Assembly: GCA_965198235.1 (NCBI GenBank)
Contig: OZ240248.1
Coordinates: 1,696,001-1,760,000 of the forward strand
Length of the DNA: 64,000 nt
DNA from: Candidatus Poribacteria bacterium
GTDB taxonomy: Bacteria; Poribacteria; WGA-4E; WGA-3G
Reading direction: 5' to 3'
Position 1 is the first letter of the stretch. Each line of letters begins with the position of its first letter. The position numbers were made by a program, and so were the translations under genes. Positions 1 to 64,000 of the stretch are shown here, piece by piece. The notes under the pieces were generated by a model that was not told where the DNA came from, ran no database searches, and saw only the letters and a list, made by a program, of their open reading frames with translations.

Positions 1-507
1 ATTCTGGATAGCCGTTGTGCCACCTGTAATAATGTAGGCGTAAGCTTCAAGACGCGCTCCAGACATACCGATGGGTTCCCTAATACGACTCTGGGCATCA
101 ACGACGAAATTCTGTTGGATTACATGCAGTATTTCCCTATCTGCGGGAATGGAGATTGCCTTCGCCGCTATCATCGCTCGGTCAACATCGTCCTGCGAAA
201 TCTCAGTATTTGCCACAGAAACAACCCCATGTGACGTTTGCCCAATAACATGTTCACCGGAAATGCCGACACAGACGGAGTCTATTTTCACCCCTGCCAT
301 CAATTCAGCACTGGAGATGGCTTTACGGATAGCCTCAGCTGTTTGGTTGATGTCAACGACAACTCCCCTGCGGAGTCCTTCGGAAGGCGCGTGCCCAACA
401 CCGATAATTCCTAATTTTTGGGTGCCCCCGTGTAGCGTGTTCCCAACAACTACCGAAATTTTGCTCGAACCGATATCAAGTCCTGCGATAATATTTTGTT
501 TTGGCAT
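1..507 (-). CDS. ftsA: Cell division protein FtsA (N-terminal part, runs off window)
   Basis: Manual translation from ATG at 507: MPKQNIIAGLDIGSSKISVVVG...SEGLRRGVVVDI; AGGAGGTG RBS upstream; follows ftsQ. Confidence 0.95.
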   Translation of the reverse strand, partial: MPKQNIIAGLDIGSSKISVVVGNTLHGGTQKLGIIGVGHAPSEGLRRGVVVDINQTAEAIRKAISSAELMAGVKIDSVCVGISGEHVIGQTSHGVVSVANTEISQDDVDRAMIAAKAISIPADREILHVIQQNFVVDAQSRIREPIGMSGARLEAYAYIITGGTTAIQN

Positions 508-605
508 TTAAATGTTTTCACCTCCTTCTTCTTTAAGTATCAAGGGCAGTAAACAGGTGCGGAGCCAATATTCTATAGGGCCCTATAGGTCCTACAGGGA
601 TAGTG

Positions 606-1604
606 CTACTTGCTTTCAGTATAACCCCCCAAGTAGAGTGTGTCTTGGTACCGGACATCAAGATATGGCTTTCTTACACTCGGGATCTCACCCATAAGTT
701 CAAGGATCCGAGTTTTATGCTGTTTTAGAAGCAGGGTCGTATGATGAAGCCCAGATTCGATCGCGTCTCCAGCAAGCCATACTGGTACAGGCAGCGCATC
801 AATCTGTAGCTTAATTTTTTGGAAATCACTTGCGTCGATAATCCGTATTTGTGCCGCAAGTGCTGGTTCCTGGAGCAGGGCAGTCTTTAAAACCTCTAAT
901 CCCAATTTAACCTCGCTTCTCTGAACGGCAGTACCAATTCTCGGTAGTTCATTACTCACTACCGGGAATATCGCCATTCCTTCAAGCCCTTCAAATCTCC
1001 ATTGACCTGTTTCTCCAACCTCTATATTTTTTAACACATGTCCTTCGCTATCTACGAGAAAAAACGAAATATCACCATCGAGTGGCGCACTTACAGCGGA
1101 TGATTTATTACCTAACGTTTGTACTCTGGGCATGTGCGCTTGAGAAGTTTGCGAAGCATTACCGAACCGCAGGAGAGCAAAAGGTTCACGTTCGGTGACT
1201 TCAATGGTGAGTATCCGCTTCATCACATGTTTAACGACGTGTACTTCTTTAATGTAACTCAAGCTCTCCTTCAGATAGTCAGCTGTTTGCTCTTCGGAAT
1301 CTGTGACGATATTTTCTAACTTCTCGCCTAATACATCATAGATTTGTACATCAGTATAGTGTATATTCCCTGAAAGTTCAAGTGAAACGTATCCAGCACT
1401 AAAAAAACCGAGCCCTATTTTTCCTGCAAACGATAAAGTAACCATGACCGCGATGACGAGGATTATACGCCGCCACATGTATATTTTGGCGTTGGGGTGT
1501 TTACCAAGTCGTCGCGCAGGCATTGAAGTCTGCCACGTATATCCATTACGCTTTTTACCAATTTTTAAGTGATTGAATCTGGTCATCGTTCCACTTCGTT
1601 TCAC
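606..1604 (-). CDS. ftsQ: FtsQ/DivIB cell division protein (true start probably downstream; ORF 5' end lies in a repeat)
   Basis: Single TM, then POTRA-like region (LTIEVTEREPFAL, FFLVDSEG) and C-terminal YLDVRY; between murC and ftsA. Confidence 0.75.
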   Translation of the reverse strand: MKRSGTMTRFNHLKIGKKRNGYTWQTSMPARRLGKHPNAKIYMWRRIILVIAVMVTLSFAGKIGLGFFSAGYVSLELSGNIHYTDVQIYDVLGEKLENIVTDSEEQTADYLKESLSYIKEVHVVKHVMKRILTIEVTEREPFALLRFGNASQTSQAHMPRVQTLGNKSSAVSAPLDGDISFFLVDSEGHVLKNIEVGETGQWRFEGLEGMAIFPVVSNELPRIGTAVQRSEVKLGLEVLKTALLQEPALAAQIRIIDASDFQKIKLQIDALPVPVWLAGDAIESGLHHTTLLLKQHKTRILELMGEIPSVRKPYLDVRYQDTLYLGGYTESK

Positions 1605-1757
1605 GATGGTGTTCGTCGAATTCCGACGCGATCGAGGACATGTACGATTTTTATGTGCTTATATCCGCTACCCATCATTATTGGGAGAGGTTGGACTTCA
1701 TCGCGGAAATCGCCGTGAAATGTAATGGAACGGTGCCCGGCGTTAATCGTTTAAAAG
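1561..1757. repeat. Miniature element: two inverted C-type arms (hairpin with GAAACGAAGTGGA-type loop)
   Basis: 1561-1625 (-) CATCGT-GAAACGAAGTGGA-ACGATG and 1692-1757 (+) CGCCGT-GAAATGTAATGGA-ACGGTG; the right end overlaps the murC stop. Confidence 0.75.
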
Positions 1758-3125
1758 TCTATTTAAGAACTCGTGTCCTACTTTGCTGATGTCCCCTGCT
1801 CCCAGTGTAATGACGATATCTTCTGGTTGTGTTATTTTCATCAGAACGTCCGTAACTTCATCTGTGTCTGGTACATAGAAGACATGACGATGCCCGTGTG
1901 ATTGTATCGCTTCTGCCAGTTTTTCAGCCGTGACGTTTTCAATAGGTGCCTCACCTGCACTATAGATTGAGGTAACAATGAGGACATCTGCCTGATAAAA
2001 AGAGCGAGAGAACTCATCTGCTAAATCTCTGACACGCTGATATCGATGTGGCTGAAAAACGGCGACGATACGACGCTTATAACCGTCGCGCGCACCACTC
2101 AATGCGGCTTTCAACTTCGCTGGATTATGTGCGTAATCGTCAACGACAATGATGTTCTTAGCTTCACCGAGTACTTCAAAGCGGCGATGTACTCCCTGAA
2201 ATGACTCAAGACTCTCCCGGATTTGATTGAACGGAATATCAAGTTCAAGTCCAACAGCTATCGCTGCCAAAGAGTTAGAAATATTATGGCGGCCCGGCAT
2301 TTTAAGGTGAATTTCGCCATATAGGTGTCCATTTTTGCGAACTCGGTAACGAGATGTCGGACCTTCTACAGTAATGCCTTCAGCAGTCAGATCCGCTCGC
2401 GTTTCAAGTCCATAAGTAATATAACGCTTTTTAACCCGCGGGATAAATCTCTGAATATTCTCAGCATCTAAGCAGAGGACTGCGGTACCGTAGAACGGGA
2501 CTTTATTGATGAATTTGAGGAAGGTTTCACCAATCTCGTCAACGCTACTGTAATAATCCAGATGGTCGGCATCAACTGACGTAACAACAGCAACAGTCGG
2601 ATAAAACATCTCAATAGAGCCATACGCCTCGTCTGCTTCGACTACCATAACATCACCTTCGCCACTTCGAGCGTGACTACCATTCATGAGTTTCCCACCT
2701 ACAACGACCGTCGGATCAAGACTGGCAACGACTGTCGCAGTCATAGCGGTTGTAGTTGTTTTTCCATGTGTCCCGCTGATAGCAACGCTATAGCGCATGC
2801 GAGTAATTTCATTTAACATCTCCGCGCCTCTGACGATTGGAATTTTCTGTGTTTCTGCAGCGAGAAGTTCTGGGTTATCAGGTGGAATAGCAGGAGACAT
2901 AACGACGACATCGGCACCCTGTATGTGTGATGCTGCATGCTCATAATGGATAGTTGCTCCCCGTCCACGCAAGTGTTCCGTAGTGTATGACTTTCGGATA
3001 TCTGAGCCTGTTACGTGGAATCCGAGGTCCAGCAGAATCTCAGTGATGCCACTTAAGCCAGCACCTCCTATGCCGATGATATGGATATGTCGTGTTTTTC
3101 CAAACATTTTTTTAACGATTCGCAA
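1743..3125 (-). CDS. murC: UDP-N-acetylmuramate--L-alanine ligase
   Basis: HIIGIGGAGLSG, GTHGKTTTT, EADE, DDYAHNP, FQPHRY motifs. Confidence 0.97.
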   Translation of the reverse strand: MRIVKKMFGKTRHIHIIGIGGAGLSGITEILLDLGFHVTGSDIRKSYTTEHLRGRGATIHYEHAASHIQGADVVVMSPAIPPDNPELLAAETQKIPIVRGAEMLNEITRMRYSVAISGTHGKTTTTAMTATVVASLDPTVVVGGKLMNGSHARSGEGDVMVVEADEAYGSIEMFYPTVAVVTSVDADHLDYYSSVDEIGETFLKFINKVPFYGTAVLCLDAENIQRFIPRVKKRYITYGLETRADLTAEGITVEGPTSRYRVRKNGHLYGEIHLKMPGRHNISNSLAAIAVGLELDIPFNQIRESLESFQGVHRRFEVLGEAKNIIVVDDYAHNPAKLKAALSGARDGYKRRIVAVFQPHRYQRVRDLADEFSRSFYQADVLIVTSIYSAGEAPIENVTAEKLAEAIQSHGHRHVFYVPDTDEVTDVLMKITQPEDIVITLGAGDISKVGHEFLNRLLND

Positions 3126-3217
3126 GGCGTTAAGTCAAGCGATTAGGTCCATAACGGTTTTCATTGGGAAGTCGCCTGCGCCGTTGTTGCAGGCTGACCT
3201 CATTTTTTATTCGCGCT

Positions 3218-3280
3218 GGAATTCACCGAAGACCACCGTGAAACGAAGTCGAACGGTGACCAGAGTTAATAGTTTAAAAA
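3218..3280 (+). repeat. C-type repeat arm
   Basis: CACCGT-GAAACGAAGTCGA-ACGGTG-ACCAGAGTTAATAGTTTAAAA; overlaps the last codons of murG. Confidence 0.8.
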
Positions 3281-4465
3281 GATTGACTTGGCAATATCAT
3301 CGCTGGCATATGGTTTACCGAGTGCGCGACTTGCGATTACCATGCGTTCGTGTGTATTTCCGTCCAGGGCCATGTTAGTTAGGTTTTTAACCAATACCTC
3401 TACTGTGAAAGTGCCTTGTTCAAGTACAACAGCCGCACCCTCTTCTGCAACAGTGTGAGCGTTTAATACTTGGTTGTTTCCGGTTTGCGAGGGTAAGGGT
3501 ATGAAAATTGCCGGGATACCACAAGCAGTGACTTCGGCAATAGTCATTCCCCCTGCTCTGCACACCATAACATCTGCGATGCTATAGATTTCTTCAACAG
3601 TATCAAAGAAAGGTTTGACACAGTATAGGAATCCTTCATGCGAAGCGAGTGTTTGATCATAAGCGTTTTGAACCTTTTCTACTTCCATCGCACCAGTTTG
3701 ATGGACTATCTGGATCTGATCGGCATATTCAGTTAAGTGTGGCAGCGCAGCTACAATCGCTTCATTGATAGCGTGAGCACCCTGGCTCCCACCCATCACA
3801 AAAATAGTTTTCCGCTCTGGATGCAACCCGAATCTTCTGTAGGTTTCCTCGCGCCTCGGGAATGCAGCGATTGCAGGACGAATAGGGTTTCCTGTTATCT
3901 CTATACGCGTGGTTCGTCGGAACGAATTGTTCTCGCGAACCGATTCCATGGCAAGGTAGGCGACATCCGCCCATCGTGCTAATATACTGTTCGTTAAGCC
4001 AACAGAAGCATTCTGTTCTTGGATAGCAATCGGAATTTTGCCCAGAAGACCAGCTAACAGCACCGGACCTGAAACATATCCCCCCGTTCCTATAACGACA
4101 TCTGGTTTCAACTCCTTCATATATCGCAATGACTGAATAAGTCCACGAAATGCCTTCCAAATGGTTGGTAACCATTGTAAAGTGAGGCGACGCGGAAACC
4201 CAGCAACTGAAATAGGCAAGAAACGGAATCCATGTTGTGGAACAAGCGTTGATTCCAACTTGTCTGAACCACCAATGAACGCAACGTCTACAGTGGCATC
4301 CAAACGTTGCAGTGCCTGGGCGATACCAATGGCGGGATAGATATGCCCGCCTGTCCCGCCGCCCGCGATAACGATTTTTTTGTGTGTCGCACGCTGTTGC
4401 AGTGCCAATAAGCTGCGGTCGTGGGTTTCTGATAAATTTCTATCGCAACACTTAGAAGTAATCAT
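3266..4465 (-). CDS. murG: MurG N-acetylglucosaminyltransferase
   Basis: AGGGTGGHIYPA, GGYVSGP, GGSQGA, RAGGMT motifs. Confidence 0.97.
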   Translation of the reverse strand: MITSKCCDRNLSETHDRSLLALQQRATHKKIVIAGGGTGGHIYPAIGIAQALQRLDATVDVAFIGGSDKLESTLVPQHGFRFLPISVAGFPRRLTLQWLPTIWKAFRGLIQSLRYMKELKPDVVIGTGGYVSGPVLLAGLLGKIPIAIQEQNASVGLTNSILARWADVAYLAMESVRENNSFRRTTRIEITGNPIRPAIAAFPRREETYRRFGLHPERKTIFVMGGSQGAHAINEAIVAALPHLTEYADQIQIVHQTGAMEVEKVQNAYDQTLASHEGFLYCVKPFFDTVEEIYSIADVMVCRAGGMTIAEVTACGIPAIFIPLPSQTGNNQVLNAHTVAEEGAAVVLEQGTFTVEVLVKNLTNMALDGNTHERMVIASRALGKPYASDDIAKSIFLNY

Positions 4466-4529
4466 GATTTGAGTCTATTAAAGGACCTCATCCGGAGTCC
4501 CTCGCCTTACAAAATCAAGCAATTTGGTA

Positions 4530-5798
4530 TCAGTCTACGTTCTTACTGCTGCTACGTGATACGTTCAAAAGGATCCCGACGCTCACCAGGCTCAGAACAA
4601 TTGATGAGCCGCCGTAACTGATAAACGGCAAAGTAATCCCTTTTGTCGGCAACAAGCCTGTCACAACACCAATGTTGATGAATGCCTGTAGACCGATGAG
4701 TGTCGTGATTCCGGTGGCGAGCAAAGAAGCGAATAGGTCACTTGCATGTCGGGCAATGTGGAGTCCTCGCCATACAAAAAGCATGAAAATAAACGTCACA
4801 GTCACAGCACCAATAAACCCGAATTCCTCACCTAACACCGCGAAAATAAAATCTGTGTGTGGATAGGGAAGACGTGATATTTTCTGAAGGCTGCTATCGA
4901 TTCCTAAACCGAGGAGTCCACCACTTTCGAGTGCATCCAGCGAACGTGTTAGCTGATAGTTTGTCGCATCTGGAGATTTCAACATTGCCAAATAATCCAT
5001 AAGCCGTTTTAGTTTATATGAATCCCGAATTATCAGTAAACTGAGAAGGCCGCCCCCGACACCTGCAAGTGTTAGCACATGCCAGAGACGCATACCACCA
5101 ATAAATAGCACCATGCAGACGGTTACTACGAGTAAGAACGCCGAACCGAAATCCGGTTGGATGTACACAAGACCAAAAGCGACACCTACAATCAGGATAT
5201 TCGGAAGTACACCGTTGAAAAAACTCTTAACGCGCTCTGGGTTGCGGCTTATGAAATTTGCCACATGCATAACCAACGCTATTTTTGCAAATTCCACAGG
5301 CTGAAAATGGACGGGTAGATTCCCGATCTGGATCCAGCGTCTAAATCTACCGCCGTCGGCACCTTGTACGCTTGCCCCTAAACCTGGGACGAAAACCAAT
5401 AATAACCCTATAAAGGCGAGTATCAAAAAGAGGTTTGCGAACTTCGCATAAAGCCTATAGGGTAGGTAAGAAGTAAAGAGCATACCGACTAAACCAATCA
5501 CACATGCGATGATGTGTATCTGCAGATACCGGTAACTATAGCCATCATAGTGTCTTGAAGAGAGAAGATGGCTTGCGCTGTATACCATCAGAATGCCTAT
5601 CGCAATAAGGCAGAGCGTAAGAGCGATCAACCCTCTATCCATTCGTCTCAATCTTTGCGGAGAAGGTGCTTCTACTACTTGTTTCTGCTGTTCCTCTACA
5701 ACGGAATAGGCGCGCGTGTTTGTCCATTTAAACCCAGATTTTGATTTGGATTTACGATCCCTATTGCTACGGGCAGAGTTTTGGTAATTGCGTACCAT
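4530..5798 (-). CDS. ftsW: FtsW SEDS-family peptidoglycan polymerase
   Basis: Multi-TM; RRWI, FQPVEFAK, QPDFG, HTDFIFAVLGEEFG, LPFISYGGSS. Confidence 0.95.
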   Translation of the reverse strand: MVRNYQNSARSNRDRKSKSKSGFKWTNTRAYSVVEEQQKQVVEAPSPQRLRRMDRGLIALTLCLIAIGILMVYSASHLLSSRHYDGYSYRYLQIHIIACVIGLVGMLFTSYLPYRLYAKFANLFLILAFIGLLLVFVPGLGASVQGADGGRFRRWIQIGNLPVHFQPVEFAKIALVMHVANFISRNPERVKSFFNGVLPNILIVGVAFGLVYIQPDFGSAFLLVVTVCMVLFIGGMRLWHVLTLAGVGGGLLSLLIIRDSYKLKRLMDYLAMLKSPDATNYQLTRSLDALESGGLLGLGIDSSLQKISRLPYPHTDFIFAVLGEEFGFIGAVTVTFIFMLFVWRGLHIARHASDLFASLLATGITTLIGLQAFINIGVVTGLLPTKGITLPFISYGGSSIVLSLVSVGILLNVSRSSSKNVD

Positions 5799-5861
5799 CG
5801 TTGTGCTCTTAATCCTTTTCTGTGTTGTCTCGATCCTAAAAATCCATGTTTATGAATAGTT

Positions 5862-7307
5862 CTAATGAAGGGGTTGGAGCGCGTCAACTGCTTCTTTAAA
5901 ATCGGTACCTCTTGCTTTGTAATCGGGGTACATATCAAAACTCGCATTTGCCGGGGACAACAGGACGACATCGCCCGGTGACGTGTGTTTATGTGCCATC
6001 TGCACGGCTTTTGCCATTGTTTCAGCTTTCATTATTTTCGTGGTATTGGCGAGAGTCTTTTCAATCTGTTGGGTGTACTCTCCGAGCATTACTGCCCCTT
6101 TAACCTTAGTTTGAACAATTTCACGCAAAGGCGTGTAATCATTACCCTTGTCATACCCTCCCATTATCAGTAGAACCTGGGAATCGGCTAACGATTCAAG
6201 AGCTGCTTTGACGGCTGCCACGTTTGTCGCTTTTGAGTCGTTTATGAATCGGACCCCTTCTAAGGTCCGCACCAACTCAAAAGCGTGGGATAAAGCGGGG
6301 TGCGACCGATCGAAGCATTGAAGTGCTTTTCGGATCTCTGCCCGTGTTACACCAAAAATCTGTCCTACAGCAATAGCGGCGAGGACGTTCTGTACATTGT
6401 GCGCCCCTGGAAGTGGAATGTCTATGATGTCACATATCTTCTCGCGTGTCTCATTCTGCTGCGCGAAAAGCCCCGAACCCTCTCTAAATGTTCCTGAGAA
6501 CGACAAATCTTCAGGAGCACCTTTGTCTGTAAAGTAGACCGCTTCCGCCGATGTTGATGCTGCGAAATCTTTGACAGATGCATCTGAATCATTGAGAACT
6601 ATCCAGTCTGCAGTCGTTTGGTTGTTAGAGATTTTCTGTTTTGCTTCGCAATAGGCGGACATTGTTCCATGTCTGTCCAAGTGGTCGCGAGACAAATTAA
6701 GCACAACGCTAACCTTCGGATGAAAGGTCACGGTGCTTTCCAACTGAAAACTACTTGCCTCAACAACGACTATATCTCGACTTGTAAGATTTTGAACCTC
6801 CGCTGCCAATGGAACACCGATGTTGCCAGCAACGCGAACGTTTGGAAATCTACCACCGGCTTTTAGTATGGCAGCTGTGAGCAGCGTCGTTGTTGATTTA
6901 CCTTTCGTGCCAGTGATGGCGACAATAGTTGCTGGACATACGCTCGCGGCAACCTCCAATTCTGCGAGGATTGGGAGGTTTCTCGACCGCGCCTCGCACA
7001 GGATCGGAATATCAAGCGGTACACCCGGGGAGGCCACTATCAGGTCTGCATCTGTAATGCATTCCAAAGGATGCCCGCTAAAATATGTTCGATACGGATT
7101 ACAGATGTCTGAAAATCTACTGTTAGCGATCTGCGCTTTGCTTGGCTCTGAGGACTCATTGAGCGCAGCAATTTCTGCTGATAGTGTTTCACGAGAACGC
7201 GTATCTGTAAGCGTAACAACGGCGCCGTGTGAATATAGTAATTTCGCCGCGGCGATCCCGCTCCGATTCAAGCCAAAAACTGTAACCCGTTTTCCTTGTA
7301 ATTGCAC
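5862..7307 (-). CDS. murD: UDP-N-acetylmuramoyl-L-alanine--D-glutamate ligase
   Basis: Likely GTG start at 7307 (VQLQGKRVTVFGLNRSG); ITGTKGKSTTT, GNIG, SSFQL, NDSKATN, LLSPANASFD. Confidence 0.95.
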   Translation of the reverse strand: MQLQGKRVTVFGLNRSGIAAAKLLYSHGAVVTLTDTRSRETLSAEIAALNESSEPSKAQIANSRFSDICNPYRTYFSGHPLECITDADLIVASPGVPLDIPILCEARSRNLPILAELEVAASVCPATIVAITGTKGKSTTTLLTAAILKAGGRFPNVRVAGNIGVPLAAEVQNLTSRDIVVVEASSFQLESTVTFHPKVSVVLNLSRDHLDRHGTMSAYCEAKQKISNNQTTADWIVLNDSDASVKDFAASTSAEAVYFTDKGAPEDLSFSGTFREGSGLFAQQNETREKICDIIDIPLPGAHNVQNVLAAIAVGQIFGVTRAEIRKALQCFDRSHPALSHAFELVRTLEGVRFINDSKATNVAAVKAALESLADSQVLLIMGGYDKGNDYTPLREIVQTKVKGAVMLGEYTQQIEKTLANTTKIMKAETMAKAVQMAHKHTSPGDVVLLSPANASFDMYPDYKARGTDFKEAVDALQPLH

Positions 7308-7612
7308 TTTTTTAATTATTAAATCTGTTAACCATCGAAGAAATCCGCAGAAACACCCAAGCAAAAACCCCAAGCAAAAACACTCGTGCTTTAACATTTA
7401 TAGCGGAGTCGAGTTGATGGTTAAACCGCTCCACTTCGTTCCGCGGTGGTTTTCGGTTAATTCTAACTGCCTCTGGAATCTGAACGTTATTTAACAAAGT
7501 CTGTTAGGAGGATCAAAAACCTGCCCGAAATGAAATTAGGTTTCCTTAAATGGCATAATTTGTCTTTGCTTTACATTTGGAGGGCAGTCCAGGATCCCCA
7601 TAATTAAAAAAA
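7308..7612. repeat. Composite miniature element filling the mraY-murD spacer (C-type on -, B-type arm 7527-7612 on +)
   Basis: B arm GAAATTAGGTTTCCTTAAATGGCATAATTTG...TACATTTGGAG...CCCATAATTAAAAAAA is near-identical to 59327-59407; C-type terminus CAGATTTAATAATTAAAAAA abuts the murD GTG. Confidence 0.75.
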
Positions 7613-7615
7613 TAG

Positions 7616-8719
7616 TTACCGAAGTTTCAATGTGCTTAAGGCGATTAAGACCAAAATAAGCCCCACAATCCAAAATCGGATGACAACTTTGGATTCCTTC
7701 CACCCTGAGAGCAGGAAGTGATAATGGATAGGAGACATTTTGAACACACGTTTGCCAAATGTACGGAATGACCAGACTTGGATGATGACCGATAATGTTT
7801 CAGCGACGAAAATGGCACCGACTATCACGAGTAGGAATTCCTGCTTTATAAGCACTGCTACCGTTCCAAGTGTGGCACCGAGTGCCAGCGATCCAGTATC
7901 TCCCATAAAGACTTGCGCCGGATGCCCATTATACCATAGAAATCCCAAGCCTGCCCCGACCAATGCTGCACAGAAAACTGCTGTAACTTCTCCTCCTACT
8001 GGTAGGTGAAAGATGTCCAGGTACGCTGCAATCTCGCTGTGGCTCGTCATGTACCCGACTATACCTAAGGTCCCTGCAACAAACAGGGTGCATCCAATTG
8101 CTAATCCGTCCATTCCATCCGTAAGATTGACTGCATTAGAGGCCGCAACTATGACCAGAGTTGCAAAAGGGATAAACAGAATACCTAAATTTGGCTGAAC
8201 CTCTTTGAAAAAAGGAAGGATCAGCGATGTCCGTGTTGTTAAATCTCCAGTGTGCGTGGGACCCCACTGGTAAAGATAACCAGCAATCGCTAATGCTCCT
8301 ACTGTTTGAAGTCCAATCTTATGCCAACCGCGGAGTCCTAAGGATTGTTGCTTTACCAATTTGCTGTAATCATCTAAGAATCCGAGTCCACCGAACCAGA
8401 GTGTTGTTAGGATCATCAAGTAGATATAGGGTTGATCCAAACGCGACCAGAACACTACGGATATCAGGACGGAAACGATAATAAGCACGCCTCCCATTGT
8501 TGGAGTCCCTGCTTTACTTTGGTAATCTTTTGGTCCCTCTTCGCGTATGTGTTCGCCGATTCGGAGTTGTTTGAGCCGATTTATCATGAACGGTCCCAAG
8601 ACAAGCGCGATAATCAGTGATGTTGCCGTTGCATAAATTGCTCGGATACTGATGTAACGAAAAATGTTGAATGGCGAAAAGACATCAACGAGGTTCTCAT
8701 ATAGGAGATGGTAAAACAT
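7616..8719 (-). CDS. mraY: Phospho-N-acetylmuramoyl-pentapeptide transferase
   Basis: KAGTPTMGG, LDDY, NAVNLTDGMDGL, VFMGDTGSLALG. Confidence 0.98.
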   Translation of the reverse strand: MFYHLLYENLVDVFSPFNIFRYISIRAIYATATSLIIALVLGPFMINRLKQLRIGEHIREEGPKDYQSKAGTPTMGGVLIIVSVLISVVFWSRLDQPYIYLMILTTLWFGGLGFLDDYSKLVKQQSLGLRGWHKIGLQTVGALAIAGYLYQWGPTHTGDLTTRTSLILPFFKEVQPNLGILFIPFATLVIVAASNAVNLTDGMDGLAIGCTLFVAGTLGIVGYMTSHSEIAAYLDIFHLPVGGEVTAVFCAALVGAGLGFLWYNGHPAQVFMGDTGSLALGATLGTVAVLIKQEFLLVIVGAIFVAETLSVIIQVWSFRTFGKRVFKMSPIHYHFLLSGWKESKVVIRFWIVGLILVLIALSTLKLR

Positions 8720-8747
8720 TTTTCTTAAAAGGCGACCGGTGATAATT

Positions 8748-9944
8748 TCACGCGGTGCCTCCTAACTTATTGCCCTTCTTCAATTTGGCAAGACTCGCAC
8801 CTGCTTGGCTTAGGAGGTTCGTCGTATATGTATAAGTTAACGCATTTTTCTCTGCATGTGCCGTAAATGCTAAGTCGATGAGATCGGATACAAGATGCGG
8901 AAACTCAATGCCTTGATGCGTCCACAAGTAGTAACTATATGATCCGGGAATGGTGTTGATTTCATTCACGTAAACGTTCTCGTTTGCATCTACGAGAAAA
9001 TCGATACGTGCTACACCGGCGCAATCTAAAACCTGAAAGGTATATATCGCAAGATTTTGTATATATAACGTCAATTCTTCTGAAATGGGTGCAGGAATTT
9101 TCCTGTCCGCACCTGCCATTCCTGAAGATTCTCCATTTTGATGGATGTATTTATCATCAAAACTGAGAAAGTTTGCCTGGGTCACAGGTTGTTCGCAGAC
9201 AGAGGCAGTTGGATCGTCCGTACCCATTACAGCACAGTTGATTTCGAGAGGATTCTCAACCGCTTTTTCGACGAGAATTCTACGCGAATAATGTCCCGCA
9301 ACTTCCGCAGCACCGCAAAGTTCATCTTGGTTTTTAACATGGCTGACCCCGATACTTGAGCCGCTCATTGCGGGCTTGACAAACAGTGGGTAAGAAAGCG
9401 ATGCTTCCACCTTTTTGATGAGTTCGTCACGGCGCGTTTCCCAATCATGATGAGTCCAACATAAATACGGAAGTATTGGAAGTTCATTTTCGCTGAGAAT
9501 TGCCTTCATCATGATTTTATCCATACCGACAGCGGCACCGACGACTCGCGCACCAACGTAGGGCAGATTCATAAGCTCAAGTAACCCTTGAAGCGTTCCA
9601 TCTTCGCCGTGCATGCCGTGTATTGATGGAAAGACGATATCTACTGGAAGAACAGCTCTTTTCTGACCGAGCCACTGTTTAGAGGTAACAACAAATTGCG
9701 GGTTCGGATGAAATTCAACGCTGACTTTGTCGAAGTCGGCTGGGTGTGGCAGATTTCCATCAGTAAAGGTAGACAAATCGCGAAGGGCATCGCCGGTTAA
9801 CCACTCGCCATTTTTTGTGACATAAATCGGGATAACGTGATGGTTTTCTTGTAAAGCGATGCAAACTTGGTGTGCAGTTACGATTGAGACTTCGTGTTCA
9901 GGTGTGCATCCGCCAAATATAAGGGCTACATTGTATTTTGACAT
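8748..9944 (-). CDS. ddl: D-alanine--D-alanine ligase
   Basis: FGGCTPEHEVS, HGMHGEDGTLQG, GSSIG, RIDF, NEINTIPG. Confidence 0.93.
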   Translation of the reverse strand: MSKYNVALIFGGCTPEHEVSIVTAHQVCIALQENHHVIPIYVTKNGEWLTGDALRDLSTFTDGNLPHPADFDKVSVEFHPNPQFVVTSKQWLGQKRAVLPVDIVFPSIHGMHGEDGTLQGLLELMNLPYVGARVVGAAVGMDKIMMKAILSENELPILPYLCWTHHDWETRRDELIKKVEASLSYPLFVKPAMSGSSIGVSHVKNQDELCGAAEVAGHYSRRILVEKAVENPLEINCAVMGTDDPTASVCEQPVTQANFLSFDDKYIHQNGESSGMAGADRKIPAPISEELTLYIQNLAIYTFQVLDCAGVARIDFLVDANENVYVNEINTIPGSYSYYLWTHQGIEFPHLVSDLIDLAFTAHAEKNALTYTYTTNLLSQAGASLAKLKKGNKLGGTA

Positions 9945-9954
9945 TTTTTTAATG

Positions 9955-10049
9955 GCTTTCAGCAGTTGGCTATCGGCTATCAGTTAAGAGGTTTTCGTTT
10001 AATAGAAGCCTTTTGTGACTGATGGCTGACGGCTGATGGCTGACGGCTA
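9955..10049. repeat. Heptamer-repeat element (F-type; CTGA(T/C)GG-like units flanking core ATCAGTTAAGAGGTTTTCGTTTAA)
   Basis: Same core at 12506-12529 and, degenerate, on - at 41897-41965; related heptamers at 27365-27515, 45335-45365 and 62345-62365. Confidence 0.75.
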
Positions 10050-11699
10050 TTCCTCGTAGTTGTCCGGGAGGTCGTTTTCAAAAAGGACAACATCACCGGC
10101 TTGCACTTGTGTTGCTAAATGTTGTTTGACTTCTTCGAGGTTGAGTGTGACAATGATTTGCTGGCTCGGATAGTGGACGGCTTTCAAGCCGTCTAAAATC
10201 GGGGTAGTCCGCTTGGGTCCCACTAAAATAACCAAATCACAGACATCGGCTGCGTGTTCTCCGAGACGCTTATTTTCTTCGTATTCCCTTTCGCCGAGTT
10301 CTACCATCCCAGGTGTCACTAACACCTTTTTACCACCTTGGATCTCGGTGAGGACTTCAAGAGCCGCTTTCGCGCCGACTGGGTTCGCGTTGAAGCTATC
10401 GTCAATGATGGTTACGTTGCCTTCACTGGAGGTCAATTGCAAGCGGTGTGGAACAGGTTCAACGTTAGCGATTGCTACCCGAATTTCCTCAAGCGTCATC
10501 CCACATTCTGTTGCAACTGCCGTTGCAGCGAGAATGTTGGATACGTTATGCCTGCCCAAAAGTTGTGCCCGAATTTCTGCCGTCCCGACAGATGTGTGTA
10601 TTGTGAAAGCAAGACCTTCGTCGGTGTGTTGAATGTTCGTGGCAGTTAACTCGGCACGCTCAGCAGCCGAGGCTATAGGAAATGGTTCCGTCGCGTACCG
10701 GCGCACTGGGTTGCCATCATGCTCCCGTTTATCGGCAAGTCCAGCGCAAATTTCATTGTCGCAATTGAAGACTGCAAGCCCGCCCGGTGGGAGTGATTCG
10801 ATCAACTCATATTTCGTTTTGGCAATATTCTCTATGTTTTTGAATCGTTCTAAGTGCTGTGGTCCAACAGTTGTGAGAATGCCGATTTGGGGGGATGCTA
10901 AGTTACACAATTCTCGGATGTCGCCACGTTTGTAAGCCCCCATTTCAACGATGAATATCTCATGTTCGGCGGTAAGTTCCCCGCGGATGACCTTGCAGAT
11001 ACCCATTGGTGTATTGTAACTGTCGGGTGTCATCAATGTGTTAAATTTTTGGGACAAAATCTGATATAGAATATATTTAGTACTCGTCTTGCCGTAACTT
11101 CCTGTGATCCCGACAACTTTGGGCTGGAACGTTTTGATTCGCTTTCTTGCTGAAAGGAGATACGTCCCATTTATGGTACGCTCCAAAGGGTAGATAAGAA
11201 AATTAGCAATCGTTAAATTAATGACGGTTACTTCGCTAAAGAGGAAAATTGAAATTCGCCATCGAGGAAACGCCCAAGCAAAAACACTTGTCTTTGCTAT
11301 AAGCACGAGTGTTGTCGCAATGCCAATGAGCAAGCAAATCGAGAGCCCAAACACCCGTTTCGCGCGTGCCGTGTAAACGAGTGGTTTTTTTGCTTCAACC
11401 TTTTTCCGTTGCGTGCTCATATAGATTTGAAACCCTCCCCAAACCAAGCACAGCACAGGAAACAGCCACGTATCGTTATATTGTGGGTAGAACGCGGTCA
11501 GGATGAGAATTCCACCAATAGCGAGAATCTCTTTAGTTTCAAAACAATTCCTCAGATGCTGACGCATCCACTTCAGGTACCGACCCGTCTTATAGCCATC
11601 GAGTTGGAGTATATGGAGCCCCCGCGTAGTCCTGACGACTGCCCTTACTAAACAGGTTAGCGTCGCGAAGTAGAAAAATACAGTACTCATCGTTTCCAA
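10047..11699 (-). CDS. murF: MurF ligase with N-terminal transmembrane segments
   Basis: GITGSYGKTSTK, EMGAY, IIDDSFNANP, TPGMVELG, ENDLPD; about 170-aa hydrophobic N-terminus. Confidence 0.9.
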   Translation of the reverse strand: METMSTVFFYFATLTCLVRAVVRTTRGLHILQLDGYKTGRYLKWMRQHLRNCFETKEILAIGGILILTAFYPQYNDTWLFPVLCLVWGGFQIYMSTQRKKVEAKKPLVYTARAKRVFGLSICLLIGIATTLVLIAKTSVFAWAFPRWRISIFLFSEVTVINLTIANFLIYPLERTINGTYLLSARKRIKTFQPKVVGITGSYGKTSTKYILYQILSQKFNTLMTPDSYNTPMGICKVIRGELTAEHEIFIVEMGAYKRGDIRELCNLASPQIGILTTVGPQHLERFKNIENIAKTKYELIESLPPGGLAVFNCDNEICAGLADKREHDGNPVRRYATEPFPIASAAERAELTATNIQHTDEGLAFTIHTSVGTAEIRAQLLGRHNVSNILAATAVATECGMTLEEIRVAIANVEPVPHRLQLTSSEGNVTIIDDSFNANPVGAKAALEVLTEIQGGKKVLVTPGMVELGEREYEENKRLGEHAADVCDLVILVGPKRTTPILDGLKAVHYPSQQIIVTLNLEEVKQHLATQVQAGDVVLFENDLPDNYEE

Positions 11700-11717
11700 T
11701 TTCTAATTTTCCTTAAC

Positions 11718-12470
11718 TTAAAAATTCAAGAAGTTTGCGACAATTCGGCAAAACTGTGGAAACCTGTCAAGGTACGAAAAATGTCCCGCTTCCTTTAGAA
11801 CAACTAATCCTGCGTCAGGTATTTCCTTCTCCATGATTTGTCCGAAAGACACGGGTGTATCCTTGTCGTTTTCACCCCAGATTAACAGTGTTGATGCGGT
11901 TATCCGAGGCAAGAGCGAGCGCAGGTCCTGATTCACGACTTTGACAAGCGTGGCACGCATATCTCCGGCATTCTGGTAGTCTTTGGAGCCGGCACGTGCG
12001 GACATCGCGTCTGCAATGAGAACACCATATTTCCCGCATCGACGGAGCAATTTACCGATTTTTGCCAAACCTACGCGAAGATGGTATTTTGCGGTTCGAC
12101 GCGGTTTGATTCCCGCGCTGTCAACCAAGATAAGTTTATCGATTTTTTCAGGGTATTCCGCTGAGACGATAATCGAAATTCTACCGCCAAAGGAGTGCCC
12201 GATGAAGTGAGCCTTCGGAATGCAAAACTTCTCCAGAAACGCTATAACGAACTGCGCATAGTCGGAGGTATTCCACGCTGTAGGTGGAATCTGACTCTTA
12301 CCGAACCCCGGCAAATCCAGTGCGTAGACTTTGTGGGATTGTGTGAGCCACTCAAAAACCGGTTGAAAACTCGCCGCTTCTCCACCCCAGCCATGCAGGA
12401 GGAGAACAATGTCACCCTCTCCGGCAACCTGATATGAGGTCTTCAGACCGTTAATCTCCGTACTCTGCAT
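11718..12470 (-). CDS. Alpha/beta fold hydrolase
   Basis: LLHGWG, DLPGFG, GHSFGG nucleophile elbow, WGEND, AGHF. Confidence 0.92.
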   Translation of the reverse strand: MQSTEINGLKTSYQVAGEGDIVLLLHGWGGEAASFQPVFEWLTQSHKVYALDLPGFGKSQIPPTAWNTSDYAQFVIAFLEKFCIPKAHFIGHSFGGRISIIVSAEYPEKIDKLILVDSAGIKPRRTAKYHLRVGLAKIGKLLRRCGKYGVLIADAMSARAGSKDYQNAGDMRATLVKVVNQDLRSLLPRITASTLLIWGENDKDTPVSFGQIMEKEIPDAGLVVLKEAGHFSYLDRFPQFCRIVANFLNF

Positions 12471-12477
12471 GTTTTTT

Positions 12478-12572
12478 AAAGGCTATCGGAAACCATCGGT
12501 TCTCCATCAGTTAAGAGGTTTTCGTTTAACGTTCGTTTAACGGAAGTCTTTTTGCTGATTGCTGATTGCCAT
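12478..12572. repeat. F-type heptamer element overlapping the murE 3' end
   Basis: ATCAGTTAAGAGGTTTTCGTTTAA...GCTGATTGCTGATTGCC; encodes the MurE tail MAISNQQKDFR. Confidence 0.7.
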
Positions 12573-14054
12573 TTCCAAAAAATCTGAGGCGATAACCCTA
12601 TCGTCAAAGGGAAATCTTTTGCCATTAATTTCCTGATAATCCTCATGTCCTTTACCCGCGATTACAACAACATCACCGGATTTTGCCGTCGCGATTGCGT
12701 GATGAATAGCGTCGCGTCTCTCTGAAATACACACATACTCGGTATCATGTGGTAAATTTGACGCAATTTGCGCGATGATTTCATCAGGGGCTTCGGTGCG
12801 CGGATTGTCGGAAGTAATCACGCTATAATCCGCAATTTGGGCAGAAATATTTCCCATCTTAGGACGCTTTCCCTTATCCCTATCGCCACCGCATCCGAAA
12901 ACACAAATCAAATTACATTCAGCAACACGCTTGGCGGCAGTCAACACATTTTCTAAACCATCGGGTGTATGTGCATAGTCAACGATGACAGCGAAATCCT
13001 GTCCTCGATCAACAAGCTCAAATCGACCGGGAACTATAGTAGCGGCGAGACCTTCCTGAATTGCTGAGAGCGGACAATCGTAACGAAGCCCAACAGCAAT
13101 GGCGGCAAGGGCATTGTAAAGGTTGTATTCTCCGAGTAATCGTAACTTAGCGGGGATTCGTCCATCTGGCGTAACCGCTGTAAACACCAATCGATTATGA
13201 GAAAAATTAATATCCTCGGCATATAGATCCGCTTTTTCACCAAGTCCGTACATCGTAGGAGGGGTTTGTAACCCCGAAACCTTGCAGGCGTGGGCAATGC
13301 GCTCCGCTACCGGTGAGTCGCTGTTCAAGATCGCAACGCCTTCCTTGTCGAGTTGCTCGAACAACATCAGTTTCGCCTTTAAATATGCTTCCATCGTTTG
13401 ATGGTAATCAAGGTGGTCCTGGGTGAAGTTGGTAAAAACAGCCGTATCGAAGGTAAGCCCTGCCAGTCGCTGCAGTGCTAACCCTTGGGAGGAGGTTTCC
13501 ATCGTAACGTATTCTACGTTGTCCTCAGTAAACTGCTTGAAAAGAGCATGGAGTGCGAACGCATCGGGGGTTGTGAGGGAAGCAGAGAGTGTTTCCTCTT
13601 CGCCTTGGGCGTTTGTGTACTGGTGTCCGACTGTTCCAATGAGTGCTGTTTTCCGCCCGCTTGCCTTGAATATGGCATGTATAAGGTGTGCTGTTGAGGT
13701 TTTACCGTTGGTGCCTGTAATACCGATGAGTTTAAGACGTTTTGCAGGGTTTCCGTGCCAATTGGCGGCAAGTAAGGACATCGCTCGGCGTCCGCAGGGA
13801 ACTCGCACATAGGTAATCGGCTTTTCTTGGGTCTCTATAGTTGTTATCGGTTTTTCACCAATGACAACTGCTGCTCCTTTTTGAAGTGCATCTGGAATGA
13901 AGTTGTGACTATCCACGCTGATGCCTTGATAACAGACAAAAACATTACCGAATTCGACTTTCCGATTGTCACTGGCAACACCCGTAATATCAATATCCAG
14001 CGATCCAGAACTTGTGGTAATGTTAAGCCCACGGAGCAGTTGACGAAGCTTCAC
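12537..14054 (-). CDS. murE: MurE ligase (meso-DAP type)
   Basis: GTNGKTS, TTPD, DHLDYH, VDYAHTPD, GCGGDRD, DNPR, AGKGHE. Confidence 0.97.
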   Translation of the reverse strand: MKLRQLLRGLNITTSSGSLDIDITGVASDNRKVEFGNVFVCYQGISVDSHNFIPDALQKGAAVVIGEKPITTIETQEKPITYVRVPCGRRAMSLLAANWHGNPAKRLKLIGITGTNGKTSTAHLIHAIFKASGRKTALIGTVGHQYTNAQGEEETLSASLTTPDAFALHALFKQFTEDNVEYVTMETSSQGLALQRLAGLTFDTAVFTNFTQDHLDYHQTMEAYLKAKLMLFEQLDKEGVAILNSDSPVAERIAHACKVSGLQTPPTMYGLGEKADLYAEDINFSHNRLVFTAVTPDGRIPAKLRLLGEYNLYNALAAIAVGLRYDCPLSAIQEGLAATIVPGRFELVDRGQDFAVIVDYAHTPDGLENVLTAAKRVAECNLICVFGCGGDRDKGKRPKMGNISAQIADYSVITSDNPRTEAPDEIIAQIASNLPHDTEYVCISERRDAIHHAIATAKSGDVVVIAGKGHEDYQEINGKRFPFDDRVIASDFLEMAISNQQKDFR

Positions 14055-15850
14055 AGCCCCTCTCCTTTCAGCGTCGGGGATTGTTTTGTCACAACAGGTG
14101 AAAAGTCGGAGGACTTTTGAAGTTCAGGTCCGAAGAACTCGGTTTGCTTCAAGTATTGCATTGTTTGGGCAGCGACTTGCTGAAAAAGAGGTCCGGCGAT
14201 TTGTCCACTGAAACGTGCCCCTCTCGGTTCATCAAGCATGACGATTATTGATACCATAGGATTCTCTGCTGGTAGGAACCCCATGAAGGACATGATCTCT
14301 TTTCCTGCGTAGCCTCTACCATGTTTTTCAGCTTTTTGGGCTGTTCCTGTTTTTCCTGCCACGCGATATCCTTCAACACGTGCCCGCCGGCCACTACCAT
14401 CTTCAACCACACCGACAAGTATCTCTGTCATCTGTTTCGCTACTATCGGGCGGATTACCTGTCGAACTTCAATGGGGTATTTCTTTTCAATCACCTTTCC
14501 ACTACTGTCCCGAATTTCTCGGGTAATATGTGGACGGAGGAGTTTTCCACCGTTCGCAATGACGTTTAACGCGCTCACCATCTGAAGAGGGGTCACCATA
14601 ATCCCTTGTCCAAACGGGACGGAGCCAAGGGAATGAGTGTCCCAGTGCTTTACGGCATGAAGACTTCCGCTGTGTTCATAAGGCAGGTCTACACCGGTCG
14701 CTTTCCCAAAGCCGTACTTTTCAATGTAAGTATTAAAGTTCTCATATCCCAATTCCTTCACAACTTTAATCATACCGATATTACTGGATTTGTGGAGGAC
14801 TTGTTCTAAGGTAAGCCATCCTTTTCCCGCGACGTCGCGGATGATTCTACCGTTTGAGAGTCGGTACCGTCCATTCTCGCAAAAGACCGTTGACTCAGGG
14901 CTCATAATACCCTCGTTCAGGACAGCGGAGGATGCAACGATTTTAAAAATCGAACCGGGTTCATACGCAAACCAAACACCGAGATTCCTTTTTGCTTGCT
15001 CGCTCCCGAGCGTGTAATGATTCAAATCGTACGAGGGGTAGCTTGCAAGTGCCAATATCTCTGCCGTTTTTGATGCCAAGACGATGACTGTACCCCGTGG
15101 TGCGTTCCATTTTCGACACGCTGCTGCTAATTCCTGCTCGGCGACGTACTGAATATATTCGTCAAGCGTCAAGACGACACTATACCCATAATCGTCAGTG
15201 GAGTCACCGTTGGTTAACAAGTTTATGGGTTCATTGCGGGCGGCTTCTGCCCGCCGCGCCGCTTGTCGCTGCCTCGCGCTCAAAAGATAATTGTTGTACT
15301 GATACTCAATTCCCTCACCCATATTCTGATCGTTTATATGTCCAATGACTTGGGCGGCGAGTTTCCCTTTCGGATAGGCACGTTGCTGTTCGACTTCGTG
15401 CTTTATACCACGGATGTCTTTCTCAATTGCTCGAATCTCGTCAAGCCGTTCGTAACCCATATCCTTTTTGAGCCACACAAACCGTTTATCCTTGCGGCGA
15501 AGTTGGGTAAGCAATTCAGAGTCGGGAACACCTAAAACCGGGGCAAGCCTGCGAGCAGTTTCACTCGGATCGGTCTTCATATACGTTGGATCAGCATAGA
15601 CGGAGAGGCTGTGACGACTCAGAGCTAAAACATTCCCATGTCTGTCAAGAATTTTGCCTCGTTTTATCGTTGCTGTGCGCGGGGAGCTCCAAGGGTGTCC
15701 AGTTGGTCCTTGGCGTGCCATATCACTGGAGATCTGTACTTTGAACAGTTTGCCAACCAATAATAGGAAACCCACCTGCAGAATAATGAGCACGAAAACC
15801 AATCGGCGAATAGATAAATATGAATTGTTTTTCATGTTTTCCCTATCCAA
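14051..15850 (-). CDS. ftsI: Class B penicillin-binding protein (FtsI/PBP3)
   Basis: RGKILDRHG, EPGSIFK (SxxK), SSN, KTGTAQK; dcw position. Confidence 0.92.
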   Translation of the reverse strand: MDRENMKNNSYLSIRRLVFVLIILQVGFLLLVGKLFKVQISSDMARQGPTGHPWSSPRTATIKRGKILDRHGNVLALSRHSLSVYADPTYMKTDPSETARRLAPVLGVPDSELLTQLRRKDKRFVWLKKDMGYERLDEIRAIEKDIRGIKHEVEQQRAYPKGKLAAQVIGHINDQNMGEGIEYQYNNYLLSARQRQAARRAEAARNEPINLLTNGDSTDDYGYSVVLTLDEYIQYVAEQELAAACRKWNAPRGTVIVLASKTAEILALASYPSYDLNHYTLGSEQAKRNLGVWFAYEPGSIFKIVASSAVLNEGIMSPESTVFCENGRYRLSNGRIIRDVAGKGWLTLEQVLHKSSNIGMIKVVKELGYENFNTYIEKYGFGKATGVDLPYEHSGSLHAVKHWDTHSLGSVPFGQGIMVTPLQMVSALNVIANGGKLLRPHITREIRDSSGKVIEKKYPIEVRQVIRPIVAKQMTEILVGVVEDGSGRRARVEGYRVAGKTGTAQKAEKHGRGYAGKEIMSFMGFLPAENPMVSIIVMLDEPRGARFSGQIAGPLFQQVAAQTMQYLKQTEFFGPELQKSSDFSPVVTKQSPTLKGEGL

Positions 15851-15913
15851 TTAATGTAAATTTGAGCACCTTCCAACAGAGCAAAAAGGGCACCTTAACC
15901 CTAAAAGACTAAA

Positions 15914-16240
15914 CTATTTATCCCAGACTATCTGTGAGGCTTCGGTGGGTTCAACCATTCCGAGCTCAGTCGCGATTTGCCGAATCCTTTGAACACCCGT
16001 TAAGGTTGATTCTTTCAATTCAAGTCGATGAATTTCGTCCTGAATTTGACGCTTCTGCCTCTCGAAAGTAGGCTGTCGTTGCAAAGCAACCTTCTTGGCG
16101 TAAGATGAGAACCAGATGCTGCCAGAGAAGGTACAGAAAGATAGCACCAGAACAATATACGCTAACGGAAATCTCTTTTTCGGTTTTGGGTCTTCTGTAT
16201 TCGTAATGCGTGTCGAATGACTATTATGTAATGTTTGCAT
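15914..16240 (-). CDS. ftsL: FtsL-like cell division protein
   Basis: Small; single TM plus coiled coil ending IATELGMVEP; between rsmH and ftsI. Confidence 0.75.
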   Translation of the reverse strand: MQTLHNSHSTRITNTEDPKPKKRFPLAYIVLVLSFCTFSGSIWFSSYAKKVALQRQPTFERQKRQIQDEIHRLELKESTLTGVQRIRQIATELGMVEPTEASQIVWDK

Positions 16241-16437
16241 TTATTCAACTACCTAAACGGAGTTGGAAGATGGACTCTATGCTTCAATCCTACGTCCTTT
16301 TACAACTATTCCGCACATATTCATTGGGTGACAAAGGCTCTCTTTTTTAAAGGTTGAATACTGTATTTTTAAACGTTGAATGCTGTATTTAAGATACATT
16401 ATAATTGTAAAATTCATCTACTTTCGCAAAGACGAAT

Positions 16438-16502
16438 GGACTTAACCAAAAACCACCGTGAAACGTAGTGGAACGGTGACCAGATTTAATAGTTAGAAAA
16501 TC
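16438..16502 (+). repeat. C-type repeat arm
   Basis: GACTTAACCAAAAACCACCGT-GAAACGTAGTGGA-ACGGTG-ACCAGATTTAATAGTTAGAAAA. Confidence 0.8.
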
Positions 16503-16542
16503 ATTTTTTCGTTCATAGGGCGGGAAATAGAGGCACCTTACG

Positions 16543-17505
16543 CTACAATTTGCGAGCGACGCGCAATTTAGCACTCCGCGCTCGCGGGTTATGTTGAACT
16601 TCAACGGTGTCTGGTAATATAGGACGCTTCGTGAGAATTTCCAGAGATGCGGTGTGTTCGCAAATACAGATGGGCGTTTTCGGTGGACAGACGCACGCCC
16701 GTGCGCATGTCTGGAAACGGTGCTTGACTATTCTGTCTTCAAGTGAATGAAACGTGATTACACACAGACAACCGCCGGGTTTCAAAAGCTGTATCGCAAC
16801 GTCCAAACCCATCGCAAGATTTTCCAATTCGGCGTTGATATGAATGCGGAGTGCCTGAAATACACGAGTCGCAGGATGGATTTTGGATACGCCCTTGGGG
16901 ACGGCTCGCTTGACAATCTCTGCGAGTTGCGTTGTTGTCGCTATCGGTGTTTCTCGTCTCGTCTGGATAATCCGATAGGCAATCCGTTTCGCGAATCGTT
17001 CTTCGCCATACCGTTTGAAAATATCAACAAGGACATCCATTGGACTGTCGTTGACGACCTGCATGGCTGTGAGAGTCGCTTCCCGCTCTCTATTTAACAC
17101 CTGCCGCGCATTCATGCGCATATCTAACGGACCGGGACGGTTAAAACTGAAACCTCGGTGTGGTGCGTCCAGTTGCAAGGACGACACCCCTAAGTCAAGC
17201 AGGATCCCGTCTACAGCATGAACCGAGTGTCTTGCTAATAAGACATCCATTTCAGCAAAATTACCGTTAATGAGAGAACAACGCTCCCCGAAGACGTGTA
17301 ATCTACCTTTTGCGATAGTGAGTGCCTCAACATCTAAATCAATTCCGATCACACGCCCGTTCGGTGCGGAAGTCTCTAAAATAGCAGCACTATGCCCTCC
17401 GAGTCCCGCAGTGCCATCTATGTAAACACCCTCCGGTTTTGGTCTGAGAAAGTCAATTACTTTATCACATAAAACTGATATGTGGTGTGTATTCATAGTT
17501 TTCAC
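16543..17505 (-). CDS. rsmH: 16S rRNA m4C1402 methyltransferase
   Basis: DGTAGLGGHS, DLGVSSLQLD, HPATRVFQALRI, FHSLEDR, NPRARSAKLR. Confidence 0.98.
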   Translation of the reverse strand: MKTMNTHHISVLCDKVIDFLRPKPEGVYIDGTAGLGGHSAAILETSAPNGRVIGIDLDVEALTIAKGRLHVFGERCSLINGNFAEMDVLLARHSVHAVDGILLDLGVSSLQLDAPHRGFSFNRPGPLDMRMNARQVLNREREATLTAMQVVNDSPMDVLVDIFKRYGEERFAKRIAYRIIQTRRETPIATTTQLAEIVKRAVPKGVSKIHPATRVFQALRIHINAELENLAMGLDVAIQLLKPGGCLCVITFHSLEDRIVKHRFQTCARACVCPPKTPICICEHTASLEILTKRPILPDTVEVQHNPRARSAKLRVARKL

Positions 17506-17564
17506 AAGTGACCTATCATTATAAGTAGCAAGAAACGTGCCAATTTATTTTACACTTTGGTTGT

Positions 17565-18531
17565 TCAAGCATCTATCCGATTTTGATAGATAGCCGTCAC
17601 GAGTTCCATCGTCTTGACTGCGTCCGCGAAACAGGTTAACGGTTGCTGATTCTGCTGGATACAGTCAACAAAATGTCTGCTCTCCCCGTAAAATCCATAA
17701 GCCCTATGTGAAGCATCAGATTCTGCGGCTTCTTCAGGGGTGATTTCAGTTGTGCCTTTGGGTGTATGAAGGATGGCGCGTCCACCAGCGTCGGGGTTGA
17801 TATAGGCGGAAATCTCGCGCGCATGCATCTCAAATGTATGGATACGTCCTCCAACTGACCAGTTGGTACAAAGATAACCTGAGGCACCACTGGTGAATTT
17901 AACGAGCGCGTTGAAACTGTTTTCACGCTCGGAGTAGAAACTATTGATGTCGCTCGCGACTGCTTTCACCTCACCACCGCCAAGCCATCGGAGTGCGTCC
18001 ACGGCGTGAATCGCATCACATGTTAGAACGTCTATCACACCGTCGTAGTAGCGTGCGTCCGGTGTGTTTTTGTGGAAGGTTGACATGCATTGAATGATCG
18101 GACCTTGCTTTTCGACTATCGTTTTGACCTTTTGCAAGAGTGGAATAAAGCGACGATTGAAACCTACCATTGACTTACAGTCGTTTTTCTCTGCGGCGCG
18201 TGCCATTTCCTTGGTTTGATGAAGTGTAACACCGGGGGGTTTCTCAATAAAAACGTGGTGCTGCTGTGAGAGACAGTGGATGACGAGCGGGAATAGGTGT
18301 TGCGGCGGCATGAGGATATACACCGCATCGGGACTCGTCTTCTCAAGCATCTGTTTATAGTCAGATAAACGTTTCTTCAATCTCAAAGCGTTCCGCTGTT
18401 GCCTGAAGTTTTGATGGGACCATATCACACAATCCAACAAGATTTACATCTTCACACTCTCTGAGCGACGGATAATGGACACCGTTTGCCATCCCGCCCG
18501 CGCCGATTAGCGCAATATTGATTTTTTTCAT
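17565..18531 (-). CDS. Gfo/Idh/MocA oxidoreductase (one-base frameshift near 18366, probably sequencing error)
   Basis: N-terminus MKKINIALIGAGGMANGVHYP from ATG 18531 joins SDYKQMLE...EKPP...GFNRRF after removing one base. Confidence 0.85.
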
Positions 18532-18557
18532 CTGGAGTCCTCCTAACGAATCTTTCC

Positions 18558-18586
18558 TTGCATATTATAGGAGAGAATGTTAAAAT
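18558..18586 (+). promoter_or_regulatory. Sigma70-type promoter for the hydantoinase B gene
   Basis: TTGCAT-N17-TAAAAT with extended TG. Confidence 0.5.
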
Positions 18587-18644
18587 GCAACTAACTTCTG
18601 AATATTGACGCTACTTACTAACCAACGCAGACATCGACAACACA

Positions 18645-20336
18645 ATGAACGCTGATCCTATCAAACTTGAGCTTTATAAAAATATGCTGACCTCGGTTGC
18701 TGAGGAGATGGGTGTAACGCTGCAGCGTACAGCGTTCTCACCGAACATCAAGGAACGGCTTGATTTTTCATGTGCCGTGTTTGATAACATGGGTAAGATG
18801 GTTGCACAAGCCGCGCATATTCCTGTGCATCTCGGTTCCATGCCACTTTCGGTTCTTGCGGCTATTGCCCATACAGAAATGTTGCCCGGCGATATGATTG
18901 CCCTTAATGATCCATATCGCGGTGGCACTCACCTACCAGATATTACGCTCGTCGCCCCTGTCTTCTCAAATGAGGATATTGTTGAAGAAGAATCAAAAAA
19001 AGTGCGTAGCCTGAAACGAAGTGGAAGGCGGATATACGGAAAGGACTTTTCTTCACACAACCCGACTGAACGAACCGCAAGGAAAATTAAAAAACCTGTT
19101 TTCTTTGTCGCAAATCGCGCACACCACGCGGACGTGGGTGGGATGACGCCCGGTTCAATGCCGATTGCAACGAGTGTAATTCAGGAAGGCATCCGAATTC
19201 CACCCGTTAAACTCATCCGAGGTGGAGAATTGGACACCGACCTCTGGGAATTGATTCTCGCGAATGTCCGCACGCCTGAGGAGCGCCGTGGCGATATGGA
19301 AGCGCAGATCGCTGCGAATCGTGTCGGTGAACGGCGACTACAGGAGATGATGGGCAAGTATGGTGCGACAGAGATTACGGCGTACATGCAAGAACTCTGC
19401 GCGTATGCAAGTCGAATGGTCAGGGCACGCCTTCGGGAAATTCCGGATGGACGTTACACATACACTGATGTCCTTGATAATGACGGCATCACTGATGAGC
19501 CTATTGAGATACGGGTCGCGATTGAGATCGAAGATGATACCGCATTAGTTGACTTCACTGGCACGGCTAAGCAGGTCCAAGGTTCAGTTAACGCGATTTA
19601 CGCGATTACGCTCTCTGCTGTTTTTTATGCTTTTCGATGTATCGCTGGTGCAGACGTTCCTGCCAATGCTGGGTGTTTGGAACCGATCCGAGTTGTTGCG
19701 CCAGGGGGAACTGTTGTGAACGCAAAGTTTCCGGCAGCGGTTGCAGGGGGAAATGTCGAAACATCGCAGCGTATTGTTGATGTTCTGCTTGGGGCATTGG
19801 CGCAAGCGTGTCCTGATCAGATTCCCGCTGCGAGTTCCGGCACCATGAATAACCTCACAATAGGGGGTTATGATGTTTCGCGCGGGAAGGATTTTACCTA
19901 TTACGAGACTATTGCAGGTGGGATGGGCGGGCGCCCAAACCGGGACGGAATTGATGCCATCCATACGCATATGACCAATACGATGAACACGCCTATAGAG
20001 GCAATTGAGACGAACTATCCGATGCAGGTAGCGGCGTATGCGATTCGACATGGGACAGGCGGGGCAGGGAAATTCCGAGGAGGTGCAGGTGTCATTCGGG
20101 CACTACGCCTTCTTGCGAACGCGGAGGTCACCATCCTCTCAGAACGCCGGACGCGGGGTCCTTACGGCTTACAAGGCGGTGAACCGGGAAAACCGGGGCG
20201 TAACTTGCTGATCCGTGATGGCGTGGCGCAGCCCCTCACTGGCAAAGCAACCTTTTCTGCGCGCGAGGGTGATGTTATCCACATAGAAACACCCGGTGGT
20301 GGTGGATATGGGAACAAGGGAACAGCGAACTCCTGA
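18645..20336 (+). CDS. Hydantoinase B/oxoprolinase family protein with an in-frame repeat insertion
   Basis: [49 protein letters not shown]. Confidence 0.93.
19003..19094 (+). repeat. A-type repeat arm inside a coding sequence
   Basis: GCCT-GAAACGAAGTGGA-AGGC-GGATATACGGAAA...GAACCGCAAGGAAAATTAAAAAA; homologous to intergenic 59176-59265 (-) and 45424-45488 (+). Confidence 0.75.
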
Positions 20337-20421
20337 ACTGGTGTTTTTATAATATTCATTCCAGAAATGTTGGGAAATCGGTGTTCGTCTCCAATGTCAT
20401 ATTCCCAAACAAAAATGAAGA

Positions 20422-20933
20422 CTTGAGTTGAGAATAAGCCGGATTCTGTATGTGACGGTCATTCATCTGGGATGGATGTTACCATCCACCTCAAGCGGTT
20501 ACCTGGGGACGAGGTGGGCACACCTGCGTATGTCCCCCATTTACCTTGCTCCAGATGGGGTTTACCGAGCTCCATAAGTCACCTTATGGACTGGTGCGCT
20601 TTTACCGCACCGTTTCACCTGTACAACGCTCTTTTAACCATCTGCCAATTTCTTCGCCTTCGTCCGTTGTCCGAAGGCGATCTTCTTTAAAATCAACAGT
20701 CCCACTATCTGCGGAATATATCACTTGATTTTAACACAACCCATTTTTTGACAACGTCAAAAAATGAACAAGAAGGCCCATAATTAAAAAAACGTTGTAG
20801 TCTACTCTCTGTTGCACTTTCCATAGCGTCGCCGCTCCTGGGTGTTACCCAGCATCTTGCCCTGTGGAGTCCGGACTTTCCTCATCCCAATAGTAAGATT
20901 ACGATCAGGACGCGACCATCTACTCAACTCAAG
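20422..20933 (-). ncRNA. rnpB: RNase P RNA (type A) with an enlarged P12
   Basis: Minus strand has GAGGAAAGTCCGGACTCC, GAAAGTGCAACAGA, GGTGAAACGGTGCGGTAAAAGCGCACC, GGTAAACCCC...GGAGCAAG and ACAGAATCCGGCTTAT; P1 is CTTGAGTTGAG/CTCAACTCAAG. Confidence 0.97.
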
Positions 20934-20940
20934 TGCTTCT

Positions 20941-20970
20941 ATTATACCCCATTCAACAACTTGATAGCAA
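20941..20970 (-). promoter_or_regulatory. Putative rnpB promoter
   Basis: TTGCTA-N18-TATAAT, 7 nt upstream of P1. Confidence 0.55.
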
Positions 20971-21085
20971 CGAAATCGAGAAATATTCAGAAGTATTCAG
21001 TTGTCAGAGAAGAGATTGTCGGATATCCGTTTTTGATTGCTGGCAACTGCAGTGCAGTTGGGAAATTGCGGCAAAGGAAAGGGAT

Positions 21086-21116
21086 AAAAAAAGGCGCGCT
21101 TTGGAAGCGCGCCTAC
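21086..21116 (-). terminator. Intrinsic terminator after nrdJ (GTAG-headed hairpin)
   Basis: GTAGGCGCGCTT-CCA-AAGCGCGCC-T7 on the minus strand. Confidence 0.8.
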
Positions 21117-21136
21117 AAAAACGTTATAGCAAAAGA

Positions 21137-24100
21137 TTAGGAACATCCACTCGTTGAACCACAATTCGTGCAGCGATAGCAGACACCACTTCTCACCATA
21201 AGGGAACCACATTCAAGGCACGGCGGGGCATCTGCATGTTGAAGCGAAATTTGCTTCTCATGCGCCAACCATGAATCTGTTTCACCGTTACTACCATGCC
21301 CGTAGGGATGGAGTTCCTCGGGAGGCACCATCTCTGCATCCGTGTCCAGGCTGTCGGTTCCTGCTGTCGGTTCCTGAGCGAGGAACTGTGTGCCGAGCCA
21401 CCGGAAAACGTAATCTATAATCGACTTCGCCATCGGAATGTCACGGTTAGATGTAAAGCCTGACGGTTCAAATCGGACATGGCTGAACTTATTAACGAGC
21501 GACTCTAACGGCACACCGTACTGCAACGCAATAGAGGTGAGGACCGCGACAGAGTCCATCAGTCCAGAGACAGCTGTTCCTTCTTTGCTCATGCGAAGGA
21601 AAACTTCTCCAGGACTACCATCTTCATAAAACCCAACATGGATGTAGCCTTCATGACCCCCAACGCTAAATTTGTGCGTGAGAGAGGAACGCGTGTCTGA
21701 GAGACGCTTCCTGATGGGACGTTCGGTGGAAGTCTCGGCAATAGCCTCATCGGTTTTACTCTCCGTATCCTGTTGGCTTCGGGTTGAAAGTGGTTGGCTA
21801 CCTTTGCTACCATCACGATAAACGGCGAGACATTTGACACCGCGTCGCCACGCTTCCACGTATAACGTTTTGATGTCATCTACGGTTGCGTCGTGCGGGA
21901 CGTTGACGGTCTTGGAGATAGCACCAGAGATGAAGGGTTGCACAGCCACCATTATTTTCAAGGGTCCCATGTGATTTATATAACGAGTTCCATGCTTACC
22001 ACACTGGACGGCGCAATCGAAAACGGTGTAGTGCGTCGGTGAGAGATGTGGCGCGCCCTCAACCGTGCCGGTACCACAGATGACTTCTTCAGCAATACTA
22101 ATTTCATCTTCGCTAAATCCAATTGCAGAGAGGAGGTTAAAACTGGGATCTGCTGCTTCTTCTTCGGTTATACCTAACCGCTCAAGACACTCTTCTCCGA
22201 GAAAGCCCGGGGCAAAGGCAAGATTTAGGTCGAACGCACTCGGTAACATCTCCGCAACGCGGGCGATATCTTCCGGTGTGAAGCCTTTCCGCTTCAATGT
22301 ATCCGCATTGATGTGCGGTGTCCCTTCAAAAGTACCTGTTCCGATGAGATACTTAATAATAGCCTCAGTTTGCTGGAGCGTATAATCTAAGTTGTGCAAG
22401 GCATCGCGAACGCTCTGGTTGACAATTTTCATGTACCCGCCGCCTGCCAACTTCTTGAATTTGACGAGAGCGAACTCCGGTTCAATCCCAGTCGTATCAC
22501 AATCCATCAGGAAAGAGATAGTTCCCGTCGGAGCGATAACACTAATTTGGGAATTCCGATAACCCCAACGTTCTCCCTTTTCAAGACAGACATCCCAATC
22601 CGCTTTTGCAGCATCCAAAAGGTCGGGTGGGCATGCTATCGAGTCGATACTGTAGGCGGCATCGCGGTGCATCCGCATAACGTCTAACATAGAGTCGCTA
22701 TTCTTCACATACCCAGCAAAAGGACCAATACTCCCCGCAATTTCGGCACTTGTTTGATACCCCTTACCACTCAGGATAGCAGTAATGGCACCTGCATAAG
22801 CACACGCTTGGTCACTGTCGTAAGGAATCCCTAAACGCATCAAGAGTGCGCCCAAGTTAGCGTAACCGAGTCCGAGGGGACGATATTCATGTGAACGTTG
22901 TGCGATATTTTCAGTCGGGTATGAGGAGAGATCTACGATGATCTCCATCGCAGTGGCGAACACACGAACGGTCGCGCGGAAACCCTCAATGTCAAAGGTA
23001 TTATCATCTCTCAAGAATTTGGCAAGGTTAATGCTGGCGAGGTTACAGGCAGAATCGTCTAAGAAGAGGTATTCACTACAGGGATTACTTGCGTTAATCC
23101 TACCTGTGTTTTTGCATGTATGCCAATTCTGAATCGTACTGTCAAACTGGACACCCGGATCTGCGCATGCCCACGCGGCATAGGCAATCTTTTCCATCAG
23201 TGTTCTGGCATCATATTCGTCGGCAACTTCACCACTCGTCCGGTACGTCGTTTTCCATGAATCTCCCTGTAAGTAGGCATTCATGAAATCATCTGGAATC
23301 CGGACGGAATTGTTGCTGTTCTGTCCGCTGACAGTGCTGTATGCCTCACCATTGAAATCGGCTGGATATCCTGCGGCGATGAGTGCCTTCGCCTTATTTT
23401 CTTCTCTTAGTTTCCAGTCAATATAGTCAGCGATCTCCGGGTGATCCATGTTGAGGATGACCATTTTGGCTGCGCGTCTTGTGGTGCCACCAGATTTGAT
23501 ACTGCCTGCCCATCGGTCGAAGCCTTCAAGGAATGAAAGGACCCCCGAACTCTCACCACCGCCGGAGAGGAGTTCACCCTTCGCGCGAACTTTGCTGAAG
23601 TTGGAGCCTGTGCCGCTGCCGTATTTAAAGAGACGCACTTCAGATCTCTGGAGCTCCAACATAGAGTCCAGAGAATCGTCAACGCTTTGAATGAAACATG
23701 CGGAATTTTGCGGGTGTTCATACGCATTGGTAGTGACCTTGACTTCCTGTGCGTCTCGGTCCCAATAGTAGTTGCCGCCGCCCCCTTCGATATTATATTC
23801 ATGCCACAAGCCGCAGTTAAACCAAACAGGCGAGTTGAAAGCACCCCGTTGTGTAACGAGGATATGCGTCAATTCCATCTCAAACGTCTCTGCGTCTTCA
23901 GGGGTAGCAAAATACCCCCCGAGTTCTTCGCCTGCGCGACGGAGCGTACGCGCCACACGGGTAACCAATTGGCGAGCACTGTCTTCTGATTCTGCCCCGG
24001 GGACTCCAGCTTTTCGGAAATATTTCGATGATGCAATATCTGTCGCGAGCTGGGTCCAGTTTTCCGGTACTTCAACCTGCTCTTGTTTAAAGATGACATC

Positions 24101-24280
24101 ACCCTTTTCATTGTAGATGACCGCGTCGCGACGTTCCCACTTCAACAGATCGTAGGGATGAACGCCGGACTTGGTAAAGTAGGGTGTGAAAGTAATCCCC
24201 GTTCGATTGCCTTCGTTCGACTGTTTTGGAGAGGTTGTCTCTTCGTCAACCCCTTTCGAATTATCAACCGTCATGCTCAT
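21137..24280 (-). CDS. nrdJ: Vitamin B12-dependent class II ribonucleotide reductase
   Basis: AFNSPVWFN, ACFI, NPCSE, ACNLAS, RPLGLG, APTGT, ISKTVN, YRDGS; C-terminal TSCPD-type domain and CxxC zinc ribbon. Confidence 0.95.
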   Translation of the reverse strand: MSMTVDNSKGVDEETTSPKQSNEGNRTGITFTPYFTKSGVHPYDLLKWERRDAVIYNEKGDVIFKQEQVEVPENWTQLATDIASSKYFRKAGVPGAESEDSARQLVTRVARTLRRAGEELGGYFATPEDAETFEMELTHILVTQRGAFNSPVWFNCGLWHEYNIEGGGGNYYWDRDAQEVKVTTNAYEHPQNSACFIQSVDDSLDSMLELQRSEVRLFKYGSGTGSNFSKVRAKGELLSGGGESSGVLSFLEGFDRWAGSIKSGGTTRRAAKMVILNMDHPEIADYIDWKLREENKAKALIAAGYPADFNGEAYSTVSGQNSNNSVRIPDDFMNAYLQGDSWKTTYRTSGEVADEYDARTLMEKIAYAAWACADPGVQFDSTIQNWHTCKNTGRINASNPCSEYLFLDDSACNLASINLAKFLRDDNTFDIEGFRATVRVFATAMEIIVDLSSYPTENIAQRSHEYRPLGLGYANLGALLMRLGIPYDSDQACAYAGAITAILSGKGYQTSAEIAGSIGPFAGYVKNSDSMLDVMRMHRDAAYSIDSIACPPDLLDAAKADWDVCLEKGERWGYRNSQISVIAPTGTISFLMDCDTTGIEPEFALVKFKKLAGGGYMKIVNQSVRDALHNLDYTLQQTEAIIKYLIGTGTFEGTPHINADTLKRKGFTPEDIARVAEMLPSAFDLNLAFAPGFLGEECLERLGITEEEAADPSFNLLSAIGFSEDEISIAEEVICGTGTVEGAPHLSPTHYTVFDCAVQCGKHGTRYINHMGPLKIMVAVQPFISGAISKTVNVPHDATVDDIKTLYVEAWRRGVKCLAVYRDGSKGSQPLSTRSQQDTESKTDEAIAETSTERPIRKRLSDTRSSLTHKFSVGGHEGYIHVGFYEDGSPGEVFLRMSKEGTAVSGLMDSVAVLTSIALQYGVPLESLVNKFSHVRFEPSGFTSNRDIPMAKSIIDYVFRWLGTQFLAQEPTAGTDSLDTDAEMVPPEELHPYGHGSNGETDSWLAHEKQISLQHADAPPCLECGSLMVRSGVCYRCTNCGSTSGCS

Positions 24281-24378
24281 ACCTCTTTGGTTATCGGTGC
24301 ACTGCGAAAAGTGCTCCTGCGAAAACCGTCTTATGATAATGCATGCTTTGAAGCACGCTTATAAATATTCCGTAGTTA

Positions 24379-25659
24379 TTATTCATTTCTTTTTAAAACA
24401 ATTCTATGATAACGTTTCTTGCCAGCACGGAGTAGCAGTGCCTCATCCTCAAGCAGGTCGGTACCAACGACCATATCTATCGCACGATACTGTTTTTCGT
24501 TGATGTAGGCACCACCCTGCTGAACGAGCCGCCGCGCTTCGCTACGTGAATTTGCCAACCCGACTTCATGGAACAATTCCATGATTGGAATCCCGCTGTC
24601 AAGTCGTTCTGGTGTGATAACTGAAGTCGGCATCGCGGCTGCATCAAGGTTCCCACCACCAAACGCAGCGCGTGAGGCTGCTTGTGCTTTGTCCGCCTCT
24701 GCCTTTCCGTGGGCAAGTTTTGTGGCTTCATACGCGAGGACTTCTTTTGCCTCCCGAATTGCTTCATCTTCCAAATTACCGAGGTGTCGAATCTCATCCA
24801 TTGGGAGGAAGGTAAAATACGCTAAGAACCGGGAGACATCGCGGTCGTCCACGTTAATCCAATATTGATAGAATTCATACGGTGAGGTCCGTTCGGCATC
24901 AAGCCAAACTGCACCGCCTGCGGTTTTTCCCATCTTCGCGCCGCTCGCTGTAGTGAGTAGCGGAAAAGTGACTGCGTGAACACGTTCGCTTTTGACTCGA
25001 CGGACGAGATCGACACCAGCAAGAATATTGCCCCACTGGTCGTCCCCACCGAGTTGGAGACGGCACGCGTACTTCTGAAAAAGATATAAATAATCGTATG
25101 CTTGGAGCAGTTGATAGTTAAATTCAAGGAATGAAAGTCCAAGTTCACGTTCAAGACGTTGTCGATAACCTTCTGCCCGAATCATCTCATTAACTCGAAA
25201 GTGTTTACCGATGTTGCGTAGAAATTCGATGTAATTTACAGACAGTAGCCAGTCAGCGTTGTTAAGAAACCTTCCCGCTTTTGATGCAGTCTGGGATTCC
25301 TTGTTATTTGCTATTCCGTTATCAAGATTTAAGTAACGTTGCAACTGTGCAAGGATGTCTTTGCCGTTCGTTGAAATTTGTTCCTGCGACAACATTGGAC
25401 GCATTTCAGTCTTGTCTGTTGGGTCGCCAATCATTGTCGTGCCGCCCCCAATGATTGCAATCGGTTTGTGCCCGGCGCGTTGCAGGTGTGCCATCGCCAT
25501 TATGGGGACAAGACTTCCGACATGCAGACTCGGTGCTGTTGGATCAAAGCCGACGTAGTAGGTGACCTGTTCTTCACCTAACAAGCGCGTGACCTGTTCG
25601 GCATTCGTAGTCTGTTTGATAAAACCCCGTTCATTCAGGGCTTCAAAGACGTTGTCCAT
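24379..25659 (-). CDS. tyrS: Tyrosine--tRNA ligase
   Basis: YVGFDPTAPSLHVGS, QLGGDDQWGNI, KMGKT, C-terminal S4 (LRAGKK). Confidence 0.97.
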   Translation of the reverse strand: MDNVFEALNERGFIKQTTNAEQVTRLLGEEQVTYYVGFDPTAPSLHVGSLVPIMAMAHLQRAGHKPIAIIGGGTTMIGDPTDKTEMRPMLSQEQISTNGKDILAQLQRYLNLDNGIANNKESQTASKAGRFLNNADWLLSVNYIEFLRNIGKHFRVNEMIRAEGYRQRLERELGLSFLEFNYQLLQAYDYLYLFQKYACRLQLGGDDQWGNILAGVDLVRRVKSERVHAVTFPLLTTASGAKMGKTAGGAVWLDAERTSPYEFYQYWINVDDRDVSRFLAYFTFLPMDEIRHLGNLEDEAIREAKEVLAYEATKLAHGKAEADKAQAASRAAFGGGNLDAAAMPTSVITPERLDSGIPIMELFHEVGLANSRSEARRLVQQGGAYINEKQYRAIDMVVGTDLLEDEALLLRAGKKRYHRIVLKRNE

Positions 25660-25951
25660 TGTTTATCCTGCTTCGATTTAAGTGTTTTTATTATAAGCAT
25701 TCGGTTGGTGCGTTTCGTATTGCGATATTGGAAACCTACAAACTCCACCCTACAACAGACCGTTTGTAGACCTAATACGCAAGAGGCACAATCGGAAATT
25801 TGATCGGAAATGTATGCTTACAATCTAACTCATGCAGAAATTGGGGAAAGGATTTCTTACCGAAATATCCTTAGCCAATATTATATAGAATTTTTGTAGC
25901 TCTGACAAGTAATTTTCTCTGAGACTTTTGACGTTTTTCAAACTTTTGGGA

Positions 25952-26530
25952 TTAACCCGAGGCGACCTCGACGCGTCTGTAGATGTCCTGCAAACCGAGT
26001 TCACAGCCTATGGAGAGAAGCGATAGGACATCCGCAAGTCCCTGGAATTCGGTCTGCAGCCACTCGGACCCTTGACGACAATAATGTTCAACGTGAACCT
26101 TGTCTTGGGAGATGAGAAGGTAATCTTTTAAGGAAGCAATTTGCTGATAATGCTCAAATTTCTCGCCTCTATCGTAAACTTCGGTTGAGGGGGAAAGCAC
26201 TTCCACGATGAGAGTTGGATTCAGAAGGGTGTCAAAAGTATTGTCTTCAGCGCGCGGTTCACCACAAACAACGACAACATCGGGGTAAAAATAGGAGTCT
26301 ATTTGGGTAACCTTCACCCGCATATCGCTTGCAGCGACTTGACACTCTCCTCCGATTAATTGGTTGTAGAGTTGATTCGCCACATTCATTGTGAGGAAAT
26401 TATGCGCGAAGCTTGCACCCGACATTGCGACTATCTGTCCGTTCAGATATTCGTGTTTCGTCGTCGCCTTGCGCTCAAAAGCGAGATATTCTTCAGGTGT
26501 TAGGTAGGTTCGGGCTGCAGCGGATGCCAT
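25952..26530 (-). CDS. Uma2/DUF820 family putative endonuclease
   Basis: TPEEYL, KHEY, YPDVVVVC, IVEVLSPST..YDRGEKF. Confidence 0.9.
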   Translation of the reverse strand: MASAAARTYLTPEEYLAFERKATTKHEYLNGQIVAMSGASFAHNFLTMNVANQLYNQLIGGECQVAASDMRVKVTQIDSYFYPDVVVVCGEPRAEDNTFDTLLNPTLIVEVLSPSTEVYDRGEKFEHYQQIASLKDYLLISQDKVHVEHYCRQGSEWLQTEFQGLADVLSLLSIGCELGLQDIYRRVEVASG

Positions 26531-26611
26531 GCATGCCTCCATAAATCTTGCTTCAGAGGGGTGCCGGTTCCGAGAGAGAAACCGGCAGTGCGAGTTACGA
26601 AAAAAATGCGT

Positions 26612-27346
26612 CTATTCTTCTTCGTCTTCCGCATAAGAGTGTCCGCTGAAAATTGCACGGACCTGCTTTGCTGTCTTCGGACCTGAGAGCAGTTTCCCAA
26701 TCCGATCGCCCTCTTCTTCAAGCAATGCCTTGACGTTCGTCAGGACCGCCTCCAGTTTATCCGCCGGAAACTTACATGCGCCGTTCTCATCCATGTGGAT
26801 AATTTCACCCGGTGCGACATCCATCCCTGCTATTGCAACTGGGACGTTGACAGCATGAACCGCCATCGCACCGTGCCCAGGCGTGATACCGCTTAACAGA
26901 TACTGAAACTCCATTGGCCGAATTTCGTCAATATCGCGCGACGGACCATTCGAGATCGCCCCCAGACAGCCGATTGATTTCATTGCCGCCGTCATGTTAC
27001 CACCCGCTAAACCGACCTTATTCGCGAACTCGGGTGGGAATTTCTGCTGAAATGCGAAAATCGTCGGTTGCTTAGAGGTGCCCAACGCATCAATGACATC
27101 CATAAAAGAGAGTTCCGAGTAGTTCGGATCCGGTATACCGTAGACGCACGTCACGGCGTAACCGGCAACGGCTCCAAGCTCAGGGTACATACAACGGAGG
27201 GTTGTATCCGTATACCAATTCTCCGTCCATGGATTATAGAGTCCAAGGCAAAGGGGGTTCCCCGGATACGTAGCCACCACGTTTGTGATTGAAGGCGTAT
27301 CATATTTGCGCAGTTCTGCCAACATTTCCTGCTCTGTTAATGCCAT
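26612..27346 (-). CDS. RraA/HMG-aldolase family protein
   Basis: GYAVT, GGNM, NGPSRDIDE, GEIIHMDENG. Confidence 0.8.
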   Translation of the reverse strand: MALTEQEMLAELRKYDTPSITNVVATYPGNPLCLGLYNPWTENWYTDTTLRCMYPELGAVAGYAVTCVYGIPDPNYSELSFMDVIDALGTSKQPTIFAFQQKFPPEFANKVGLAGGNMTAAMKSIGCLGAISNGPSRDIDEIRPMEFQYLLSGITPGHGAMAVHAVNVPVAIAGMDVAPGEIIHMDENGACKFPADKLEAVLTNVKALLEEEGDRIGKLLSGPKTAKQVRAIFSGHSYAEDEEE

Positions 27347-27515
27347 AATGAATATTCCTTTTTATTACCTGTCAGTCATCAAGTTGCTTGCTGTGTTGGC
27401 TGTCAGTCATCGGCAAAGGATGTGCTGTGGTAGGTGAAAACACTTGTAGTGTTACTGTAGGTGAGGTTTGAAACCCCAATACTGACCACTGATTGCTGAT
27501 AGCCGATAGCCGACA

Positions 27516-28394
27516 TTAGACAGGCATTGTTCTACCGGCGTGCGCCCGTCCGATGCGTGCAGCTTCTTCGCCGCCACCGGTGATCCGTACACCAGCGTCG
27601 ATGCTTGCCTCAATTGTATCAGGTGAAGTGCTTTCCAAGAACGCAATACCGGCAGCTTTGCAGGCTGCAGAGACGCGATTCCGGGCATCTTCCAATTCTT
27701 GTGGACGTGGGTTCGGTGGATTTTTGTAGCCAAATGACATGCTCATGTCACCGGGACCCCATTCCGCAAAGGCTATTCCGGAGACCTGCGCCGTGATCTC
27801 GACGTTCGCTAAAGCTCGCTTGTTTTCAAATTTGAGGCCCAATAGGAGTTCACCATTCGGGTTCAAGGGCCATGGATCAGCGACATCCAAGTATTTGTCA
27901 ACGGAAATGCCCCAGATAGGTGCAGCGGAACCTTGCCCCGCGGAGCCGCGCCTTCCAACATCCAATTGTGTGCCGACTCCGATGGTCTGGAATGGGTAAC
28001 GGCACGCTTCAACAAACGCCTTGACTGCTTCTGGGGATTCAGCGTGACAGAGCAACAAACCGTGCACACCGCGTGCGAGGAGTTGCCGCATTTGCCAACC
28101 GTTGGCGCGAATTACATCTGCACTGATGCCATCTACTGGCAATTCAACAATAACAGCCGGGGTTTGGTGTCCGCTGTTGGTGGGACCGCCGTCAGCGAGC
28201 CCGCGCATGAAACTATCCAATCCAGCGAGATCGAAACTCCCGTGCTCCATGCCGACATTGATATAGTCTGCCCATGTTTTTGCCATTGCGCGACCTGCGT
28301 CATAATTCAGATCCGCGCCTGTGTGACTGCCGGTATAGAAGACAGGCAGGTCGTCTACTAATAATTCAATCGCTTTGTTAACGCGTTTCGGCAT
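27516..28394 (-). CDS. HpcH/HpaI aldolase family protein
   Basis: MEHG, LARGVHG, KFEN, WGPGDMSMS. Confidence 0.75.
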   Translation of the reverse strand: MPKRVNKAIELLVDDLPVFYTGSHTGADLNYDAGRAMAKTWADYINVGMEHGSFDLAGLDSFMRGLADGGPTNSGHQTPAVIVELPVDGISADVIRANGWQMRQLLARGVHGLLLCHAESPEAVKAFVEACRYPFQTIGVGTQLDVGRRGSAGQGSAAPIWGISVDKYLDVADPWPLNPNGELLLGLKFENKRALANVEITAQVSGIAFAEWGPGDMSMSFGYKNPPNPRPQELEDARNRVSAACKAAGIAFLESTSPDTIEASIDAGVRITGGGEEAARIGRAHAGRTMPV

Positions 28395-28481
28395 TAGGGA
28401 TTCTCCTTAATTAAGGTAACGTGAAAAATGAAAAATAGTTTCGATCACTTCCTACTTATTTTGGTGCAATAACTTTAAGAG

Positions 28482-28510
28482 ATTGTATCAAAAACGCGAC
28501 AATCTGTCAA
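28482..28510 (-). promoter_or_regulatory. Sigma70 promoter for aldolase-RraA
   Basis: TTGACA-N17-TACAAT with extended TG on the minus strand. Confidence 0.65.
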
Positions 28511-28562
28511 CAGAATTTTTTGAAAAATTGCGCACGATGGCAGCCAAAAATTCTGAAAATCC

Positions 28563-28591
28563 TTGACAAATCTACGAGTTTCGGGTAATCT
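28563..28591 (+). promoter_or_regulatory. Sigma70 promoter for the dehydrogenase
   Basis: TTGACA-N17-TAATCT. Confidence 0.5.
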
Positions 28592-28638
28592 GAACGGCGA
28601 ATCCTATATTAAATTTTTTCTAAGGAGTTGCCAATATT

Positions 28639-29589
28639 GTGAGAGCACTTGTCGTTAAATCATTGCCAGATAAAAAGCGCGAAAAAATTGTTGTCACCGA
28701 TTGGGAAGAGCCAGCACCACCTACTGGAAACGAGGTGTTGTGTCAAGCTGTCTTCACAGGGCTTACCAACGGCACAGAACGGAATCAACTGATCGGTGGG
28801 AACTATTCAGCCTCCGATAGCCGACTACCAACCACCGATGGATACCAGAACGTAGGCAGAGTCATTGAAACGGGACCGGACGTAACGCAACTTCAAGTTG
28901 GCGACCTCATCTATGCCAGTGTGAATCATGTCGAACGGTTTACCATTCCAGAAGATGGACTCCTGCTAAAATTGCCGGAGGACATTGACCCAGGCGAAGC
29001 CGCCCTCTTCGGCATCTCCGGGGTCGCAATGCATTGCTGTCGACGCGTCGATCCACGCATCGGGGAAAAAGTGCTTATTGTTGGACAGGGTTGCATCGGT
29101 ATGTTTGCGGCGCAGATCGTCAATGCCATGGGAGCCCGCGTTACAGTATGCGACATTGAGGAATCTCGGCTGGAACAGATCCGCCAACTCGGTGTAGCAG
29201 AGGAGGTTTTCAATACAAGTGGTGATGGTTGGGATGCTCAAATTCAAGAGGGTTCCTTTGATGCTGTCATGGATTTCGCTGGTGTTTCAGACATGGTAAC
29301 ACCGATGATCCACGCCTGCAAAGTTCGAGGACGATTGCTTTTAGTTGCCGGACGCTTCGATGTCAATTACACCTTTAACGTCGGGCAACATAAGGAGATT
29401 AGTATCCTTCAGTGTAGCCACTTCACTTGTGACGATCTGGAAAATCTCTGTCGATTGCTCCGCCAGGGTTCTGTCAAAATTGCACCGCTAATCCGACATC
29501 GAGTGAGTGTTGACGAAGCACCACAAATCTATAGATGGCTCCGCGATGAACCGATGCAGTTGTTGGGGACCGTGTTTCAGTGGGAATAA
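28639..29589 (+). CDS. MDR/zinc-binding alcohol dehydrogenase-like protein
   Basis: GTE, GYQNVGRV...GDLI, Rossmann GQGCIG. Confidence 0.85.
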   Translation: MRALVVKSLPDKKREKIVVTDWEEPAPPTGNEVLCQAVFTGLTNGTERNQLIGGNYSASDSRLPTTDGYQNVGRVIETGPDVTQLQVGDLIYASVNHVERFTIPEDGLLLKLPEDIDPGEAALFGISGVAMHCCRRVDPRIGEKVLIVGQGCIGMFAAQIVNAMGARVTVCDIEESRLEQIRQLGVAEEVFNTSGDGWDAQIQEGSFDAVMDFAGVSDMVTPMIHACKVRGRLLLVAGRFDVNYTFNVGQHKEISILQCSHFTCDDLENLCRLLRQGSVKIAPLIRHRVSVDEAPQIYRWLRDEPMQLLGTVFQWE

Positions 29590-29639
29590 GCTCGAATTTT
29601 ATTCCCTACACTGACCAGAAACGTGCCATCCTTAAGGGT

Positions 29640-29797
29640 TTGGTGCGGTTGCATGAAGTTTAAGTATTTAATCGGGTAATTTCCGAACGTGCTATAAATA
29701 GCACGACTACAAGCAGCCTCGTTTGTAGTAGGGCAATTCATGGTCTCCCGTCAATTACCGAATTATTTTTTAATCTTCATCAAACCGCACCTACCAC
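29640..29797. repeat. Nested inverted-repeat (REP/MITE-like) element
   Basis: Outer GGTGCGGTT/AACCGCACC; next ATGAAGTTTAAGTATTTAATCGGGTAATT versus revcomp ATGAAGATTAAAAAATAATTCGGTAATT; inner GACTACAA/TTGTAGT. Confidence 0.65.
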
Positions 29798-29848
29798 ATT
29801 CAGTTAGTCCTGCCTAAATCCCTTCCAGAAATATTAAATTAAAAAAAG

Positions 29849-29949
29849 TGCAACTTTTTTGCAACTCGTTTGTAGTAATGTTAACCTTGAAACGTGTGAA
29901 ATTACAATAAGGAAAAAAAGTGCAACTTTTTTCAAACTTGTTTGTAGTA
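29849..29949 (+). promoter_or_regulatory. Tandem ECF-type promoters TGCAAC-N17-GTAGTA
   Basis: Copies at 29849-29877 and 29921-29949, directly upstream of the ECF sigma gene. Confidence 0.75.
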
Positions 29950-29980
29950 ACGACAACCTCACAATGCGCGGAGTTGAAAC

Positions 29981-30526
29981 ATGACAGAAGATAAATTCCT
30001 TGAGCTTGTCCATAAACACGAGGCTCAGATTTATCAGCACACCCTCTATCTACTCGGAAATCGGGAAGATGCAGAGGATATAACACAGGAGACGTTTATC
30101 AAAGCGTGGCAACACCGTACCGAATTGCGTCTGAAGACCGTGCGTTCATGGTTGCTAAAATGTGCGCAGAATCTCTGTTTCAATCTGCTAAAACGGAACA
30201 AATTTCAGGTGCACTTAACAGAAGGAGACGATACAGATCCCGAAACAGAACTCGAAACTTTAATGCACGCACATTCCGGTCGATCAAACCCAACACCAGA
30301 TGAAATTGTGATCGAAGAAGAACTCAAAGCGTCCGTACAGTGTGCCATTAAGAAATTGCCGCCAGAGATGCGGTCGGTGATAGTTATGCGGGAATTGAAC
30401 GGCATGAGTTTCAAGGAGATTGCAGAAGTATTAGAGCAACCCGAAGGGACTGTGAAATCAACCGCATTCCGTGCCCGTAAAAGGTTGCGGGAGTTTCTGC
30501 GTCCTTACTGGAGAAATGACAAATGA
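29981..30526 (+). CDS. ECF sigma factor
   Basis: DAEDITQETFIKAW (sigma2); LPPEMRSVIVMRELNGMSFKEIAEVLEQPEGTVKS (sigma4). Confidence 0.95.
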   Translation: MTEDKFLELVHKHEAQIYQHTLYLLGNREDAEDITQETFIKAWQHRTELRLKTVRSWLLKCAQNLCFNLLKRNKFQVHLTEGDDTDPETELETLMHAHSGRSNPTPDEIVIEEELKASVQCAIKKLPPEMRSVIVMRELNGMSFKEIAEVLEQPEGTVKSTAFRARKRLREFLRPYWRNDK

Positions 30527-31185
30527 ACAACTTTCCTCTTCACCAGGATTTATCTTGCATGGAAGCTCAGGACAACTTAGAGGCATACCTCGCCGATGAG
30601 TTGGATACAGACCTTCATGCGACAATAGCGGCGCATGTTGCGTCCTGTTCAACGTGTCAAGATGAAGTTCGCTTTTCACAAGCGATTGGTGAAGCATTAC
30701 ACGAACTTCCGAGACCTGAGTCGCCACCAGAAATCTTCAACGCGGTTGAGGCTTATGTTCGCGCGCATCCCAATAAGGGACCGAAATGGCTACATCGGAT
30801 ATTCCAACTGTTCACGTTCTCGGATGATTTAACTGCGTCACTCGCTCGCGCAGGGGCGTTAGCGTGTCTCATCGGAGTCGTCCTGTTTGGTACTTATCAG
30901 TATCACCAGCATAAGAAAGTTACACAAGCCTCACGCGACCTCTATTATGCGCTCGGTAAGTTGAATTACGCAGTAGAGCGAACCGGCACCGTCGTTAACG
31001 AAAAACTTCCTGATGTGCGGATTAATGAGGTTTCAAGTCGTCCCTTTGTTCAGATTGAAACAGCTTCCCGCCACGCATCGAAACAGACGAAAAATATTTC
31101 ATCAGCGATTCACCGGAGTCTGGATAGCCTTAACCGGTTACCGCAGAACGCTCTGGATACAAAAAGCGATCAACGTTCATATTAA
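30523..31185 (+). CDS. Zinc-binding (zf-HC2) transmembrane anti-sigma factor
   Basis: HVASCSTC (HxxxCxxC), one TM, ATGA coupling to the sigma gene. Confidence 0.88.
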   Translation: MNNFPLHQDLSCMEAQDNLEAYLADELDTDLHATIAAHVASCSTCQDEVRFSQAIGEALHELPRPESPPEIFNAVEAYVRAHPNKGPKWLHRIFQLFTFSDDLTASLARAGALACLIGVVLFGTYQYHQHKKVTQASRDLYYALGKLNYAVERTGTVVNEKLPDVRINEVSSRPFVQIETASRHASKQTKNISSAIHRSLDSLNRLPQNALDTKSDQRSY

Positions 31186-31198
31186 GGAGAAGAAACCC

Positions 31199-31891
31199 AT
31201 GAGAAGATTCACCCTTACAATCCTTTTAACAGGTATAGCCTTTTTAGCAGTTTGCTGTTTCTTCACCAATGGGCACGCCCAGAACAGCGATGTAGGAGAG
31301 ACAGTTCGGGGGAAAATAGAAATGAATCTGTCGGATGCCCCTGTCCCCAAAGTTGAAATTAACTTGGACGAGAGTCTCTTGAATCTCTTTATCAACTTTG
31401 GCATCGCAAGTAATCCGAAACTTACCGGAGATAAATCAATAGATTTGTCGGAATATGCGGCGTATGCCGAAATGCTAAAAGGTGCCTCTATCCGGGCTTA
31501 CGATAGAGAGATGAAAGACTTCGACCAGATCGTGGACCACTATCGTGGCATTCTTGAAAACGAGAGATGGGAACGTCTCGTCAGAATCAGGGACAAATTC
31601 GATCTCAGCCTGCTCTACTCGGAAAAACCGGGTATAGTGAACGGTATCTTCCTTATGTTCACCGATGATGGAAATTCAGGCTTTGTGAACATCTATGGCG
31701 AGATTGACTTTCAAAAACTCGGTACTCTATTCGGAAGGTTTCTCGAATCTAATTCAGAGGAGAATATCTCCAAAAAGGTTCGCGGTTGGGTAAAGGGTCC
31801 CGCGCCCCAGTGGCTGAAAGTAAAGTTTAGTTCGGAAAAACCCAATGATATCTCCACATCAGCAACTGAAACAAATGACCCTTCAAAGTAA
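31199..31891 (+). CDS. Exported DUF4252-like protein
   Basis: Signal peptide; KVEINL, WERLVRIR, FVNIYGEID resemble DUF4252; AAGGAG RBS. Confidence 0.7.
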   Translation: MRRFTLTILLTGIAFLAVCCFFTNGHAQNSDVGETVRGKIEMNLSDAPVPKVEINLDESLLNLFINFGIASNPKLTGDKSIDLSEYAAYAEMLKGASIRAYDREMKDFDQIVDHYRGILENERWERLVRIRDKFDLSLLYSEKPGIVNGIFLMFTDDGNSGFVNIYGEIDFQKLGTLFGRFLESNSEENISKKVRGWVKGPAPQWLKVKFSSEKPNDISTSATETNDPSK

Positions 31892-31901
31892 GGAGTATAA
31901 C

Positions 31902-33296
31902 ATGAAACTGCAAAAGCACTTTATACGACTGTTCACGCTGCTGTTTTTAGTCTTATCGTTAGCACTGACGCATCCAGCAGTCGCGCAGCAGGACAAACAG
32001 GACAAAACTGATAGAAAAGGACTCATCCTCTTTGACTTCCCGGAGCCTCTTGAAGCAAAAGTCGAGGTTAACTTAACAGCGAAACTTATTGATTTGGTTA
32101 CCAAATCGATGAGCGATCAACCAGAAGTCGTTGAACTGATTCAGATGTTGGACGGCATCTATGTCCGCACCTACGATAGAGCGACTATTGATGAGAAGAA
32201 ATTAGTTAACTATTTCAAGGAAAAGCTCAAAAAGGATGAGTGGGAGGTCCTCGTCAAAATCCAGGAAAATAGTGAAACGGTGGAGATCAATCTACTGTTT
32301 GACGAAGAAAAGGTTTACGGGATTTTCGCTATCATCATCCCGAAAAGGTCCGGAGAAGCCACCTTTGTCAACATCGTCGGGGAAATCGCGCCAGAACGCA
32401 TTGAGGAATTGCTCGGAAATCTAAGCAATTTCGGGGCAGTAGACATCGATTTTGGCGACAAATTGAAGGGGCAATGGAAAAGAGAGAACACACGAGAGAG
32501 AGCGACGGTCATGATTCTCGGTAGTACATTTTTCACAAATCCGGGAATCAATGTATTCAATACAAGAATGGACGATGTCCTCGCGCCCAAACGTCAAAGC
32601 GAAATGGAACAACTGTTGAAGCAATTGAAAGCGTTTAATCCCACCAAGATAGCCGTTTATGTAGACGAAAGGGATGATGAGGAGATTAACGCAAGCTATC
32701 AAGGCTACTTGGAGGGCACTTATGAACTCACACGGAGCCTGCATGACCAATTCGGCTTTCGGTTAGCCAAACAGATGGGACATCCGAAGCTTTACTGTAT
32801 TGCTGATTGGCCAAAACACCGGCCGATATATCATGAAATTGATCAGAGTTTATTAGACTACGCCACGTTTGCGGAGACGCATAATCAGGAGCACCTCTTA
32901 TGGAGCATTTCCTCAAGCGGGGTGAAAGTTCGGGCGGACGTAGATGGCACGGTCTGGGTTGAACGTGAAGGATATGAACCACTGATTGACATGTATATAC
33001 GGATTAACAATCCTGAACAGATGTACGCCGACCATCAACCATATCTGCGCACCGCACGCATTGGACTCAAAGACCAATACCCAGGTGCCAATTGGGTTGC
33101 ACATTGGTGGTATGCGCACAATCTCAAGAACTTTGTGAACCTGACGCGAATCACTGAGTCTACTGATGATCGCATTCTGCTAATTATCGGTGCTGGACAC
33201 GTCTATCTGATTCAGCAGTTTTTGGAGGACTCAGGAGATTACATTGTTGAGAGTCCGCTACAATACTTGAATGCAAACGAGGCGAAAACGCCTTAA
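31902..33296 (+). CDS. Exported DUF4252-like + DUF5694-like fusion protein
   Basis: N-half paralogous to 31199 (KVEVNL, WEVLVKI, FVNIVGEI); C-half paralogous to 33353/39182 (DDVLAPKRQ...IIGAGHV). Confidence 0.75.
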   Translation: MKLQKHFIRLFTLLFLVLSLALTHPAVAQQDKQDKTDRKGLILFDFPEPLEAKVEVNLTAKLIDLVTKSMSDQPEVVELIQMLDGIYVRTYDRATIDEKKLVNYFKEKLKKDEWEVLVKIQENSETVEINLLFDEEKVYGIFAIIIPKRSGEATFVNIVGEIAPERIEELLGNLSNFGAVDIDFGDKLKGQWKRENTRERATVMILGSTFFTNPGINVFNTRMDDVLAPKRQSEMEQLLKQLKAFNPTKIAVYVDERDDEEINASYQGYLEGTYELTRSLHDQFGFRLAKQMGHPKLYCIADWPKHRPIYHEIDQSLLDYATFAETHNQEHLLWSISSSGVKVRADVDGTVWVEREGYEPLIDMYIRINNPEQMYADHQPYLRTARIGLKDQYPGANWVAHWWYAHNLKNFVNLTRITESTDDRILLIIGAGHVYLIQQFLEDSGDYIVESPLQYLNANEAKTP

Positions 33297-33352
33297 TCTG
33301 TTGTTCCATTTTTTGAGGCAGGGTTAACCCACTACAGATAGGAGAAAGTTTT

Positions 33353-34273
33353 ATGAAAGTCTCAGTGAGATGCAAGTTCTATTTATCAATATTGTTCGCC
33401 GCTGTATTACTTACAGTCGGCACAGCCGAAGGCGATAATCAGACAGACCCACCTACAGGAGATACTACGCAAATGACGAAAAAACCGACGATTATCATCC
33501 TTGGCAGTTCGCACTTAGCAAATCCCGGAGCGGATGTATACAACACAAAAATGGATGATGTCCTCGCGCCCAAACGCCAACGCGAAATCGAAGAGTTGGT
33601 AACGCAACTTAAAGTGTTTCGTCCCACTAAGATAGCCATTGAGCGAGATCCCTCGCGAGACGCTGAGATTAACGCAAACTATCAAGGCTACCTGAAAGGA
33701 ACCTATGAACTCAAGCGAGGCGAAAGTAATCAGATTGGCTTTCGGTTAGCAAAACAGATGGGACATCCAAAGGTGTACTGCGTTGATTATTGGCCGAAGC
33801 AAGACCCGTTTTTTCCAGATGATTTTGATAGGGATTTGATGGACCGCTATAAGTTCGCAGAGACTCATAATCAGGAGCATTTCCTACGTCCTCCGCCTAT
33901 CGAAGGAAAGATCACTCGGGACAAAGATGGCACAACTTGGATTGAACCTGAGAAATATGTATCAATCATTGACATGTACATACGTGATAACGATCCCGAA
34001 AGCAGCCTCGCTGACCACCAGGCATATCTACGCAGCGCGCGTATTGGGTTAGGCGACCAATATCCGGGTGCCAATTGGGTCGCACATAGTTGGTACGCTC
34101 GGAACCTTAAAATCTGTATCAACCTGACACGCATCACCGAATCTGCCGATGACCGGATTCTGCTAATTATCGGTGCCGGGCATGTCTTCCTCGTCCAACA
34201 GTTTCTTGAAGATTCAGGAGATTACATCGTTGAAAGCCCATTGGACTATTTAAGTTCGGAAGAAACACAATGA
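33353..34273 (+). CDS. Exported DUF5694-like protein (TraB/Tiki/EreA-like motifs)
   Basis: Signal peptide; LGSSHLANPG, PTKIAIE, E.NQIGFRLA, WYARNLKI, RILLIIGAGH. Confidence 0.75.
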   Translation: MKVSVRCKFYLSILFAAVLLTVGTAEGDNQTDPPTGDTTQMTKKPTIIILGSSHLANPGADVYNTKMDDVLAPKRQREIEELVTQLKVFRPTKIAIERDPSRDAEINANYQGYLKGTYELKRGESNQIGFRLAKQMGHPKVYCVDYWPKQDPFFPDDFDRDLMDRYKFAETHNQEHFLRPPPIEGKITRDKDGTTWIEPEKYVSIIDMYIRDNDPESSLADHQAYLRSARIGLGDQYPGANWVAHSWYARNLKICINLTRITESADDRILLIIGAGHVFLVQQFLEDSGDYIVESPLDYLSSEETQ

Positions 34274-34324
34274 GGTAGAAGACTAAAACGCCTTCTCTAT
34301 GCTCAATCACGATTATTATTATCC

Positions 34325-34633
34325 TAACGTGAGTTCGATAATAAAATGCAAGTGTGGTTTCCGTAGGTTGGGTAGAGCGGTGGAACTCCAGAACCATCTT
34401 ATTTATTCGGAGAATGCCGCTTTTCAATAACCCCTTCGCATAGATAGATATAGCGAAACCCAACAACCCAAACGTTATCGGTGTAAGAATGTGTTGGGTT
34501 TCACTCGTATTTTAGTGGTTTCAGGTTTATTGATGAACTTGAAGACTATCTTCTGTGTGCGATTTTTAGTAGGTTCTCGTTCAACCCAACCTACATAATG
34601 AACCCATTTCTTGCTTATATCGAATTCACGTTA
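34325..34633. repeat. REPIN-like element: GTAG-family REP doublet inside TAACGTGA(G/A)TTCGAT inverted repeats
   Basis: GTAGGTTGGGTAGAGCG...GCGAAACCCAAC...GTTGGGTTTCAC...TCAACCCAACCTAC; flanks TAACGTGAGTTCGAT / ATCGAATTCACGTTA. Confidence 0.8.
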
Positions 34634-34732
34634 TCGTAACAAACTGCTCAAAGCGTTGCTCACTTAGCAGGTATTGGGAATGACTCACGTCTACGCGAAA
34701 ATCTCAATTTTACATGAGGTCAACAGAAAACC

Positions 34733-36499
34733 ATGTGGGACAAAGTAACATTAACCCGACCTTCATTTCGGGATCTACTCTGGTTGTTCGCACAGGTGTT
34801 GAAAGCATCGCCTTTTATCGCCGCTGTGTGGATAATCCTTGTACTCATCAATGCTGGTGCTGGTGCAGCCCAGTTGCTCGTGCTCCGAGAAACCGTTAAC
34901 ACCCTCGTCGATGCAGACCTCATAAGCAGTGCTGTTCCATGGTTGGCTGCGCTCTGCCTTCTCTTTTTCGTGGAACAAGCGATCTTAACACTCCTCCCTC
35001 TTTTGCGCGAACAACTCCGCATTAGAGCCGGTTTCGCTTTGCAGCGTGATGCCTTGCAAAAGACAGGCAAACTGCCACTGGAAGCATTTGATGAAGAGGA
35101 ATCGCACAACCTCATCAATCGCGTCGTTACCGGAGGAGATTCGAGCGTTGTCCAATTGATGCAAAATGGCTTAAACTTTATTGAATACATCCCTCCCCTA
35201 CTCACCAGTGCCGTTGTTTTAGGACTGATTTCAATTTGGATTCCCCTGATCATCATCGGCGGCGCAATATTAGTGCGAGTTTTTGAAATTCGGATGGGTG
35301 CCCGAGTGCGCCACTTTGAGGTGGAAAATACACGCAACAAACGACTTGCCGATTACTACGTCCAACTGCTAACAGAACGACGCAGTGCCGCCGAAATCCG
35401 TTTATGGTCCATCGGCGAAACCCTTCTCCAACGCTGGCGGACGATCCTTGCCCAATATCTTCGGGAACGCCTGCATATCTCATTTCAAAATGCCTACCAA
35501 GGTATTTTCCAAGTGTTTATTTTCGTAGCCATCATCGCTGGGGCACTGCTCGTTACCTCGCTTTCACAGGGAAGGGTCGAAGCCGGACTCGCCGCTTTGG
35601 TGTTAGAGGCACTCCGGAATATCACTGCAGGTATGAACTCCATGCAGTATTTCGTCATCGGTTTTGTCCAACACGCCGGCTACGGAGAAGACCTTCGCCG
35701 TCTGTTAGGAAAGAAACAGGATGAAGACGCTTCCGAAACACGGACACCTTATCCGCACCCGATACGTGAGGGTATCCGTTTGCATGATGTCGCGTATCGT
35801 TACCCGGGTTCAGACACAGACGCACTCTCCGATGTTAACGTTCACATTCATCCGGGCGAAATTCTCGCTGTCGTCGGTGAAAACGGCGCAGGGAAAACGA
35901 CTTTAGCGCACATCTTAGCAGGCTTGCGTTCCCCGACAGCAGGACACGTCACAATAGACGGTATTGATACTGCCACAATCTCATCCGAAGACCTCCGGCG
36001 TGCTTGCACCGTCGTGTTTCAGCATCCCGCACGCTATCCGACGACCCTACGCGAGAACCTGGCTTTGGACAGTACTGATCCCTCCGATGCACATGTTGCA
36101 GAGATCTTAACCCAAGTCGGATTGCCATCAGAAAGGTTCCCGCTAAATACGTTTTTAGGTCCCGAATTCGGGGGTGTAGATTTCTCCGGTGGTGAATGGC
36201 AACGCGTTGCTATTGCTCGTAGTCTGATAAAAGAAGCGGGCGAATTTGTCATTTTTGACGAACCCACGGCAGCTCTGGATCCTCTCGCTGAGTTGGAAAT
36301 TTTTCAGCAGTTTGTCGAATTGGTAGACGGTAAGACTGCCCTGCTCATCGCTCATCGACTCGGACCCACACGGCTTGCCGATCGCGTGGTTGTTTTGGAC
36401 AGTGGATGCATTGTAGAAATCGGGAATCCCACTGAACTCCTACAGCAAAATGGAAAATACGCTGAAATGTTCGCAGCACAAAGTGAGTGGTACCAATGA
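34733..36499 (+). CDS. ABC exporter, fused TMD-NBD
   Basis: GENGAGKT, FSGGEWQR, FDEPT, AHRL. Confidence 0.92.
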   Translation: MWDKVTLTRPSFRDLLWLFAQVLKASPFIAAVWIILVLINAGAGAAQLLVLRETVNTLVDADLISSAVPWLAALCLLFFVEQAILTLLPLLREQLRIRAGFALQRDALQKTGKLPLEAFDEEESHNLINRVVTGGDSSVVQLMQNGLNFIEYIPPLLTSAVVLGLISIWIPLIIIGGAILVRVFEIRMGARVRHFEVENTRNKRLADYYVQLLTERRSAAEIRLWSIGETLLQRWRTILAQYLRERLHISFQNAYQGIFQVFIFVAIIAGALLVTSLSQGRVEAGLAALVLEALRNITAGMNSMQYFVIGFVQHAGYGEDLRRLLGKKQDEDASETRTPYPHPIREGIRLHDVAYRYPGSDTDALSDVNVHIHPGEILAVVGENGAGKTTLAHILAGLRSPTAGHVTIDGIDTATISSEDLRRACTVVFQHPARYPTTLRENLALDSTDPSDAHVAEILTQVGLPSERFPLNTFLGPEFGGVDFSGGEWQRVAIARSLIKEAGEFVIFDEPTAALDPLAELEIFQQFVELVDGKTALLIAHRLGPTRLADRVVVLDSGCIVEIGNPTELLQQNGKYAEMFAAQSEWYQ

Positions 36500-38274
36500 G
36501 AAACACAAACACATTACCGAGACGCGCAGTTCTTCGCTTAATTTGGCAATTTATACGGATCGCACCATTCCCCCTTTCTGTTACCCTTCTGCTTCGTTTA
36601 ATAAACGCGGGAAATCGCGGTTTTTCGCCGGTTATCATCGCCGGATTTACAAACGCGTTAATAAATGCTGAAGGACTCCTTTTATGGATGGGGCTTTATC
36701 TCGTGCTAATGACCTTGGAGATATTAACAGATGTTTTCAACGGTGTAACACAGACGTGGTTCTCCGATAAGGCTGTGCTCCATTTCCAGCAAGACCTTCT
36801 GCGTCAAGCTGGACAAACACCGCTGCTCCATTTTTTGGATGCTGACTTTCACGATAACCTTAGCCGAGCAACGCAAGGTTTCAGTGATCGCGTTGTCAGT
36901 TGGTTTCGGAGTATTCTGGACAATATCCATAGCGTCGCGAGCGTGTGTGGACTGTTGGGCGCAGTCTTTATTATAAGTAGTGATATATGGTGTATGATCG
37001 CTCTGTTCGTCAGTTCTTCCATCATTCTCTTCACAAGGAAACCTATTGCAAGGCTTGAACTTGAGCGTGACCGGGCGGCGGCACGTCCCAACCGAACACA
37101 GGCAGCGTGGGCAACTCGACTCTACGAACGTGTCAACAGTCCAGAGGTCCGCCTCTTTACACTGCAACGCTGGTTACTTTCAAAATGGGAAGACGCGTAT
37201 CATCAGCTCGCTACGGTGGAAATAGGATCACTCAAAAGGAGAACCGCTTGGAACGCACTCGCCAACCTCAGTTCTGTCTTCGGATATTGTGTGATTGTTT
37301 TCGTCGCAGCCCGAACCGCGCATAACAGTGATCCTGAAAAAATAGCAGGTATCTTCACAGGTTTAATTGCTGCCGCCGCTGGATTACAAGGATTTCTCTC
37401 ATATATGGCACACTCTATGGGGAATCTCGCCGAACAGAGCGGTGTCTTACGCGACCTCGCGACGCTGTTCACAACACAATCCACCCAAGAGAACAGTACT
37501 GCTAATGCGACAGAGGCGCATCAGGACGGTCCCTCACCCGCCTCAGAAGCGGATGAGATGACAGTTTCAATGAACGATCTCTCATTCCAATATCCGAGCG
37601 CGACGACGCAGACCCTCAAGGAAATTACCGCAAAAATCGAACCTGGCGAAATCGTTGCCCTCGTCGGGAAAAATGGTGCTGGAAAGACAACACTCGCAAA
37701 TATATTACTCGGTTTATACGCCCCAGATAGTGGAACACTCACGTTTTCACAGAGCGACACGACTTCTGAAAAACCCACAGCAAGCGCTGTCTTTCAAGAT
37801 TTCACGAAGTTCCTACTGCCCGTCAGAGACAACGTTGGCTTTGCTGACCTGAATCGCATGCAAGACGACAACCGTATGCAGCACACACTCGACAGAGCAG
37901 GTTCCACTTTCGCACAAGAACTTGATACCTGGCTCGGACACGAATTCGGCGGACGCGATGTGTCCGGTGGAGAATGGCTGCGCCTCGCCGTTGCGCGTGG
38001 ACTTTTCCGGCAGAGTCAATTCGTCGTGTTTGATGAACCGACTGCCGCTATCGACCCGGTCGCCGAAGTTGAAATGATCCGGGAGCTACTCACCAAAGAC
38101 GAATCGCGTACCACCCTTGTTATCTCGCATCGACTTGGGGTCGCCCGCCTCTGTGACAGAATTCTCGTTTTAGATGACGGACAACTCGTTGAAGACGGCA
38201 CACACGAAGAATTACTGACGATGGATGGATTATACGCCGAAATGTGGAACGCCCAAGCGTCATGGTACGCTTAA
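36496..38274 (+). CDS. ABC exporter, fused TMD-NBD (probable heterodimer partner)
   Basis: GKNGAGKT, VSGGEW, FDEPT, SHRL; ATGA overlap with the previous gene. Confidence 0.92.
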   Translation: MRNTNTLPRRAVLRLIWQFIRIAPFPLSVTLLLRLINAGNRGFSPVIIAGFTNALINAEGLLLWMGLYLVLMTLEILTDVFNGVTQTWFSDKAVLHFQQDLLRQAGQTPLLHFLDADFHDNLSRATQGFSDRVVSWFRSILDNIHSVASVCGLLGAVFIISSDIWCMIALFVSSSIILFTRKPIARLELERDRAAARPNRTQAAWATRLYERVNSPEVRLFTLQRWLLSKWEDAYHQLATVEIGSLKRRTAWNALANLSSVFGYCVIVFVAARTAHNSDPEKIAGIFTGLIAAAAGLQGFLSYMAHSMGNLAEQSGVLRDLATLFTTQSTQENSTANATEAHQDGPSPASEADEMTVSMNDLSFQYPSATTQTLKEITAKIEPGEIVALVGKNGAGKTTLANILLGLYAPDSGTLTFSQSDTTSEKPTASAVFQDFTKFLLPVRDNVGFADLNRMQDDNRMQHTLDRAGSTFAQELDTWLGHEFGGRDVSGGEWLRLAVARGLFRQSQFVVFDEPTAAIDPVAEVEMIRELLTKDESRTTLVISHRLGVARLCDRILVLDDGQLVEDGTHEELLTMDGLYAEMWNAQASWYA

Positions 38275-38369
38275 ACACAGAAATTCAATAGCATTTTACC
38301 AATCCGAGCAATCCCCAAAACCGCATCCACAACCCCTACCACAAACCTCTCCGCTTCAACAGAAAAAAG

Positions 38370-38397
38370 TACAACTTTCTTCTGCCCGTTTGTAGTA
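38370..38397 (+). promoter_or_regulatory. Variant ECF promoter TACAAC-N16-GTAGTA
   Basis: AAAAAAGTACAACTTT...CGTTTGTAGTA matches the 29849/29921 copies. Confidence 0.55.
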
Positions 38398-38436
38398 CTA
38401 ACCACACACCCCCGATAAGGGGTTAGGGGTTGAGTA

Positions 38437-38768
38437 CTGTTTAAGGGTTCCCATAGGTATCAATTTAGGATTCCCCGTAGGTTGGGTTGAACGCATCTGT
38501 GAGGTCTGGTGCAAGGGGCTCAAATATAGGTCAAATCCAAGGTAGCCTCATAGACACCCAAGAGTCGAGTGAAACCCAACTTCATATAAACATAGGGTGC
38601 GTCTTGAAGTGTTGGGTTTCGCTGTGGCGTTAGTATGTTTACGCGTCTTGGAAAATCCGATTTTTTTGTAGCATGGGCACTTTGTTCTTATACTTCGCTC
38701 AACCCAACCTACGATGCTGCGATGCAGTTTTTTCTAAAATTGACGGCTATGGGTCCTGTTTAAGGGTG
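38437..38768. mobile_element. REPIN/MITE-like element with inverted ends and flanking direct repeat
   Basis: Same REP doublet as 34362-34594; ends CCCATAGGTATCAATTTAG / CTAAAATTGACGGCTATGGG; CTGTTTAAGGGT on both sides. Confidence 0.75.
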
Positions 38769-38944
38769 CCCAAGTGATTCTAAAATCTACCATAGTTTGT
38801 GCCTCTGAGAACGCAAACTCTCACTGCGAGGCAGGTTTATGCTAAGAAAAGGCTCCCGATCCGAGACCCTTTTCAATGAAAAACCGGGCTTGATATCTAA
38901 AGTTTTGAAAATAGCAACTCGGGTTATATTAAGTTGGAAAAAGG

Positions 38945-38973
38945 TGCAACTATTTTGGAACTCGTTTGTAGTA
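38945..38973 (+). promoter_or_regulatory. ECF promoter TGCAAC-N17-GTAGTA
   Basis: Followed by ACGATAACCTCAC, near-identical to the context at 29950. Confidence 0.75.
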
Positions 38974-39040
38974 ACGATAACCTCACTTTTTAACAGCAAG
39001 TTTTGGCTTGCAAGCTGCGCCAAAAGAGCGAAGATGCAAT

Positions 39041-39148
39041 ATGACAGAAGATCAATTTCTTGAGTTTGTCCATCAACACGAAGCTTAGGTTTATCAGTAC
39101 ATCTTCTATCTACTCGGAAATCGGGAAGATGCGAAGGATATAACCCAA
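39041..39148 (+). pseudogene. Remnant of the ECF sigma at 29981 (first ~35 codons, nonsense at codon 16)
   Basis: ATGACAGAAGATCAATTTCTTGAG...CTACTCGGAAATCGGGAAGATGC aligns with 29981-30088; CAG>TAG at 39086. Confidence 0.9.
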
Positions 39149-39181
39149 TCAACCACACGACAGAAAATAGGAGAAAGTGTT

Positions 39182-40144
39182 ATGCAACGCTTATTCAAAT
39201 GCCAGTTCTATTTGATAATGTTATTCGCCGCTGTGCTATTTATGATAGGCGCAGCCATAAGTGATGATCACACAGATGTATCTACACAGGAGATTCAGCA
39301 AATGCCCCAAAAACCGACGGTCATGATCCTCGGCAGTACGCACTTGGCGAATGATGGATTGGATGTTTATAATACGAAAATGGATGATGTCCGCGCTCCG
39401 AAACGCCAACGCGAGATCGAACAGTTGGTTGAACAACTCAAGGAATTTAAACCTACCAAGATAGCTCTTGAACGGGATGAAAAAACGCATGGTGCTGGAA
39501 CGCAAACAGAGTATCAAGGCTACCTGAAAGGAACCTATGAACTCAAGCGAAACGAACATGACCAGATTGGCTTCCGATTGGCAAAGCAGATGGGACATCC
39601 GAAGCTCTACTGCGTTGATTACCGAATTGATTACCGAAAAGATGACCCCATCATTCCTTTTGATGACTTTGATTTGACTTTGATAGACTACATTGGGTTC
39701 GCAAAAACACACAATCAGGAACACCTTCTGCCTCCGCCACCTACTGAAGGGAAACTGACTCAAGGTGAAAAGGGCGTAACTTGGATTGAACCTGAGAAAT
39801 ACGTACCAATCATTGACATGTACATACGAGGGAACGACTCCGAAGGCATACGCATGGATCATCAACAATATATACGGTGGATCGCGCGTGTCGGGCTCGG
39901 CGACCAATACCCGGGGGCGAATTGGGTTGCCCATAGTTGGTATGCCCGAAATCTCAAGATTTTTGTGAACCTGACGCGGATCACCGAATCTGCCGATGAC
40001 AGGATTCTGTTGATTATCGGTGCTGGGCATGTTTTCCTCGTTCAGCAGTTTCTTGAGGATTCGGGAGATTATATCGTTGAAAGTCCGCTAAAATACTTGA
40101 ATGCGGACACTGCAGAGAAATCTACATCCGAGGAGACCGATTGA
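39182..40144 (+). CDS. Exported DUF5694-like protein, paralog of 33353
   Basis: Signal peptide; LGSTHLAN, WYARNLKI, IIGAGH, EDSGDYIVESPL. Confidence 0.8.
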   Translation: MQRLFKCQFYLIMLFAAVLFMIGAAISDDHTDVSTQEIQQMPQKPTVMILGSTHLANDGLDVYNTKMDDVRAPKRQREIEQLVEQLKEFKPTKIALERDEKTHGAGTQTEYQGYLKGTYELKRNEHDQIGFRLAKQMGHPKLYCVDYRIDYRKDDPIIPFDDFDLTLIDYIGFAKTHNQEHLLPPPPTEGKLTQGEKGVTWIEPEKYVPIIDMYIRGNDSEGIRMDHQQYIRWIARVGLGDQYPGANWVAHSWYARNLKIFVNLTRITESADDRILLIIGAGHVFLVQQFLEDSGDYIVESPLKYLNADTAEKSTSEETD

Positions 40145-40391
40145 GGGTATCATTTGTGGAACCCGCTCCTTTGCTGGTATGGGGTGTTGCTGGATAAGCC
40201 ATGCAACCCCACACCAGCGATAGTTGGATAAAATTACTTGTCGAAAAAACAGGCTTCTCGTTTCATAGACGATGGCATCCCAGCGAATACGCGCATGGTA
40301 TTCGCAAAGACCCTCTTCACGAAAGGCGCAAGCCTCCCTAAACTAAAAAACGTGAGTTCGGCGTAAGACCTCTATTGATTTAAAAAATTAG

Positions 40392-40420
40392 TGCAACCTT
40401 TTCGCGCTTAAATTGTATCT
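40392..40420 (+). promoter_or_regulatory. Possible ECF promoter TGCAAC-N17-GTATCT
   Basis: Same -35 and spacing as the 29849 class, with a variant -10. Confidence 0.45.
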
Positions 40421-40560
40421 ATAATAGTTGAGAAGAAAGAACACTTTTTTACGTCAGACTTAAGTCTCTGATATTGAACCTACATCCTTGAATACACAAC
40501 AGCTAAAAAATCTAATCGGGAATCGGGAAACACAGATTTCACTATAATTTGGAGGATAAA

Positions 40561-41865
40561 ATGCGCATAGTCGAGGCGGTATCCGTCGGAATATCTGCGA
40601 TTCATAGCAACAAAATGCGTTCGTTGTTAACGATGCTCGGCATTATCATCGGCGTCGCTTCAGTATTAGCGATGATAGCGATTGGTGATGGTGCCAAGGA
40701 GATTGTCCGGCAAGATGTACAGAAGTTAGGTGGGGCAAATCAGTTCTTTGTGCTCCGGTCTCGGCACAAGCGCGTAAACAACCGGCTGGTCCGTATTCGA
40801 CACAATGAATACCTGAAATATGGTGATGTGTTAGCAATTGAGGCAGAATGTCCATCCGTTAGTGCAGCCACACCGCAAATGTGGAACTGGGGAGGCGTGC
40901 TCATCCAAGCTTCAGGCGGCACGGAAACCCGTGCAGGTTGGAACGGTGTAGATGCTAACTATACAACCATAATGGACTGGAACGTTAAAGAGGGACGTTT
41001 TATTACAGATGAAGACGTTAGAAACGCATCAAGAGTTTGTGTGCTTGGAGACGAGGTCGCAACCGCCTTGTTCGGTGATAAATCCCCATTGGGACAAGAA
41101 ATTAAAATCGCACGAGACAGCGACTATCACAACCGGTTTGGCGTAAAAAAAGACGGAAGGCGATACACGGAGCGCTTCACGGTTGTTGGAACATTTGTGC
41201 CGAGAGGGACAAATCTCCGGTTCGGTGTCAGTTTTGACAGCCTTGCCTTTATCCCTATATCAACCAGCCAAAAACGCTTCATTGGCACCGATGAAATTCA
41301 GAATATCACGGTCCATGCACATAACGTCAAGGATGTTCCTAAGGCGGTTGAAGAGGTAAAATCTATTCTCCGAAAACGGCATAGAAATCAAGACGACTTC
41401 ATCTACATCTTTGAGATGCATAAAGGTATGGCGCAGTTAGATAAAATCAGCAGAATCATAAAAATCACCTTAGGTAGCATCGCCGGTTTCTCGTTGTTCG
41501 TCGGCGGGATCGGGATTATGAACATGATGTTAGTTGCTGTTACCGAACGCACTCGCGAAATTGGACTGCGGAAGGCACTCGGTGCCAAACGATTGGATAT
41601 TCTACTACAATTTCTAATAGAGTCAGTGATCATGTGTGGTGTAGGCGGCACAATCGGCGTTGGGTTGGGCATTCTCGCTGGTGAAGGGATGGCGATGCTC
41701 GCCGTCAAAATCGTCAAAATTGTTCCCGAATGGCCCGCTGTTATCTCCATGCAGTGGGTATTGATCTCGGTATCGGTCTCGGCGATAATCGGCATCTCCT
41801 TTGGCTTGTATCCTGCGCTAAAGGCATCATCGCTTTCCCCTATTGAAGCCCTTCGCAAAGATTAG
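40561..41865 (+). CDS. MacB/FtsX-like ABC permease
   Basis: RSLLTMLGIIIGVASV, GGIGIMNMMLVAVTERTREIGLRKALGA, PIEALR. Confidence 0.93.
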   Translation: MRIVEAVSVGISAIHSNKMRSLLTMLGIIIGVASVLAMIAIGDGAKEIVRQDVQKLGGANQFFVLRSRHKRVNNRLVRIRHNEYLKYGDVLAIEAECPSVSAATPQMWNWGGVLIQASGGTETRAGWNGVDANYTTIMDWNVKEGRFITDEDVRNASRVCVLGDEVATALFGDKSPLGQEIKIARDSDYHNRFGVKKDGRRYTERFTVVGTFVPRGTNLRFGVSFDSLAFIPISTSQKRFIGTDEIQNITVHAHNVKDVPKAVEEVKSILRKRHRNQDDFIYIFEMHKGMAQLDKISRIIKITLGSIAGFSLFVGGIGIMNMMLVAVTERTREIGLRKALGAKRLDILLQFLIESVIMCGVGGTIGVGLGILAGEGMAMLAVKIVKIVPEWPAVISMQWVLISVSVSAIIGISFGLYPALKASSLSPIEALRKD

Positions 41866-42331
41866 AATTTGGGACAAGAAAAATATTTAAACCCCCATCA
41901 GCGGTCAGCGGTCAGTAAAGAGACTTTTGTTAAACGATACCCTCTTAACCGACTGCTGACTGCTACTCCTTAGAAAATTGCGTAGGTCCTATCTAATTGA
42001 GAACCCTCTATACCCAAACAGCACCTATGACAGAATAGAATGAAGCTTAAAGAGGACCGCGCAAAACGGCGTAAGATTGTTTGGATTGAATAAAGAACGG
42101 AACCCGGTTAAAATACTGCGTAGTTGGAAAATGAGGAATATTGTTGACTTTCCTTTCAAAAGCGACTTTTTCGCTTCTTTTGCAGAATTATGCACCCTTT
42201 TTTTCTTAGTTCGCGTCACTATAGTGAAGTCAATTGATAGGGTGCCTCTTCGCAATTTGTAACCCTCCTATCTACGAAACATGGAAGTTGTATAAGTTCC
42301 TTTGATAAAATGACACTTCTGGAGATGTCTG

Positions 42332-43101
42332 GTGAGAAACGACGATATTGTATTGATTCAACGCATCCTTGCGGGTGACGCAATTGCCTTTGAGAGCCTG
42401 GTTAGAAAGTACCAGAAACGGGTTCACACGCTCGCATGGCGGAAAATTGGGGATTTTCATATCGCCGAGGATATTACGCAGGAAACCTTCCTGCAAGTCT
42501 ATCAGAAATTGGAAACTCTGGAGGATCCGACGCGGTTTCCAAGGTGGCTTTATGTGATTGCGGATCGCCTCTGTATCGCTTGGCTCCGAAAAAACCAGCG
42601 ACAAACTGAACTGCTGGAAGACACTGACATCTCAGAAATAGAGACAGAGGCGTATTCCCGATATATCGCGACGGAACACGCGAAAACTTTTGCTGAAGCG
42701 CGACGCGACTTGGTAGAAGAGTTGCTTGCGAAGTTGAAGGAAGGCAACCGAAGGTGCGTACAGTTGTGCGGAAAGAACCCATTTTGCATGCGACACAGCG
42801 GATTTCGTCAATCTCAAATCCGAAAACCTTTAAGGTCTGTTTAGAGATAGAGGAGCAACAGATTCGGATTTCGGCGGAAACCCCCGAGCCAAATGAAGAG
42901 TATGAAACATTAGCAGTGGAATCCAGCACGGGGAGTATCCGTATCGGTTTTGATGCGCGGCTGCTGATCGAGACACTCGCGCACATCGGAACGGAGTCTC
43001 TGGCACTGGAGTTCTCGGGGGCGTTGGATCCTGTGATTGTTAGACCGATTGGTGAGGAAGGACATATCTGCCTCATCATGCCGATGCTCTTGAAATCGTG
43101 A
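42332..43101 (+). pseudogene. Chimera: ECF sigma N-terminal part joined (frame offset at ~42752) to DnaN beta-clamp domain III
   Basis: 42332-42751 is ECF sigma2 (AEDITQETFLQVY...WLYVIADRLCIAWLRK); 42754-43101 (IRIGFDARLLIETL...LEFSGALDPVIVRPI...CLIMPM) matches the DnaN C-terminus. Confidence 0.75.
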
Positions 43102-43170
43102 TAGCACCTTCTTTTGAAAAGTTTTTGACAGCTTGTAAGTTATAGCGAAACCCGAAAATATGTAGACACC

Positions 43171-43740
43171 TTGGTGAGCAAAGGTCCCTCTCCTTCGCTG
43201 GCGGGGTTTCTAACCCCGCCTATCCACAATGTCAAAGTAGGGGCACCTCCACTCTATTGGCATCAAGATTGGTACTATTGGAATGATCCAATTAGCTGTG
43301 CGCCTTGGCCTCAACATATCTTTATGAAGTATTATCTTACTGATACAACACCAGAAACCGGCTGTTTAAAGGTTATTCCCGGTACACATCGCAAGCGCAT
43401 TGATTTACACGATCAACTTCTGTATGCAAGCAAACTTGGTAATGTTTTACAGCCAGGATCGGAATCAAAGGAAAAATATTCTGTGATGTTCAGTGACCAT
43501 CCGGATCAGGTGGATGTTTGCGTCAAAGCAGGTTCATTAGTGATACGAGACACACGCCTTCTGCATTCAGTACGAAAAAACTATACGGACAGACGACGCA
43601 CAATGCTTCTCGTATGGACCGCCCGTCCAAAAACCATCCCAGACTATTGGAACGATGAAATTTCTGAACCCGTTTTGAATCGAGATGAAAACAAGGACTA
43701 TCCCAGTTCACAGATCCCCAATGAATTTTTAAAAAGGTAA
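43171..43740 (+). pseudogene. Phytanoyl-CoA dioxygenase (PhyH) family, apparently N-terminally truncated
   Basis: WHQD, GCLKVIPGTH, RLLH; the 5' region is a REP-like hairpin GGCGGGGTTTCTAACCCCGCC. Confidence 0.7.
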
Positions 43741-43759
43741 CGAAAACCTGTAAGAAGAA

Positions 43760-45325
43760 ATGATGTTACGAACGCTAATACGTCAAGAACTCCTGATTCA
43801 TCTGATGAGTGCGCGTTTTTTTGCTGCGGTCGTCATTACACTCCTGCTTGTTGTTGCCAATACGTTTGTCTTGATCGGCGCGTATGAAGAACGTCTCGCC
43901 GACTATAGCCAGAAGGAAGCTGTGAATCGTGAGAATGTCGCGTCGACCTCCACCTATTCGGTCTTAAGGTTAAAGGTTCAGCGTCCTCCCAACCCCCTGA
44001 GTCTCTTTAGTGCTGGCTTAGAAACGCGTTTTGGTAGTGAGATTGACATAGCCTTTGACAGCGTGCCAGCCCTCTCAAACCCCATAGTTGATGTCAGACC
44101 AGAGGAAGAGCAGTGGGCATTTGGCAGCGTACCGTCCCTCTCAAGCCCCGGAGCACCCCTCGGTATAAATAACCCATATCTGCATCTCTTTTCACAGATA
44201 GATCTTGTCTTTATCTTTCAAGTTGTGTTGAGTCTACTGTCCCTGCTTTTCGCTTATGATGCCATTGCCGGAGATTGGGAAACCGGCACCTTGCGTTTGG
44301 TGCTTTCACACCCTGTCGGACGCGGAAGTGTCCTGCTTGCCAAATATATTGCGGCGATGGTTTGCCTGCTACTCCCCGTGTTGATGAGCCTACTGCTCAC
44401 ACTGATTCAGTGTTCCCTGGCGCGTTCGCTGCAATTCAGCACAGATGATTTTCTACGAATTGGCGGCATTGTTTTAACGACAATCGTCTACCTGTCGGTT
44501 TTCTACCTGATCGGTCTTCTCGTTTCCGCTATAACCCGTCGTGCTGCCACATCCCTGATGCTCTGCATGTTCATATACGTAGTTCTGGTACTCGTCTATC
44601 CAAACTGGAGCCGATTTGCCCTGAACCCAATGGGCAACATGCGTGCAGAAAAAATATCCACTGACAGGCGGATAGCGCAGATTCGGGAAGAAGCAAATCG
44701 AGAACGGAATCGGTTCTTGGCGAGTAGTCCGCTTAAGGGAGAACCCCCGATATTTTCAGATACCGAAGGGATTTCAACGCTCTTTAGTGGAGCGGGATAT
44801 TTCTTCCTCGGGGACTTCCCTCGGGTTAACCTTGAATTGAAAAACGCAGCAGCCCCCTTGGCACTACACTTCCGCCGTTATTATGCATTCGCCGCGCCCC
44901 TGCAAATCCGGAGTGCCGAAAAAGTCGGCTTCGTCGGTCAGCAACTGGTGGCGCAGACATCCCTCCGGCAAGCACAGTCGGATGAACGTCTCATGAAGCT
45001 CAGTCCTGCGAGTCTCTACACGTTTGCTACCGCTGCGTGGGCAGGCACCGATTTAGACAGCATGGTGGATTATGTCCAAACCGCGCGGGCATACCGACGT
45101 ACCCTCATTGACACCTTTCATGAAAGAGATACCTTCGGGAGTCTACAGTGGTTTGCCCCGAATCAAGGGAATATAGACTGGTCGATCCTACCTCGCTTTC
45201 ACTTTGAGCGGTCAGAAGTCGGCATCAACGCGCAGCGCGCCCTGCCTGAACTGTTTTTGCTGTTATGCACCAATATCGTCCTATTCATGACGACATTTTT
45301 GATTTTTCTTAAAGTTGAAGTGTAG
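43760..45325 (+). CDS. ABC-2 type transporter permease
   Basis: LLFAYDAIAGDWETGTLRLVLSHPVGRGSVLLAKY; multiple TMs. Confidence 0.85.
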   Translation: MMLRTLIRQELLIHLMSARFFAAVVITLLLVVANTFVLIGAYEERLADYSQKEAVNRENVASTSTYSVLRLKVQRPPNPLSLFSAGLETRFGSEIDIAFDSVPALSNPIVDVRPEEEQWAFGSVPSLSSPGAPLGINNPYLHLFSQIDLVFIFQVVLSLLSLLFAYDAIAGDWETGTLRLVLSHPVGRGSVLLAKYIAAMVCLLLPVLMSLLLTLIQCSLARSLQFSTDDFLRIGGIVLTTIVYLSVFYLIGLLVSAITRRAATSLMLCMFIYVVLVLVYPNWSRFALNPMGNMRAEKISTDRRIAQIREEANRERNRFLASSPLKGEPPIFSDTEGISTLFSGAGYFFLGDFPRVNLELKNAAAPLALHFRRYYAFAAPLQIRSAEKVGFVGQQLVAQTSLRQAQSDERLMKLSPASLYTFATAAWAGTDLDSMVDYVQTARAYRRTLIDTFHERDTFGSLQWFAPNQGNIDWSILPRFHFERSEVGINAQRALPELFLLLCTNIVLFMTTFLIFLKVEV

Positions 45326-45423
45326 AATAGTTGTCGGGCTTCAGCTATCGGTTTTCAGTCAGCCTGGAGGTTAGGTTCAACCGGTGGGGGCCAAGGCGTG
45401 TAAGCCCAACCAGCGGGCGGGCT

Positions 45424-45488
45424 GGATATACGAGGGAAATCGTTCCTTCTACAGCTGTTCTGACCGAACCGCAAGGAAGATTAAAGAA
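45424..45488 (+). repeat. A-type repeat arm abutting a start codon
   Basis: GGATATACG...GAACCGCAAGGAAGATTAAAGAA-ATG. Confidence 0.65.
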
Positions 45489-46273
45489 ATGATTTGGCAT
45501 ATTGTCACACGTGAACTTTTAGACCATCTCACGAGTCTACGCTTTGGCTTAACCACGTTCATCCTTGTAGCATTAATGGTAACCAACGCCGTTGTGCATC
45601 TTCAGACACATCCGGAACGGGTTCGGAAGTATTCTGAAAAGGTTAACGCGTCTCAGACCGAGTTGAAGTCCAGAACGCAGTTGTATGCGCTGTTGCAAAA
45701 GGGACTGCCTTCGACCAAATTAGGAGCGATTTCGTGAATAAATGGGAAACTTTAAGAGAACGCCGTCAATCCGCAGAAACCTTGCAGGAAGAAGTTGCAG
45801 GGGTAGACACTTCAGAATTAGAGATCCAGCGGGAGTTCGTCAACAAAGATATGGAGATTCGGGAGCGGCTTAGCCGCCAGCATCTCGCTGCACAAAGTGC
45901 TCAAGTGCTGCACGCAAGACGGATAACCCGGTGTTCACCCGCTGCGATTGTTCAATACGCGCTTGAATCCATGGCAGGCACAGGCTTTAATCGCCATTTG
46001 CAATTCTTAGAGTCCGCCAATCTTCATATCCGACAGTTCCGAAACTTCATTACTGAAATGGATCGGAGCGATCCGGAGAGTCTTCACATCATAGGGATCC
46101 GGGAAGGCATGTCGAAAACGCCCGTCCCACCAGAGGCTATCCCGATATTTGAGGATAAGTTATCTTTTCAGGATACGCTCGACCCCGCAATGGTAGATAT
46201 ATTATTGCTCATTTTACTGCTCGGTGTATCTCTTACAAGTGCATTCCTCGTTTTCCTGCGTTCAGAGATATAA
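45489..46273 (+). pseudogene. Internally deleted ABC-2 permease paralog
   Basis: N-terminus MIWHIVTRELL..RF and C-terminus SPAAIVQYA..AGT..FLRSEI parallel 43760; the central TM core is missing at ~45703. Confidence 0.75.
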
Positions 46274-46311
46274 GCCACCGTGAGAGGCACAACGAAAAAT
46301 CAAGTGATTTT

Positions 46312-46599
46312 ACCTCCCTCGCTCGAGAACAGGGTGCTTTAGCAGTAGGCGTTGTGACACGTCCATTCAACTTTGAAGGTCGGCGTCGCGCTGAACAAGC
46401 GAAACGTGGGCTGCAGGAACTTCAAGAAAATGTTGATTCTGTCGTTGTTGTGCAAAATCAACGATTGCTCGATTCGATAGAGGCGAAACAGAAACTACCG
46501 ATGACAATACGTGAGGCGTTCCATCTAAGCGATGAAATGCTGCTCCGCGGCGTTGAAAGCAGCATCTCAGAATTCCATTCCAGTACCCTGCGAAATTAA
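46312..46599 (+). pseudogene. Divergent FtsZ GTPase-domain fragment
   Basis: SLAREQGALAVGVVTRPFNFEGRRR..QA..GL.EL.ENVDSVVVVQNQRLL...EAF..SDEMLLRGVE. Confidence 0.85.
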
Positions 46600-46682
46600 C
46601 ATCGGTAGTGCAGCTTTGATGCTGCAAGTTAGATGTTAGTTTGAATATATAATTAGCGTGGAGGTTAACCCTTTAAAAACGC

Positions 46683-46723
46683 TTTGATGGGGATTAAGAA
46701 TTTTATTCTTAATCCCCATCAAA
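46683..46723. repeat. Perfect 19-bp inverted repeat
   Basis: TTTGATGGGGATTAAGAAT-TTT-ATTCTTAATCCCCATCAAA. Confidence 0.9.
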
Positions 46724-46768
46724 TTGTGAAGCCAATTCCTAAAGATGTTCTGAATCGGAGGAAGTTAA

Positions 46769-48823
46769 TTGATGAAAACGCCGAAGTTTACAACGGCAAA
46801 GGCTCGCGTAGCGCACGGGTGTATCACAAACAAACAGGTAAAACAGAAAAATTATTCAATAGTCTTATTCATTACACTATTGTTTACATTAATCACAAAC
46901 TTACAAACCTGGGCTCAAGAAAACACACAGACCGTTCTGAAAGAACTTCCCGCTCTCAAAACAGATCAGGCACCCACCATTGATGGGGTCCTCAACGATG
47001 CTTGTTGGAAAGACGCGCCACAAGCCATCGGTTTCACCGATGAACGCACTGAAAAGCCAGCAAAGAACCAATCGGTCGGTCAGGTCGTTTACACGGACAC
47101 AGCCATCTACGTCGGACTTCACCTCTACGATGATATGCCTGACAAAATTGTGGCGCGTCAGACCAAAGACCAGACGCGAATCCGCGGAGAAGACTGGGTT
47201 TCCTTCAGTCTTGACCCGTTTCACACACATCAGTTTTCTGACAGAAATTTCTTTATCGTAAATCCTCTCGGCACAAAATACGCTCACCTTGCCACGGGAC
47301 GTGCTGAGAGAAGCGAATGGATTGGGCTCTGGAAAACAGCAGCGCAGATTGTGGAAGATGGATGGGTCGTGGAGATGGAAATCCCGTGGCAGATGCTCGA
47401 TTATCCCGACACAACTAAACCTGTTCGGATGGGTATCAACATTGACAGATTGCAACAACGCACCGGTGAACGTTCTTGGTGGTGTGATCTTGGTGTTCAG
47501 GAATTTCGGGAAAACGATGGACACTGGATTGATGTGCTGCCCCCGCCTCGTCAGCGCGAACTCAAGGTGTTACCCTATCTGATTGGCGGTATCAGTGAAA
47601 CGGAAACCGAAGAGAGAGAATATACTGCTCGCGCAGGCGCGGACATCCGTTATGAGGTTACCCCGCAACTGCGACTCATTGGCACAGCAAACCCTGACTT
47701 TGACAATATTGAACAGGCTGTGGAGGGCATCGATTTCTCTTACGGTGAACGCTACGTGCCCGATCGCCGTCCGTTCTTTTCGGAAGGCGGCAACGTCTAT
47801 CGCCTTGGTCGCCTGTTCCATTCGCGGCGGATAATGGATATGGACGGAGGGCTTAAACTCTTCGGGAAAATCGGGAAAAACACCTCAGTAGGCACCCTCG
47901 GCACCTATCACCGGAACAACCAGAACGTTATTCTTCAAGCCACGCAATCGTTAACAGCAACATCCAATATCAGCGCGGCGTTCCTTTCGCATCATCACCG
48001 GGACACCGGAGCGAACAATGTAGGTTATCTTTCTGGAGATGTACGCCACGGTAAATTTACAGTGGGTTCTAACCTCACTCAAACTTGGGCAGACGCATCG
48101 GATGGGAGGAATGGGTTCATCAGCCTAGGCTACAACGGATCGCTCTTCCAACCCTACCTGTCCGCGTTTTTTGTGGATCCGGATTTCGTCAATAGACTCG
48201 GTTACCGTCCGTTCACCGGATACCGTGGTGTAGGTTTGGGTAGCTTCATACAAAACGAATGGCGTGAAGGACTCTTCCGCAGAGCATCCGCTTCTATCCA
48301 AAGCCAGATCTCTAATACTTACGAAGGCGAGGTCTTCCGGCGTGACTTCTATGTATCTTCACTTATCCTAATGCATAGTGACTATGCACTCGCCGCTGGA
48401 TGGAGGGGCGGGCAATTTGAAGAATTCAGCGATAGCGTTTTCAGCATTGGATTCCGTGCACGCGCTTCTGATAGGTTCAACAATGTTGGTATAACCTACA
48501 ATTGGGGTGAACAGGCAGGGGAGACGATTCATCGCATCAGCGGAAATCTAAATCTCCGCGCCTACGACTTCACGGTAGGACTCGCCTCACGCGTCCAATG
48601 GCATTTTGAGAGGCGCTACCAACAGATTCTAACGCTCACATACGACTTCAGTCCCGCCTTAAGCCTCGGTAGTCGACTAATCTGGCAAGCAGAAGGTGTT
48701 AATATCTATTTCGCATTACGCCGTTCTGGCTATGTTGGCACCGATTTTTTCATCATCCTCGGCGATCCCAACGCCTCGGAATTCAAACAACGTCTGATTG
48801 CTAAGGTGATCCGTGCATTTTAG
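46769..48823 (+). CDS. CBM9-like/DUF5916 exported protein with probable beta-barrel C-terminus
   Basis: PTIDGVLNDACW, YTDTAIY, GWVVEMEIPW, NPDFDNIE, DRRPFFSEG; terminal Phe. Confidence 0.75.
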   Translation: MMKTPKFTTAKARVAHGCITNKQVKQKNYSIVLFITLLFTLITNLQTWAQENTQTVLKELPALKTDQAPTIDGVLNDACWKDAPQAIGFTDERTEKPAKNQSVGQVVYTDTAIYVGLHLYDDMPDKIVARQTKDQTRIRGEDWVSFSLDPFHTHQFSDRNFFIVNPLGTKYAHLATGRAERSEWIGLWKTAAQIVEDGWVVEMEIPWQMLDYPDTTKPVRMGINIDRLQQRTGERSWWCDLGVQEFRENDGHWIDVLPPPRQRELKVLPYLIGGISETETEEREYTARAGADIRYEVTPQLRLIGTANPDFDNIEQAVEGIDFSYGERYVPDRRPFFSEGGNVYRLGRLFHSRRIMDMDGGLKLFGKIGKNTSVGTLGTYHRNNQNVILQATQSLTATSNISAAFLSHHHRDTGANNVGYLSGDVRHGKFTVGSNLTQTWADASDGRNGFISLGYNGSLFQPYLSAFFVDPDFVNRLGYRPFTGYRGVGLGSFIQNEWREGLFRRASASIQSQISNTYEGEVFRRDFYVSSLILMHSDYALAAGWRGGQFEEFSDSVFSIGFRARASDRFNNVGITYNWGEQAGETIHRISGNLNLRAYDFTVGLASRVQWHFERRYQQILTLTYDFSPALSLGSRLIWQAEGVNIYFALRRSGYVGTDFFIILGDPNASEFKQRLIAKVIRAF

Positions 48824-49083
48824 ACTCCTTAGTATTTCCACTGCATAATCTTCCAGAAGAGCATTTTGTGAATGCTCCAGAATTGTCCCCACAAAATAAC
48901 TTCTAAAAAATTCAGGTTTTTCCATTTTTTTCAACAAGATGCACGTTTTTTGATCAAACTTTCGTCTTTAATAATAGAACGTGCGAACCGCATCGGACTG
49001 CTTAATTTTACAAAACTCGACATTTGATTTAACCTTTTGACGAATGCAAGCACTCCCCAATTTGTCCATTAGGAGGAAGTTTC

Positions 49084-50788
49084 ATGGAAAGAGAAGACGA
49101 TGTTCAACTAATTCGCAAAATTCTATCAGGCGACGACGCTGCGTTTGGTATCTTGGTCGAAAAGTACCAAAAAAGCGTTCATGCCCTTGCATGGCGGAAA
49201 ATCCAAGATTTTCACTATGCGGAAGAGATTATGCAAGACACCTTCCTTAGGGCATACAAAAAACTTCCGACACTCAAGAATCCCAATCAATTTGCTGGGT
49301 GGCTCTATGTCATCGCAAATCGGCTTTGCATTGATTGGATGCGAAGCCAAAAGTCTGTGATGCAATCCTTGGAGGACACACCTATTGAAGAAATCGAGGA
49401 ATCCTCTTATACACATCATATATCGGAACAGCGGATGACAGAGAGAACCGAGCGTTACCATGAACTTGTGAAAAAACTTTTGGAGAAACTGCCGGAGAAT
49501 GAACGCGCAGTTGTAACACTCTTCTATCTTGACGAAATGTCAACGAAAGAGATCAGCAAATTCGTGGGAGTGTCGGTGAATACAATTACGAGTCGACTCC
49601 ACCGAGCGCGAAAGCGTCTGCAAACAGATCATGGACCCTTGGTTCAAGAATTCTTTGGTCATTCACAATTATCAGATAATCTGAAGGAGAACATCATGAG
49701 ACAATTAGAAGAAATTCGCAGCAAGTTCAATTCATTCATGGAACAAGTGAAAGCTGACCCCGCATCAAGAGAGGATATTCTTAAGGAAGCACACAACGAG
49801 ATTGAAGATGCGCTTAAGGATGGAATCACACCTGGGTTGGTCCATCTTGCTGCCGATGATATATACCCCTATATGGGCAAACTCGGAATGGAAAAACGGA
49901 TCTCTCTACTCCGTAAGTATATGGATGACGCGCTGGAGGATACGGAGCGTTTCTGGGCGCATGACGGGTTAGTCAGTAGTCTCGCTTTTCTTGATAGAAA
50001 TCGAGAAGCTATTGAGGAACACGCTCGGCTTTACCGTTGGACGTGGGCAAGCACTTGCCGGATAAATATGTGTTGGAGACCATGCTTCCAATCTGAGCGT
50101 AGCCGGATGTTGGGCGGCGGAAGATCGTCTTGATGACTGGATTCAACTTTATAATGAAGTCTCTGAACGCTTAGAGAACCCCGGCGTGAGTTACTACAGC
50201 CGTTGCGATTTCCTGCAAACCGGAGCAGATGTCTTACGATGCAACGACAGGTTCGATGAGGCACTCCTTGGAATAGAAAAGTTGGAACGTGCTAACAACG
50301 AACCCGATTCAGAGCATTATTTTCGATTCTGGTTGATTGCCAAAGAAAATCGACTTCTCATGTACGGTAAACAGGAAGATTGGGGGCGTTTCGATCAAAT
50401 TTTTTCGGAAATGAGTGCCTATATGGAAGGAGAGTTGAAGAAACGGGATGCAGGTCAACCCGTAAATCTCAACGACCTTATGTGGTTAGCACACGATATC
50501 GGTTGTTGTCTGTTGTGGTCGAAGAAGTATAACGAGGCGAGACATTTCCTACAAGTCGCCATTGATTTGGAAGATAACAACGATTATGGGCACTTCCAAC
50601 TCGCTGTGAGCATTTGGGCTTCTGAGAAGGATCGTGAGAAGACTTTACATCATTTAAAGATCGCTCAGGACTGCTATGTGGTAAATCCCTATAATCAGGA
50701 TACGTACTACCCGACTTTCCTTGAGACCCCTGAATTTTCGGATGTAAAAGATGATAAAGAGTTTCTGAAGGTTCTGGGACAGACGTAG
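49084..50788 (+). CDS. ECF sigma factor with long helical (TPR-like) C-terminal extension; split by small indels at ~50045-50090
   Basis: Sigma2 and sigma4 in 49084-49620; reading across the shifts gives KHLPDKYVLET and NLSVAGCWAAEDRLDDW...SYYSRCDF into ORF 50186-50788. Confidence 0.75.
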
Positions 50789-50935
50789 GACAGCAATAAT
50801 TCAGGTGATTATAGTAAAACCTGAGAGTCTGTAGGCAATTGTTCAGTGAACGAGGGAAACATCTAAGCAAAACACCCTTATCTCCGCTGGCGACGGTTGT
50901 ATCCTCGCCTATCCCCAATATTCAAGGAGTTGTAT

Positions 50936-52196
50936 ATGAAGTTTCGTGATGCTATCACCGCGGGCGTAAAGCCCCTCGCGCAAAATAGACTCCGTGCCGG
51001 ATTGTCCATTCTCGGCATCTTCATCGGGATTGCGGGTGTGCTGTGCATGATCGCTATCGGCGATGGCGGGAAACTTATCATCGCTCAAAACCTTGAAATG
51101 ATGGGTGGTGCCAATCAAATCGCATTCTGGACACGGACTTCTATTTGGAAGGGCCGACGGCTCGTCCGACGCACTACAGAACGATATACCCTTAAGGACG
51201 CTTCTGCAGTTGAGGCAGAATGCCCCGATGTGCTGTATGTCTTGCCTAAAGTAGAAGACTTCAACACCTTTGTTAGCAGCCGAAACGGGAATCAAGCGAA
51301 AGCGCGTTTAGAAGGTATCACAACGGACTACGCTCCCGGCATGGGTTGGGCAGTTCACGCCGGCAGATTCCTCTCCGACAACGATATCGAAGATGCAAAG
51401 CAGGTCTGTGTTCTGGGTGCTAACACCGCCAGTGAACTTTTCGGAGAGGTGTCGCCCATCGGACAAGAGGTGAAGCTTCGGTATCATTGGCGGCAATCGC
51501 AGATCAGGTTACGGGTTATCGGGGTGATGGCAACAAAAGGCATGAGCCTCAGCGACACGTATTCTTTGGATGATGCTATTTCTGTGCCATTGACAACCTA
51601 TCAACAACGGGTGAAAGGTTTTCGTTACGTTGACTACTTGCTCGTCTTTTTTAACAAAGGCGCGGCAGAGGTCAACAGTATTATTGATTCCGTTAAGAAC
51701 ACTCTGCGTAAAAGACACCGAGGGAAAGATGAATTTATCGGCGTTTGGAGAGCGAAACTGACGGCTCACCGACTTTACCACATTCAAAAAGTAATAAAAA
51801 TCACCTTGGGCAGTCATTGCGGGTTTCTCACTATTCGTCAGTGGTGTCGGTATCATGAATATCTGTCTCGTTTCTGTCGGTGAAAAAACGCGTGAGATAG
51901 GTTTACGAAAATCGGTGGGGGCGAAACGGATTGACATCTTCTATCAGTTCTTGACGGAATCAATCTGTCTCTGTTTCTGTGGTGGGGTGCTCGGCATCGC
52001 CGGTGGTTGGGGTGCGGCGCACGGGATGGCATGGCTTGCGGTGCGGATTGTGCCAATTGTGGAAACGTGGCCCGTCGTCCTCTCCTGCGGGCGGCGCGAT
52101 TTTCACCTGTCGACGCACTCCACACCGAGAATTAACATTGGCAAGCCGATTCTGGAGGGTTCGGGAGATTATATCGTCGAAAGTCCGTTGAAGTGA
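50936..52196 (+). pseudogene. MacB/FtsX-like permease, frameshifted at ~51815 and 3'-truncated, ending in a DUF5694 C-terminal remnant
   Basis: Paralog of 40561 up to WPVVLS; 52150-52193 encodes LEGSGDYIVESPLK, as in 40051-40093. Confidence 0.8.
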
Positions 52197-52288
52197 GTGT
52201 GCTACATATTTTGATAATTACCATAATTAGCAAACAACTAAAGACCGCGGTGTCAACATTTACGCGGCGCACAGGAGAGGAATTGCAC

Positions 52289-53010
52289 ATGCAAACTCAA
52301 AAATCTCAAGAAGCTCAAAGATTACTTGACTCCGTAAAAGAATTCTTCAATGGATCCAAGGAGCTTGATCTCCGCAGAGGCGAAGTTGAAAAGGGTTTAT
52401 CGGAGACGGAGCAGGCGTTTGTCAAGAAACTTCCAATCGACAGTTATCTGTTGGACATCGGTTGTGCGACAGGACGATTGTGCTTTGCACTTGCACAACA
52501 GGGGTATACCATTACCGGTATTGATGTTGCAGCGAAACAGATTGAACAAGCACAACAAATTGCTGAAAAAGAGCGGATTAATGTGACGTTTCTGCATTGC
52601 GAACCCCCAACACTACCGTTTCCCGATGCGTCCTTCGCAGCGGCATTTTTGATAAAAACCTACTGTTATGTGCCGCATCGTGCCGCCCGCATTGCGTTTT
52701 TAGAAGAGGTCGCGCGGGTCCTTAGTCCCGACGGGTTACTCTTTATGACCCAGCACATCCTTGACCCTTTCCTTGACAGTTACGAACCAATTTACGATGA
52801 CAACTATCACCAATCCGCTGCAGATTATGAAACGTTGGAAGAAGGCGACAATTTTACGTCAGGGATGCCGAGTTACGTCCACTGGTTTTTTGCGCCAGAT
52901 CTCAAAGCGGAGTTGGACGAATCCCGTTCCAACTTGTTGATTCGTCTGTGAAGCGGGAAATGCTATCGTGTGTTTTGCGGAAGCGCGACACAGATTACGT
53001 GTCAGGCTAA
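52289..53010 (+). CDS. Class I SAM-dependent methyltransferase (probable 1-nt deletion at ~52924)
   Basis: LLDIGCATGR, GIDVA, LPFPDASF, RVLSPDG; AGGAG RBS; the shifted frame gives SPFQLVDS...CVLRK. Confidence 0.8.
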
Positions 53011-53032
53011 AGACGGAGAATGCTAATTGACA

Positions 53033-53360
53033 ATGAAACCACATAGAAATTATGCAATAGGGTTGCTTATCGCACTACTGTTTATGTCAACCACAAACCT
53101 ACAAACTTGGGCAGCAGAAAACACACAAACCGTTCAGAAAGAACTCCCGGCAGTCAAAACCGAGCAGCCACCCACCATTGATGGTATTCTCGATGATGCC
53201 TGTTGGCGAAACGCACCACAAGCTACCGGCTTCACCGATGAACGCACCGAAAAATCGGCAAAGAATCAATCTGTCAAGTCTCACAATCGTTAACGGCGAC
53301 ATCCCAGTATCAGCAGTGCGTTTCTTTCGCACCATCGCCGTGACAGCGAAGCGAACAACT
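53033..53360 (+). pseudogene. Internally deleted paralog of the 46769 CBM9/DUF5916 gene
   Basis: 53090-53275 aligns to 46890-47075, then 53276-53358 aligns to 47936-48018. Confidence 0.85.
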
Positions 53361-53374
53361 TAGTTCATCATCTC

Positions 53375-53535
53375 AGAGAACATCTTAAACTATTGAAGTC
53401 GGTCGGTGGCAACTATGTGCGGTCTACGATGAGTTGGGTTGATGAAGGCGATGTGCCACCTTCAAAAAAGTCGGTGACCTATATGACTTAATCAGTGGAA
53501 CGATGAATTTTGGAACCGTTTTCGGAACTTCATCT
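53375..53535 (+). pseudogene. Fragment of an unrelated (possibly glycoside-hydrolase-like) gene
   Basis: Frameshifted HLKLLKSVGGNYVRSTMSWVDEGDVPP / KKVGDLYDL / QWNDEFWNRFR reads as protein-like. Confidence 0.4.
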
Positions 53536-53758
53536 GCTCCGACTGAAGATCAGTGGGCAGTCTTGATTCAATTGAGATAAGTGTAAATAAAATCGCTGGA
53601 CGGAGCGTCAAACTCCCACCCTATTAAAAGCAGAGGGATATGAAAATCCATTTGTAGATAGTCGAGGTAGCCTTGCTACTACCGAGATAACCATCATCTC
53701 TCTAATCTTTTCTATCTGCGTTCTGCAAACTTCTAACTCAGAAAGTATTCCATTTTTT

Positions 53759-53787
53759 TTGCATTCCCCGCATCCGCGTGTTATAAT
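53759..53787 (+). promoter_or_regulatory. Sigma70 promoter of the atp operon
   Basis: TTGCAT-N17-TATAAT with extended TG. Confidence 0.65.
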
Positions 53788-53853
53788 ATATAATGTTGTT
53801 TGATAAGAGGCTACCGTCTGATAAACGTGTTCCATTTTTTTGAAGGTGCAGCG

Positions 53854-54153
53854 ATGTTAATATTTAAGGAACGGCTGAAACATCTGAAAAATGATAATAT
53901 AGGGATGTTCGACCTCGCTTCGATCGGGATAACGCTTGCGCTCGCGATTTGTATCGGCTATTTCGGTGGCAAGTGGCTCGGTGGAAAATTAGGCAACGCA
54001 GCCGTTGGATCCTACATCGGTTTCGGAATAGGAGTTGCCGCTGGATTCATGGAGATGTTTCGCTCGATAGCACGCTGGAACCGCCAACTCGAACGTCTGG
54101 AAAAACAGCGTCGTGCCGCCTCAGAAAACGCGCAGGATACTGAAGAAGGATAA
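53854..54153 (+). CDS. AtpZ/AtpI-family (gene 1) two-TM protein
   Basis: ASIGITLALAICIGYFGGKWL...GIGVAAGFMEM; first gene of the atp operon. Confidence 0.8.
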   Translation: MLIFKERLKHLKNDNIGMFDLASIGITLALAICIGYFGGKWLGGKLGNAAVGSYIGFGIGVAAGFMEMFRSIARWNRQLERLEKQRRAASENAQDTEEG

Positions 54154-54229
54154 AATCTGAAAGCAATCGAGATCCGAAAATTTCGGTGATCGTGATTCGT
54201 CGAAATTTGACGAAGGAGCAGTTACTTAG

Positions 54230-54637
54230 ATGGGTCCCGTTTTGGAAATTGGCGACCGATTTATCCGTCATGTCTATGTCTTGACAATCTGTCTCACCGT
54301 AGTCATTTCGGCAGTGTTGTTAGGATTCAAACGCCCCGCGCTCCCAAGTTTTCTGATCGGCAGTGCTATCAGTTTGAGTCTATTCTGGTCCATCGAATTT
54401 GTGGTTCGGCGGCTTGTTCGGCCCGGAAAAACGAAGTCCACAAAGTACTTATTGGGTTTCATCGCAATTGGTAAATACACGGTGCTCGGTGGACTCCTGT
54501 ATCTCCTGTTTAAAATGGAGTGGATGAATATCTACGCGTTCGCTGGTGGGATTGCTTTAGTGCAAGGTGCTATCATTATCAAAGCGATCGGTTTGATGGT
54601 GACTATCCTTTCAAATAAGGACCCGAATCAGTCTTGA
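54230..54637 (+). CDS. atpI: ATP synthase subunit I-like four-TM protein
   Basis: Four hydrophobic segments; directly before atpB. Confidence 0.7.
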   Translation: MGPVLEIGDRFIRHVYVLTICLTVVISAVLLGFKRPALPSFLIGSAISLSLFWSIEFVVRRLVRPGKTKSTKYLLGFIAIGKYTVLGGLLYLLFKMEWMNIYAFAGGIALVQGAIIIKAIGLMVTILSNKDPNQS

Positions 54638-54639
54638 GG

Positions 54640-54850
54640 CGATTTTCTAACTATGGGAATATAGGTGCTGCTCCAAATGTAAAGCATTCTCACTGCGAAG
54701 CAAAATTATGCCATTTAAGGTATAATTTCATTTCGCAGCGGTCTTCATCGAATTCCAACCAGAAATCCTGGGTGCTCAAAGGTTTCTGACTTCACCCAGA
54801 CACCATCGTGAAACGAAGTGGAACGATGATCAGATTTAATAGTTTAAAAT
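54640..54850. repeat. Composite element: B arm (-) 54640-54736 plus C arm (+) 54780-54850
   Basis: Revcomp of CCTTAAATGGCATAATTT...TACATTTGGAG...CCCATAGTTAGAAAA; CATCGT-GAAACGAAGTGGA-ACGATG...TTTAATAGTTTAAAA. Confidence 0.8.
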
Positions 54851-54860
54851 ACAACAAAAC

Positions 54861-55724
54861 ATGAAAAAAATACCATTTATCTGCTTGGTTGTCGGATTCA
54901 GTTTGGCAGCGGTGGCCGGGAGTTTCGCAGCAGAGGATGCCTCCTCAACGGAAACCCACTCCGATGACCATGGGCACCGCACGTGGCTCTACTCAATTTC
55001 ACGGCTACTACCCGATGACATCATTCCAGAACCCAGTCGGTGGCATCAACCCGACCTGATTCCAAACACATATTTTGCGGTTCTCGTCTTAGTGCTGTTT
55101 TTCATCTTCGTAACTCGGAAGTTGAAGCGGCTTCCGGAAGGAAAAGGACAAACCCTTTTAGAGTTGTTTGTCGGCGGCATAATTGATTTCTTCGGTGGAA
55201 TTTTAGGCGACCACGGCAGAAAGTATGTCCCATTCGTTGGCTCCTACTTCATCTTTATCCTTTCCCTGAACTATCTCGGCCTCATCCCAGGTTTTCAAGC
55301 GCCAACAGCAGATTTGAATACAACGCTCGCGCTCGGCATAACTGCTGTGTTAGGGGTTCAAATTATCGCTATCAAAGAGAATGGGATAGTCGGTTATCTC
55401 AAGCATCTCATCGGTGACCCGCCGTTATTGGGCGTTTTGATGTTTCCACTTGAGATAATTGCACAGTTATCTCGCGCGGGTTCTCTCGCTGTCCGTCTTT
55501 TCGGCAACATTTTTGGTGAAGAATCAGTGATTGTTGAGCTCACGAAACTGGGGCTCCTCGTCCTAATTGCTGGGGCTGTTCCAATCCTTCCGGTTCAAGT
55601 GCCGATGCTGTTCTTTGGATTGTTCGGTGGTTTTCTGCAAGCGTTCGTTTTCACCATCTTAACATCTATCTATATCGTGCTTTTCATAGAACACGATGAA
55701 GAAGCGCATGAAGCGCATCATTAA
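54861..55724 (+). CDS. atpB: ATP synthase Fo subunit a
   Basis: NYLGLIP, PTADLNTT, SLAVRLFGNIFGEE, LQAFVFTIL. Confidence 0.96.
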   Translation: MKKIPFICLVVGFSLAAVAGSFAAEDASSTETHSDDHGHRTWLYSISRLLPDDIIPEPSRWHQPDLIPNTYFAVLVLVLFFIFVTRKLKRLPEGKGQTLLELFVGGIIDFFGGILGDHGRKYVPFVGSYFIFILSLNYLGLIPGFQAPTADLNTTLALGITAVLGVQIIAIKENGIVGYLKHLIGDPPLLGVLMFPLEIIAQLSRAGSLAVRLFGNIFGEESVIVELTKLGLLVLIAGAVPILPVQVPMLFFGLFGGFLQAFVFTILTSIYIVLFIEHDEEAHEAHH

Positions 55725-55775
55725 TTCTGTGGGACAAGTAAAAGCTTGCCCCTATCCGTCCAAGGAGGACATTTT

Positions 55776-56081
55776 ATGATTTATTTAGCAGTGTTGGCGC
55801 TTGGTGTAACTTTAGGGTTACCGATCGCTGTTATTTTTGCCTCAACAGCGCAAGGCAGGGCAACAAGTACTGCTCTTGAAGGAATTGCACGTCAACCTGA
55901 GTCATCTGCGAGAATTCAAACCGCGATGATTATCGGTTTGGCACTCATCGAGTCGCTCGTTATCTATTCGCTGTTGATGTTCTTTGTCTTGCAGAGCAAA
56001 CTCCCCGAAGGCGAAATGCTGAGAGAGATGATTGATGCAGACGCGAAACGAGTTGCGACAGATGTCAGAGACGGAAATTAA
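55776..56081 (+). CDS. atpE: ATP synthase Fo subunit c
   Basis: IARQPE loop, ALIESLVIY; AAGGAGG RBS. Confidence 0.95.
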   Translation: MIYLAVLALGVTLGLPIAVIFASTAQGRATSTALEGIARQPESSARIQTAMIIGLALIESLVIYSLLMFFVLQSKLPEGEMLREMIDADAKRVATDVRDGN

Positions 56082-56208
56082 TATATCCCTTGACTGAAGA
56101 CGGACAGCGAGGCTTGCACGCCCAGACAGAGATGATGGGTTGGTGACAATGGCAGGTTGATATCGAGGCGTTACGTCTTCAATTTGAACAACAGAGTACA
56201 ATAAACTT

Positions 56209-56850
56209 ATGCGAAACATCAAACATAGGCTTTCGCTTCGCAAGAGACGCTTGCAAGCGGCACGCTACGGGACCCTATATGGATGCTGCTTCATTTTGAT
56301 GAGCATGTGCCTCAGCAGCGCGTTCGCCGCTGAAGCTCCTGCCGGTGAAGGTGGACTTTTGGCACTGCTCGGTATTGATCCGAAGACGATTATCATTCAA
56401 GTCATCGGTTTCCTTGTTGTGCTCGCGGTACTTTGGAAGTTTGTCTTCGGTAAGGTGGGTGGCCTCTTAGAGGAACGGCGCACCGAAATCACCACGCAGT
56501 CGGAGCAATTGAGGGCTGACCGCGAAGAATTGGACCGGCTCACCGCAGAGACGCGCCAACGTTTAGCCGATATTGAGACCGAAGCACAAGCCAAAATTCA
56601 AGCGGCGATTGAACAGGGGAATACTGAACGTCAGCAAATTCTCGTACAGGCACGGCAAGAGGCGGACGATGAAGTCGCAAGAGCCAGAGCAGAGATTCAG
56701 CGTGAAAAAGACGAGGCTATCTCAGAACTGCGAGGCGTTGTCGCTGAACTCGCCATTGATGCCGCCAGCAAAATCATAAGTGCGGAACTCAACGCAGAGA
56801 GGCATCAGCATATCATTGATGCATCTATTAGCAGGTTACCAATTTCTTAA
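56209..56850 (+). CDS. atpF: ATP synthase Fo subunit b (start possibly 56299)
   Basis: QVIGFLVVLAVLWKF...LEERR plus coiled coil. Confidence 0.92.
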   Translation: MRNIKHRLSLRKRRLQAARYGTLYGCCFILMSMCLSSAFAAEAPAGEGGLLALLGIDPKTIIIQVIGFLVVLAVLWKFVFGKVGGLLEERRTEITTQSEQLRADREELDRLTAETRQRLADIETEAQAKIQAAIEQGNTERQQILVQARQEADDEVARARAEIQREKDEAISELRGVVAELAIDAASKIISAELNAERHQHIIDASISRLPIS

Positions 56851-56997
56851 CTATTAACACCTGAGTGCCATTCCATTCCATTCCATGGCGGTTTTCGGTG
56901 AATGCCAACCCGCTCCAGGTGCGCAAAGGTTTCTGACTTCACCAAACCCCCTCGTGAAACGAAGTGGAACGAGGCCCAGAGGCATATAATTAGAAAT
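56843..56997. repeat. Two inverted C-type arms spanning the atpF-atpH spacer
   Basis: (-) GCCAT-GGAATGGAATGGA-ATGGC...GTTAATAGTTAAGAAA; (+) CCTCGT-GAAACGAAGTGGA-ACGAGG...ATAATTAGAAAT-ATG. Confidence 0.75.
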
Positions 56998-57537
56998 ATG
57001 AGAGACATTCGGGTTGCAAAACCTTATGCACGCGCCCTATACGATGCAGCGGTGGAACAGAACGCCTTGGCACCTATTGTCGCAGATGTAGATAGGCTGC
57101 GAGAGTTGGTTGAACAGTCTGAGGAATTCACGCAATTAATCCACAGCCCTATTCTGTCTCCACAATTTAAGAGCGAGACGTTTCAGCAGCTTTTTACCGA
57201 TACGATGCAACCTCTGACCGTTAATTTTTTCAAACTCCTCGCGTTGAAGCAGCGTGAACGTTATCTCGTCGCGATCATGGATGTCTTTTCGGCAATGGTT
57301 GACGAGGCTGCTGGTAGGCTCGTCGCAAAAGTGACGACGGCTGTACCTATAACAGCCGAACAAGAGGAACGACTCGCCGAGCAATTAAGCACGTACTCAG
57401 GGAAACAGGTGCGGCTGGAGACCATAACTGACCCACAAATTCAGGGTGGATTCATCGTGCAGTTAGACGACACCGTTTTTGATGCAAGCGTTACAACACA
57501 GCTTCAACGCTTGAAGCAACAGCTTGCAAGCGGATAA
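56998..57537 (+). CDS. atpH: ATP synthase F1 subunit delta
   Basis: VAKPYARALY, DPQIQGGFIV..DASV. Confidence 0.95.
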   Translation: MRDIRVAKPYARALYDAAVEQNALAPIVADVDRLRELVEQSEEFTQLIHSPILSPQFKSETFQQLFTDTMQPLTVNFFKLLALKQRERYLVAIMDVFSAMVDEAAGRLVAKVTTAVPITAEQEERLAEQLSTYSGKQVRLETITDPQIQGGFIVQLDDTVFDASVTTQLQRLKQQLASG

Positions 57538-57657
57538 CGTACTGCGCGATTGTAAATGCATCTGCCTATTTTCTATAGGGTCGGGGCGATGTAGGGTGAA
57601 ACTCCCAAGGTTTTCCATCTTAAAGAAACGAGCGCGACTCCACAGAGGACTGAAAAT

Positions 57658-59172
57658 ATGGCAAGAGAAGTCCGACCGGACGAAATATCAAATATCCTTA
57701 AACAACAACTGCAACAGTTTGAACAGAACGTGGATGTCTATGACTCCGGCACGGTGCTGGAGGTAGGCGATGGCATCGCGCGGGTGCATGGGCTTGCCAA
57801 CGCTATGGCAAGTGAAATGATCGAATTTCCTAACGATGTCTACGGCATCGCTTTCAACCTCGAAGAAGACAATGTTGGTTGCGTTCTGTTCGGAGAAGAC
57901 CAACTCATACACGAAGGCGATACCGCCAAACGCACTGGAAGACTGCCGGAAGTACCCGTGGGTGAGGCACTTCTCGGACGGATTGTCGATGCACTCGGTC
58001 AACCTATTGATGGCTTGGGCGACATTGAAACTGAACATCGACTTCCGGTCGAACAGAAAGGTCTCGGCATTGTTCAACGTCAACCGGTTAGCGAGCCCCT
58101 TTACACAGGCTTAAAAGCTATTGACAGCTTAACACCGATCGGGAGAGGTCAGCGTGAACTGATTATTGGTGACCGTCGAACCGGCAAGACCGCCATTGCC
58201 TTGGATACTATCTTGAGTCAGAAAGATACAGATGTCTACTGTATCTATGTCGCTATTGGTCAAAAAGGTTCCACTTTGGCGCAAGTTGCAGCTACGCTTC
58301 GTGAGCATAACGCGATGGAGTATACGACTATCGTCTCATCACCTGCGAGTGCGCCGTCACCACTTCAGTACCTCGCACCCTATTCCGGTACTGCAATGGG
58401 TGAATACTTCAGGGACAACGGCAAACACGCCCTCATTATCTATGATGACCTAACGAAACACGCGTGGGCGTACCGTCAGATGTCACTGCTTTCACGAAGG
58501 CCTCCCGGTAGGGAAGCCTATCCGGGTGATGTCTTCTACCTGCACTCACGTCTGTTAGAACGCGCCGCAAAATTGAGCGATGAATTGGGCGGAGGTTCTC
58601 TCACTGCCTTGCCGATTATTGAGATCTTTGAAGGCGATTTGACGACCTATATTCCTACGAACGTTATCTCCATCACCGATGGACAGATATACCTCACGAC
58701 GGACCTGTTTAACCAAGGTGTGAGACCTGCGATCGATGTCGGGTTATCCGTTTCCCGTGTAGGTGGTGATGCCCAAGTGAAAGCGATGGATACACGAGAG
58801 GTCGCAGGGACCCTTAAACTCGATCTCGCGAGTTTTCGGGAAGTTGCTGCCTTTGCGCAATTTGGATCGGATTTGGACGCATCAACGCAATCCTTGCTTC
58901 TACGCGGCACACGGCTCGTTGAATTGCTGAAACAACCCGAATATCAACCGATGCCTGTCGAACGCGAAGTCGCCTCTATCTTCTGCGGCACCAACGGCTA
59001 TCTGGATGATGTCGAGGAAACAGAAGTGGCTCGGTTTGAATCCGAATTTCTGCAATATCTTGACAGGAATCACACAGAACTCCTCACAGAAATCGCAGAA
59101 ACAGGTTTGCTGGGTGATGAACTCCTTGAGACCTTACACGCTGCCGTGAAGACGTTCAAGGAAAATTTTTAA
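57658..59172 (+). CDS. atpA: ATP synthase F1 subunit alpha
   Basis: [39 protein letters not shown]. Confidence 0.98.
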
Positions 59173-59175
59173 CTG

Positions 59176-59407
59176 TTTTTTGATGATACCTTGCGGTTCA
59201 GTCAGGTGGGTGGCATAAATAGCGTTCATTTCCGTATATCCGCTCTCCACTTCGTTACGAGTTGCGCGCTAAAAAAACGTCAAAACGCCCAAACCCAGTT
59301 GAGACTTCACCAGAAACCCGCTCGTGATGAAATTAGGTTTCCTTAAATGGCATAATTTGTCTTAGCTTTACATTTGGAGAGCGGCCCAGGGGCCCATAGT
59401 TAAAAAA
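59176..59407. repeat. Composite element: A arm (-), partial C arm, B arm (+) abutting the atpG ATG
   Basis: CCTTGCGGTTC...TCCGTATATCC.CTCTCCACTTCGTTACGAG; GACTTCACCAGAAACC; GAAATTAGGTTTCCTTAAATGGCATAATTTG...CCCATAGTTAAAAAA-ATG. Confidence 0.8.
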
Positions 59408-60286
59408 ATGGCAACTTTACGAGAAATTCGCAGGCGTATCGCTAGCATTCAAAACATCGAGCAAGTCACTGATGCAATGCGCGTCGTGGCTGCTGCGCGG
59501 CTCCGCCGTGCCCAAGAAAATATTAATGCGACTCGTCCTTACGCTGATAAACTCAACACCATCTTAGGACACTTAATCTCGCAGATGGATACTGAAAATG
59601 AAGCACTGACACACCCGCTGCTTGAAACGCGTGAGATAAAGCATGCCTGCATCATTTCTGTCTCCTCAGACCGAGGGTTGTGTGGTAGTTTCAACAGTAA
59701 CGTTATTCGGACAACCACACAACGTATCCAACATTATCAAGAGAGTGGTGTCGATGTAACGCTCATCTGTATCGGTAGACGATCGCAAGAGCATTTTGCA
59801 CGGCGCGGTTACGACATCACCGATGCATACATCAATATTTTCCGTCAGCTCGAGTTCCAAACGGCTGTTGATGTTGTTCACGAGTTTGAACACCTTTATA
59901 CAGATAAAAAGATTGATAAAGTCGAGGTTATCTACAACAACTTCAAGTCTGCTATTCTCCAGACCGTGCTTGTTGAGCAGCTTCTCCCATTAGAGCCTGA
60001 AATACCGGAAGGTGATGAACTTTTTCTGGATTATATCTATGAACCGGGGCAGGTGGAACTCTTTGAAATGCTACTCGGCAAACATCTGAACATGCAAATG
60101 TGGAAAGTACTGCTGGATTCCAACGCGGCGGAGCAAGCAGCCCGAATGGCAGCGATGGAGAATGCCACGCAGAAGGCAAAAGAACTTATTGATGAGCTCA
60201 TTCTTCAACGCAATAGAGCACGTCAAACGCAGATCACGACGGAAATTTCTGAGATCGTAAGTGGTGCGGCTGCACTGGAAGGTTAA
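59408..60286 (+). CDS. atpG: ATP synthase F1 subunit gamma
   Basis: SDRGLCGSFN, EQAARMAAMENAT, RARQTQITTEISEIVSGA. Confidence 0.98.
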   Translation: MATLREIRRRIASIQNIEQVTDAMRVVAAARLRRAQENINATRPYADKLNTILGHLISQMDTENEALTHPLLETREIKHACIISVSSDRGLCGSFNSNVIRTTTQRIQHYQESGVDVTLICIGRRSQEHFARRGYDITDAYINIFRQLEFQTAVDVVHEFEHLYTDKKIDKVEVIYNNFKSAILQTVLVEQLLPLEPEIPEGDELFLDYIYEPGQVELFEMLLGKHLNMQMWKVLLDSNAAEQAARMAAMENATQKAKELIDELILQRNRARQTQITTEISEIVSGAAALEG

Positions 60287-60327
60287 AAGTAGTAGGCAGG
60301 CTCCGTTCTGCCGTGAGGAGGTTCCAG

Positions 60328-60801
60328 ATGCCAATCAATGTCAACAAACAGATTGAAGAGGCGATGGAACGCGGCGAATTCGCGAATTTGCCCGGCAAAG
60401 GCAAACCCCTCAAGTTGGATACGAATCCCTTCCTCACCCCACAAGCACGAATGGCGAACCGACTCCTGAAAGAGAACGGGTTTGCGCCGCGGTGGGTTGA
60501 ATTAGAGAAAGAGATTAAACAGGGAAAAGCGCAACTTGAAAGAGTCCTCATAAACCTAAAGGGTCGTCGAGAGCGGTTAGCAGCTATCGTCCAGCAGTAT
60601 CCGCATCGGCGTGAAGTCATCAGTCGGACTTTTGAACGAGAACGTGCTCGCGTTATTGCGCAATATAGTGAAAAACTCGAAAACCTGAATCAGAAAATTC
60701 AACGCGTGAATCTCCTCATGCCAACTCGAAATCGACAATACGCGTTAATCAATCGGGCACAGACACTCGCCCGCTTCCAAAAGGCGTGTCCGAGTCTCTG
60801 A
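60328..60801 (+). CDS. DUF1992 (DnaJC28-type conserved domain) protein
   Basis: IEEAMERGEFANLPGKGKPL...RLLKENGFAPRWVEL.KEI; GAGGAGG RBS. Confidence 0.85.
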   Translation: MPINVNKQIEEAMERGEFANLPGKGKPLKLDTNPFLTPQARMANRLLKENGFAPRWVELEKEIKQGKAQLERVLINLKGRRERLAAIVQQYPHRREVISRTFERERARVIAQYSEKLENLNQKIQRVNLLMPTRNRQYALINRAQTLARFQKACPSL

Positions 60802-60932
60802 CTGTTCATAGAAGTGTGCAGTATTATCTGTGATAGAGAACTACGACTTGGAACTGCCCGTGCGAAACAGAAATGCCAGAAAATTTGGGTGTAGCGAAAA
60901 GTTAACGACTCTGAATTAAAAAGGAACATCTC

Positions 60933-62341
<1,409 letters not shown>

Positions 62342-62379
62342 GTAAATAGCGGTCGGCTATCGGAAAGAGACGCAATCTT

Positions 62380-62787
62380 ATGCTAAATAGAAGTTTTCAT
62401 CTGGAAATTCGGACACCGGAACAGTTGGTTTATGAAGGGGATGTGGCGAGCGTTAGCGCACCGGGAGTTGCAGGCAACTTTCAGATTCTCGCCGGACACA
62501 TTCCGTTTCTTACCGCCTTAGAGGTCGGTGAGATCCGCATCCGTGAATCGGAGACACCGCAGTTAATGGCAACGAACGGCGGTGTCTTTGAGGTGCTCCG
62601 CACTGGTGTCACCGTCTTAGTTGAGACGGCGGAGTGGGCATCGGAGATCGATGTAGAACGTGCTGAAAAGGCACTCGACCGTGCCCAAGAACAACTCACG
62701 ACAAACGCACCCGATCTAAATCGCCCGCGCGCTGAAGCGGCACTCGCACGAGCACAGAACCGAACCAAAGTCGCAAGTAATTTGTAA
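62380..62787 (+). CDS. atpC: ATP synthase F1 subunit epsilon
   Basis: EIRTPE, ILAGHIP, EIDVERA. Confidence 0.95.
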   Translation: MLNRSFHLEIRTPEQLVYEGDVASVSAPGVAGNFQILAGHIPFLTALEVGEIRIRESETPQLMATNGGVFEVLRTGVTVLVETAEWASEIDVERAEKALDRAQEQLTTNAPDLNRPRAEAALARAQNRTKVASNL

Positions 62788-62808
62788 CCTTTCCTTCCCC
62801 ATTCTCCG

Positions 62809-62839
62809 GTAGGCGCGCTTTGTAAGCGCGCCCTTTTTT
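62809..62839 (+). terminator. Intrinsic terminator of the atp operon
   Basis: GTAGGCGCGCTT-TGT-AAGCGCGCC-CT6. Confidence 0.82.
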
Positions 62840-62986
62840 CTTCAGCTTTCTCAATACATTCCCAACGGATCTGGATCTATAGATTTATCTGGTGTATCAG
62901 GTGGTATCCACGGTTGGCGAAAGATTTCTTCCCAGTAATCCTCAATTGGCGTTGGCACCCAATCATCCCGTATATCTACAGCCTTT

Positions 62987-63340
62987 TTATCCTGATTTTT
63001 GCTTTGTCACAGTTTGTTCTATACTCACGCTTACAACTTGTCCCTTCTTAAGAGTTTTCAACACGACACTCACTTGAGGAATCAGCGGTGTGAGATGCGC
63101 GTAGCGATTGCTCTCAGCATCCAACAACACAGTGCCCATTTGAATTTTCTCCAAGTTTTGCTGATACAAAAACCCTTTATTCATTGTGATAAAGGCATCA
63201 AACTCAGCCGAAGCTTTTCGCAAAAGTTCCCCATTTTTTATACCCCTTCACCCCTGATATCCAACTGTGACAACTTCGATTGGGGCGGCAAAAAGTTGTC
63301 TCGGTCTGTGAGGTAGGTGCTCATCAAGCAACACGCGCAT
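62987..63340 (-). pseudogene. DUF5615 PIN-like toxin with internal stop
   Basis: MRVLLDEHLP...YQG*RGIKNGELL; TGA at 63248-63250 where the family has Trp. Confidence 0.8.
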
Positions 63341-63542
63341 CAGTGGACTCCAGAGTCATCTGCAAGTAAGCCACAACTTGCTCACGTGAGACTGTCGGGA
63401 AATCGTCAAGGAATATATCAAGCGAGTCGCCTGCGACAAGGTGTTGAATCAGGCTTTCAACTGGCACGCGAGTGCCAGTAAAAACTAAGGTGCCGTGCAT
63501 CACGCGTGGATCTTGGGAGACAATTTCTTCTCTCTTCATCAT
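63324..63542 (-). CDS. DUF433 antitoxin
   Basis: DPRVMHGTLVFTGTRVPV...DFPTVSREQV. Confidence 0.9.
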   Translation of the reverse strand: MMKREEIVSQDPRVMHGTLVFTGTRVPVESLIQHLVAGDSLDIFLDDFPTVSREQVVAYLQMTLESTDARVA

Positions 63543-63708
63543 CCATTTCTCTTCCTTATATGTTGTCGGTTGTTTCTACCTATAGCCAATCTCACTGTAT
63601 ATCTATAAGGTAACATGTTTTTGGGAAAATATTAAGATGGACGTAGAGACTTTCGCTGATGCCTTCCTAATCTGTTTTAAACGCTTGAAGTGTGAGTGCC
63701 TTGCCTTG

Positions 63709-64000
63709 TTAGAGTTGCAACCATTGACGCACTGCGTCTTCAACCTCTGATAACTGATCAGGCTGGAGATTCCCCAATTTTCTCAAGAACTTCGCTTCTG
63801 AGATTGTGACCAAACTTTGTGCGTCGAAAACACCGGTATCCAGAAATCTCGTTCTTATAGGGATTTCAAATCTTGAACCACGCGCGCTCGTTGTATGTGT
63901 CACGACAGTGACAAGTGCGCGATCTTGGGCAAGAGCGGGTATGCTGATGACGAGGCTGGGTCTGACTTTAGCTACCATTCCAAGATCAACTAACCAGACT
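63709..64000 (-). CDS. MazF/PemK-family toxin (5' end outside window)
   Basis: VWLVDLGMVAKVRPSLVIS...HTT...LGNL..DQLSEVEDAV. Confidence 0.8.
   Translation of the reverse strand, partial: VWLVDLGMVAKVRPSLVISIPALAQDRALVTVVTHTTSARGSRFEIPIRTRFLDTGVFDAQSLVTISEAKFLRKLGNLQPDQLSEVEDAVRQWLQL

Follow-up and report, generated by a model that had tools for sequence, protein, structure and literature searches.

Organization of the locus

The window, a 64,000-nt stretch of a Candidatus Poribacteria genome (C1:1696001-1760000), contains two overlapping open reading frames on the forward strand that pair part of an ECF sigma factor with part of a DNA sliding clamp; the genes described below between 40549 and 46273 lie on the same strand. 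The sigma ORF (42332-42844, 170 aa) matches Pfam Sigma70_r2 over residues 23-90 (E 3.6e-16) with no region 4 found in the Pfam scan, and the clamp ORF (42754-43101, 115 aa), one base out of frame with it, matches DNA_pol3_beta_3 over positions 13-120 of the 121-position profile (E 3.6e-16). These matches and frames bear out the original prediction that region 2, the linker and the start of region 4 of an ECF sigma factor run into domain III of DnaN with a one-base offset. The sigma remnant proper (42332-42751) takes in region 2 and the linker between sigma2 and sigma4 and breaks off a few residues into region 4, at ...LKEGNR; it is 89% identical in nucleotides to positions 91-554 of the reverse complement of a relative's locus (L005). 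It is followed by a tail of about 30 codons (42752-42844), ended by a TAG, in which the DNA of clamp domain III is translated out of frame, while the domain III remnant (42754-43101) continues in the other frame to the C-terminal motif IMPMLLKS, with MPMLL at the position of the conserved clamp C-terminus. Alignments of about 17 ECF paralogues of the same genome to the sigma ORF all end at residue 145, just before LKEGNR, and DnaN homology begins at residue 2 of the clamp ORF, so the join is sharp and falls at approximately 42747-42753. It is outside any dnaA context: dnaA is found at C1:998684, far from the window, in line with the earlier remark that no dnaA-dnaN-recF cluster surrounds it.

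Neither half is a complete member of its family. An ECF (group 4) sigma factor has regions 2 and 4 and lacks regions 3 and 1.1; the window ORF has Sigma70_r2 only, and its TIGR02937 match covers only positions 2-128 of 165. A DnaN protein has three DNA_pol3_beta domains and scores above the TIGR00663 cut-off of 137.65 bits; the window copy has domain III only and scores 45.3 bits.

The join is embedded among transporter genes. Upstream lies a MacB-like ABC permease gene (40549-41865; Pfam MacB_PCD 5.2e-44, FtsX 4.6e-17), a conserved neighbour whose counterpart, at 77-96% identity, precedes the fusion gene of relatives in 14 of 26 loci (L016-L041). Downstream, one copy of a roughly 100-bp repeat that is dispersed through the genome (43140-43239; 28 blastn hits in the genome, 14-25 of which cover the core at 73-96% identity) abuts a PhyH-family dioxygenase gene of which only the 3′ part is left (43239-43740). 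Homology to PhyH begins at 43239 and covers profile positions 100-212 of 213, with about 100 codons lost at the 5′ end; the intact gene in a relative (L026) encodes 266 aa. Three sequencing runs have loose ends at 43188 and 43220, within the repeat. Separately, one contig of run X4 joins 43086 to 43239, skipping 152 nt, but its shorter side has only 27 letters, too few to support an interpretation. Next is an intact ABC-2 family permease gene encoding 521 aa (43760-45325; Pfam ABC2_membrane_2 1.9e-31, supported by synteny), which in relatives without the PhyH insert begins 1-60 nt past the stop codon of the fusion gene. A second ABC-2/DUF3526 gene (45384-46273) is split into ORFs of 117 aa and 179 aa; blastn against four relatives (L016, L033, L036 and L019) indicates that about 657-660 nt are missing from its interior, the junction being near 45695-45705. 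Judged from these alignments, the operon appears to bear two lesions besides the join, the PhyH truncation and the second ABC-2 deletion. Further downstream, an ECF paralogue (49084-50133) has sigma2 and sigma4 followed by an extension of about 165 aa, the long C-terminal extension pointed out in the original prediction.

An intact fusion gene in related genomes

A search of related genomes for proteins carrying Sigma70_r2/r4 together with DNA_pol3_beta, which the original prediction had called for, turned up the gene in undamaged form. At the syntenic locus, in the order MacB - fusion - ABC-2 - ABC-2, most species of the genus, which are sponge symbionts, have a gene for a protein of 568-590 aa composed of an ECF sigma2-sigma4 core, a flexible linker of about 20 residues and three beta-clamp domains. 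Syntenic orthologues of 571 aa and 576 aa have Sigma70_r2, Sigma70_r4 and all three DNA_pol3_beta domains, the same five Pfam families are present in all 120 of the 90%-identity clusters listed, and the ORF of 568-590 aa is uninterrupted in 21 of the 26 loci mentioned above. Among 64 other species genomes of the genus, 46 have a match spanning sigma4, the linker and clamp domain I, and 44 of these have a full-length type-1 fusion with an open frame of at least 574 aa. A type-2 fusion, built on an unrelated ECF core (28% identity), is found in nine of the 64, so that 53 have one type or the other; the 16 genomes of sister families have neither. Both halves of the intact proteins pass the family thresholds. 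For TIGR02937 (cut-off 42.9 bits), intact orthologues (P0001, L006) and type-2 proteins, each with regions 2 and 4, score 108 and 70 bits, and for TIGR00663 intact fusions with all three Pfam domains score 223.1 and 210.7 bits, 56-85 bits below the stand-alone clamps of the same lineage and of one sister lineage.

Domain III of the window is 67-77% identical to domain III of the fusion genes of relatives, compared with 60-62% to the dnaN genes of its own genome, and in the tree it falls inside the fusion-clamp clade with support of 100/100, apart from stand-alone dnaN. With intact fusions in relatives and domain III in the fusion-clamp clade, neither of the two outcomes on which the original prediction was to be given up (no intact fusion in any relative, and a domain grouping with a separate gene) was found. 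In the best tree the type-2 clamps group with a clade of 375-aa stand-alone clamps (93/93, not starred), and a single clade of all fusion clamps, a group named after seeing the tree, is not rejected by the AU test (log-likelihood difference 10.5, p 0.31). Since the fusion occurs with two unrelated ECF cores, it either arose twice or exchanged its sigma core with the clamp retained; with either history it can be argued that the pairing itself is selected. Median dN/dS among intact genes is 0.13 for the sigma part and 0.26, 0.21 and 0.40 for clamp domains I, II and III, and the fold is kept under purifying selection in both clamp types. A lineage without domain III also persists under purifying selection (dN/dS 0.27-0.37).

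The window copy is a recent deletion allele

Aligned to its orthologue, the window copy forms three colinear blocks (89%, 81% and 90% identity). Between the first and second of these, 944 nt of the orthologue are absent, a stretch that contains sigma4, the linker and clamp domains I-II; the junction is at 42747-42753. As 944 is not a multiple of 3, the frameshift arises from the deletion itself. In an independent study (P2), one 508-nt contig of run X4 spans 42571-43078 with 0 gaps and therefore also the positions 42745-42756 that the original prediction wanted inspected; X4 is the one run from which a contig bridging the junction is known. In runs X1 and X3 (study P1) and X5 (study P3, an RNA library), loose ends at 42752 and 42747 instead read the intact end of domain II and an intact sigma4. 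One such contig with the intact form is 807 nt long and has 8 differences in 523 nt. The 944-bp loss is polymorphic within the species, and since the intact allele in other runs is about 98.5% identical, the loss is recent and at strain level.

Selection estimates agree with this. Pairwise dN/dS of the two parts of the relic against intact orthologues is 0.11-0.22 and 0.19-0.58, similar to the medians of 0.14 and 0.40 for the same parts among intact genes, which also argues for a recent deletion. No relaxed selection is detectable in the relic by dN/dS, and since neither remnant has a raised value, we infer decay from the architecture alone. Regarding the mechanism, the RTV(I/V) segment that the original prediction saw in both parents at the join is indeed present in both, encoded by an 8-nt direct repeat, CGGACAGT, whose copies are separated by 951 nt. 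The breakpoint lies elsewhere: the window retains 13 nt upstream of the right-hand copy, so deletion by way of the repeat was rejected.

The original prediction had left two possibilities, the remains of a complete ECF-DnaN fusion that had suffered an internal deletion or an in-frame fusion of about 256 aa (sigma2, linker and clamp domain III) hidden by an indel error, and only the former held up. A functional mini-fusion of this kind could be entertained given that the window comes from a two-contig assembly, that the original prediction suspected indel errors in the window, and that a short GAAGG run is found in the junction. However, the 944-nt deletion explains the frameshift without any sequencing error, the X4 contig from the other study crosses 42571-43078 without gaps, and the architecture is absent among the 120 clusters and 150 representatives listed. 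A sigma factor without region 4 is also unable to read the -35 element, so a protein of this design would have no reading head for it, and we consider the mini-fusion extremely improbable. It is only marginally less improbable that the join is an assembly chimera or collapse, in which the strain is truly intact or the assembler joined unrelated fragments. The X1 and X3 contigs do break at 42752 with loose ends that read the intact form, which indicates that both forms are present in those samples. Against an artefact, run X4 has a single contig over the junction, the two flanks correspond by synteny to one gene in relatives, and a second, similar deletion occurs 3 kb downstream. The window copy has an internal deletion and a frameshift relative to intact syntenic orthologues, seen in independent sequence data, as is expected of a pseudogene. 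We conclude that 42332-43101 is very probably a copy, inactivated not long ago, of a gene that most species of this Candidatus Poribacteria genus retain intact. Since region 4, needed for -35 reading, is missing, we assume that the relic does not work as a sigma factor. The deleted allele would yield at most a sigma2 stub of 170 aa, with domain III stranded out of frame; with the promoter-like motif described below and the start codon intact, this stub could still be made and may have some effect.

Structure and conserved residues of the clamp part

An AlphaFold2 model of the intact fusion has a mean pLDDT of 81.7, with only two linkers below 50, and a pTM of 0.60, values which would indicate only that the sigma and clamp modules are separate. 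By Foldseek the clamp part reaches target-normalised TM-scores of 0.87-0.93 to solved beta clamps. In a separate comparison it is colinear with solved clamps over its full length (E 1.2e-39). Three clamp domains are retained in most copies, and the inner helices are net positive (median +3, compared with +3 to +6 in stand-alone clamps) in a protein that is acidic as a whole. The three domains, the positive inner helices and a score above the dnaN cut-off fit a DNA-encircling ring and a regulatory module equally. When the clamp part (residues 205-571 of the alignment) was modelled as a pair, without controls, the complex prediction scored 0.00 against a mark of 0.42, which has no bearing on ring formation either way.

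Specific residues set the fusion clamps apart. Both types replace Tyr356, Arg472, Gly503 and Arg568, which all or nearly all of 41 stand-alone clamps retain. Tyr356 is found in none of the 21 type-1 and none of the 6 type-2 proteins, compared with 38 of 41 stand-alone clamps; for Arg568 the counts are 4 of 21, 0 of 6 and 36 of 41, and Arg472 is retained in 3 of 21 and 1 of 6. By reference to E. coli beta, Tyr356 and Arg568 presumably belong to the protein-binding cleft, and Arg472 presumably lies beside the dimer-interface Ile-Leu. Neither fusion type keeps the cleft signature of DnaN (Tyr in RY(F/Y)LNG, Arg in the C-terminal MPMRL) as a whole; the cleft positions are remodelled and the hydrophobic MPM motif is largely retained. 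We also considered a clamp-binding-motif-like sequence in the sigma4-clamp linker, M-x-Q-E-x-L-D-I, as a ligand of the protein's own cleft, and dropped it, since family members with other extensions share the sequence as far as about residue 190.

Promoter-like motif

Alignment of upstream regions revealed a promoter-like motif, TGCACC-N15-CGCGTCA, at 42191-42218 on the forward strand, 113 nt upstream of the GTG start. The motif is conserved upstream of many fusion orthologues and is probably an ECF-type promoter. Allowing a spacer of N15-18, there are 5 exact matches in 10.33 Mb (both strands of the genome), compared with about 0.6 expected under equal base use, and all are upstream of ORFs: the relic, its two closest ECF paralogues, C1:3266133 and an ABC-ABC-dnaN cluster with a dnaN of 371 aa. 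A copy with one mismatch was seen at only one further locus. The region upstream of the ABC-ABC-dnaN cluster could not be aligned in three relatives that share the cluster. With the motif unconserved there, no regulon is established, and the idea of reading one from the motif was dropped.

Proposed roles of the intact fusion

The sigma part of the intact protein would be a working ECF sigma factor, probably driving transcription from its own promoter and of the ABC-2 permease genes that follow it immediately, and the clamp part a repurposed, non-replicative clamp. What the clamp contributes is suggested by the family to which the sigma core belongs. In 25 of 28 sampled relatives of the core, a membrane-helix-like segment at about residues 216-238 is followed by WD40, PD40, BNR, peptidase or redoxin domains. 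Neither the segment nor any of these domains is present in the fusion. The clamp would therefore stand where this sigma family normally has a membrane anchor and sensor domains. ECF sigma factors with a C-terminal extension carry it fused to sigma4 with no adjacent anti-sigma gene. In the intact orthologues the clamp begins about 20 residues after sigma4, and none of the scanned fusion neighbours (MacB, ABC exporter, PhyH, ABC-2, DUF3526 and DUF5916) matched an anti-sigma Pfam family. We tentatively favour the clamp part as a built-in regulatory or partner-binding module of the sigma factor with a remodelled peptide-binding cleft, a reading to which we give a little under an even chance. The replaced conserved clamp residues and the lineage that lacks domain III under purifying selection would both count towards it.

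Two other roles can be weighed against a built-in regulatory module. The fusion may form a ring that is put on DNA by the clamp loader, with the tethered sigma factor and RNA polymerase travelling along the DNA and coupling the adjacent transporter genes to replication or repair; in full, this would be a covalent, cellular counterpart of clamp activation by T4 gp45-gp55/gp33 and Mu MuC-beta, in which the ring would close at sites of replication or repair and bring the sigma factor and polymerase along the chromosome to their promoters. The three-domain architecture, seen as type 1 in 44 and as type 2 in 9 of the 64 genomes, purifying selection on all three domains, the positive charge of the inner helices, the close match to solved clamp folds and the flexible tether of about 20 residues are all consistent with such a ring, and phages offer precedents (PMC7892883 and PMC12867686). 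On the other hand, Tyr356 and Arg568, near-universal in stand-alone clamps, are replaced in both types, Arg472, presumably next to the dimer interface, is rarely kept, a lineage persists without domain III, and the neighbouring ABC transporters have no evident link to replication. We regard DNA-riding as rather unlikely in either its simple or its full form, and the link from replication or repair status to transcription suggested in the original prediction may or may not exist. Less likely still, the clamp could be a decoy sensor whose cleft binds a clamp-targeting peptide or natural product of the sponge community, so that the sigma factor, freed or activated, would switch on the MacB, ABC-2 and ABC exporter genes beside it. 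In the loci scanned, ABC exporter, MacB and ABC-2 genes invariably surround the fusion, and its cleft is remodelled while MPM is largely kept. The genus also has additional stand-alone dnaN paralogues, and in the window genome and 3 of the 8 relatives examined one of these directly follows an ABC exporter pair. Extra DnaN copies are also described as self-resistance to DnaN-targeting antibiotics (PMC10817943). This reading is weakened in that neither a biosynthetic cluster nor a ligand turned up, the fusion and the transporters are associated by position only, and the motif upstream of the ABC-ABC-dnaN cluster is unconserved. The remaining probability falls to some other function, or none, of the clamp part.

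The relic itself is an ordinary pseudogene, and its value lies in what it exposes. Among alternative sigma factors the ECF family is the largest, and the fused extensions of its members are interpreted as built-in sensors. To our knowledge, a sigma factor carried by a DNA clamp has so far been found only in phages T4 and Mu. A complete clamp in the position of an extension would mean either that a sigma factor is regulated in a new way, by a peptide-binding domain shaped like a clamp, or that a clamp carries a sigma factor in a cell, the first such case. The strain of the window is a natural knock-out of the fusion, and with intact and deleted alleles in one species and several other natural disruptions, sponge metatranscriptomes could reveal the targets of the fusion without cultivation.

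Comparison with known systems

The literature searched contained no description of an ECF sigma factor fused to a complete sliding clamp, in agreement with the original prediction, which knew of no sigma factor with a clamp-like domain; the main texts of PMC7826278 and PMC8999054 have 0 mentions of clamp, DnaN or polymerase III. The intact fusion clamp resembles canonical DnaN (TIGR00663) in its three DNA_pol3_beta domains, its fold and its passing of the cut-off, and differs in its lower score, the four replaced residues, the fused sigma factor and its place among transporter genes. The additional copies of DnaN that confer self-resistance to griselimycin and mycoplanecin (PMC10817943) are likewise diverged dnaN paralogues that accompany the housekeeping gene. 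Those are stand-alone clamps inside biosynthetic clusters, as described in the same source, whereas here no such cluster was seen and the sigma fusion is without counterpart.

In T4 late transcription the clamp encircles DNA and tethers RNA polymerase, so that the promoter search becomes one-dimensional scanning (PMC7892883). As in gp45/gp55/gp33, a sigma-family protein works with a sliding clamp, but the T4 link is non-covalent, made through clamp-binding motifs to the phage's own replicative clamp, whereas the fusion has a peptide bond, a diverged extra clamp paralogue and a cellular host, and its loading onto DNA is only a proposal. MuC of phage Mu enlists the beta clamp of the bacterium for transcription by RNA polymerase (PMC12867686). 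It differs from the fusion in binding the normal clamp of the host through clamp-binding motifs and working with sigma70, with no fusion and no ECF sigma factor. Closest in layout are the ECF sigma factors with fused C-terminal extensions, which include ECF41 (SnoaL-like), ECF42 (TPR), ECF238 (Cys-rich) and ECF52/53 (membrane-spanning). The modes of ECF activation described in PMC8999054 are conformational change, protein interaction and proteolysis. The intact fusion shares with these proteins a sigma2-sigma4 core followed by a fused domain in place of a separate anti-sigma factor, and differs in that its extension is a complete DnaN-type sliding clamp.

Structure of the Relic and Its Deletion

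Two overlapping open reading frames make up the relic (42332–43101), both on the plus strand and in different frames. The sigma frame (42332–42844, 170 aa) matches Sigma70_r2 (E 3.6e-16) and lacks region 4, and the clamp frame (42754–43101, 115 aa) matches DNA_pol3_beta_3 only (E 3.6e-16, profile positions 13–120 of 121). When the sigma frame was aligned with about 17 ECF paralogues of the same genome (45–65% identity), every alignment stopped at residue 145, and the clamp frame aligned from residue 2 with the last domain of the genome's two full-length dnaN genes (62% and 60%), so the join is sharp and real. Reading frames, Pfam matches and paralogue alignments thus agree with the original prediction of an ECF sigma factor joined, with a frame offset, to domain III of DnaN. 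The clamp piece also lies outside a dnaA context, as had been claimed: dnaA is at C1:998684 on the genome's contig 1, far from all three dnaN matches.

We determined how the join arose from L005, an intact orthologue syntenic with the window that has the same ABC-2 permease gene directly downstream. The window is colinear with it over 42287–42750 (89% identity), 42752–43101 (81%) and 43757–43900 (90%). The first two blocks are separated in the orthologue by 944 nt that the window lacks, comprising sigma region 4, the linker and clamp domains I–II, and since 944 is not a multiple of three, the frame offset is a product of the deletion itself. The proposed relic of a full fusion is therefore what the locus holds. 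The RTV-encoding CGGACAGT is present in both parental sequences, its copies 951 nt apart, and is the RTVV-like segment noted earlier at the join; the window, however, retains bases upstream of the right-hand copy, which puts the break a few bases earlier, between CG(A) and AGGT.

Logan contigs of four public sequencing runs were compared with window 42200–43800. A 508-nt contig of run X4 bridges 42571–43078 with 7 substitutions and no gaps, and as it comes from a different study than X1, the best holder of the sequence, the junction and its frame exist outside this assembly. This read check and the 944-nt deletion speak against the other reading first offered, an in-frame fusion of about 256 aa disguised by an indel error. 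In contigs of X1, X3 and X5 (an RNA library that may contain DNA), the match ends at 42752 or 42747 and the intact form continues beyond, reading into the last part of clamp domain II from one flank and into sigma region 4 from the other; the 807-nt X5 contig shows 8 differences in 523 positions compared. Closely related cells therefore carry an intact allele of about 98.5% identity. For the two remnants, pairwise dN/dS with 20 intact orthologues was 0.11–0.22 and 0.19–0.58, which is no higher than among intact genes and fits a recent deletion. Because a sigma2 stub without region 4 is unable to position RNA polymerase on the −35 element, we read the window copy as dead, with domain III stranded in another frame after the sigma remnant.

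Decay affects the whole locus. A PhyH-family gene between the relic and the ABC-2 gene, 266 aa in relatives, begins here at about codon 100, and its truncation point falls exactly at the end of a dispersed repeat of about 100 bp (43140–43239) with copies in roughly 14–25 other places in the genome (73–96% identity). Contigs of three runs branch at this repeat. The second ABC-2/DUF3526 gene (45384–46273) lacks about 657–660 nt relative to four relatives, and in the assembly sequence the aligned blocks on either side of the junction, near 45695–45705, overlap by some 10 nt. Neither the first ABC-2 gene nor the upstream MacB-like gene is damaged. The motif TGCACC-N15-CGCGTCA occurs 113 nt upstream of the window start codon and upstream of many orthologues, and in loci without the PhyH insert the ABC-2 gene starts 1–60 nt past the fusion stop. 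Given this motif and spacing, the fusion and ABC-2 genes probably form an operon that drives its own expression.

Intact Fusion Genes in Relatives

The 115-aa clamp piece was searched against 40 related genomes, where its best matches (67–77% identity) lay not in ordinary dnaN genes (370–380 aa) but in open frames of 576–606 aa, found only in the same genus; open-frame lengths in our genome searches are stop-to-stop. The translated frames of L005 (571 aa) and L006 (576 aa) each carry Sigma70_r2, Sigma70_r4_2 and the N-terminal, central and C-terminal DNA_pol3_beta domains in one chain, the domain combination that the original prediction proposed to look for in relatives. Pfam-verified domain content covers five full-length proteins and two that lack domain III. 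A collection of 5.8 billion proteins held at least 120 clusters at 90% identity (550–590 aa, 73–97% identical to the query), with sigma and clamp families in all 120 clusters listed; among these, the few with names are annotated as 'DNA polymerase III subunit beta', and Candidatus Poribacteria is named in one. Among the best 150 matches from 1.84 billion representatives at 50% identity, there was one full-length fusion cluster only, plus fragments.

A one-genome-per-species scan returned 42 loci, 40 titled as Poribacteria MAGs and two as 'uncultured bacterium', and the frame is uninterrupted (568–590 aa) in 21 of the 26 loci holding clamp sequence (L016–L041); L030, though intact, is not part of the trees or the dN/dS set. 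Using sigma4, linker and clamp domain I as a probe, we found an uninterrupted full-span match to this type-1 junction in 46 of 64 other species genomes of the genus, 44 of them with an open frame of at least 574 aa. A domain III probe matched only frames of 370–384 aa in 16 genomes of three sister families. All genomes are MAGs, some only 78–87% complete, so absences are soft.

Three genomes with long frames and no type-1 junction led to a second fusion (574–577 aa), which has the full set of three clamp domains behind an ECF core of another kind (28% identity to type 1) (L086:235–1962, minus; L087:671–2404, plus; L089–L094). Its clamp is 47.5% identical to that of type 1, and MacB-like genes flank it on both sides. 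The type-2 junction is spanned in 9/64 genomes, none of which has a full-length type 1, and one type or the other is full-length in 53/64. The window's genome gave no match at E <= 1e-30 to the ECF family of the type-2 core, which occurs in 62/64 other genus genomes, mostly fused to extensions of 1350–1440 aa.

DDE transposases inside the fusion gene at L031:7645–9123 and L037:7080–8198 (both minus strand) are independent natural knock-outs, and frames are split or shortened in L033 and genome G079. In one lineage (L028:6004–7386, L034:6004–7377, protein P0122) clamp domain II is followed only by a common tail of about 20 residues, and the lineage's own ABC-2 gene (44% identity) comes next. 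L028 and L034 (dS about 0.75–0.8) gave dN/dS of 0.15 for sigma, 0.27 for domain I and 0.37 for domain II, suggesting from this one pair that purifying selection still acts on the lineage. PCNA and gp45 likewise have two clamp domains per chain, so a trimeric ring is conceivable.

Properties of the Clamp Part

The type-1 fusion clamps group as a single clade (100/100, stem 0.27) in a 41-row maximum-likelihood tree, and the window's domain III lies within it, which answers the proposal to place the relic domain against DnaN. This clade joins two stand-alone clades, of 375-aa and 371-aa types, in a group confined to the genus, whose stem is long (0.34). When type-2 clamps were included, they came out as a separate clade (stem 0.38) beside the 375-aa clade (93/93). 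An AU test is compatible with all fusion clamps forming one clade (p 0.31), so one origin with a sigma swap and two separate origins are both possible.

Each sampled genus genome has at least two stand-alone dnaN paralogues, of the 375-aa and 371-aa types (loci include L058 and L059), and the 371-aa type is sometimes duplicated in tandem; in sister families a single dnaN is usual. Those of the window's genome (G000:C1:2318791–2319915, minus, and G000:C1:4351276–4352379, plus) are not near dnaA. The 371-aa gene lies directly downstream of an ABC exporter gene pair here and in 3 of 8 relatives fetched. A 706-aa representative, P0125, carries a Tubulin/FtsZ GTPase domain and FtsZ_C behind three DnaN domains, which may reflect either a DnaN-FtsZ fusion or an error of gene calling.

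The clamp part aligns colinearly with beta clamps of known structure (E 1.2e-39), and its high-confidence model superposes on them with target-normalised TM-scores of 0.87–0.93. It scores above the dnaN equivalog cut-off, yet 56–85 bits lower than stand-alone clamps. Across 20 intact genes, median dN/dS (165–190 of 190 pairs usable, by region) was 0.13 for sigma and 0.26, 0.21 and 0.40 for clamp domains I, II and III. Both fusion types replace residues that are invariant or almost so among 41 stand-alone clamps (12 of the genus, 8 of sister families and 21 distant representatives). In the numbering of the intact orthologue P0001, Tyr356 of RY(F/Y)LNG is kept in 0/21 type-1 and 0/6 type-2 clamps, Arg472 in 3/21 and 1/6, Gly503 in 0/21 and 0/6, and Arg568 of the C-terminal MPMRL in 4/21 and 0/6. 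From E. coli beta and alignment to a Pseudomonas clamp, we take Tyr356 and Arg568 to line the partner-binding cleft and Arg472 to precede the Ile-Leu of the dimer interface; Gly503 is not universal, being Glu in the Pseudomonas chain. These data show a clamp module that is under selection, yet freed of constraints of the replicative clamp.

Sigma Family and Possible Function

The relic's ECF core (51–65% identity, residues 3–190) heads more than 100 other representative clusters of 400–1279 aa, and was present in 28 of 30 representatives scanned, with extensions that include WD40, PD40/DPPIV and BNR/Sortilin propellers, peptidase S9, transglutaminase, redoxin and HTH domains. The family (P0140–P0270) mostly has one polypeptide that runs from sigma through a conserved segment of some 35 residues and a membrane helix to large propeller or enzyme domains. 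A crude hydropathy scan found a membrane-helix-like 19-mer at about 216–238 in 25 of 28 members sampled and none in the fusion, so the clamp occupies the usual place of the membrane anchor and outside domains. The paralogue at 49084–50133 instead has a soluble helical extension of about 165 aa, in keeping with the long C-terminal extension first ascribed to it.

No description of a sigma-clamp fusion was found in literature on ECF-sliding clamp fusions, ECF C-terminal extensions or Poribacteria sigma factors, and the main texts of an ECF reclassification (PMC7826278) and a review of non-canonical ECFs (PMC8999054) contain no occurrence of clamp, DnaN or polymerase III.

The intact protein combines a working-looking ECF sigma factor, a flexible tether (residues 184–203, pLDDT below 50) and a clamp-fold module. 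The six inner helices have a median net charge of +3, against +3, +5, +4.5 and +6 in four comparison groups, and are positive nonetheless in proteins that are strongly acidic as a whole. A less likely, though quite possible, reading is that the clamp part is a DNA-encircling carrier, like those of clamp-assisted transcription as described for T4 (PMC7892883, PMC2988020) and Mu (PMC12867686). Within or beside the other readings, there is a small chance that the clamp part is a decoy that senses clamp-targeting compounds and turns on the neighbouring exporters. Our tentative preference, at a little under an even chance, is that the clamp part may act, as known ECF extensions do, as an internal module for regulation or partner binding.
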